From the UHGV virus genome UHGV-0129844: 10,383 bases of DNA; one strand, 5' to 3'. The notes below the pieces were generated by a model. It saw nothing but the letters and a program-made list of their open reading frames with translations, was not told where the DNA came from and did no database searches. How positions within the stretch are numbered: the first letter of the stretch is position 1; every line of letters begins with the position of its first letter. Positions 1 through 10,383 of the stretch are shown here, one piece after another. The position numbers were made by a program, and so were the translations under genes. Source of the DNA: a virus.

Positions 1-55
1 GGCAGACGATGATGCAGATAACCAGAGCGGAGATAATCGCGGTTACTCTGCTCAT
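1..55 (-). CDS. Rz: Rz spanin inner-membrane subunit, N-terminal 18 codons only (gene runs off the window edge)
   Basis: Reverse complement of 1-55 reads ATG AGC AGA GTA ACC GCG ATT ATC TCC GCT CTG GTT ATC TGC ATC ATC GTC TGC = [18 protein letters not shown], the lambda Rz N-terminus as I remember it. The ATG (55..53) overlaps the R stop codon (ATGA), as in lambda. Confidence 0.8.
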   Translation of the reverse strand, partial: MSRVTAIISALVICIIVC

Positions 56-528
56 ACATCAATCTCTCTGACCGTTCCGCCAGCCTCTTTGAATTTTGCA
101 ATCAGGCTGTCAGCCTTATGCTCGAACTGACCATAACCAGCGCCCGGCAGTGAAGCCCAGATATTACTGCAGCGGTCGATAGCCTGACGGATATCACCGC
201 GATCAATCATCGGTAAAGCACCACGCTCCTTAATCTGCTGCAGTGCAACAGCGTCCTGGCTTTTAGGAGAGAAGTCTTTCAGGCCAAGCTGCTTACGGTA
301 GGCATCCCACCAACGGGAAAGAAGCTGGTAACGTCCGGCTGCTGTTGATTTGAGTTTGGGGTTTAGCGTGACAAGTTTGCGAGGGTGATCTGAGTAATCA
401 GTGAATAGCTCTCCGCCTACAATGACGTCATAACCATGATTTCTGGTTTTCTGCCGTCCGTTATCAGTTCCCTCTGACCACGCCAGCATATCGAGGAACG
501 CCTTACGTTGATTATTGATTTCCACCAT
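52..528 (-). CDS. R: Endolysin R (lytic transglycosylase), 158 aa
   Basis: The supplied translation [39 protein letters not shown]...GGTVREIDV matches lambda R essentially along its full length (from memory). It lies immediately downstream of S with overlapping start and stop. Confidence 0.96.
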
Positions 529-835
529 CTTCTACTCCGGCTTTTTTAGCAGCGAAGCGTTTGATAAGCGAACCAATCGAGTCAGTGCCGATGTAGCCGA
601 TGAACACGCTCGTTATATAAGCGAGATTGCTACTTAGTCCGGCGAAGTCGAGAAGGTCACGAATGAACCAGGCGATAATGGCGCACATCGTTGCGTCGAT
701 TACTGTTTTTGTAAACGCACCGCCATTATATCTGCCGCGAAGGTACGCCATTGCAAACGCAAGGATTGCCCCGATGCCTTGTTCCTTTGCCGCGAGAATG
801 GCGGCTAACAGGTCATGTTTTTCTGGCATCTTCAT
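512..835 (-). CDS. S: Holin/antiholin S (S107 from Met1, S105 from Met3 at 829), class I holin
   Basis: The translation [45 protein letters not shown]... is lambda S with the characteristic Met-Lys-Met dual start. The upstream sequence CCCCTTATTGGGGGTAAGAC-ATG is the sdi stem-loop plus Shine-Dalgarno arrangement. Confidence 0.96.
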
Positions 836-1077
836 GTCTTACCCCCAATAAGGGGATTTGCTCTATTTAATTAGGAATAAGGTCGATTACTGATAGAACA
901 AATCCAGGCTACTGTGTTTAGTAATCAGATTTGTTCGTGACCGATATGCACGGGCAAAACGGCATGAGGTTGTTAGCGCAACCCCTTGCCACCCGCTTTC
1001 ACGAAGATCATGTGTAGAAGGCCGCAGCGTAACTATCACTGATGAATTCAGAATAGCCAGTGGCTACGGCTCAGTTA

Positions 1078-1153
1078 TGGTGCTGGTTAACGGACTTGAA
1101 CCGCTACCCATTCGCTTACAAGACGACTGCTCTACCATTAGAGCTAAACCAGC
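1078..1153 (-). tRNA. tRNA-like gene, 76 nt, anticodon UGU (Thr-like), encoded CCA end
   Basis: Reverse complement: GCTGGTT TA GCTC TAATGGTA GAGC A GTCGT CTTGTAA GCGAA TGGGT AGCGG TTCAAGT CCGTT AACCAGC A CCA. Hand-folded: perfect 7-bp acceptor stem, 4-bp D stem with a GG-containing D loop, T arm with TTCAAGT loop, 7-nt anticodon loop cUUGUaa. The anticodon stem has one G.A mismatch and one G.U pair. The acceptor stem GCUGGUU resembles tRNA-Thr families. Confidence 0.6.
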
Positions 1154-1158
1154 ATGTT

Positions 1159-1233
1159 TGGCGGGACAGCGTGGACTCGAACCACGATAAGAAGGTTAAC
1201 AGCCTTCCGTAATGACCTTTATACGACTGACCC
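1159..1233 (-). tRNA. tRNA-like gene, 75 nt, anticodon GUU (Asn-like), encoded CCA end; possibly degenerate
   Basis: Reverse complement: GGGTCAG TC GTAT AAAGGTCA TTAC G GAAGG CTGTTAA CCTTC TTAT CGTGG TTCGAGT CCACG CTGTCCC G CCA. Perfect 5-bp anticodon and T stems, anticodon loop cUGUUaa and T loop GGTTCGAGTCC as in tRNA-Asn. The acceptor stem has one T.T mismatch (positions 4-69) and the D stem is weak, so it may be a pseudo-tRNA. Confidence 0.5.
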
Positions 1234-1296
1234 AAATAAAAAATCCCGAAACCGTTATGCAGGCTCTAACTATTACCTGCGAACTGTTTCGGGATT
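1234..1296 (-). terminator. tR' intrinsic terminator (end of the 6S RNA), read through only by Q-modified RNA polymerase
   Basis: Plus-strand ATCCCGAAAC (1243-1252) pairs perfectly with GTTTCGGGAT (1287-1296). On the minus-strand RNA the hairpin is followed by AUUUUUUAUUU (1234-1244). The sequence matches the lambda tR' region from memory. Confidence 0.8.
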
Positions 1297-1426
1297 GCAT
1301 TTTACAGACCTCTCAGCCTGCGATGGTTGGAGTTCCAGACGATGCGTCGAAGTGACCAACTAGGCGGAATCGGTAGTAAGCGCCGCCTCTTTTTATCTCA
1401 CTACCACAACGAGCGAATTAACCCAT
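1236..1426 (-). ncRNA. 6S RNA (short PR' transcript ending at tR')
   Basis: The transcript would begin at AUGGGUUAAUUCGCUCGUUGUGGUAGUGAG about 7 nt downstream of the PR' -10 element and end in the tR' U-tract. This is lambda-like throughout, by memory. Confidence 0.7.
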
Positions 1427-1430
1427 TGTT

Positions 1431-1465
1431 GAGTCAAATTTACCCAACTTTATTCAATAAGTCAA
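1431..1465 (-). promoter_or_regulatory. Late promoter PR' with the Q-utilisation (qut) region
   Basis: On the minus strand: -35 TTGACT (plus-strand agtcaa, 1460-1465), 17-bp spacer, -10 TAAATT (plus-strand aattta, 1437-1442). This is the same arrangement as lambda PR'. Q is encoded immediately upstream. Confidence 0.8.
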
Positions 1466-1507
1466 TATCATGCCGTTAATATGTTGCCATCCGTGGCAAT
1501 CATGCTG

Positions 1508-2131
1508 CTAACGTGTGACCGCATTCAAAATGTTGTCTGCAATTGACTCTTCCTTGTGGCATTGCACCACCAGAGCGTCATACAGCGGCTTAACAGTGCG
1601 TGACCAGGTGGGTTGAGTAAGATTTGGGATTAGCATCGTTACAGCGCGATATGCGGCGCTTGCTGGCATCCTTGAATAGCCGACGCCTTTGCATCTTCCG
1701 CATTCTTTCTCAACAACTCTCCCCCACTGCTCTGTTTTTGCTATATCAACCGCACGGCCTGTACCGTGACAATCTCTGCATCTTGCGCCCGGCGTCGCGG
1801 CACTACGGCAATAATCCGCATAAGCGAATGTTGCGAGCACTTGCAGTACCTTTGCCTTAGTATTTCCTTCAAGCTTTGCAACGCCACGGTATTTCCCCGA
1901 TACCTTGTGTGCAAATTGCATCAGATAGTTGATAGCCTTTTGTTTGTCGTTCTGGCTGAGTTCATGCTTACCGCAGAATGCAGCCATTCCGAATCCGGCT
2001 TGTGATTGCGCCATCCCCATAGCAGCCATCACATCAGTACCGGAAAGAGAGTCAGAAGCCGTAGCCCGTGGTGAGTCACTCATCATTGGGCTTTTTGGCG
2101 AATGAAATTTAGCTACGCTTTCGAGTCTCAT
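1508..2131 (-). CDS. Q: Late-gene antiterminator Q, 207 aa
   Basis: The translation [27 protein letters not shown]...[37 protein letters not shown]... is lambda Q along its full length (memory). The start overlaps the stop of the upstream phosphatase gene. Confidence 0.96.
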
Positions 2132-2793
2132 GCGCCTTCTCCCTGTACCTGAATCAATGTGAGGTTTCCGCAGAACACTGCGCCGGTATCGATATACATC
2201 TGGTTGGCAAACTTGAGTGGTTTCACTGCTGGCGTATGACCAAAGATGAACGTGTCCGCGCCTTTGATTTCTTTCACGATCCCGTCTTGTGAGTTGCTGA
2301 TTCGTTCGCGGTTCCAGATTACCTGCTGATGATCAACTGGCTTTCCAAACTCGTATTCGTCACAGGGATAATCGGCGTGGCAGATGACATATTTTTTACC
2401 TTCGCTCACCAGTTCGATGATTAACGGAAGTTCATCTGCTTTATGGGCAAGAGCTTTAGCCAGAATTTCTTTGTCGTAATCGAGATTAAAGAACCAGCCA
2501 CCGCCATTAAACAGCCAGTGATTGACGTTTCCACGCTCTGATAAGCCATCAATCATCATTTGCTCATGGTTTCCACGTACAGCTCGGAACCAGGGGAATG
2601 TGATTAATTCCAGACATTCGACGTTCTCTGTACCGCGATCAACCAAATCGCCCACCGAGATAAGCAGGTCTTTTTTGGTGTCGAATCCTATCGTCTCCAG
2701 TTTTTTCATCAGGTTCGTGTAGCATCCGTGCAGATCGCCAACTACCCAAACATTTCGGTATTTGCTGCCATCAATTCTTTCGTAATAGCGCAT
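2128..2793 (-). CDS. Ser/Thr protein phosphatase (lambda orf221/NinI-like metallophosphatase), 221 aa
   Basis: From the ATG at 2793 the protein is [25 protein letters not shown]...GNHEQ..., carrying the calcineurin-like metallophosphatase motifs GDLHG, GDLVDRG and GNHE, and is close to the lambda phosphatase. The 246-aa ORF in the track starts 25 codons upstream (2868), but the lambda-like start with GGAG upstream is preferred. Confidence 0.9.
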
Positions 2794-2977
2794 CTCTTTC
2801 ACTCCATCCGCGATGAACCATGAGAACGTCGTTGACGATGGCGTGCATTTTCCCGTCTTTATCATCAACGTATTTTCTTACCGTGCCGCGACTACATTTC
2901 AGTCTGCGTGCCACTTCTGTCTGGTTTCCGTATGCTTCAACGAGCATGTCTGGAATGGTTTTTACTGAGAACGTCAT
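2771..2977 (-). CDS. ninH: NinH, 68 aa
   Basis: [37 protein letters not shown]... matches lambda NinH (orf68) from memory. It is an Fis-like helix-turn-helix protein. The ATG overlaps the ninG stop. Confidence 0.88.
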
Positions 2978-3585
2978 GCGGCCTCACTTCTGCTATTTCG
3001 CAGGTCTTTGAGTTTCTGCTGATACTCCGCCTTGATGGCCCTGCACTCTTCGACAGTCCAGCGATGGCGGCTATGGTTTGATTCGATTTCGTCTACTGCT
3101 TCCTGCCCGATGCGGCTAATAAGTTCGACGCGATACGGAACGAGATTTCCGCTTTTGTGCTGGTTGCACACCACGCATTGCTTGTGAATATTGCGTTCAT
3201 CAAATCGGAGTTGAGGTGCCGCAGCAGTTGTCCGGTAATGCCCGGCATCCCACTGAGCAGACGTGAGCGTTCCGCACGAGATACATGGTAAATTGCGGTC
3301 TCTTTCTCTGATGAAGGCGTTTACGGCTTGTTGGGCTTGTTTAATCCAGTAACTGCGGGGCTTTAAGGCGAGTTTTCGAATCTTAAGTTTATCTTTCTGT
3401 TTCTGATCCTCTCGTCGTCGTTTCTTTTCTGCTGCTTTTTCCGCTTTTTCGCGTTCTTTACTTCGTCGTTCGAGTGCTATCTTTGTTCCACACTCTGGAG
3501 AGCACCACCACTGATTAGCGAATGCAGGGTGAAACCATTCCCGACATTCTTCGTTTTTACATCGTCTTCGCGCTGGTTTAGCCAT
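2974..3585 (-). CDS. ninG: NinG / Rap recombination-associated endonuclease, 203 aa
   Basis: [47 protein letters not shown]... matches lambda NinG and carries several Cys clusters. The ATG overlaps the ninF stop. Confidence 0.92.
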
Positions 3586-3748
3586 CGTCTTCTTCCTCGT
3601 ACATTGAGCTATTCGGATCGCTCATCAGTTCTGCGCAGCAATCGGCGCACACGTGAACTTCCAGCACATGCAGCTTCTGACCGCAGTTAGCGCACGTTAA
3701 AGCTCGCTCGACGCTTTCTTGTTCGTAACTTCGATTTGGGTCAATCAC
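3578..3748 (-). CDS. ninF: NinF, 56 aa (not in the supplied ORF track; hand-translated)
   Basis: Reverse complement of 3578-3748 reads GTG ATT GAC CCA AAT CGA ... = (M)[55 protein letters not shown], close to lambda NinF. The apparent GTG start overlaps the ninE stop (GTGA). Confidence 0.75.
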
Positions 3749-3927
3749 CTTGTATGCCTCGCACGTTCTCTAAGCCACCGGATATCCCACAGGTGAGCCG
3801 TGTAGTTGAAGGTTTTTACGTCAGATTCTTTTGGGATTGGCTTGCGTTTATTTCTGGAGCGCTTCGTTGGAAGGTATTTGCAGTTTTCGCAGATGATGTC
3901 GGTGATACTTCGTCGCTGTCGCCTCAT
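3745..3927 (-). CDS. ninE: NinE, 60 aa
   Basis: From the internal Met of the 90-aa track ORF: [60 protein letters not shown], matching lambda NinE. The ATG (3927..3925) overlaps the methyltransferase stop as ATGA. Confidence 0.85.
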
Positions 3928-4451
3928 GCCGCCCTCCTGACGCCCTGCCCGATCGCCATCAATGCCGCTTTGGATACGGTAGTAAACATCCGTCGAGGAC
4001 TGATGAACGGTCGCCAAATCAGCAGCATGGAGCCTTTGCTGTTTCCCTTCTTCTCCAGCCCTGTCGATGGTTCGATAAAATTAATCCGTCCATCAGTGAT
4101 AATGCGAACTTCGTCGACACTCTCCAGAGCCTTGCTGAACCATCCGACTGACATATCCTCTGGCACAAGCATCACTACCGCCTGTCGCTGTTGTATGCAC
4201 TGCTCAGCGGCTTTTTCCACCCACGGTCTGATATTGCTGTAAGGTGGGTTATTCCAGATTGCACCGTAGCTTATCCACTCAGAATTGAGCGCGTCGTCGG
4301 CCTCAGTTAGCCAGTGAGCGCACAGAGCATTTTTGTCGCTCGCTGCTGAATCCAGCCAGAATCCAAACTCAATATCCAGCGCATCAAAAAGCCAAAGCGG
4401 CGTTTGCCAGCAGTCCTTGTCGTGTGCTGGCGTATTTGATTTGATAGTCAT
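3924..4451 (-). CDS. Phage Dam-like DNA N6-adenine methyltransferase, about 175 aa
   Basis: The protein contains [12 protein letters not shown] and the NPPY motif (methyltransferase motif IV), typical of the small phage N6-adenine methyltransferase family. The preferred start ATG at 4451 overlaps the ninB stop (ATGA); an alternative upstream ATG exists at 4478. Confidence 0.78.
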
Positions 4452-4894
4452 GCAGCCTTCCCTTTTCGTTGTGACCATTCATACTCTCGCCGGGAGTCAT
4501 CACTCCACCGCACGTTGCGCTCTGAGCCGAACCAGAACATGATTTCGATAAGCTCAGTCATGCTGGACTTTCGCATTTTGCTGGTACGCACGCCAAGCAT
4601 AACAACGCCACCGTCGATACCAGGCACACTTCGTTGCTCCAGTTTTTTGGTCTTAAGCCACAGGGCAGTGAACAGATCTTTCCAGTCTTCCGGCGCCAGC
4701 CGTTGACCATGCCATAGCACCTGACGCGAAACATCGTTCAGCATCGGCCACATACGGTCATTCTGCGCTTTGCTGCGTTTGGGTTCTCTAACGTGGACTT
4801 CGTGGGGTGACTTGTCGTCGATGGGTAGTGAGAGAATGGCGTCTATGGCGTTATTTCTGATTGCTTCGTTACGAAGCATGTATATTTGCTTCAT
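4448..4894 (-). CDS. ninB: NinB family recombination protein, 148 aa
   Basis: MKQIYMLRNEAIRNNAIDAILSLP...QNDRMWPMLNDVSRQVLWHGQRL...[20 protein letters not shown] resembles lambda NinB (orf146) in conserved blocks (QNR-W, DVSRQV-WHG, WSD-EW) and sits in the expected nin position. Confidence 0.82.
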   Translation of the reverse strand: MKQIYMLRNEAIRNNAIDAILSLPIDDKSPHEVHVREPKRSKAQNDRMWPMLNDVSRQVLWHGQRLAPEDWKDLFTALWLKTKKLEQRSVPGIDGGVVMLGVRTSKMRKSSMTELIEIMFWFGSERNVRWSDDSRREYEWSQRKGKAA

Positions 4895-5222
4895 CGAAAT
4901 TCTTCTCTTTAATTCCAGCGGCTCTGATAGCTTTCATCACTGCAATTACCGTTTTGTCCTTCCCATCCTCATGCCCCATCGCATAAGCACCTTCTTCACC
5001 ATCTTTCCAAAAGTCGTCATTCGATTCTGGCCAGTCGATATCCAGTTCAATAGCTGCTCGCGATGCCTGCCATAAAGTCCACCACTCATTTAAGGAGTGA
5101 CGAATATCCATGCTTGAAAATGCGAAGTACCTATCACCATTTCTTGCCTCGGTTATCATCTCGAATGGTAATCTCAATTTTTTGGCAACGTATTCCTCAA
5201 ACTGCTTTCTTGATTCGTCCAT
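4869..5222 (-). CDS. Hypothetical acidic protein, 117 aa, function unknown
   Basis: An uninterrupted ORF on the operon strand with a GAGGG motif upstream of the ATG, whose stop overlaps the ninB start by 26 bp. I do not recognise the family. Confidence 0.5.
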   Translation of the reverse strand: MDESRKQFEEYVAKKLRLPFEMITEARNGDRYFAFSSMDIRHSLNEWWTLWQASRAAIELDIDWPESNDDFWKDGEEGAYAMGHEDGKDKTVIAVMKAIRAAGIKEKNFDEANIHAS

Positions 5223-5239
5223 CGATACTTACCCTCAAT

Positions 5240-5446
5240 TCAACTAACAAAACGCCACGCCATTTTTGCTACGACAACAGGCATAACACCGATAATCACC
5301 CAGACAAATGCAGCGCCAAACAACGTATACCATGGGTCTTTACCGTCATTCACAAGACGAATGTAGCTATGCAGAACAATAAAAAACGTCAGAAGAATCC
5401 ATCCAACGCCAACGCATTTGAATGCGACGAGCATAAACTCAGCCAC
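5240..5446 (-). CDS. Hypothetical small membrane protein, 68 aa (or 64 aa from the internal ATG), two predicted transmembrane helices
   Basis: Two hydrophobic stretches (WILLTFFIVLHSYI and LFGAAFVWVIIGVMPVVVA). GGAG lies 8 nt upstream of the GTG start at 5446; an ATG follows 4 codons later. It sits directly downstream of the tR2-like terminator. Confidence 0.45.
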   Translation of the reverse strand: MAEFMLVAFKCVGVGWILLTFFIVLHSYIRLVNDGKDPWYTLFGAAFVWVIIGVMPVVVAKMAWRFVS

Positions 5447-5461
5447 GATTTACTCTCCCCC

Positions 5462-5492
5462 AAATAAAAAGACCTGCGATTACCAGCAGGCC
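5462..5492 (-). terminator. tR2-like intrinsic terminator between the replication genes and the nin region
   Basis: Minus-strand RNA: GGCCUGC (5492-5486), loop UGGUAAUC, GCAGGUC (5477-5471), giving a 7-bp stem with one G.U pair, followed by UUUUUAUUU (5470-5462). Lambda has tR2 at the same position relative to the replication genes. Confidence 0.55.
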
Positions 5493-5521
5493 TGTTATTA
5501 GCTCAGTGATGTAGATGGTCA

Positions 5522-6958
5522 TCAGAATCCTCCTTTCTTCTTGGACTGCGGTTCCTCGCGTTCACGGCGGCGCATTTCAGCAGACTGTTGGTCTGTGTCA
5601 TAAATAGCGCCATTTGCCTGAATGCAATACACCGTGCCGGTATTGCCATGACGATTGAGGCGAAGGATTAGTTCGGTTTCACCAGGTGGAACACTGTCAT
5701 CAAAAGCACCTTCACGATGGATCCCCACCCAATAATCGCAATCCTGTTCAATCTGCCCTGTATCTCGTGAGTCACTTGGCAATGGGCGTTTATTGGTTCG
5801 GCTTTCCAGTGCGCGGTTAAGCTGTGTCAGAAGCACAACAACGCAATCAAGCTCTTTGGCAAGGTTCTTCAGTCCTTTGGTGATCATGCCGTAAGCAAGG
5901 TCGTTGCGATCGGCCTTTTCAGCGGTCATTAGTGTCAGGTAATCGACCAGAATCATGCCAACACATCCTTTTTCTCGCTTGATTCGACGGCTTTCGCTGA
6001 CGATTTGAGACAGAGATAATCCCGGCGTGTCGTCGATGTAAAGCAGGTCGATTTCACTCAAGCGATTGGCTGTTTCGATCGCCCTGTTGAAGTCACCATC
6101 GTAATCACCCTGATAGCCGTCATCAGCGTCATTTGTCGCCGGAAGGTAAAAAATATTCGGGTTAACACCTGACTTCTGTCCTACCAGTTTTTCCAGTATC
6201 TGGTCACCGGGCATTTCAAGGCTGAACATCAGAGCGGGCTTTTTCTCATGCACTGCGCAGTTGATTGCCATCTGGCTGTATAGCGTCGTTTTCCCCATCT
6301 TAGGGCGAGCGCCAATGACAAACAGAGAGCCTTTCACCAGGCCTTTCGGTGACAGCATCCTGTCCAGCGATGGGATCCCTGTGCTCATTCCTCGTTGTTC
6401 GCCTGACGGGTCAAATCGCTTCTCAAGGTCGCTAACCCAGTCTTCCATGACCTCACCAAATGAGCGAAGGCCGCGACGCGATCCGGTTTTTGCATGGTCT
6501 GTCAGTTGCGTGAAAATCGACTGAATAGCTTCGTACTTCTGCGTTGCAGTCATTCCGTTGCGGGAATAGAGCAATTCCGTCGCTTCAGTCATGCGGTTGA
6601 TGGCGTAGCGTTCCATTGCGGTTTCACGAACCTGCATTGCATAGGCAACGATGTTTGCTGCGCTTGGCGTGTTCTTTGCGATCTCAGCGATATAAGCAAA
6701 ACCGCCAACAGACACCGTTAACGATTTACGCTCCAGTTCATCGAAAAGCGTCAGGCCATCTACTGGCTTTTGCTCACGGTGCATTCTGGTTATTTCTTCG
6801 AAAATGATTTTGTGTGGTCGGCTGTAAAATGAATCAGGCTTCAGCATCGCCAGGACTTTCTGGACGCGCTCACTGCTGTCATCATCCAGAAGCAATCCAC
6901 CAATCACCGCCTGCTCTGCCTCGATGCTATGGGGCGGCGCATAAAAATTATCGGTCAT
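5522..6958 (-). CDS. DnaB-family replicative DNA helicase, about 478 aa
   Basis: Walker A motif GARPKMGKTTL, a DnaB-type N-terminal domain (SIEAEQAVIGGLLLD) and C-terminal RecA-like domain, similar in layout to P22 gp12-type phage helicases. The ATG at 6958 (MTDNFYAPP...) is preferred over the GTG at 6973 that the ORF track uses. Confidence 0.9.
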   Translation of the reverse strand: MTDNFYAPPHSIEAEQAVIGGLLLDDDSSERVQKVLAMLKPDSFYSRPHKIIFEEITRMHREQKPVDGLTLFDELERKSLTVSVGGFAYIAEIAKNTPSAANIVAYAMQVRETAMERYAINRMTEATELLYSRNGMTATQKYEAIQSIFTQLTDHAKTGSRRGLRSFGEVMEDWVSDLEKRFDPSGEQRGMSTGIPSLDRMLSPKGLVKGSLFVIGARPKMGKTTLYSQMAINCAVHEKKPALMFSLEMPGDQILEKLVGQKSGVNPNIFYLPATNDADDGYQGDYDGDFNRAIETANRLSEIDLLYIDDTPGLSLSQIVSESRRIKREKGCVGMILVDYLTLMTAEKADRNDLAYGMITKGLKNLAKELDCVVVLLTQLNRALESRTNKRPLPSDSRDTGQIEQDCDYWVGIHREGAFDDSVPPGETELILRLNRHGNTGTVYCIQANGAIYDTDQQSAEMRRREREEPQSKKKGGF

Positions 6959-7847
6959 CGTGTTCACCCTCACGAACTTTCAGGTAGGTATTATCGTTAA
7001 GCAGGAAATCAAATCCCTTTTTGTGCCAGACGGTTCCGCGTTGATGGTTTGGACGCTCTTCGAACATCCATCGGCAATTTTCGCCTACGTAGCTCAAATA
7101 ATTTCTCCAGTCCTGCATCGTGAACCCATGCCCGTCAAGCTGGCGGGTTATCACTCCGGCTTTGCGCCAGAACGTTCGGATCTGGTTTTTACGCTTGTCA
7201 TTCAGTGCGCGGATTTTTGGCGCTTCAGGAAGGATTTCGTGGTAAGCATCGACAACATCCTGACAGCTAACGGAAGGTTTTTTCTTGTCAGACTTTTTGT
7301 CTGCTGTGGCACTCTCTAATACGTCAGTATTAGAGATAATATTATTATATTCTTTATCTGTGGTAATTTGCTGGTAATCTGCTGGTACAGTATTGCTTAC
7401 AGGCATTGGTATTGCTGGCTTTGAGGTGGTAATTTGCTGGTAATCTGCTGGTACAAAATTTGACTGATAATCGTCATATTTCTCTACCGAGAAAACTGAG
7501 AATTTACCGTGTGAAACCCAGTCAATCATGCCGAGTTTTTTGAACTTTCTAAGCAGGTACTGAACGCGATCTGGTTTGAGTCCTGTTTCAAACGCCAGAG
7601 AGTTTCTACCGCCAAGTAGCTTCCCTCTGCCTACCAGAATTTCTCCTGCGTCAGTCATTACATACTCAGGCGTATGCTTTGCTTTGAGGATTAAGTGAAC
7701 CCACAGATGCGCTGCTTCTGCGTCCTTGTAAAACGGCACATCCATAATTTTACGGTGCAGCAAGGCATACCCCTTACCGCTGCTTTGATGCGGTTGTTGT
7801 AGCCTTCTGGCCTCTCTGGCTTCGGCTAGATTAGATATGTTACTCAT
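6948..7847 (-). CDS. Replication initiator protein (functional analogue of lambda O / P22 gp18; not lambda O by sequence), 299 aa
   Basis: It sits where O would be, directly after cII/oop and before the helicase. The ori-type iteron repeats lie inside its coding sequence and encode the repeated peptide [11 protein letters not shown] strong AAGGAG lies 7 nt upstream of the ATG. Confidence 0.78.
7361..7455. repeat. Origin-type iterons: two identical 29-bp direct repeats with nested GCTGGTAAT/GCTGGTACA sub-repeats, flanked by an AT-rich tract
   Basis: TGGTAATTTGCTGGTAATCTGCTGGTACA occurs at 7361-7389 and again at 7427-7455. The degenerate copy GGTATTGCTGG lies between them, and the AT-rich stretch GATAATATTATTATATTCTTTATCT lies at about 7335-7359. 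Confidence 0.7.
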
Positions 7848-7986
7848 GACCTTTCTCCTTCTGCATCAGCTTCACCTTTTCCAACTCAGCCCGGAATCGA
7901 CCAGGCTGCTTGAAGCTGGACAGGAAGCGATCACGTAGTATGTGTTTGTGAATTTTGTCCTGGTAAGGACTGAGTTGTTTTGTCAT
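7840..7986 (-). CDS. Hypothetical basic 48-aa protein (below the ORF track cutoff; hand-translated)
   Basis: Reverse complement reads ATG ACA AAA CAA CTC AGT ... = [49 protein letters not shown] strong AGGAG lies 5 nt upstream of the ATG. Its stop falls just inside the initiator start region. Confidence 0.4.
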
Positions 7987-7996
7987 AATTACTCCT
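7955..7996 (+). promoter_or_regulatory. PO promoter for oop RNA (approximate)
   Basis: The -10-like CATAAT at 7984-7989 lies 7 nt upstream of the oop 5' end. The -35 element is not confidently placed. Confidence 0.5.
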
Positions 7997-8073
7997 GTTG
8001 ATAGATCCAGTAATGACCTCAGAACTCCATCTGGATTTGTTCAGAACGCTCGGTTGCCGCCGGGCGTTTTTTA
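7997..8073 (+). ncRNA. oop: oop antisense RNA, about 77 nt, overlapping the 3' end of cII
   Basis: GTTGATAGATCCAGTAATGACCTCAGAACTCCATCTGGATTTGTTCAGAACGCTCGGTTGCCGCCGGGCGTTTTTTATT matches lambda oop RNA including its terminator hairpin and U-tract (memory). It overlaps the cII 3' end by about 55 nt on the opposite strand. Confidence 0.85.
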
Positions 8074-8312
8074 TTGGTGAGAATCGAAGCAACTTGTCGT
8101 GCCAATCGAGCCATGTCGTCGTCAACGACGCCCCATTCAAGAACAGCAAGCAGCATTGAGAACTTTGGAATCCAGTCCCTCTTCCACCTGCTGATCTGCG
8201 ACTTATCAACTCCCACAGCTTCCGCTGTCTTCTCAGTTCCAAGCATTGCGATTTTGTTAAGCAACGCACTCTCGATTCTTAGAGCCTCGTTGCGTTTGTT
8301 TGCACGAACCAT
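8019..8312 (-). CDS. cII: Transcriptional activator CII, 97 aa
   Basis: From the internal Met of the 117-aa track ORF: [51 protein letters not shown]...[10 protein letters not shown], which is lambda CII. The Shine-Dalgarno AAGGA lies upstream of the ATG at 8312. Confidence 0.95.
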
Positions 8313-8322
8313 ATGTAAGTAT
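8290..8322 (+). promoter_or_regulatory. PRE promoter with CII-binding TTGC-N6-TTGC repeats
   Basis: TTGC (8290-8293), six bases, TTGC (8300-8303), then the -10-like AAGTAT (8317-8322) on the plus strand, overlapping the cII start as in lambda. Confidence 0.8.
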
Positions 8323-8391
8323 TTCCTTAGATAACAATTGATTGAATGTATGCAAATAAATGCATACACCATAAGTGTGGTTTAATTTGAT

Positions 8392-8423
8392 GCCCTTTTT
8401 CAGGGCTGGGATGTGTAAGAGCG
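8392..8423 (-). promoter_or_regulatory. nutR N-utilisation site (boxA and boxB); the rho-dependent tR1 region lies between it and cII
   Basis: On the minus strand, boxA CGCTCTTA (plus-strand taagagcg, 8416-8423) is followed by the boxB hairpin GCCCTGAAAAAGGGC (plus-strand gccctttttcagggc, 8392-8406). Confidence 0.88.
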
Positions 8424-8430
8424 GGGTTAT

Positions 8431-8640
<210 letters not shown>

Positions 8641-8655
8641 TTAGTACATGCAACT

Positions 8656-8725
8656 ATTATCACCGCTAGAGGTAAAATAGTCAACACGCACGGTGTTAGA
8701 TATTTATCCCTTGCGGTGATAGATT
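8656..8725. promoter_or_regulatory. Right operator OR1-OR2-OR3 with divergent promoters PR (towards cro) and PRM (towards cI)
   Basis: OR1 at 8658-8674 (TATCACCGCTAGAGGTA), OR2 at 8682-8698 (CAACACGCACGGTGTTA), OR3 at 8705-8721 (TATCCCTTGCGGTGATA). PR on the minus strand: -35 TTGACT (8679-8684) and -10 GATAAT (8656-8661). PRM on the plus strand: -35 TAGATA (8696-8701) and -10 TAGATT (8720-8725), leaderless into the cI ATG. Confidence 0.9.
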
Positions 8726-8728
8726 TAA

Positions 8729-9445
<717 letters not shown>

Positions 9446-9476
9446 TTCAACGCAGCAAAAAAGGGTAATTCAATTA

Positions 9477-10349
9477 ATGGAACATGATGATTTACAGCAA
9501 TTACCATCCCCATTCGCAAAATGGAAGGGGAAGATCGACTTAGGTGGTGAAAGTATTGATTGCTATGTGCTTGACACTGGACATCGTGTTATAGCTTTGC
9601 GAGCAACTGTAAAAGCAATTGCCAATGCGGAGTCAGGAGACCTGGCTAAATTTATTGGCGTTAGCTCACTTAATGGCTTTATAGACAAAGACTTAGTCCT
9701 GGCCGAACTCATAGAGTTTTCCATACCAGGAACCCAATTTAAGAGCCAAGGACTTAAGACTGAGCAATTTGAATTGATTTGTCGCGGCTATGTACAGGCG
9801 CTATACAAAGGCGCGCCATTGACAGATAGACAGCGAGAAATAGCAATTAAATGTGCTGTATTAACAGCAGGTTTAACCAGGACTGGGTTAGATGCTCTAA
9901 TTGATGAGGCTACTGGGTATCAGTATGAGCGCGCAGAGGATGCTCTCCAAGTAAAACTCAGGGCGTTCATCGCTGAGGAACTAAGAGCATGGGAAAAAAC
10001 ATTTCCTGATGAGTTATGGGAAGAATTTGGTAGATTGACAGGATGGAGTACCCCATTGCAATCAAGGCCCAAATGGTGGGGGAAATTAGTTATAGAGTTA
10101 ATTTATGACACTCTTGACGAAGATGTGGCTAAATATCTTAAAGAAAACAAGCCTGCGGCAGGAGTTCACTGGCATAGACAGTTAACCGAGAACCTAGGTG
10201 TAAGGCAGCTTGTATCAAGGTGCTGGGAGGTTATTGGGGTCGCAAAAACATGCGACACCATGCATGAGCTAAGAAGTCGAGTTGCTCAACACTATGGAAA
10301 GAAACCTGTTCAAATGACAATGTATTTACCGGAAAAAGAAATTAAATAA
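9477..10349 (+). CDS. Hypothetical soluble protein, about 290 aa, in the position lambda uses for rexA-rexB
   Basis: The ORF is in frame from 9381, but the first ATG after the cI stop is at 9477 (MEHDDLQQLPSPFAKWKGKIDLGG...) with an AAAAGGG motif upstream. It has no long hydrophobic segments and no resemblance to RexA or RexB. It ends KEIK* directly before an intrinsic terminator. Confidence 0.7.
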   Translation: MEHDDLQQLPSPFAKWKGKIDLGGESIDCYVLDTGHRVIALRATVKAIANAESGDLAKFIGVSSLNGFIDKDLVLAELIEFSIPGTQFKSQGLKTEQFELICRGYVQALYKGAPLTDRQREIAIKCAVLTAGLTRTGLDALIDEATGYQYERAEDALQVKLRAFIAEELRAWEKTFPDELWEEFGRLTGWSTPLQSRPKWWGKLVIELIYDTLDEDVAKYLKENKPAAGVHWHRQLTENLGVRQLVSRCWEVIGVAKTCDTMHELRSRVAQHYGKKPVQMTMYLPEKEIK

Positions 10350-10356
10350 TATACAA

Positions 10357-10382
10357 CCCGGCCTCAGCGCCGGGTTTTCTTT
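10357..10382 (+). terminator. Intrinsic terminator closing the cI-cargo operon
   Basis: CCCGGC (10357-10362), loop CTCAGC, GCCGGG (10369-10374), giving a perfect 6-bp GC stem followed by TTTTCTTT. Confidence 0.75.
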
Positions 10383-10383
10383 G

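Follow-up and report, generated by a model that had tools for sequence, protein, structure and literature searches.

We analysed a stretch of viral DNA of 10,383 nt (UHGV virus genome UHGV-0129844), which is called the window in the following sections and to which all coordinates refer. The late operon of this virus, a lambda-like prophage, is located on the minus strand. Its regulatory part involves a lambda-type gene for the late antiterminator Q (1508..2131, minus strand, 207 aa), which matched the Pfam family PF03589 (Antiterm) with an E-value of 1.3e-57. A promoter scan returned the late promoter pR′ (TTGACT, 17 nt spacer, TAAATT; 1437..1465, minus strand) as the sole promoter-like site. 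Further downstream follows the terminator tR′ (1234..1296, minus strand), which consists of a long hairpin (1296..1242) and the run TTTTTTATTT (1243..1234) and which is the 3′ end of a 6S-like leader RNA. For the fold of the tR′ hairpin, a free energy of -26.9 kcal/mol and a z-value of -5.8 were calculated and none of 200 shuffled sequences was equally stable. The 3′ end of the Q gene and the downstream leader, with which pR′ of the window aligns, are 95-100% identical to lambda and this degree of identity extends through the TTTTTTAT of the T-tract of tR′ (lambda 44781).

Immediately behind this terminator, both ARAGORN and Rfam called two tRNA genes, a tRNA-Asn(GUU) gene (1233..1159, minus strand, 75 nt, discriminator G73) and a tRNA-Thr(UGU) gene (1153..1078, minus strand, 76 nt, discriminator A73). 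In the direction of transcription, tRNA-Asn comes first and is followed by a 5-nt spacer (AACAU; 1154..1158, minus strand) and by tRNA-Thr. The CCA 3′ end is encoded in both genes. When scored with the Rfam model RF00005 (gathering score 29), tRNA-Asn reached 55.3 bits and tRNA-Thr 61.0 bits. For both tRNAs, the match covered the full length of the model (positions 1-71). They show the canonical cloverleaf with stems of 7, 4, 5, and 5 bp, and the cloverleaf was also the minimum-free-energy fold of the tRNA genes. The first nucleotide of tRNA-Asn (G1, position 1233) directly follows the run TTTTTTATTT. We considered a separate promoter between tR′ and the tRNA genes but rejected this candidate, since there is room for 0 nt and the scan returned none but pR′. 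A first-pass annotation of this DNA, which was made from the letters alone, had proposed just this arrangement: tandem Asn-like and Thr-like genes at 1078-1233, which are separated by 5 nt, have the CCA encoded and begin where the U-tract ends. ARAGORN, with the isotypes Asn(gtt) and Thr(tgt), and Rfam reproduced it exactly.

Between the tRNA genes and the S gene there is a conserved non-coding late leader of about 240 nt (836..1076, minus strand). Most of it is 85-100% identical to lambda and the conservation is also visible in Sf6 and mEp506. In RNA folds of this leader, we observed a second hairpin with the motif GUUUUG at about 996..955. The terminator scan flagged neither tR′ nor the second hairpin, owing to its rules for loops and T-runs, and thus both structures were assessed by RNA folding instead. 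Among the protein genes of the late operon, that of the holin S comes first (512..835, minus strand; Pfam PF05106, E=2.4e-30). Thus, on the late strand, the tRNA cassette has the Q-dependent late terminator upstream and the holin gene downstream. The next open reading frame (52..528, minus strand, 158 aa) occupies the position of the endolysin R. It matches lambda R in position, length and overlap with S, and our Pfam search at E≤0.001 yielded no match for it. When the neighbouring open reading frames were analysed with PADLOC, the output consisted of orphan methyltransferase matches (Dam-family gene) and one weak match in a repressor HTH region.

Substitution relative to lambda and structure of the tRNAs

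The substitution was mapped in an alignment that comprised lambda, Sf6, and mEp506 in addition to the window. Here, we found that 159 nt of the window (1235..1077, minus strand) stand where lambda has 163 nt (44782-44944). Identity to lambda resumes at AACTGAGCC (window 1076, lambda 44945) and continues to S. The substitution is real and it consists almost exactly of the two tRNA genes. Lambda-like flanks that enclose a replaced block of similar length had been proposed in the first-pass annotation, and the alignment bears out this proposal and places the boundaries at 1235 and 1077 of the window. The lambda sequence assumed there was also correct. The lambda segment is unrelated to the window block. 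The two were no closer to each other than shuffled sequences are (p=0.11 for local and p=0.12 for global alignment), ARAGORN made no call in lambda 44782-44944 and Rfam reported nothing tRNA-like there at E≤10. We therefore rejected the idea that the lambda segment is a decayed tRNA pair. In phage 21 and Sf6, the identical tRNA block is joined at the same TTTTTTAT to a 21-type Q and terminator region. These data indicate that the cassette is a mosaic module, which occurs behind either type of late terminator.

As non-canonical pairs, Infernal marked U4·U69 and U13·U22 in tRNA-Asn and G27·A43 in tRNA-Thr. The anticodon arm of tRNA-Asn reads GAAGG/CUGUUAA/CCUUC, and the anticodon stem of tRNA-Thr involves the G27·A43 mismatch, U28-A42 and U31·G39. 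Both anticodon loops (CUGUUAA in tRNA-Asn, CUUGUAA in tRNA-Thr) comprise 7 nt with U33 and a purine at position 37. The T-arms contain GGTTCGAGTCC and GGTTCAAGTCC, respectively, and both T-loops conform to GTTCRA. In E. coli, the synthetase identity elements are G34, U35, U36, and G73 for tRNA-Asn and G1-C72, C2-G71, G35, and U36 for tRNA-Thr. All of these elements are present in the tRNAs of the window and this agreement suggests that the host AsnRS and ThrRS would charge them.

Conservation and distribution of the cassette

The 156-nt block is highly conserved. We found 154 identical positions (98.7%) in phage 21 and Sf6 and 153 (98.1%) in HK446 and mEp506. Among the 59 phage records that hold at least 80% of the block and in 369 E. 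coli genomes, the cassette is conserved to 97-100%. The latter come from a set of 5,426 complete genomes of E. coli and their tRNAs are annotated as such by the NCBI pipeline, and a lambda-type junction of tR′ and tRNA-Asn with the same layout is present in 85 E. coli genomes. The tRNA-Asn is 100% identical in phage 21, Sf6, HK446, BTP1, and Kapi1, and likewise in many phages that are mosaic in other respects. The closest full-length match to the late leader of the window is HK446, and in this phage as well as in mEp506 the spacer reads AAUAU instead of AACAU. Compared with the alleles of phage 21 and HK446, the tRNA-Thr of the window carries two exchanges, C14U in the D-loop and C31U, which converts C31-G39 into U31·G39. 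The exact window allele is rare and was found in only 2 of the 5,426 E. coli genomes. C31U weakens an anticodon stem that is already short.

The block, which the first-pass annotation took for a possible curiosity, has been annotated for a long time. Entries exist for phage 21, Sf6, SfI, BTP1, Kapi1, mEp506, Oslo, and SPN9CC, and the Sf6 annotation reads "similar to phage 21". In HK446, the cassette is present, yet unannotated. A paper on SfI described the tandem downstream of Q in 2013 and listed Sf6, ST64T, PS3, and phage 21 as carriers (PMC3636060). P22-like phages, too, can have tRNA genes at the 5′-terminal side of the late operon, a topic that is discussed in a paper on phage L (PMC8022706). 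Thus, the feature is an already known late-leader cassette of lambdoid and P22-like phages, which was first seen in phage 21.

For the question of function, the diverged copy of the Klebsiella phage Mulock is informative. In its tRNA-Asn, compensatory changes are found at 6-67 (A-U to G-C), 7-66 (G-C to A-U), and 28-42 (A-U to C-G), and in its tRNA-Thr the pairs 3-70 and 6-67 are both changed from U-A to C-G. When homologues from phages, from P7, and from the host were included, the consensus fold was the cloverleaf, and changes on both sides of a pair were observed for 7 of 20 pairs of tRNA-Thr and for 11 of 18 pairs of tRNA-Asn. The mismatches U4·U69 in the acceptor stem of tRNA-Asn and G27·A43 in the anticodon stem of tRNA-Thr, which had been named as imperfections in the first-pass annotation, are indeed present. 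However, they do not qualify as signs of decay, since both are kept in the diverged Mulock copy. Pseudo-tRNAs or an attP fragment were considered as a separate candidate and rejected, since both genes are of full length with CCA and there is no adjacent integrase. From the host genes thrU and asnT, the tRNAs of the window are clearly diverged. We are nearly certain that these genes are functional and belong to the known cassette.

Proposed role and competing explanations

P2 Old is the effector of the classic P2-lambda interference (Govande et al., PMC12445682). It kills via cleavage of the host tRNA-Thr(UGU), and the cuts fall at the paired CNG motifs that occupy nt 28-30 and 40-42 of the anticodon stem (PMC12445682). 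The tRNA-Thr(UGU) of phage 21, which is characterized by C28U/G42A and by a shortened anticodon stem, protected cells and resisted cleavage in vitro, and phage tRNA-Thr restored the decoding of ACA (PMC12445682). Mutagenesis of another phage tRNA-Thr (tRNA-Thr6) indicated that stem shortening and CNG alteration jointly confer resistance to Old, and Asn(GUU), which was among the tRNAs compared with tRNA-ThrU, was cleaved more slowly (PMC12445682). According to a preprint of July 2026, the tRNA-Thr(UGU) of HK446 is a strong anti-Old counter-defence for HK97, HK542, and Bas34, and a viral Thr(UGU) tRNA alone fails to rescue lambda from Old (bioRxiv 10.64898/2026.07.10.737580). HK446, which is described there as having a single tRNA, encodes a protein inhibitor (Oad2) as well, and in the authors' view it is doubtful whether the tRNA of this phage serves chiefly against Old (bioRxiv 10.64898/2026.07.10.737580). 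The targets of a second nuclease, PARIS AriB, are Lys(UUU), Thr(UGU), and Asn(GUU), in which it cuts the motif U36AAUC|N41 between nt 40 and 41, and U39A by itself abolishes cleavage of tRNA-Lys (PMC12409363).

We compared the corresponding positions of the window tRNAs with those of the host. In the tRNA-Thr of the window, positions 27 and 43 form an unpaired G·A, nt 28-30 read UCG, nt 40-42 CGA, and nt 36-41 UAAGC|G; for host thrU the corresponding entries are A-U, CUG, CAG, and UAAUC|A. In the tRNA-Asn of the window, we found G-C at 27:43, AAG at 28-30, CUU at 40-42, and UAACC|U at 36-41, and the values for host asnT are G·U, CGG, CCG, and UAAUC|C. Judged from the primary structures, both published recognition motifs (CNG for Old and U36AAUC|N41 for AriB) are absent from both tRNAs of the window. 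With respect to Old, tRNA-Thr has lost the paired CNG motifs and has a shortened stem, which is the same combination as in the tested tRNA-Thr21. The tRNA-Asn shares half of these determinants, namely the loss of the CNG motifs, and its anticodon stem has the full 5 bp. With respect to AriB, U39 and/or N41 are changed in the sequences of both tRNAs. This loss of the AriB motif is suggestive only, because the AriB paper shows that distal contacts matter. The anticodons correspond to the known targets, since UGU is the primary target of Old and a major target of AriB and GUU is a secondary target of AriB.

We propose the following scenario for the cassette. RNA polymerase starting at pR′ would normally halt at tR′ and, when modified by Q, would read through this terminator and transcribe first tRNA-Asn and then tRNA-Thr. 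On such a Q-dependent late transcript, the tRNAs would precede the lysis and virion genes. This part of the model was deduced from lambda, because the pR′-qut-tR′ region is nearly identical to its lambda counterpart. Host tRNA-processing enzymes would then excise the tRNAs from the long transcript, and AsnRS and ThrRS would charge them. The mature tRNAs may serve as nuclease-resistant stand-ins for host tRNAs that are destroyed by abortive-infection nucleases of the Toprim type. The relevant enzymes would be P2 Old, which prefers host Thr(UGU), and PARIS AriB with its targets Lys(UUU), Thr(UGU), and Asn(GUU). As a likely side benefit, the phage would gain capacity to decode ACA and AAC/AAU codons. 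We consider the replacement of nuclease-cleaved host tRNAs, with moderate confidence, to be the main selective role of the cassette. For the tRNA-Thr of the window, resistance and rescue would be expected by analogy, because this role was shown experimentally for the alleles of phage 21 and HK446, which are 2 nt different. A corresponding role of the tRNA-Asn would likewise be based on analogy.

Several observations define the reach of this scenario. A resistant tRNA-Lys(UUU), which would be required to replace the primary AriB target, is not part of the cassette, and thus the cassette cannot alone defeat the studied PARIS system. Moreover, the Q gene of the window contains 4 ACA codons, and thus a strictly Q-dependent rescue would come too late if the host tRNA-Thr(UGU) had already disappeared by the time of Q synthesis. 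The second hairpin in the late leader (at about 996..955) is a candidate terminator, and it could act as a stop that gives tRNA-only transcripts after read-through of tR′. In RNA-seq data of a BTP1 lysogen, the list of genes with TPM>100 sets the two tRNA genes aside. A high expression is thereby implied, although it is not stated. As to the tRNA-Asn, two details speak against a function as stand-in: its anticodon stem is not shortened and the Asn copy of Mulock keeps paired CNG motifs.

The classical reading, which was also offered in the first-pass annotation as support of late-gene codon usage, is codon supplementation only. Here, the tRNAs would top up the pool for ACA and AAC/AAU codons during the late protein burst and would not play any anti-defence role. 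This reading fits the placement of the tRNA genes, with which the late operon begins, and the fact that ACA is read by a single low-abundance host tRNA. An ACA enrichment was reported for SfI (17.3% vs. 7.1% in the host; PMC3636060), and 24 of the 25 Asn codons in the coat gene of phage L are AAC (PMC8022706). In genes of lambda, HK446, and the window, we counted 10-15 ACA per 1000 codons. Asn codons account for 51.5 per 1000 in the late genes of HK446 and for 35.7 per 1000 in those of lambda, and a codon-supply benefit of the tRNA-Asn may exist. However, the ACA frequency is similar in the late genes of lambda, which does not carry the tRNA (10.4 per 1000), and in those of HK446, which does (11.2 per 1000), and thus codon supply does not account for the distribution of the tRNA-Thr among phages. 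For the tRNA-Asn, the SfI authors saw no bias that would account for its presence (PMC3636060). In addition, overexpression of host tRNA-ThrU did not protect against Old, unlike the phage alleles (PMC12445682; bioRxiv 10.64898/2026.07.10.737580), and these data indicate that sequence and not dosage matters in the Old assay. Codon supply would also leave unexplained why the stem mismatch is conserved and why both nuclease motifs have been lost. Thus, codon counts lend the classical reading weak support, and as an exclusive explanation it appears rather doubtful to us.

Considerably less probable is the idea that the cassette is in the first place an RNA-processing element. According to this explanation, cuts by RNase P and RNase E at the tRNAs detach the late mRNA from the 6S-like leader and set the 5′ end and the stability of the S-R-Rz message, so that decoding would be secondary. 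The exact position between tR′ and the conserved leader is consistent with such a function, the lytic operon transcript of BTP1 was described as starting right after the two tRNA genes, and the phage L paper leaves undecided whether the late mRNA releases the tRNAs (PMC8022706). However, in lambda and P22 the same lysis genes are expressed although the cassette is missing, and RNA processing explains neither the conserved anticodons and identity elements nor the fact that P7 has the Asn+Thr pair as well, there under a different promoter. We thus regard this function as very unlikely.

For HK446, the Old preprint suggested compensation for a host tRNA gene that is disrupted by prophage integration (bioRxiv 10.64898/2026.07.10.737580). 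HK446, SfI, P22-like phages, and relatives of Sf6 do insert in thrW, but this gene encodes the CGU and not the UGU isoacceptor and attP rebuilds an intact thrW (PMC8022706). Moreover, Kapi1 inserts in argW and leaves it intact, yet it has the Asn/Thr pair. Since the tRNA-Asn would remain unexplained as well and a place behind tR′ in the late operon is the wrong one for expression in a lysogen, we rejected this explanation as highly improbable. Least convincing is the other option of the first-pass annotation, decayed pseudo-tRNAs or a functionless recombination scar: each tRNA has a non-canonical pair, position 14 of tRNA-Thr differs from the usual A, and the second tRNA is sometimes aberrant in relatives (ARAGORN made no Thr call in ST64T and JLK-2012), but the scores on the tRNA model (55-61 bits), the 97-100% conservation of the cassette with a tRNA-Asn that is invariant across many mosaic phages, the pair compensation in a Mulock copy that retains both "defects", and the function of near-identical Thr alleles in vivo leave hardly any room for it.

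Replacement of cleaved host tRNAs may also be part of a more specific scenario, which we put forward as a tentative and, taken as a whole, rather unlikely one. The Asn(GUU)-Thr(UGU) tandem might be a dedicated two-tRNA counter-defence cassette of lambdoid, P22-like, and P1-like temperate phages, which is tuned to the overlapping targets of Toprim tRNases of the P2 Old/PARIS AriB family that are found in rival P2-like prophages and P4-like satellites. The Asn member would itself be nuclease-resistant and required for full escape, the rare C31U allele would represent a further escape step, and read-through of tR′ ending at the second hairpin would provide a low Q-independent level of the tRNAs. 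If true, this low Q-independent expression would sidestep the need of Q itself for ACA decoding.

As a discovery, the cassette carries little weight. Its annotation dates back to the phage 21/Sf6 era, and reports on what its Thr member does appeared in 2025-26. Its value is that of a worked example, in which an apparent tRNA flaw, the mismatch atop the anticodon stem, turns out to be a conserved feature. Tested alleles that are closely related to the tRNA-Thr of the window and that carry this mismatch resist a defence nuclease.

Comparison with known systems

The tRNAs with which T5 and T4 counteract PARIS AriB and P2 Old resemble those of the window in that they carry the anticodons of targeted host tRNAs and substitutions at or near the cleavage sites. 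These resistant tRNAs act by replacing the cleaved host tRNA and leave the nuclease uninhibited. However, they belong to large arrays of virulent phages, whereas the cassette of the window consists of two tRNAs. T5 supplies the resistant Lys(UUU) that is needed against PARIS, and in the window cassette a tRNA-Lys is missing.

P1 and P7, which are temperate phages of enterobacteria, also carry a tandem of tRNA-Asn and tRNA-Thr with these anticodons, in this order and with a spacing of about 5 nt. Their tRNAs are only about 70-80% similar to those of the window, and the pair is located in the C1-controlled Op(ban) region and not in a Q-dependent late leader. In contrast to the tRNA-Thr of the window, that of P7 keeps an anticodon stem of full length (5 bp) and both of the paired motifs, CUG and CAG.

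In JLK-2012 (Asn-Thr-Gly) and in the Klebsiella phage Mulock (Asn-Phe-Thr-Arg), tRNAs occupy the slot downstream of Q and the Asn gene is common to these phages and the window, but the tRNA sets are different or expanded. The Stx phage 933W presumably carries ileZ-argN-argO in the slot between the late terminator and the lysis/toxin genes.

The closest correspondence was observed with phage 21, Sf6, and HK446, in which the order of the tRNAs, the 5-nt spacer, the start right after the T-tract of the late terminator, the downstream leader, and the lambda-type holin are the same as in the window. Phage 21 and Sf6 differ from the window by the 21-type Q and terminator upstream of the cassette, whereas HK446, mEp506, Kapi1, and phiv205-1 have the lambda-type Q/pR′/tR′ region in common with it.

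The Q gene and the late leader

Inspection of the Q gene (window 1508-2131, minus strand) revealed four ACA codons and, thus, synthesis of the late antiterminator itself needs tRNA-Thr(UGU). This requirement creates a timing difficulty for any rescue tRNA, a resistant phage tRNA replacing the host tRNA-Thr(UGU) cut by the P2 nuclease Old, that is encoded behind a Q-dependent terminator.

In the conserved late leader, about 85 nt downstream of the tRNA-Thr gene, we found a second GC-rich hairpin on the minus strand (GGCAAGGGGUUGCGCUAACAACCUCAUGCC, window 955-996), which is followed by GUUUUG. Lambda carries the same leader hairpin with a perfect stem, whereas the window version involves one mismatch and one wobble. 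On the basis of the old lambda literature, this hairpin may constitute a second late-leader terminator. If so, Q-independent read-through of tR' would give a short transcript containing the two tRNAs only.

Distribution and variation of the tRNA cassette

The tRNA-Thr allele of the window (1078-1153, minus strand; U14, U31) is rare. Of 5,426 complete E. coli genomes, just two, EC01307 and PEC011, contain an exact match, and the EC01307 copy is located within a P22-like prophage having a lambda-type Q. The whole window was found at a coverage of at least 80% in no complete E. coli genome.

In some relatives the second tRNA is aberrant. The annotated tRNA-Thr of phage JLK-2012 (comparison sequence L008, 481-556) is a hybrid, in which the 5' half resembles the phage cassette and the anticodon arm together with the 3' half resembles host thrU. 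Its anticodon stem, however, has two mismatches at the top (A27·C43, C28·U42), and a tRNA-Gly(UCC) gene comes next. In phage ST64T (L007, 476-552) and also in phage L, tRNA-Thr is replaced by a 72-nt tRNA-like sequence, the anticodon of which reads UAA ('Leu') and whose anticodon stem again has G·A at its top. ARAGORN made no call for either the JLK-2012 tRNA-Thr or the ST64T sequence. For phage L, the sequence in the tRNA-Thr slot has been annotated as tRNA-Leu (PMC8022706). Phage HK446 has been credited with "a single" tRNA, of the Thr(UGU) type (10.64898/2026.07.10.737580), and tRNA annotation is absent from its RefSeq/GenBank records. However, HK446 (L011, 35097-35252) does have a tRNA-Asn gene, which is identical to that of the window.

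In the same slot, Klebsiella phage Mulock (L009, 401-720) carries an expanded Asn-Phe-Thr-Arg array, and the interval that separates the late terminator from the holin gene appears to be a tRNA-collecting site in lambdoid phages. The P1-family phage P7 (L012, 1125-1278) contains a tRNA-Asn(GUU) gene and a tRNA-Thr(UGU) gene in the same order as the window, separated by about 5 nt and located downstream of the C1-controlled Op(ban) operators at a distance of some 650 nt. Thus, the Asn+Thr pairing recurs outside the lambdoid phages.

Other genes of the window in comparison with lambda

A Dam-family N6-adenine methyltransferase gene (3924-4478, minus strand; Pfam E=1e-64; PADLOC "orphan methyltransferase") is located in the nin region, flanked by ninB on one side and ninE on the other. 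On the same strand as the cI-like repressor gene and immediately downstream of it, there is an ORF of 322 aa that contains a P63C domain (9381-10349, plus strand; Pfam E=2.6e-22), for which PADLOC returned no match. This ORF occupies the place of rexAB in lambda, which is the usual seat of prophage-expressed accessory or exclusion genes. The replication module (5522-7847, minus strand) is of a non-lambda type. Its O-position protein (299 aa) matched no Pfam replication-protein family at E<=0.001, and a DnaB-type helicase of 483 aa is encoded where lambda has P.

Follow-up and report, generated by a model that had tools for sequence, protein, structure and literature searches.

The minus-strand gene at positions 3924 to 4451 of the window (the whole 10,383-nucleotide stretch of UHGV virus genome UHGV-0129844 that we analyzed) almost certainly encodes a lambdoid-phage Dam, a solitary AdoMet-dependent DNA N6-adenine methyltransferase of 175 residues that belongs to the HP1/T1/VT2 family. 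The explanation of dam given below, covering its identity, GATC target, expression, and role, is one that we hold as a whole with considerable confidence. Published work and routine annotation already cover the gene, the family to which it belongs, where it sits in the nin region, and its specificity for GATC.

Gene identity and family membership

A Pfam scan of the dam open reading frame (ORF) returned PF05869, "DNA N-6-adenine-methyltransferase (Dam)" (E = 1.1e-64; 217.6 bits against a cutoff of 28.1 bits), with a match covering profile positions 1 to 167 of 169. NCBIfam returned the equivalog TIGR01712, "phage N-6-adenine-methyltransferase" (E = 3.5e-78; 260.8 bits against a cutoff of 97.05 bits), over positions 1 to 165 of 165. 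The best matches in PHROGs and PADLOC were phrog_111, "DNA methyltransferase" (E = 9e-87), and "orphan methyltransferase" (E = 8.5e-19), respectively. The product has a small single-domain size (in the range of about 170 to 180 aa), without a discrete target-recognition domain. RefSeq names the gene "phage N-6-adenine-methyltransferase."

The closest characterized relative is M.EcoVT2Dam of Stx2 phage VT2-Sakai (BAA94133), which is identical to the window product at 172 of 175 residues (98%), has the same length, and lies in the same ninB-dam-ninE block, 4-nt overlaps included. The two proteins differ by three conservative substitutions (I60V, Y62H, and A91T; window residue first), and the phages differ in their flanking modules, the window having lambda-type genes from ninE to Q and lambda-type lysis genes where VT2-Sakai has those of Stx phages. 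The M.EcoVT2Dam gene is also found in 933W, Phi24B, HK97 (gp62), mEp213, and SfI, and the window dam DNA is 100% identical to that of Escherichia coli W4 (WP_057106986.1). More distant relatives are the founding PF05869/TIGR01712 members, the Dam proteins of Haemophilus phage HP1 (orf13; 37% identity, E = 6e-32) and coliphage T1 (33% identity), which share the D-x-W-x-T-P, LD-x-AA, and NPPYS motifs with the window product. Both come from phage types and genome positions unlike those of the window, and T1 Dam differs further in having about 45 extra residues at its N terminus and 14 residues inserted internally. A note in the BAA94133 record ties the VT2-Sakai protein to 933W L0094, HP1 Orf13, and M.T1.

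The alpha-class Dam family (PF02086), which includes E. coli Dam, T4 Dam, and DpnM, resembles the window product in being solitary, in carrying a (D/N)PPY motif, and, by inference, in forming the same product, G-m6A-TC. However, PF02086 was absent from the Pfam scan of the dam product, which returned PF05869 alone, and a phmmer search of the product against PDB sequences, E. coli Dam, T4 Dam, and DpnM included, gave nothing below an E value of 0.7. On these comparisons the phage product is a functional analogue of host Dam and not a homologue, as is T1 Dam (PMC10470545).

Catalytic motif IV (N68, P69, P70, and Y71) was invariant in 36 homologues with identities down to 58% and also in an eight-sequence alignment that included HP1 and T1 Dam. 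In the motif I-like region, L33 and D34 were invariant in both alignments, and A37 was invariant in the eight sequences and conserved across the 36. D13, W15, T17, and P18 of the N-terminal signature were invariant across VT2, HP1, and T1 in the eight-sequence alignment. Comparison with the VT2 and mEp213 genes found 9 to 10 synonymous and 2 to 3 nonsynonymous codon differences. That dam is an inactive, decaying passenger is extremely improbable: fused and truncated variants occur in databases and nothing more specific speaks for decay, whereas the window ORF is intact and full length, NPPY is invariant, most of the codon changes relative to other alleles are silent, and the gene has an extremely wide distribution. 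These results agree with an earlier note on this DNA, which had described an orphan Dam-like N6-adenine methyltransferase with an NPPY motif: PF05869 and TIGR01712 both match, NPPY is intact, and no nuclease partner was found in the window. Loss of catalytic residues on alignment, which that note had named as one finding that would count against it, was not seen, either among the 36 homologues or in HP1 and T1.

Reading frame and start codon

The longest ORF of the gene extends from 3924 to 4478 (184 aa; 555 bp), and these are the coordinates that the earlier note had given, together with a start codon coupled to ninB through ATGA. The ORF exists as described, but the coupled start is the ATG at 4451 to 4449, because the tetranucleotide that overlaps the ninB stop (tcat on the plus strand, ATGA on the minus strand) lies at 4448 to 4451; position 4478 sits within ninB. 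Four independent lines place the start of dam at 4451 and its length at 175 aa. First, the Pfam and NCBIfam profiles begin only at residues 13 and 11, respectively, of the 184-aa ORF. Second, full-length homologues, drawn from Escherichia, Pectobacterium, Serratia, Edwardsiella, Providencia, Klebsiella, and other genera, are mostly about 172 to 183 aa long, with 175 aa the commonest length. Third, a 528-bp dam is annotated in both RefSeq (E. coli W4) and the VT2-Sakai record, the long form being used only by the mEp213 GenBank record. Fourth, the position of the Shine-Dalgarno-like sequence favors 4451 (Table 1). The 184-aa reading from ATG 4478 was rejected on these grounds. Fused or truncated homologues of the dam product are also present in databases.

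Table 1. Features of the dam locus and its surroundings in the window (residue numbers follow the 175-aa form of Dam)
Feature	Position	Strand	Description
dam coding sequence	3924..4451	-	175 aa + TGA, M.EcoVT2Dam type; from profiles and VT2-Sakai identity
27-nt in-frame extension (MVTTKREGC)	4452..4478	-	Inside ninB; probably untranslated as part of Dam
Shine-Dalgarno-like AAGGGAAGG	4456..4464	-	4 nt upstream of dam ATG; strand context ...ACGAAAAGGGAAGGCTGCATGA
ninB/dam ATGA overlap	4448..4451	-	ninB TGA 4450-4448, dam ATG 4451-4449; read from sequence
dam/ninE ATGA overlap	3924..3927	-	dam TGA 3926-3924, ninE ATG 3927-3925; read from sequence
ninE Shine-Dalgarno AGGAGG	3933..3938	-	Inside dam 3' end, 5 nt upstream of ninE ATG; GTCAGGAGGGCGGCATGA
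D11-P18 (DKDCWQTP)	codons 4398..4421	-	Family N-terminal D-x-W-x-T-P signature
F31-S38 (FWLDSAAS)	codons 4338..4361	-	Motif I-like AdoMet-binding region; predicted strand beta1 (31-36)
N68-P69-P70-Y71 (NPPY)	codons 4239..4250	-	Catalytic motif IV
Replication initiator and DnaB-type helicase	5522-6973	-	PF03796, PF00772
Intrinsic-terminator hairpin	5470..5493	-	Terminator scan; upstream of nin genes, within 5523-5453
Two small ORFs (orf68, orf117)	between helicase region and ninB	-	No family match
ninB (orf-family recombination mediator)	4448..4894	-	Upstream coupled gene; PF05772, 1.9e-48
ninE	3745..3927	-	Downstream coupled gene; PF05322, 7.8e-43
NinF, NinG, NinH, NinI-type phosphatase	between ninE and Q, in that order	-	
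ninE/ninF junction			Overlap 4 nt (GTGA)
ninF/ninG junction			Overlap 8 nt
ninG/ninH junction			Overlap 4 nt (ATGA)
ninH/ninI junction			Overlap 23 nt
ninI/Q junction			Overlap 4 nt (ATGA)
Q	1508-2131	-	
Two tRNAs, holin, endolysin	beyond Q		Lambdoid early-right operon order

Operon context and expression

A lambdoid early-right operon occupies the minus strand of the window, and within it dam is flanked by ninB and ninE, as the earlier note had placed it and as the PF05772 (NinB) and PF05322 (NinE) matches on either side bear out. Related prophages show the same nin neighbors around dam. No ORF scanned in the 10.4-kb window matched a restriction-endonuclease family, which upholds, within the window, the statement that dam has no adjacent endonuclease; its neighbors are NinB, NinE, NinF, and NinG, and the remaining scanned ORFs have ordinary lambdoid functions or no family match. 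Two plus-strand antisense ORFs, at 3736 to 4242 (168 aa) and 4333 to 4542 (69 aa), had no Pfam match and were taken as chance ORFs. An Rfam scan of the window returned the two tRNAs and nothing else.

We take the hairpin at 5493 to 5470 to be the counterpart of lambda tR2. The dam gene lies between this hairpin and Q on the same strand, and a promoter scan found no sigma-70-like promoter between 3400 and 5600. With a tR2 counterpart upstream, dam is predicted to belong to the N-dependent delayed-early transcript; by analogy with lambda, N antitermination would let transcription from pR reach it together with the rest of the nin operon.

The ATGA overlaps reported on both sides of dam are present (tcat at 4448 to 4451 and at 3924 to 3927). 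Overlaps of this kind recur at the other nin junctions of this window (Table 1), and in lambda 4-nt overlaps join NinB/NinC, NinC/NinD, NinE/NinF, NinG/NinH, and NinI/Q. Start and stop codons that overlap by four bases are thus standard throughout the nin operon; ATGA is the usual joint whichever gene fills the slot, and the coupling is nothing special to dam. Lambda NinC and NinD occupy the same slot between ninB and ninE with the same style of overlap, but they are proteins unrelated to Dam and share no DNA homology with its gene, NinC being annotated as phosphoadenosine phosphosulfate reductase-like.

A mosaic ninB-dam-ninE block

A blastn comparison of the window with lambda positions 39500 to 45500 gave three matches. 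The longest ran from window position 3920 to 1236 (lambda 42097 to 44781; 96.8% identity), from nucleotide 8 of ninE through Q; a second ran from 1076 to 521 (lambda 44945 to 45500), and a third, in the ren-ninB spacer, ran from 5523 to 5453 (lambda 40566 to 40636; 97%). Between 5452 and 3921, a stretch containing orf68, orf117, ninB, and dam, there was no match to this lambda interval, and the window ninB is a non-lambda allele at the DNA level, having no blastn match to lambda ninB. Lambda homology resumes at 3920, which puts the right-hand joint within 7 nt of the dam/ninE ATGA. Because no lambda DNA is matched from 5452 to 3921, ninB included, this comparison indicates that a segment of ~1.5 kb (orf68, orf117, the ninB allele, and dam) replaces lambda ninB-ninC-ninD. 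An insertion of dam into the nin operon, as the earlier note had described it, was rejected on this result; the gene belongs to a replaced mosaic segment.

Homology to Stx phages covers window positions 3740 to 4895 (query positions 41 to 1196), which is exactly ninE-dam-ninB, so the mobile unit is the block and not dam alone. The arrangement is common rather than unusual. A 1,251-bp ninE-dam-ninB query matched 418 phage records, and the 555-bp ORF had a match in 1,566 of 5,426 complete E. coli genomes, at up to 5 places per genome; at least 80% of that ORF was matched in 1,539 of the 5,426, mostly at 95 to 99% identity. At the protein level, the dam product matched 2,124 phage records.

Target specificity

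The target motif had been called unknown in the earlier note, yet the window product is 98% identical to an enzyme reported to be GATC specific. A passage of PMC6602927 states that M.EcoVT2Dam (the VT2-Sa enzyme) "is known to target 5'-GATC-3'," and a passage of PMC7139368, from the laboratory that cloned the enzyme, lists VT-2 among the phage enzymes for which Dam-like activity "has been shown." Both passages rest the activity of VT2 Dam on Radlinska & Bujnicki 2001, whose result is cited here at second hand. For T1, phage DNA from a dam-minus host was sensitive to DpnI, and deletion of T1 dam made it sensitive to MboI (PMC10470545). All three positions at which the window product departs from VT2 Dam are variable within the family. 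Because of the near identity to M.EcoVT2Dam, the T1 Dam data, and the variability of these three positions, GATC is very likely the target, with methylation predicted at its A.

M.Phi93DAM, of a lactococcal 936-type phage, was also found to be GATC specific by SMRT sequencing and by DpnI and DpnII digestion, and NPPY is its sole recognizable motif (PMC4190342). Our comparison of the dam product was with hits from 936-group phages (30% identity), which occupy the same position adjoining the large terminase gene.

It is very unlikely that the three substitutions give the window allele an altered or relaxed specificity. Two of them, at I60 and Y62, lie just upstream of NPPY, and some other prophage adenine methyltransferases, of a different family, are nearly nonspecific (PMC7556043); however, Y62 of the window product is the family consensus, all three positions vary among relatives, and reported GATC specificity extends to family members as remote as T1 Dam (33% identity; PMC10470545).

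GATC occurs 29 times in the window against a Markov expectation of 52.8. This depletion is as compatible with avoidance of GATC-dependent processes as with any need for full methylation. Most 4-bp palindromes (14 of 16) were below expectation in the window, several of them barely.

Predicted fold

AlphaFold2, run on the 36-sequence alignment, gave a model of the dam product with a mean pLDDT of 84.1 and a pTM of 0.84. The model has one alpha/beta domain with strands at residues 31 to 36, 64 to 68, 92 to 97, 114 to 119, 141 to 146, and 155 to 160. The strand at 64 to 68 leads into NPPY, and residues 37 to 63 are irregular and less confidently modeled. Fold comparison of the model scored highest against the mRNA cap m6Am writer PCIF1/CAPAM (9.6), followed by M.TaqI (8.8), M.BseCI (8.3), type I HsdM (8.0), MmeI (8.0), and CamA (7.8), with E. 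coli Dam at 7.4 (106 residues aligned). In the top matches, 131 to 144 of the 175 residues aligned to the catalytic domains of larger methyltransferases, and Foldseek agreed, weakly (E about 1e-3). By this measure the gamma-class catalytic domains and PCIF1/CAPAM are among the closest systems to dam.

The product is predicted to be a bare gamma-class-like catalytic domain with a single Rossmann fold, and a separate target-recognition domain would be absent because nearly all of the protein aligns with catalytic domains. A DNA-recognition domain set apart within the catalytic fold, which is an alpha-class trait, was not seen in the model. The comparison for a recognition domain that the earlier note had proposed thus turns up none separate, the predicted fold being almost entirely the catalytic domain. 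In the model, the usual strands between beta1 and beta4 are apparently missing.

A tentative and rather improbable extension is that the family reads GATC by a novel mode, such as dimerization or the use of catalytic-domain loops at residues 37 to 63 and 120 to 140. Its preferred substrates may also be replication intermediates, or something that is not duplex DNA. The idea of a new recognition mode arises because no PF05869 member had a sequence match to solved structures and the nearest solved folds are PCIF1 and the M.TaqI catalytic domain.

Biological role

What phage Dam enzymes do is still not well understood (PMC7556043). Anti-restriction and modulation of host gene expression, the roles that the earlier note had suggested, are possible and generic. 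In the mechanism that we favor, dam would be translated in step with ninB and ninE through the start/stop overlaps and Shine-Dalgarno sequences at both of its ends. The adenine to be modified would be flipped into the pocket formed by NPPY and would receive a methyl group from AdoMet, with loops of the catalytic domain itself supplying recognition of GATC. By supplementing limiting host Dam, it would bring fast-replicating phage DNA to full rather than partial GATC methylation before packaging. Full methylation may in turn improve the yield of progeny and protect it in advance against nucleases that cut unmethylated GATC.

Topping up host Dam in this way stands at about an even chance of being the biological role. 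It is favored because T1 deleted for dam has its burst reduced to about 60% although the host supplies Dam, and because T1 DNA is only partly methylated by host Dam (PMC10470545). The role is extrapolated from T1, a virulent phage whose Dam is 33% identical to the window product.

Escherichia coli and its enteric relatives are Dam-positive, and phage DNA grown in them is already largely GATC-methylated. On general grounds, methylation-sensitive GATC-cutting systems would not be expected in such hosts. This weighs against classical anti-restriction as the main role, in which GATC would be premethylated so that progeny survive in hosts with MboI- or DpnII-type systems or in dam-deficient hosts, and dam-less T1 loses burst size without any restriction system (PMC10470545). 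Even so, M.Phi93DAM does shield phage and plasmid DNA from DpnII (PMC4190342), the 936-group hits adjoin the large terminase gene, and PADLOC places the dam product among orphan methyltransferases; taken together, we regard anti-restriction as a plausible though unlikely main role. It is compatible with the top-up explanation. If dam serves mainly to top up host methylation, protection from DpnII/MboI-type nucleases would be a by-product, as in lactococcal Phi93.

A role in the lysogen is less probable again. Low expression from the prophage would shift GATC methylation of host or prophage, stabilizing lysogeny or altering host expression. A search for proteins made in lysogen cultures picked up the dam gene of Phi24B (528 bp; 100% identical to that of VT2-Sakai), and the authors of that study suggest that its product adds to the activity of host Dam, on which stable 933W lysogeny depends (PMC3342100). 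However, expression of the Phi24B gene changed significantly at the transcript level upon induction (PMC3342100), and spontaneously induced cells are always present in lysogen cultures. The window gene itself sits beyond the tR2 counterpart, and its surroundings contain no promoter-like site. In STEC 95NR1, the two copies are expected to target GATC, and the passage of PMC6602927 concerned attributes no other motif to them. An epigenetic role in the lysogen is a weaker explanation than topping up of limiting host Dam on replicating phage DNA.

Significance

As a discovery, the locus is of little weight, both the gene and its location having been known before. Its use is as a case of correct annotation, with the dam start at 4451 and the gene assigned to a mosaic ninB-dam(-ninE) block. 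The questions that it raises concern the family as a whole: how so small a domain reads its 4-bp palindrome, and why phages of Dam-positive hosts often carry a second, unrelated GATC methyltransferase.

Mosaic composition of the window

The immunity, replication, nin, and lysis modules of the window form a combination that is missing from the phage and E. coli collections. At least 80% of the 10.4-kb window was found at one place in none of the phage records and in none of the complete E. coli genomes; the best single-place coverage was 63% and 77%, respectively. The individual pieces of the mosaic are each common.

Individual features of the window are listed in the table. The stretch from the late-control gene Q to the holin gene S was 97% lambda-like, with a sole non-lambda interruption at 1077-1235, standing in place of lambda 44782-44944 and occupied exactly by a pair of tRNA genes. 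Upstream of ninB, a 71-bp island (5453-5523, minus strand) had 97% identity to the lambda ren-ninB spacer and contained the counterpart of the terminator tR2; it was bounded by non-lambda DNA on both sides, the upstream neighbor being a DnaB-type helicase gene and the downstream one orf68. Neither of the small open reading frames (ORFs) in the slot between this terminator and ninB, orf68 and orf117, had a match in Pfam or PADLOC searches. In the records of E. coli genome W4 and phage mEp213, which carry related dam regions, the same slot holds hypothetical ORFs of other sizes.

Individual features of the window
Feature	Position	Strand	Remarks
tRNA-Thr(TGT)	1078-1153	-	between Q and holin gene
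tRNA-Asn(GTT)	1159-1233	-	between Q and holin gene
orf117, 117 aa	4869-5222	-	between tR2 counterpart and ninB
orf68, 68 aa	5240-5446	-	between tR2 counterpart and ninB
Terminator hairpin, tR2 counterpart	5493-5470	-	inside 71-bp lambda-like island
DUF2740 ORF, 48 aa	7840-7986	-	PF10872, E 8.9e-29; flanked by cII and replication initiator
P63C-domain ORF, 322 aa	9381-10349	+	PF10546, E 2.6e-22

The P63C-domain ORF follows directly after the cI-type repressor gene (8732-9445), the end of which it overlaps; the actual start of the ORF is probably an ATG further in than 9381. In lambda, rexA and rexB occupy this position. A PADLOC search returned no match for the P63C ORF, possibly an exclusion or accessory gene expressed in the lysogen.

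GATC counts and candidate Dam fusions

Relative to maximal-order Markov estimates for the whole window, GATC occurred 29 times (52.8 expected) and CTAG 5 times (12.6 expected), and the remaining 4-bp palindromes were mostly just slightly under expectation. Public proteins include candidate fusions of the Dam methyltransferase with NinE or NinB (P0001, P0016, and P0025): the Dam-NinE candidates (PF05869 plus PF05322; 41 and 12 member sequences) are 233 to 235 aa long, and the Dam-NinB candidate (PF05869 plus PF05772) is 209 aa. One-base indels at the ATGA junctions, the overlaps joining dam to ninB and ninE, would give rise to fusions of these kinds.

Follow-up and report, generated by a model that had tools for sequence, protein, structure and literature searches.

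In the phage DNA analysed here, referred to as the window (10,383 nt of virus genome UHGV-0129844), two small genes lie between the gene for a replicative helicase and ninB. They are called p68 and p117 below, after the lengths of their products. The question that they raise is whether they form a functional pair, such as a defence or toxin system, or are separate genes that merely lie side by side. We consider it likely (probability about 0.7) that p68 and p117 are accessory genes, separate from each other and non-essential, in a variable cassette slot of the lambdoid nin region. This slot would open immediately downstream of the ninA/tR2 element with its Shine-Dalgarno (SD) sequence, and end at ninB.

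Gene order in the window

Nearly all genes in the window are on the minus strand, and represent the early-right operon of a mosaic lambdoid phage; cI is on the plus strand. Any one phage record covers 63 % of the window at most. In minus-strand order, the genes are lambda-type cro, cII, an O-like gene, the DnaB-type helicase gene, the slot, ninB, Dam, NinE, NinF, NinG and NinH, followed by a phosphatase gene, Q, two tRNAs, a holin gene and a lysozyme gene. The helicase gene is the last of the replication genes and the upstream neighbour of the slot, and ninB is the right edge of the slot. The helicase gene, ninA, p68, p117 and ninB are linked head to tail via overlapping or closely spaced stops and starts (Table 1). 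A preliminary description of the locus included both the p68 and p117 ORFs, and both are present, but the 27-aa homologue of NinA listed in Table 1 had been overlooked.

Table 1. Features in and next to the slot, with positions in the window
Feature	Position	Strand	Basis
Dam	3924-4478	-	Window gene list
ninB (Orf recombination mediator)	4448..4894	-	Pfam NinB E=1.9e-48, profile positions 1-131 of 131
p117, 117 aa, ATG start, acidic, predicted soluble protein	4869..5222	-	PHROG 343 / PF26207 (Phage_phiTE_015)
p68, 68 aa, GTG start, predicted inner-membrane helical hairpin	5240..5446	-	PHROG 1165, AlphaFold, dN/dS
ninA homologue, 27 aa, MTIYITELITGLLVIAGLFIWGRVNRG	5439..5522	-	ORF listing; P22 NinA comparison
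Shine-Dalgarno GGGGGAGAG	5453..5461	-	Side-by-side sequences of lambda, P22, H-19B and the window
tR2 intrinsic terminator	5460..5493	-	Terminator scan; 8-bp G+C-rich stem, 8-nt loop, then UUUUAUUU
DnaB-type replicative helicase	5522..6973	-	Pfam DnaB_C E=3e-60, DnaB E=1.5e-31

The ninA ORF and the tR2 terminator

The ninA ORF sits between the helicase gene and p68, and encloses the tR2 hairpin. Its ATG shares one base with the stop codon of the helicase gene (TGATG), and at the other end its TGA and the p68 start codon GTG overlap (GTGGCTGA). P22 NinA (MTIYITELVTGLLVIAGLFIWGRGKT) is annotated together with its terminator, and 23 of its 26 residues are identical in the window ORF, which is thus the NinA homologue. 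The ORF is also found in H-19B and, unannotated, in the ren-ninB interval of lambda, and an ORF of this 27-aa type is labelled ninA in the HK620 and SPN9CC records.

Some hit tables listed ninA under the match to p68. However, p68 is not NinA, because the ninA annotated in HK620 and SPN9CC overlaps the p68 gene by 8 nt only. Though p68 and P22 NinA come from the same small region, NinA is a 26-27-aa ORF that spans the terminator and p68 is not. This corrects the reading of the annotated 'ninA', which is the 27-aa terminator-containing ORF and not the 68-aa gene.

The tR2-like terminator noted in the preliminary description was confirmed. It is a hairpin followed by a U-run, folds with -13.4 kcal/mol (z=-2.6), and differs from the lambda and P22 element by one mismatch. 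The equivalent element in the HK620 record is annotated as tR2.

The slot between tR2 and ninB

Lambda and P22 have ren (or gene 12) followed by ninA/tR2 and then ninB, with ATGA junctions and an empty slot. In these two phages, TTTATTTGGGGGAGAG is the ribosome-binding site of ninB, and the same sequence precedes p68 in the window and in H-19B. Therefore, the cassette sits between the tR2/SD element and ninB. The SD sequence GGGGGAGAG, which is that of ninB in lambda and P22 and that of p68 in the window, forms the left junction of the slot, and one ribosome-binding site is shared whichever gene comes next. The window genes are placed in the operon as in the lambda/P22 nin region (ninA to ninH), downstream of the replication genes and tR2, with equally tight linkage of stops and starts and the same flanks, namely ninA/tR2 on the left and ninB, Dam, NinE, NinF, NinG, NinH and the phosphatase gene on the right. 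However, ninA is followed directly by ninB in lambda and P22, and the additional p68 and p117 cassettes have no equivalent there.

The two genes had been placed where lambda has ren. This location is not correct, as H-19B and 933W carry ren in addition to these genes (in the order P, ren, ninA/tR2 and then p68/p117-type genes), and the slot is empty in lambda and P22. What varies is the interval from the ninA/tR2 element to ninB, not the ren position. In a set of 166 related loci, one and the same module is preceded by a DnaB helicase gene in some and by lambda-type P and ren in others, and the slot module is independent of the type of replication module. Lambda Ren resembles p68 and p117 in being small, non-essential and encoded between the replication genes and ninB, but it is unrelated to them in sequence and its gene is upstream of tR2, whereas p68 and p117 are downstream. 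The window is without ren. When phmmer was used with H-19B Ren as the query, ren was found upstream of ninA elsewhere and nothing was found in the window, and p68 and p117 were rejected as candidates for Ren.

The p68 gene and protein family

Both p68 and p117 are real protein-coding genes under purifying selection. Although the preliminary description could not assign either protein to any family, both belong to catalogued ones, p68 to PHROG 1165 and p117 to PHROG 343 / PF26207. The PHROG 1165 profile matches p68 over its full length (E=1.6e-38, residues 1-68 on positions 1-68 of 68). The membrane protein with two transmembrane segments (2-TM) proposed earlier is supported by two hydrophobic stretches (Kyte-Doolittle 19-residue maxima 2.3-2.5) and by the AlphaFold model, in which helices 2-33 and 38-67 are joined by a 4-residue turn to form a hairpin (mean pLDDT 88.8). 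From the positive-inside rule, we infer that the N- and C-terminus are both cytoplasmic.

Several records, including those for HK620, H-19B, HK022 (NC_002166) and many Stx phages, do not annotate the 68-aa ORF, and it begins with GTG, as might be expected if it were an untranslated chance ORF in the spacer after the terminator. However, this explanation is highly improbable. The length is exactly 68 codons despite only 57-65 % nucleotide identity among copies, and dN/dS is 0.22-0.40, so the reading frame is not poorly conserved, which the preliminary description had named as a sign of an untranslated ORF. The alignment has fifteen invariant columns, including W16, W49, G53, P56, K61 and W64; conservation extends to the turn (VNDGKDP) and to the C-terminal helix with its tail (PVxxAKMAWRF), and 30 %-identical relatives from Serratia and Pantoea retain the motif pattern. 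A strong SD, GGGGGAGAG, is found 6 nt before the start codon, with its GGAG core 8 nt upstream. The full-length profile match and the confidently predicted hairpin also count against a chance ORF.

PHROG 1165 is a narrow family. Homologues of p68 make up only 28 clusters among 1.84 billion representatives, and the traceable ones are all from Enterobacterales. The members include 68-aa hypothetical proteins of HK620, HK022, H-19B, mEp213, Stx2 phage 86 (orf70) and P22-like Salmonella phages, and they share with the window p68 both the length and the place directly after ninA/tR2, with no notable difference. The window p68 is an ordinary member of the family, 99 % identical to its closest copies and 92.6-95.6 % identical to those of mEp213 and HK620 (95.6 % amino acid identity for HK620). 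Beyond PHROG 1165, the PHROG scan of p68 gave one weak family of unknown function only. Scans of p68 and p117 with Pfam, NCBIfam and PADLOC produced only sub-threshold matches of the 2-TM-composition type (T4SS_pilin, E=0.022; MnhG, E=0.029), and PDB sequence searches with single sequences and profiles of both proteins found nothing significant.

The p117 gene and protein family

The description of p117 as an acidic 117-aa protein was correct (pI 4.85; 24 D+E vs 16 K+R). Its start codon is preceded by a well-spaced Shine-Dalgarno sequence. The PHROG 343 profile matches p117 with E=8.5e-30, and a precomputed PF26207 assignment was found on 120 of 120 p117 homologues among the matches listed, including the 97 %-identical P0001. 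In addition, phiTE_015 matches a profile of the p117 family (E=1.9e-16), and a close copy in E. coli (locus L175, 96 % nucleotide identity) carries the PGAP label 'phiTE_015 family protein'. With hmmscan and the local Pfam-A, there was no match for p117, and the PF26207 model is apparently absent there, because six homologues with the precomputed PF26207 assignment also gave nothing.

PF26207 / PHROG 343 includes phiTE_015, Sf6 gp48 and hypothetical proteins of 933W and mEp213. Its members and p117 have in common an N-terminal signature (SRxQFExW ... WxAWQASRxxIE) and a place upstream of ninB or beside Lar-like genes. The family is mosaic, with a conserved start, MxxSRxQFExW, 20-45 hypervariable residues, the conserved WxAWQASRxxIE, a C-terminal segment that exists in several (at least three) alternative versions, and an end formed by an amphipathic helix finishing in AGIKVK(G)E. 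Relative to other members, the central and acidic C-terminal segments of p117 are one of several versions, and its last ~12 residues come from reading on into ninB out of frame. The version of the C-terminal segment in the window is the acidic DIDWPESNDDFWKDGEEGAYAMGHEDGKDK, which is conserved across genera. The AlphaFold model of p117 has a pLDDT of 71 overall and is confident only for residues 1-55, a helical N-domain (80-93), and the acidic Trp-rich C-terminal segment is predicted to be disordered although it is strongly conserved. No enzymatic signature was found in p117, fold searches with it were uninformative, and fold and profile searches of p68 and p117 yielded no function.

Genes for PF26207 proteins are found upstream of ninB in prophages of Pseudocitrobacter, Atlantibacter, Erwinia and Rahnella, and next to Lar-like genes in 933W and phiTE. 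A scan of genome contigs returned only 7 loci. Some phages have two PF26207 genes in tandem.

These features might indicate that p117 is a counter-defence or anti-restriction protein, in which the acidic Trp-rich segment inhibits a host nuclease or sensor and the hypervariable middle reflects an arms race. The acidity of the protein is in line with this, as is the strong conservation across genera of DIDWPE(S/A)NDDxWKDGEEGAYAMGHEDGKDK in a segment predicted to be disordered (dN/dS 0.1-0.3 for the C-terminal core). The hypervariable sequence lies between conserved anchor motifs, Lar-like restriction-alleviation genes and a Dam methylase gene are recurrent neighbours, and the family occurs in both temperate and lytic phages. 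However, p117 has no sequence or fold similarity to any known anti-defence protein, the acidic segment is one of at least three C-terminal versions, and an argument from neighbours is weak where most genes are uncharacterised. We regard the counter-defence role as doubtful.

The end of p117 and its overlap with ninB

The last 41 residues of P22 EaD show weak profile similarity to p117, ending in AGIKVKGE (hhalign probability 53 %, E=1.4e-4), and a p117 relative in phage Gally is annotated as 'similar to P22 EaD'. However, the likeness to P22 EaD and ead/Ea22-like proteins is limited to the C-terminus, with none elsewhere, and an NCBIfam scan for ead/Ea22-like membership of p117 gave no match. 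The codons for AGIKVK(G)E encode an AAGGAG-TGA-GC-ATG junction to the next gene, and the same junction is present at the P22 eaD/eaI boundary. The similarity to EaD is weakened by this, because the shared end also encodes the SD-TGA-GC-ATG junction and is in part a nucleotide-level linker.

In p117 genes of the window type, the AAGGAG-TGA-GC-ATG junction is replaced by the ribosome-binding site and ATG of ninB, and p117 runs on out of frame. The end of p117 overlaps the first 26 nt of ninB, and the ORF coordinates agree with the 26-bp overlap reported earlier. This overlap had been taken to suggest translational coupling. However, it does not look like an evolved coupling device and would rather be a by-product, because the p117 tail is out of frame in ninB, the position of the p117 stop differs among relatives, and the stop in the window arises from a change that is synonymous in ninB.

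Distribution and co-occurrence

The mEp213 copy of the genes is 98.6 % identical to that in the window at the nucleotide level and the H-19B copy is 96.9 % identical. Relatives of p117 are found in Sf6 (gp48), HK022 and 933W. DNA matching part of ninA-p68-p117 (4869-5522) was detected in 1881 of 5426 complete E. coli genomes, 172 of which cover at least 80 % of it.

Co-occurrence was assessed in 107 slots, anchored on tR2/ninA only. Both p68 and a PF26207 gene were present in 20, p68 only in 5, PF26207 only in 16 and neither in 66, and this variation in content bears out the earlier proposal that the interval before ninB is variable and holds accessory genes. PF26207 was present in 20 of the 25 slots that contain p68 and in 16 of the 82 that do not (odds ratio 16.5, p=6e-8), and the association decreased to an odds ratio of 4.0 (p=0.03) on dereplication, where identical slots were collapsed. 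At 67 of 87 p68 loci, p117 follows p68 after 13-18 nt. The distant p68 relatives (30-35 % identical; Serratia, Pantoea and metagenomes) are always just after replication genes. Within 1.2 kb of these, PF26207 was found at six of eight informative loci, and was immediately adjacent at two; the remaining two had none.

The association and the fixed order, which are partly kept in the 30-35 %-identical relatives, could mean that the genes are one functional module, in which a membrane protein and a soluble partner would bring about superinfection exclusion or abortive infection, or act as a toxin and its neutraliser. We consider a single module unlikely. The p68 gene is found alone in the viable phage HK620, and PF26207 alone in 933W, Sf6 and the lytic phage phiTE, and the single states account for 5 of 25 sampled p68 slots and 16 of 36 sampled PF26207 slots. 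Neighbouring genes in mosaic phages are co-inherited anyway, and both families favour the start of the nin region. Most of the distant loci have intervening genes, and two have no PF26207 nearby. An obligate pair of the toxin-antitoxin kind was rejected, as each gene is found alone (5 p68-only and 16 PF26207-only slots vs 20 with both). The preliminary description had proposed checking whether the two genes are conserved together across lambdoid prophages, and they are positively associated, but each also occurs alone and they are not an obligate pair. We therefore treat p68 and PF26207 as two separable cassettes with a shared positional preference that are often co-inherited, and see only a small chance of a functional link between them.

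Expression

No sigma-70-like promoter was found on either strand in 4300-6000 (1.7 expected by chance), in a consensus-only scan that could miss weak or non-sigma-70 promoters. Because the scan was of this type, some expression of p68 and p117 in a lysogen is conceivable. The nin genes are a delayed-early, N-antiterminated and dispensable chain of interlinked genes (PMC10695390; PMC8022706). As p68 and p117 are chained behind tR2, and by analogy with the lambda nin genes, we infer that they are expressed during lytic growth. They would be delayed-early lytic genes, transcribed only from pR via N-antiterminated read-through of tR2, and not prophage-expressed. A moron, meaning an autonomous cassette expressed from the prophage, was not supported, as the scan showed no promoter-like site belonging to the genes and their starts and stops are chained to those of their neighbours.

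Possible functions of p68 and p117

PADLOC models matched neither p68 nor p117 with any family at E up to 1, and nothing was found in the literature on either. The preliminary description had suggested an exclusion, abortive-infection or toxin pair. This proposal was not supported, as there is no PADLOC match and no promoter-like site, the genes are behind tR2, and each is found alone in viable phages. These points also count against the single module considered above. Lytic rather than prophage expression, with the genes behind tR2 probably silent in the lysogen, does not fit with exclusion or abortive infection encoded by a prophage.

Small phage membrane proteins that exclude superinfecting phages include T4 Imm, HK97 gp15 and P22 SieA, and T4 Imm is expressed early in the lytic cycle. 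Like them, p68 would be a small, phage-encoded inner-membrane protein, but this is a functional analogy only, and the PHROG scan revealed no sequence relationship. For p117, our best guess, made with low confidence, is that it binds a host or recombination protein and is not an enzyme. Binding to another protein would be its most likely activity, and its neighbours, ninB/Orf, Dam and Lar-like genes, tentatively point to a nuclease or defence factor of the host, or to a recombination factor, as the partner. We are a little less confident about p68, which may act on the inner membrane of the infected cell, where it could block the entry of DNA from a secondary phage or modulate a host membrane protein. 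It is less likely again that the p68 and PF26207 proteins work together, as a conserved module of early lytic growth encoded right after the replication genes. In that case, the hairpin would recruit the acidic protein or be regulated by it. The function, hitherto undescribed, might for example be to exclude superinfecting phages during lytic growth, to tether replication or recombination to the membrane, or to neutralise a membrane-bound defence of the host.

Significance

Both p68 and p117 are conserved hypothetical proteins that have been catalogued before and are an ordinary feature of lambdoid phages, and the window genes are ~99 % identical to the mEp213 genes. Nothing shows a new defence or toxin system in p68 and p117. 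As both families are already catalogued, the presence of these genes in the nin region is itself of little import. However, if a function were shown for either family, this would annotate a gene of many E. coli, Shigella and Salmonella prophages, including Shiga-toxin phages.

Composition of the window

In the window, the immunity genes are those of lambda but the replication genes are of a non-lambda kind. Any single phage record accounts for at most 63 % of its length. For the O-like replication gene, Pfam gave nothing beyond a weak, sub-threshold match to DUF7376. An ORF with a P63C domain lies 3′ of the lambda-type cI, at the position held in lambda by rexA/rexB. As called mechanically this ORF overlaps the end of cI, and its true start is therefore probably internal. 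Locations are listed in the table.

Features of the window and of comparison loci
Feature	Position (strand)	Details
tRNA-Thr (TGT), tRNA-Asn (GTT)	window 1078-1233 (-)	between Q and holin gene
AGIKVK(G)E junction	window 4895-4915 (-); P22 (L176) around 24906	SD/stop/start
ninA	window 5439-5522 (-); lambda (L177) 10568-10648	hydrophobic, 26-27 aa
O-like replication gene	window 6948-7847 (-)	DUF7376, sub-threshold
P63C-domain ORF	window 9381-10349 (+)	≤322 aa; P63C E=2.6e-22
Second small two-helix membrane ORF	L179 1112-1285	57 aa; metagenomic relative
PF26207 neighbourhoods with Lar-like/NinX-like genes	L303 (phiTE) 8969-10665; L167 (933W) 2399-3220; L182 2032-3035

The ninA ORF and tR2

The ninA ORF is retained in lambda, where it is unannotated, and in P22, H-19B and the window. 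It contains the entire hairpin of the tR2 terminator and shows stop-start coupling to both flanking genes. If ninA is translated, ribosomes would traverse this hairpin and could modulate termination.

PF26207 genes and their neighbours

In one metagenomic relative (L179), the 57-aa membrane ORF, a second and unrelated one, separates the p68-like gene from the PF26207 gene. Genes for Lar-like restriction-alleviation zinc-ribbon proteins and NinX-like genes recur near PF26207 genes, in a lytic myovirus and lambdoid prophages alike. Some phages, e.g. H-19B, carry a tandem pair of PF26207 copies.

The PF26207 proteins (p117, at 4869-5222 on the minus strand, and those of loci L087-L166 and L178-L182) are mosaics, with a hypervariable middle flanked by conserved anchor motifs and at least three alternative versions of the C-terminal segment. 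Many PF26207 genes have in common with P22 EaD a conserved C-terminus, AGIKVK(G)E, whose coding sequence yields AAGGAG-TGA-GC-ATG, a shared gene junction that supplies Shine-Dalgarno sequence, stop and start. This junction may serve as a recombination linker between modules.

Follow-up and report, generated by a model that had tools for sequence, protein, structure and literature searches.

The viral genome UHGV-0129844 carries two long and perfect direct repeats in the middle of a gene for a putative replication initiator, and the question that this locus raises is whether the repeats mark a replication origin, as an earlier note on this DNA proposed, or whether they are there for reasons that concern the encoded protein, gene regulation or transcription. 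The window, by which we mean the whole stretch of 10,383 nt that was analysed, represents the early-right region of a mosaic lambdoid prophage, with Q, nin genes, replication genes, cII, cro and cI. The O-like initiator gene (Eru3A in the Stx-phage literature) lies on the minus strand at 6948-7847 and encodes a protein of 299 aa, with the presumed origin in its middle. It is followed by the gene for a phage DnaB-family replicative helicase (5522-6958, minus strand; "P" in VT2-Sakai and HK022, Eru3B in the Stx-phage literature), which overlaps the stop of the initiator gene by 11 nt when the limits are taken as annotated in VT2-Sakai, and whose product matches the Pfam models DnaB and DnaB_C as well as TIGR03600, phage_DnaB (583 bits, the cut-off being 499). 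We consider it highly probable that the repeats constitute the replication origin of the "Eru3" lambdoid module, situated in the linker-coding middle of the initiator gene.

Judged by its sequence, the window carries a lambdoid replication module of the HK022/HK620/VT2-Sakai type ("Eru3"). At the DNA level the initiator gene is 99.4% identical to its counterparts in VT2-Sakai, VT1-Sakai, mEp235 and others, and the encoded protein is 99.3-99.7% identical to the O proteins of VT1-Sakai, VT2-Sakai and HK620 and 99.0% identical to that of HK022, with CP-1639 falling within 99.0-99.7%. VT2-Sakai, HK620, HK022, VT1-Sakai, mEp235 and CP-1639 share with the window both of the 30-bp repeats, the helicase partner and the flanking orf48/cII/oop arrangement; the gene of the known phages differs from that of the window by 5 substitutions in 900 bp, none of which falls in the repeat blocks, the A+T-rich tract or the palindrome that are discussed below. 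GenBank record AP000422.1 (VT2-Sakai) has two misc_binding features, "ori iteron 1" and "ori iteron 2", that correspond exactly to positions 7426-7455 and 7360-7389 of the window (segments that are identical to 3479-3508 and 3413-3442 of L001, respectively), and NC_002730.1 (HK620) has a two-piece rep_origin whose 96-bp span coincides with this region of the window and has the same sequence. A "putative origin of replication" is also found at the equivalent position of the gene in the record of phage L (MW013503.1), whose initiator is 65% identical. The origin is thus already known, in that the repeats have been marked as those of an origin for about 25 years in the public records of identical phages, and these database annotations are predictions by analogy. 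Records of the VT2-Sakai/HK620 type mark two 30-bp "iterons", and neither the 11-bp units nor the palindrome described here are annotated in them. The module was named "Eru3" (Eru3A, Eru3B) by Llarena et al. in Stx2a phages that include VT2-Sakai (PMC8044961), in a paper that makes no mention of iterons or of an origin. Experiments on origins of this kind (binding, footprinting or mini-replicons) were looked for in the searchable literature and none were found. Of 5,426 complete E. coli genomes, 229 (~4%) contain the segment that covers the N-terminal domain and the origin, with a coverage of at least 80%. What we add is modest, and consists of the reading of the repeats as 11-bp units, the recognition of five unit classes that are tied to a candidate helix in the initiator, variants in block number and a covarying palindrome.

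Repeat blocks and the initiator that contains them

The direct repeat GTGGTAATTTGCTGGTAATCTGCTGGTACA occurs twice on the plus strand, at 7360-7389 and 7426-7455, with no mismatches and with starts 66 bp apart, and the perfect match ends at 30 nt on both sides. Such a 30-nt pair has a chance expectation of about 5e-11 in 10.4 kb. The earlier note had described perfect direct repeats of 29 bp; these are real, and they are 30 nt long, the note's coordinates having begun one base late. The nested sub-repeats that it had also pointed out are present as well, with four copies of the core TACCAGCA in the minus-strand reading of the two blocks. Over its full length the window holds six copies of this core, against 0.2 expected; none of 200 shuffles attained six, and outside the blocks the motif is represented only by two isolated 8-mers, with no other cluster of the iteron motif in the window. 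No DnaA boxes (TTWTNCACA) were found in the window.

Each 30-mer consists of three tandem 11-bp units of the form (G/T)TACCAGCA(G/A)A. Block 1 (7426-7455, minus strand; "ori iteron 1" of VT2-Sakai) has its units at 7445-7455, 7434-7444 and 7423-7433, which read TGTACCAGCAG, ATTACCAGCAA and ATTACCACCTC on the coding strand, and block 2 (7360-7389, minus strand; "ori iteron 2") has its units at 7379-7389, 7368-7378 and 7357-7367, which read TGTACCAGCAG, ATTACCAGCAA and ATTACCACAGA; in each block the third unit runs 3 nt past the 30-mer, to 7423 and 7357, respectively. Between the two perfect 30-mers lies a spacer of 36 nt (7390-7425, minus strand), fixed in length and variable in sequence, that can be read in the same 11-bp register, units 4-6 then occupying 7390-7422; units 4-6 have a mean pairwise identity of 0.59, as compared to 0.96 for the iteron units. 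The six units of the two blocks are direct repeats that have no internal inverted repeat or dyad symmetry, and their period of 11 bp amounts to approximately one unit per helical turn. It is more likely that the working unit is this 11-bp sub-repeat, three to a block, than the 29- or 30-mer. The blocks occupy codons 131-164 of the 299-aa initiator and, in agreement with what had been claimed for them earlier, a peptide of 10 residues is encoded twice in the open reading frame at 6948-7847.

The initiator itself matches phrog_345, "replication initiation O-like", with an E value of 1e-87; no Pfam or NCBIfam model for it scored above cut-off, and its RefSeq entries often bear the label "hypothetical protein". 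Its N-terminal domain (aa 1-130, encoded at 7458-7847, minus strand) has weak profile matches to winged-helix and replisome-organiser families and is presumed to be a winged-helix domain that binds the origin. From a low-confidence AlphaFold2 model (pLDDT 41.9), run on the single initiator sequence, we used only the pattern of secondary structure, which has helices at residues 80-88 and 92-104 and strands at 109-113 and 116-120, and in which the stretch with the duplicated peptide is without predicted structure. A candidate for the recognition helix is the segment at about aa 92-104, the second helix of the predicted helix-turn-helix. The C-terminal domain (about aa 179-299, encoded at 6948-7312, minus strand) is the presumed partner of the phage helicase. 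No solved structure related to the initiator was found.

The earlier note also called the initiator unrelated to that of lambda, and when judged by pairwise comparison and by curated families the two proteins do appear to be unrelated in sequence. A BLASTP comparison of the initiator with lambda O gave no similarity (E 4.8), and none of seven members of the initiator family matched Pfam Phage_rep_O (PF04492) even at E values up to 1, against 5.7e-36 for lambda O itself. Nothing was obtained when an alignment of the N-terminal domains only (A3) was compared to lambda O by hhalign. A match of the full-length alignment (A1) to lambda O by the same program was discarded, as it came entirely from the lambda-type C-terminal domain of a single member, the Erwinia phage EhrS_59. 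The word "unrelated" may go too far in other respects: residues 16-169 of lambda O match phrog_345 (E 5e-17), and phage genome papers, including that on phage L (PMC8022706), call such initiators distant homologues of O. The relatives of lambda O that were found in the viral contigs are only 99-100% identical copies, too uniform for a family profile. Remote homology between the presumed winged-helix N-terminal domain and lambda O is plausible.

Unit classes and mosaicism among related loci

Our comparison drew on 8 annotated phages together with 80 viral contigs that have genes for relatives of the initiator, with ~60 related loci being used. Every relative with at least two blocks has the 66-bp block spacing, the arrangement of 3 + 3 units and the same position within the gene. 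The units themselves fall into five classes, namely TACCAGC, the class of the window and of 25 further distinct sequences; TACCAAC, in L058; GTCCAAC, in phages L, HK75 and ENT47670; GTCCAGC, in the CobraSix group; and TGCCAAC, in ST512-KPC3phi13.1, EhrS_59, L078 and L086. The class is uniform within each phage, all copies changing in concert, and in L058 the G of the window's class is replaced by A in all five full units. Concerted change among repeats could partly come from gene conversion instead of selection.

Phages L, HK75, ENT47670, CobraSix and ST512-KPC3phi13.1 encode initiators of the same protein family (44-66% identity) with the repeats at the same position in the gene and, like the window, they have two sets of three 11-bp units that are 66 bp apart and are followed by an A+T-rich tract and a perfect palindrome. 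Their units are GTCCAAC, GTCCAGC or TGCCAAC, whereas those of the window are TACCAGC, and the N-terminal domain differs in step; these presumably represent different origin specificities. The candidate recognition helix follows the unit class, with RVQY accompanying TAC, (R/K)VKS accompanying GTC and R(V/I)KY accompanying TGC; the longer helix segment is DRVKSLLRKF or DNKVKSLLRSF with GTC and DR(V/I)KYLL-KF with TGC. In this way, a pair of helix residues corresponds to a pair of bases in the unit (Q-Y to TA, K-S to GT and K-Y to TG), and these correspondences may amount to a re-programmable code of origin specificity.

At third codon positions, the mean pairwise identity among ten relatives, all of the TACCAGC class, is 0.94 in iteron units 1, 2, 7 and 8, as compared to 0.64 in the N-terminal domain and 0.53 in the spacer, and selection on the iteron units appears to act on the DNA.

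The domains on either side of the blocks have been exchanged independently in mosaics. Relative to HK75, the nucleotide identity of the window is 54% in the N-terminal domain, 52-58% in the iteron blocks, 100% in the palindrome and 99% in the C-terminal domain, and relative to L048 the corresponding values are 93%, 97-100%, 79% and 76%. This mosaic pattern indicates that the N-terminal domain and the iterons travel as one module. The junction between that module and the one that contains the C-terminal domain lies in the A+T-rich tract; the match of IME10 to the window also stops at 7357. In the Erwinia phage EhrS_59, an N-terminal domain (47% identical) and units of the TGCCA type are joined to a C-terminal domain of the lambda-O type (phrog_277, E 2e-55), and a lambda-P-like loader follows the hybrid initiator. 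From this natural domain swap it can be concluded that the module of N-terminal domain and iterons is able to replace that of lambda.

The number of blocks varies among the relatives between one and four, each further block adding 66 bp, with one block in L047 (277 aa), two in the window (299 aa), three in L045 and in many proteins of 321 aa, and four in P0001 (343 aa). Variation of this sort is typical of iteron arrays. Given the single block of L047, two blocks may not be required, or alternatively the L047 prophage may be defective. A wide protein search gave 1,570 matches, and the 120 that were listed are all near-identical, 3- and 4-block variants included.

The A+T-rich tract and the palindrome

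The AT-rich tract that had been noted beside the repeats is indeed there, at 7337-7359 (23 bp, 91% A+T), where the gene has its G+C minimum, and it is presumed to be the DNA-unwinding element. The tract codes for an Asn/Ile-rich linker peptide, and both such a tract and an N/I-rich peptide are found in all relatives. Directly beyond it, at 7313-7336, lies a perfect palindrome that is absent from the earlier note; on the coding strand it reads TCTCTAATAC-tgac-GTATTAGAGA, with two arms of 10 bp each (7313-7322 and 7327-7336) around a 4-nt centre. The hairpin that it can form as single-stranded DNA comes to -9 kcal/mol on either strand, with z values of -4.3 and -4.8. A perfect inverted repeat of 9-10 bp with a 4-nt centre is present in all of the distinct homologous segments that could be scored (57/57). 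Among the relatives the centre is TGAC, TAAC or TAAA and the palindrome lies ~21-23 nt past the last block, and the 57 segments include at least seven different stem sequences. The type of palindrome goes with the downstream, C-terminal domain side of the locus and not with the iteron class.

When 11 stem types were aligned, a sample in which the independent events are few, 97.3% of the 110 cells were Watson-Crick pairs, nine of the ten pairs had changed on both sides and none had changed on one side only. None of 500 shuffles matched this result, and controls in which the alignment was slid gave 31-54% pairing. G-T or G-U intermediates were found in 0/110 cells. The changes in the palindrome alter residues of the encoded linker, which argues that selection acts on the nucleic acid, and the lack of G-T intermediates is more readily explained if both DNA strands are constrained than if an RNA hairpin is. 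On this comparison, the palindrome appears to be a conserved third element of the origin that is selected as a DNA structure.

A different role can be imagined for the palindrome and the T-rich tract, which together (7313-7359, plus strand) might lie outside the origin and serve as an intrinsic terminator for antisense transcripts or as a hairpin in mRNA. A consensus scan lists 7313-7336 on the plus strand as terminator-like, with the tail TAATATTATT, and the phage L record has a predicted terminator in the equivalent place and on the same strand. We nevertheless regard this explanation as unlikely, considering that the stem has only three G-C pairs and the tail is broken by an A, that no promoter-like sites were found in 6900-8100, that the covariation among the 11 stem types, with nine of ten pairs changed on both sides and no G-T or G-U cell, fits a two-strand DNA constraint better, and that the origins of lambda and P22 hold palindromes at the same place.

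As an element of the origin, the palindrome could be extruded as a hairpin or cruciform on opening of the DNA, and could then help to load the phage helicase or set the directionality of replication. P22 and HK97 also have a centre of the form T(G/A)A(C/A); SEN34 and HK225 have TGAC, and lambda has TGGC. The palindromes of the lambda type (lambda, PhiR30_1, SEN34 and HK225) gave no signal of covariation, being imperfect and nearly the same in sequence. We propose only tentatively, as something possible rather than probable, that the palindrome is a third element of lambdoid origins that depends on structure rather than on sequence and did not arise by chance from the coding of the linker and, separately, that the residues of the N-terminal domain helix and the bases of the units constitute a re-programmable specificity code. 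The Lamassu defence reportedly targets phage origins and palindromes (PMC12663957).

Comparison with other origins and a model for initiation

The earlier note had likened the locus to lambda, with ori iterons inside the initiator gene but with iterons of a different kind, and both the GenBank annotation and the comparison of related loci lend support to this view. In lambda the origin is inside the initiator gene, where it separates the part for the DNA-binding N-terminal domain from the part for the partner-recruiting C-terminal domain; the probable origin of the window has the corresponding position, and lambda, P22 and the window have in common the order of iterons, A+T-rich tract and palindrome. 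The classical papers on the origins of lambda, phi80 and 82 are said to have already given this tripartite layout. Lambda (NC_001416) has four annotated iterons of 18 bp with internal dyad symmetry, whereas the window has six direct units of 11 bp without it. The palindrome of lambda is a 12-nt inverted repeat, complementary at 11/12 positions, with a 4-nt centre (563-574/579-590 of L090). The partner of the lambda initiator is P, a loader of host DnaB, in contrast to the phage DnaB-family helicase of the window. The lambda origin is experimentally established, and the rep_origin of P22 is annotated as "similar to phage lambda".

P22 (gene 18/gene 12) and HK97 (O/P) resemble the window in that an initiator is followed by a phage DnaB-type helicase and the origin is within the initiator gene. 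In P22 gene 18 there are four dyad-symmetric repeats of ~20 bp, TTTACC-N5-GGTAAA, then an A+T-rich stretch and then CCCCC-TAAA-GGGGG; the four ~20-bp repeats and the lambda precedent were noted by the authors of the phage L paper (PMC8022706). HK97 has CCCCC-TAAC-GGGGG at the position of the P22 palindrome. Unlike that of the window, the N-terminal domains of P22 gp18 and HK97 O belong with lambda O, being 43% identical to its residues 19-152, and the iterons of both phages are sets of four ~20-bp repeats with dyad symmetry.

Direct repeats that are bound by monomers beside an A+T-rich unwinding element are also found in the iteron-type plasmids, such as those that depend on RepA of pPS10 or pSC101, pi of R6K or TrfA of RK2. 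The plasmid iterons are ~17-22 bp long, lie outside the rep gene and are bound by a winged-helix Rep protein. The repeats of the window are also direct, but they measure 11 bp and lie inside the gene, and the putative winged helix of its initiator is drawn from a low-confidence model and weak profile matches. No sequence relation was found between the system of the window and the replicons of iteron plasmids.

The reading of the repeats as an origin draws its support from several sides. VT2-Sakai and HK620 annotate these exact 30-mers as an origin; the units are out of frame, change in concert, are inherited with the N-terminal domain and have conserved synonymous sites; and the order of elements is shared with lambda and P22, the helicase gene adjoins and the number of blocks varies. 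If the units instead bound the initiator for the purpose of regulation, as a transcription roadblock in autoregulation, in copy control and incompatibility or in titration, initiation would take place elsewhere. Plasmid iterons do also serve in copy control, and in lambda the cloned ori iterons, in combination with oop, act in trans to inhibit replication of the phage (PMC3349717). Regulation in place of initiation is still very unlikely, given that the units adjoin the A+T minimum of the gene and the palindrome, in the order of the lambda and P22 origins, and that the window has no second cluster of the motif, only the 8-mers at 4579 and 5481. That the repeated linker peptide was duplicated and selected for initiator function, with no role for the DNA, is extremely unlikely: although the repeat is in frame (66 bp being 22 codons) and the duplicated peptide is encoded in every relative with at least two blocks, the 11-bp period within a block is out of frame, the three units being read in three frames and giving different residues because 11 is not a multiple of 3, synonymous sites are better conserved in the units than in the structured N-terminal domain (0.94 against 0.64), and the peptide is located in the stretch without predicted structure and differs freely from one class to the next, although the architecture of the DNA stays the same. 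Since the 11-bp period is out of frame, the peptide repeat is to be seen as a consequence of the DNA repeat, and the duplicated 10-residue peptide, part of a presumably disordered linker, would be its passive by-product.

With the repeats taken as an origin, a mechanism of initiation can be proposed. The N-terminal winged-helix-like domain would bind as monomers, in head-to-tail order, along the six 11-bp units and thereby form a nucleoprotein array, a mode of binding that we only infer, from the lack in these units of the dyad symmetry that characterizes the iterons of lambda and P22. The array would distort the DNA and melt the adjoining A+T-rich tract, the C-terminal domain would recruit the phage DnaB-type helicase that is encoded just downstream, in replacement of both the lambda P loader and host DnaB, and host primase and polymerase III would take over next. 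Rightward early transcription through the gene probably aids the opening, as it does in lambda.

The main outcome of this analysis is a confirmation of the existing annotation. The Stx2a prophage of E. coli O157:H7 Sakai has an origin of this type and, as the output of Shiga toxin is driven by phage replication, a correct map of the origin is practically useful. The comparative anatomy of the locus, with its 11-bp units, five classes that are tied to the N-terminal domain and covarying palindrome, could improve the annotation of such origins, and the five classes make up a natural set of orthogonal pairs of initiator and origin.

The palindrome beyond the A+T tract

Adjoining the A+T tract is a palindrome (7313-7336) whose 10-bp stem is perfect and encloses a 4-nt centre, and its position is kept in every distinct homologous segment amenable to scoring (57/57). 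At least seven different stem sequences occur among these 57 segments, and comparison of the homologues reveals compensatory changes at 9 of the 10 palindrome pairs, with no wobble intermediates seen in the homologous stems that were compared. The 4-nt centre recurs in unrelated types of origin (loci L172, L177, L090, L174 and L175), where the palindrome likewise follows the A+T tract. It reads TAAA in P22 (L172, ~1463-1478), TAAC in HK97 (L177), TGGC in lambda (L090, 563-590) and TGAC in SEN34 and HK225, and takes the forms TGAC, TAAC and TAAA within the HK022/L family. This recurrence could be a coincidence or could reflect a shared signal.

Iteron blocks and isolated iteron cores

The window carries two iteron blocks, as compared to one, three or four in natural variants (the viral contigs L045 and L047 and the proteins P0001 and P0002). 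These variants step by 66 bp, or 22 aa, such that the proteins with one, three and four blocks are 277, 321 and 343 aa long, respectively. Outside the origin, the iteron core TACCAGCA is found in isolation at 4579-4586 on the minus strand and at 5481-5488 on the plus strand, the latter ~35 nt beyond the stop codon of the helicase gene; both copies are probably chance matches.

The initiator gene and its upstream neighbours

Copies of the initiator family (6948-7847, minus strand, in the window) number in the thousands in public data, yet no Pfam or NCBIfam model scores above cut-off against it, and in some complete E. coli genomes the PGAP label for the initiator is "hypothetical protein". Overlapping the initiator start by 8 nt is a 48-aa ORF (7840-7986, minus strand) with counterparts that include orf48 of P22, gp53 of HK022, hkaW of HK620 and "DUF2740"; an NCBIfam search with this ORF returned no family match. 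Some RefSeq records name the counterpart "tail protein", which is an odd label. Inside the 3' end of cII lies a strong terminator-like hairpin of 12 pairs, six of them G-C, with a T-run (8043-8070, plus strand), and the sequence near it at ~7975-8000 matches what PMC3349717 quotes as the conserved promoter/5' region of oop. Together, these two elements have the appearance of a lambdoid-phage oop antisense RNA.

A hybrid initiator and the mosaic junction

The initiator of Erwinia phage vB_EhrS_59 (L009, 1486-3137) is a natural hybrid, which shares its N-domain type and 11-bp units with the HK022/L type, whereas its C-domain is of the lambda O type and is followed by a lambda P-like loader in place of a DnaB-type helicase. 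The match between phage IME10 and the window stops at 7357, within the A+T tract (7337-7359). This tract, with the last iteron on one side and the palindrome on the other, is the mosaic recombination junction between the two halves of the initiator.

What the first reader, a model, noticed from the sequence alone, without database searches (positions are those of the whole stretch)
9446..10383. Unrecognised 290-aa gene with its own terminator replaces rexAB immediately downstream of cI
In lambda the genes co-transcribed with cI from PRM/PRE are the rexA-rexB exclusion system. Here the cI gene is lambda-type, but the downstream slot holds a single soluble protein (start about 9477, stop 10349) with no resemblance to RexA, RexB or any family I can name. 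A strong intrinsic terminator follows at 10357-10382. Genes in this slot are expressed in the lysogen and are typically superinfection-exclusion, abortive-infection or lysogenic-conversion functions. This makes it the best candidate in the window for an undescribed prophage defence or exclusion protein.
Basis: partly seen in the sequence, partly recalled or inferred. Interest (0 to 1): 0.7.

Follow-up and report, generated by a model that had tools for sequence, protein, structure and literature searches.

The report
P63C gene in lambda's rexAB slot
The gene after the phage repressor is real and sits where lambda keeps its rexAB exclusion genes, but it belongs to a known, functionally uncharacterised family (P63C) that is very strongly conserved across bacteria and is mostly carried inside insertion sequences, so an anti-phage role is plausible but unproven.

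Summary
The sequence features are real. A 290-aa ORF (ATG 9477, stop 10347-10349) fills the space between the cI stop (9445) and a strong hairpin terminator (10355-10376 plus T-tract).

The protein is not family-less: it has a Pfam P63C domain (E=2e-22), belongs to PHROG 2384, and RefSeq calls it "P63C domain-containing protein". The terminator is not private: it is lambda's t_imm, base-for-base, and it closes the same slot behind rexB, bstA, HK97 gp48, DUF1828, DUF2335 and HicA cargo in 696 E. coli genomes.

The protein has a confidently modelled Bro-N/Ski-Dachshund-like N-terminal domain, probably DNA-binding, and a helical P63C C-terminal domain of unknown activity. It is not a member of RexAB, BstA or any PADLOC family.

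Two results were unexpected. The C-domain is 91-96% identical across bacterial classes although synonymous sites are saturated. And in 45 of 80 diverse genomes the gene lies beside an IS1595/IS1-type transposase; at least nine of those units have terminal inverted repeats and 8-bp target duplications.

The same cassette follows four different repressor types in prophages and in isolated Salmonella phages. A BstA-like exclusion role is the leading hypothesis, but it is untested.

The parts
8720..8725 (+). pRM -10 hexamer (TAGATT), the presumed lysogenic promoter of the cI-P63C transcript
   Evidence: Position transferred from the annotated CL707 immunity region, which is 98.8% identical over this stretch. 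The sequence was read. Promoter activity is inferred from lambda knowledge and was not measured.
8732..9445 (+). cI repressor gene, lambda immunity type (HTH_3 + Peptidase_S24)
   Evidence: Pfam HTH_3 E=2.6e-11 and Peptidase_S24 E=6.8e-29. 97.9% nucleotide identity to lambda cI.
9446..9476 (+). Left junction of the cargo cassette and translation-initiation region (SD AAGGG at 9461-9465)
   Evidence: Similarity to lambda, HK97 and SfI stops at window 9441-9447, within a few bases of the cI stop codon. SD and spacing were read. The equivalent AAGGA-N7-ATG-GAA is present in the Klebsiella and Salmonella SI8 copies.
9477..10349 (+). P63C-family gene, 290 aa (WP_000342823-type protein; RefSeq calls a TTG start at 9438)
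   Evidence: ORF. Pfam P63C and PHROG 2384. 2,702 homologs. 100% identical in 5 E. coli chromosomes (>=99.6% in 11) and, at protein level, in two IncF plasmid-borne prophages.
9507..9881 (+). N-terminal domain (residues 11-135): Bro-N / Ski-Dachshund-like alpha/beta fold, the variable module, probably DNA-binding
9882..10301 (+). C-terminal conserved module (residues 136-275), all-helical, containing Pfam P63C (residues 161-245 = nt 9957-10211); presumed effector
   Evidence: Pfam. 91-96% amino-acid identity to Klebsiella, Pseudomonas and Aureimonas copies with saturated dS. Helical but low-confidence model.
9897..9932 (+). Signature motif L-I-D-E-A-T-G-Y-Q-Y-E-R (residues 141-152), the most conserved block of the family
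   Evidence: D143, E144, T146, G147 and R152 are conserved in at least 90% of 65 sequences down to 27% identity and invariant in the close set. The degenerate pattern found relatives in at least 595 species genomes.
10355..10383 (+). t_imm, the shared intrinsic terminator of the immunity transcript and the right boundary of the cargo slot (the window ends inside the T-tract)
   Evidence: Terminator scan. Identical to lambda's terminator after rexB and shared behind other cargo. Annotated as Timm in CL707. 752 places in E. coli genomes.

Best explanation
SHOWN. This is a genuine, strongly constrained gene of the P63C family. It is inserted as a single-gene cassette (window ~9447-10353) exactly between the cI stop codon and lambda's t_imm terminator, replacing rexAB. 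The protein has two modules. The N-terminal module is fast-evolving and has a Bro-N/KilA-N/Ski-Dachshund-type fold of the kind that binds DNA. The C-terminal P63C module is nearly invariant and helical. The family is carried by mobile elements: prophages, where it follows at least four repressor types, and above all IS1595/IS1-superfamily insertion sequences, where it is the second gene inside the terminal repeats.

INFERRED. In this prophage the gene is co-transcribed with cI from pRM/pRE and so is made in the lysogen. The most likely function is an autonomous, DNA-directed exclusion or abortive-infection factor working like BstA. The N-domain would recognise invading or replicating foreign DNA. 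The conserved P63C domain would then block a universally conserved step, either DNA replication or transcription on that DNA. This would protect the lysogen (or the host of the IS) from competing phages. The biochemical activity of P63C is unknown.
For: Slot. Behind 98-99% identical cI genes, the slot holds rexAB in lambda, a BstA homolog in CL707 (42% identical to BTP1 BstA, E=5e-84), gp49/48 in HK97, and the P63C gene here. All are closed by the same t_imm. Owen et al. 2021 (PMC8585504) show that BstA, in this same position, is an abortive-infection protein that blocks phage DNA replication, and they call the cI-N interval a mosaic hotspot.

Recurrence of the repressor -> P63C arrangement. 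It is seen in Klebsiella prophages, a Pseudomonas chlororaphis prophage, the isolated P22-like Salmonella phage SI8 (four sister isolates share the 90%-identical gene), SPN9CC, and a prophage on an IncF plasmid that carries the identical protein behind a different repressor.

Architecture parallel to BstA. The N-domain has a Bro-N/DHD fold. Relatives carry a true Pfam KilA-N domain in front of P63C or extra Cro/XRE/MerR HTH modules. The N-domains of the two families align in register, though weakly.

A variable N-domain on a constant C-domain (for example L028: N 35%, C 83%) is the pattern of a swappable recognition module on a fixed effector.

No partner gene is needed: the prophage copies lack the transposase yet remain under strong purifying selection.
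Against: No phenotype or expression data exist. There is no hit to any PADLOC model for this protein or for ten divergent relatives, while BstA scores 1.9e-124 as a control. Profile-profile similarity to BstA is not significant (probability 3%) and the C-domains are unrelated. C-domain conservation of 91-96% across classes with saturated dS is unusual for defence genes, which usually diversify. Most family members examined sit in insertion sequences, not prophages (45 of 80), and only 1 of 77 has an S24 repressor upstream. The 933W paralog is in the lytic nin region. No aba-like self-immunity element could be recognised; only chance-level short repeats lie around the start codon. The held literature contains no functional study of P63C.
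Confidence: 0.38

Rival explanations
1. The protein is an element-serving accessory factor, not a host-protecting one. It engages a universally conserved host DNA-transaction machine (replisome, repair or RNA polymerase) or the element's own DNA, and so promotes or regulates transposition of IS1595/IS1-type elements. Phages have co-opted it for their own replication, recombination or regulatory needs.
For: 45 of 80 diverse genomic copies lie within about 1.5 kb of an IS1595/IS1-superfamily transposase, in tandem, divergent and convergent layouts. Ten have terminal inverted repeats above all shuffles and nine have 8-bp target duplications enclosing both genes. The association spans P63C copies from 31% to 75% identity and two kinds of IS ends, so it is old and repeatedly re-formed. 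Very strong purifying selection on the C-domain across phyla fits an interaction with a universally conserved partner. The 933W paralog is in the early-lytic nin region among recombination and replication accessory genes. There is weak but significant co-divergence with the transposase (Mantel rho 0.23, p=0.0035).
Against: Prophage copies have no transposase or IS ends nearby, yet stay intact and constrained. In lambdoid and P22-like phages the gene sits in the lysogen-expressed slot, not among lytic genes. Co-variation of the N-domain with the transposase lineage is weak and no stronger than for the C-domain. P63C types have been exchanged between IS backbones, which argues against specific recognition of IS ends.
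Confidence: 0.3
2. The protein is a DNA-binding transcriptional regulator or antirepressor-type protein, as many Bro-N/KilA-N proteins are annotated. When expressed in the lysogen it would modulate host genes (lysogenic conversion) or interfere with the repressors of competing prophages.
For: The N-domain fold is Bro-N/KilA-N/Ski-DHD-like, and structural neighbours include 'repressor domain' and KilA proteins. There are recurrent N-terminal fusions to Cro, XRE, MerR and CI-type HTH domains. P63C was first described in the Iyer-Koonin-Aravind 2002 survey of viral transcription-regulator domains (own recollection; the paper was not retrievable).
Against: A sequence-specific regulator of host or phage promoters would not be expected to keep a 91-96% identical C-domain from Enterobacterales to Rhizobiales, or to be useful inside insertion sequences in Saccharibacteria, Cyanobacteria and Bacillota. 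The identical protein serves behind different repressors, so it is not matched to one immunity system.
Confidence: 0.15
3. The gene is a selfish passenger with no benefit to phage or host. It could be an orphan left when an IS inserted after cI and lost its transposase, or a free-standing homing-endonuclease-like gene that invades intergenic gaps between conserved phage genes.
For: The cassette is precisely bounded by conserved flanks (the cI stop and t_imm), as homing-type insertions are. Close relatives (72-75% identity) are IS-borne. The gene's GC content is 42.8% against 47.6% for the window. Invariant acidic and polar residues (D139, D143, E144, E151, H233) could form a metal site.
Against: No IS end motifs or transposase remnants were found in the window or in prophage loci L001-L016. 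dS is saturated between the prophage copies of E. coli, Klebsiella and Pseudomonas while the proteins stay 81-87% identical (C-domain 93-96%), which means long-term selection on transposase-less copies. The same slot is occupied under four immunity types. No nuclease fold was detected, and the C-domain is all-helical.
Confidence: 0.1

Closest known systems
BstA (Salmonella phage BTP1; Owen et al. 2021, PMC8585504)
   Same: Single gene of ~300 aa directly downstream of the prophage repressor and closed by a t_imm-type terminator. Two-domain protein with an N-terminal KilA-N-like (here Bro-N-like) module. Found in prophages of alpha-, beta- and gamma-proteobacteria. A BstA homolog occupies the identical slot behind a 98.8%-identical cI in phage CL707.
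   Different: No sequence membership: PADLOC BstA gives no hit against 1.9e-124 for the control, and BLASTP is null. Profile-profile probability is 3% and limited to the N-domains; the C-terminal domains are unrelated (P63C against BstA-C PF26567). No aba-like element was recognised. The family is far more conserved and mostly IS-borne.
RexAB of phage lambda
   Same: Same genomic slot and presumed transcription unit: pRM/pRE -> cI -> cargo -> t_imm.
   Different: RexAB is a two-gene system; that RexB is a membrane protein is established knowledge, not tested here. Here there is one soluble protein with no similarity to either: homology to lambda stops at the cI stop and resumes at t_imm.
Pfam P63C (PF10546; named after Myxococcus phage Mx8 p63) / PHROG 2384
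   Same: This is the family the protein belongs to: 79.8 bits against a cut-off of 26.1, and full-length match to PHROG 2384 at E=1e-86. Relatives combine P63C with KilA-N, as the domain's original description implies.
   Different: The Pfam model covers only residues 161-245. The conserved unit is larger (residues 136-275) and includes the LIDEATGYQ motif upstream of the Pfam domain. No function is recorded for the family.
Insertion sequences of the IS1595/IS1 superfamily that carry a second (passenger) gene
   Same: Relatives 31-75% identical are the second gene of 2.0-2.4-kb elements with a Zn-ribbon + DDE transposase, terminal inverted repeats and 8-bp target duplications.
   Different: The window copy has no transposase, no IS ends and no duplication. 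It is a bare gene in a phage slot. Whether ISfinder already lists this second gene (ISNwi1-type or ISMhu11-type elements, from memory) could not be checked, because the Siguier/Chandler papers are not held.
Bro-N / KilA-N phage proteins annotated as antirepressors or regulators (e.g. Roi, Ant/KilAC proteins)
   Same: The N-terminal fold class is shared. One such gene (KilAC antirepressor) is present elsewhere in the same type of prophage.
   Different: No Pfam Bro-N, KilA-N or KilAC/ANT match for this protein. The C-terminal module is different.

Membership tests
Pfam P63C (PF10546) | Match to the family HMM above the curated gathering score | tested here: met
   79.8 bits against a cut-off of 26.1, E=2.3e-22, residues 161-245 covering model positions 2-93 of 93. 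All 65 divergent relatives also match.
Pfam P63C (PF10546) | C-terminal position behind a viral-type DNA-binding module (KilA-N/Bro-N class) | tested here: met
BstA abortive-infection family | Sequence match to the BstA profile | tested here: not met
   PADLOC BstA: no hit for the window protein, against 1.9e-124 for BTP1 BstA. BLASTP best E=1.6.
BstA abortive-infection family | BstA-type C-terminal domain (PF26567) | tested here: not met
   hhalign of 65 P63C-family against 40 BstA-family sequences aligns only residues 27-152 with BstA 28-153. There is no alignment of the C-terminal halves.
BstA abortive-infection family | [quoted passage not shown] | tested here: inconclusive
   Same broad fold class by structure search and an in-register profile alignment, but only 3% probability, E=0.014.
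BstA abortive-infection family | Encoded immediately downstream of the prophage repressor, ending at a Rho-independent terminator | tested here: met
   cI stop at 9445, ATG at 9477, t_imm at 10355. Same layout as bstA in CL707 and BTP1.
BstA abortive-infection family | Cognate self-immunity DNA element (aba) spanning the start codon, with terminal direct repeats | tested here: inconclusive
   Only short repeats of chance-like size around 9441-9535 (14-16 nt at 75-79%; 7-nt inverted repeats). aba elements are not conserved in sequence, so absence cannot be shown in silico.
BstA abortive-infection family | Blocks phage DNA replication and causes abortive infection | not testable with these tools
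   Requires plaque, growth-curve and phage-DNA replication assays.
RexAB exclusion system | Two genes, rexA and rexB, with sequence similarity to lambda's | tested here: not met
   A single ORF fills the slot. Nucleotide similarity to lambda ends at the cI stop and resumes at t_imm.
RexAB exclusion system | Membrane component (RexB) | tested here: not met
   No hydrophobic segment: maximum Kyte-Doolittle 19-residue mean is 1.13.
Catalogued anti-phage defence systems (PADLOC-DB v2.0.0) | Match to any defence-protein model | tested here: not met
   0 families at E<=1 for the window protein. For ten divergent relatives there are only two marginal, partial hits (E=0.006 and 0.016).
IS1595/IS1-superfamily insertion sequence with a second gene | Adjacent DDE transposase with Zn-ribbon | tested here: not met
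   No transposase-like segment in the window or in prophage loci L001-L016. It is present beside 45 of 80 relatives.
IS1595/IS1-superfamily insertion sequence with a second gene | Terminal inverted repeats and 8-bp target-site duplication enclosing the gene | tested here: not met
   One IR-end motif (GGSCYTATATA) was searched for and is absent from the window and loci L001-L016. The cassette is bounded by cI and t_imm instead. The feature is met for relatives in L017, L023, L028, L048, L067, L069, L070, L073 and L074.

The most novel reading that the evidence does not exclude
P63C proteins are an undescribed, pan-bacterial class of single-protein, DNA-directed immunity or exclusion effectors. 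They pair a swappable KilA-N/Bro-N recognition module with an invariant P63C effector, and are shared between prophage immunity operons and insertion sequences. On this reading an IS family would routinely carry a host-protective (or competitor-excluding) gene as its standard second gene, and lambdoid and P22-like phages would plug the same gene into the rexAB/bstA slot.
Probability: 0.25. Interest if true: 0.8.

Novelty: new variant of a known kind. Interest (0 to 1): 0.55.

Why it matters
The cI-to-N interval of lambdoid phages is where RexAB, the classic exclusion system, and BstA reside. A third, unrelated single-protein occupant with a BstA-like layout would widen the known range of prophage-encoded immunity.

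The family is also odd in its own right. It is a two-domain protein whose C-terminal half is almost frozen across bacterial classes and still 54-63% identical overall between phyla. It is carried both by temperate phages and, in most genomes sampled here, inside IS1595/IS1-type insertion sequences, and no function has ever been assigned to it. Working out what P63C does would explain a recurrent insertion-sequence gene and a recurrent prophage cargo gene together.

Convenient experimental systems exist. They include isolated Salmonella phages with a 90%-identical copy in the same slot, E. coli lysogens with the identical gene, and intact elements with target duplications for transposition assays.

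Tried and rejected
1. Sequence searches of the PDB with the protein and with a 51-sequence profile found nothing meaningful; the best hit was a phycobilisome linker at E=1.2.

2. NCBIfam gave no family.

4. The AFDB Foldseek library was unavailable.

5. Remote homology to BstA was tested with family profiles and rejected as unsupported: probability 3%.

6. A search for an aba-like repeat element around the start codon found only chance-level repeats.

7. 'Recent horizontal transfer explains the conservation' was rejected, because synonymous sites are saturated even between the E. coli and Klebsiella copies.

8. 'The N-domain recognises the ends of its own IS' is not supported. Co-variation with the transposase is weak and no stronger than for the C-domain.

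9. The idea of a conserved downstream partner gene was rejected. Neighbours other than transposases are heterogeneous.

10. The RefSeq TTG start at 9438 was rejected in favour of ATG 9477, which has a conserved ME start and Shine-Dalgarno sequence in other contexts.

11. Literature. 'P63C' plus 'phage' returns only three incidental papers. The Iyer 2002 and Siguier 2009/2015 papers are not held. The paper 'E. coli prophages encode an arsenal of defense systems' is cited by others but is not itself held.
Full report
**1. What is in the window**

The window is part of a lambdoid prophage. On the minus strand lie lysis genes (52-835), two tRNA genes, Q (1508-2131), a nin-type region, a DnaB-like helicase (5522-6973), an O-like replication gene (6948-7847), cII and cro. 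On the plus strand lies cI (8732-9445). The cI/OR region is 97.9% identical to lambda and 98.8% identical to phage CL707.

The finding's ORF is present. It is in frame from 9381, with an ATG at 9477 and a TAA at 10347-10349, giving 290 aa. RefSeq annotates a TTG start at 9438 that overlaps the end of cI. ATG 9477 is the better start:
- The conserved protein core begins at residue 11.
- The closest homologs from Enterobacter, Klebsiella and Salmonella phages all start M-E at the same point and are 290-295 aa.
- Those copies lie in unrelated upstream contexts and have an AAGGA Shine-Dalgarno 7 nt upstream. Here it is AAGGG at 9461-9465, 11 nt upstream.

The hairpin at 10355-10376 (8 bp, 6 G-C) followed by a T-tract was found by the terminator scan.

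**2.

(a) The protein is not family-less. It matches Pfam P63C (PF10546) at 79.8 bits against a cut-off of 26.1, over residues 161-245. It matches PHROG 2384 over its full length at E=1e-86. RefSeq names it 'P63C domain-containing protein' in 11 of 5,426 complete E. coli genomes. Neither library assigns a function.

(b) The terminator is not private to the gene. AACCCGGCCTCAGCGCCGGGTTTTCTTTG is identical to the sequence downstream of lambda rexB. The same element follows several unrelated cargo genes:
- bstA in CL707, where Degnan and Little annotated it as Timm, the terminator of pRM, pRE and pLit transcripts
- HK97 gp48
- DUF2335, DUF1828 and hypothetical genes in E. coli prophages
- BTP1 bstA and Salmonella phage SI8, in a slightly variant form

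In every case similarity breaks at the cargo gene's stop codon and resumes at the hairpin, then continues into the oL/pL region. On the left, similarity to lambda ends at window 9446, just after the cI stop. The cargo cassette is therefore about 9447-10353. t_imm occurs at 752 places in 696 E. coli genomes. In a spread sample of 60 of those records the annotated neighbours include rexB, DUF1828, DUF2335 and a HicA toxin. The P63C gene accounts for only 11 places.

**3. The slot**

Behind essentially the same cI, the slot holds rexA-rexB in lambda and gp49-gp48 in HK97. In CL707 it holds a single 301-aa gene that is a BstA homolog: 42% identity to BTP1 BstA, E=5e-84. Here it holds the P63C gene. 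Owen et al. (PMC8585504) showed that BstA, encoded downstream of the BTP1 repressor, is highly expressed in lysogens, causes abortive infection and blocks phage DNA replication. They note that the cI-N interval is a known mosaic hotspot.

Between cI and ATG 9477 there are 31 nt with no promoter-like or terminator-like site. One weak terminator-like hairpin lies inside the gene at 9631-9647. Co-transcription with cI from pRM/pRE is therefore a reasonable inference from lambda biology, but it was not measured.

**4. The protein**

It is soluble and mildly acidic, with a basic N-terminal half. AlphaFold2 with 51 homologs models residues ~11-135 confidently (pLDDT 77-92) as a beta-beta-beta-alpha...beta-beta-alpha domain followed by helices. 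The C-terminal half is helical but patchy. Modelling it alone did not help: pLDDT 66.

Structure searches on the full model converge for the N-domain:
- Foldseek against the PDB: the Dachshund-homology domain of SKI is the only probable hit (prob 0.96, E=0.028). A KilA-N/APSES-DNA complex ranks third but is not significant.
- Foldseek against viral models: the list is dominated by Bro-N, BRO, ALI-motif, KilA and 'repressor domain' proteins from phages, baculoviruses and entomopoxviruses. One example is a 99-aa Bro-N protein at prob 0.99, TM 0.58.

Each hit is modest, but the agreement is strong. I take the N-domain to be a Bro-N/KilA-N/DHD-class module and infer that it binds DNA. Three observations support this:
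- Relatives that match only the C-domain carry a true Pfam KilA-N domain in front of P63C (E=7e-23 and 1e-25).
- Roughly one in eight divergent members has an additional N-terminal Cro/YdaS, XRE, MerR or CI-type HTH.
- Others have a GG-x-ARA...KAA-x-ARW-type N-terminal extension.

The C-domain has no detectable relative of known structure or function. Its hallmark is the block G-L-D-A-L-I-D-E-A-T-G-Y-Q-Y-E-R (residues 137-152), followed by W-E-K-T-F-P-D-E and R-P-K-W-W-G.

**5. Relationship to known systems**

RexAB is excluded: there is one soluble gene and no similarity.

BstA is the closest analogue in position, size and layout, but the protein is not a member of that family:
- The PADLOC BstA model scores BTP1 BstA at 1.9e-124 and does not hit this protein.
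- BLASTP is null.
- A 65-sequence against 40-sequence profile comparison gives 3% probability. It aligns only the two N-domains, in register (27-152 against 28-153). The C-domains do not align at all.

No PADLOC model matches this protein at E<=1, and ten divergent relatives give only two marginal partial hits. In the held literature P63C appears with 'phage' in three papers only. None is functional. One (PMC6536676) remarks that a P63C protein is the only link between a Paracoccus phage and gammaproteobacterial phages.

**6. Unusual conservation**

The 120 best database hits are all at least 73% identical. They come from Enterobacterales, Pseudomonas, Delftia, Burkholderiaceae, Rhodanobacter, Aureimonas, Xanthobacteraceae, Caulobacterales and Sulfitobacter. 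A second tier at 54-63% includes Nonomuraea and Micromonospora. A scan of one genome per species found relatives in at least 595 genomes. These include Acidobacteriota (69%), Bacillota (61-64%), Cyanobacteria (55%), Bacteroidota, Planctomycetota, Chloroflexota and Saccharibacteria. An exhaustive profile search found 2,302 clusters at 50% identity.

This is not recent transfer. In codon alignments with the Klebsiella, Pseudomonas and Aureimonas copies, synonymous sites are saturated (pS 0.83-0.86), and nucleotide identity is only 70-74%. Yet residues 136-275 remain 96, 93 and 91% identical (dN 0.04-0.09), while the N-domain is 81, 70 and 67% identical. In IS-borne copies the contrast can be extreme: L028 has N 35% and C 83%. 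The protein is thus a variable recognition module on a nearly frozen effector module.

**7. The insertion-sequence connection**

This was unexpected. I called the nearest neighbours of the gene in 80 diverse genomes and scanned them as a batch. The commonest upstream neighbour was an IS1595/ISXO2-like DDE transposase with its zinc ribbon (13-14 of 77). Only one locus had an S24 repressor.

An iterated transposase profile then found such a gene, intact or decayed, within about 1.5 kb of the P63C gene in 45 of 80 loci. The layouts are tandem, divergent, P63C-then-transposase and convergent. No such gene was found in the prophage loci that were searched, L001-L016 and the window.

A scored search for terminal repeats around each gene pair found 10 loci above every shuffled control. 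Seven have perfect 8-bp target-site duplications exactly at the repeat ends: L017 AAAAATAA, L028 TTGAATCG, L048 AGGCGTTG, L067 TGGGGGAG, L069 TTAGAGTT, L070 CTATTTTT and L074 AAGAATAG. L023 and L073 do as well after moving the ends by 1-2 nt.

The elements are 2.0-2.4 kb. Their ends are of two kinds: GG-nn-ATTAT/GGGCCTATATA (tandem layout) and GGTAGTG... (divergent layout, IS1-like). So the P63C gene is a genuine internal gene of insertion sequences that have transposed as units.

Transposase and P63C divergence correlate only weakly (Mantel rho 0.23 for the N-domain and 0.17 for the C-domain). P63C genes have therefore been exchanged among IS backbones, and the N-domain is not specially matched to the transposase lineage. 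From memory, ISfinder lists IS1595-family and IS1-family subgroups with passenger genes (Siguier, Gagnevin and Chandler 2009). I could not retrieve those papers to see whether this gene is mentioned.

**8. Phage copies**

tblastn finds the family in 62 phage records.
- Five isolated P22-like Salmonella phages (SI8, Si3, SF6, SI5, SF10) carry a 90%-identical 290-aa copy. In SI8, the one examined, the order is repressor -> P63C -> t_imm-like hairpin -> N-like gene, behind a repressor unrelated to lambda cI outside the S24 core.
- SPN9CC has a 409-aa relative after its cI.
- Klebsiella prophages and a Pseudomonas chlororaphis prophage also place it downstream of an S24 repressor.
- A prophage on an IncF plasmid has the identical protein behind yet another repressor.
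- Paracoccus phage Pkon1 (83.5%) has it next to Arc-type regulators.
- The 28%-identical paralog L0095 of Stx phage 933W lies in the nin region, between a DNA methylase and roi. That is a lytic context.

**9. Interpretation**

Shown:
- a real, strongly constrained gene
- membership of the P63C family
- a Bro-N-class N-domain
- the exact cassette boundaries
- a shared t_imm
- non-membership of RexAB, BstA and PADLOC families
- carriage on insertion sequences and prophages

Inferred: lysogenic expression, DNA binding, and function.

I rank a BstA-like, DNA-directed exclusion or abortive-infection role first (about 0.38). The reasons are the slot, its recurrence behind four repressor types, the KilA-N/Bro-N-plus-effector layout, the variable-N/constant-C pattern, and the gene's autonomy from any partner.

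Close behind (about 0.30) is an element-serving accessory role that acts on a universally conserved host DNA-transaction machine. That reading explains the IS linkage, the extreme conservation and the nin-region paralog better. It explains the lysogen-expressed slot and the constrained transposase-less copies less well.

A transcriptional-regulator or antirepressor role (about 0.15) and a purely selfish orphan or homing-type gene (about 0.10) are less likely.

**10. Verdict**

The interpretation as a defence candidate is reasonable but unproven, and the new IS context complicates it. In terms of known kinds, this is a new variant of the 'repressor-linked single-protein prophage cargo' kind exemplified by BstA, built on a known but functionally blank domain family. 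Interest is moderate to fairly high. The gene itself is already annotated, but the combination of the rexAB/bstA slot, near-frozen cross-phylum conservation and routine residence inside insertion sequences is unexplained, and it can be tested with existing phages and strains.

Noticed in passing
window 1078-1233 (- strand): Two tRNA genes, tRNA-Thr(TGT) and tRNA-Asn(GTT), lie between the Q antiterminator gene and the lysis genes. This is the late-operon position where Stx phages carry tRNAs and toxin genes (ARAGORN and Rfam agree).
   Followed up: partly
window 9438 vs 9477; L001 5993: RefSeq/PGAP annotates the gene from a TTG at 9438 that overlaps the end of cI (303 aa). Homolog starts and Shine-Dalgarno positions in other contexts support ATG 9477 (290 aa).
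   Followed up: yes
window 9631-9647 (+): A weak terminator-like hairpin (7 bp, 4 G-C, poor T-tract) lies about 150 nt inside the P63C gene. It is probably chance, but it could attenuate read-through from cI.
   Followed up: no
L017, L023, L028, L048, L067, L069, L070, L073, L074, L088 (coordinates): Intact 2.0-2.4-kb insertion sequences consisting of an IS1595/IS1-type transposase plus a P63C gene, with terminal inverted repeats. Nine have 8-bp target-site duplications; none was found for L088. They occur in Acidomonas, Rhodobacteraceae, Dechloromonas, Saccharibacteria, Peribacteria, Phycisphaerae, Chloroflexi and others.
   Followed up: yes
L028 4001-4861 vs window 9477-10349: Domain mosaicism. 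The Dechloromonas IS-borne copy is 83% identical to the E. coli protein in the C-domain but only 35% in the N-domain, which implies replacement of the N-terminal module.
   Followed up: partly
L100 (E. coli plasmid CP099047.1, 127298-128170): A lambdoid prophage embedded in a 165-kb conjugative IncFIB/FIC plasmid carries the 100%-identical P63C protein directly after a different repressor. The cassette moves between immunity types, and a prophage rides on a conjugative plasmid.
   Followed up: partly
L097 3333-4382 (phage 933W L0095, record 17532-18581): Shiga-toxin phage 933W and its relatives encode a 349-aa P63C paralog (28% identity) in the nin region, between a DNA methyltransferase and the Roi antirepressor. 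This is a lytic-cycle location.
   Followed up: partly
E. coli hits H81, H82: In some E. coli prophages a HicA-family toxin gene abuts t_imm, so toxin-antitoxin cargo also uses the cI-t_imm slot.
   Followed up: no
L006 4950-5888 vs L005/L007: In Klebsiella the P63C gene, together with at least 50 nt of identical upstream sequence, occurs both downstream of the repressor and in a different prophage accessory region, next to a superinfection-immunity (Imm_superinfect) gene. The cassette moves with its own translation-initiation region.
   Followed up: no
window 3924-4478 (-) and 5240-5446 (-): An ORF with an N6-adenine methyltransferase-like NPPY motif (IWNNPPYS), and a 68-aa ORF with two hydrophobic stretches (a possible small membrane protein) between the helicase gene and the nin region. 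Both were read from translations only.
   Followed up: no
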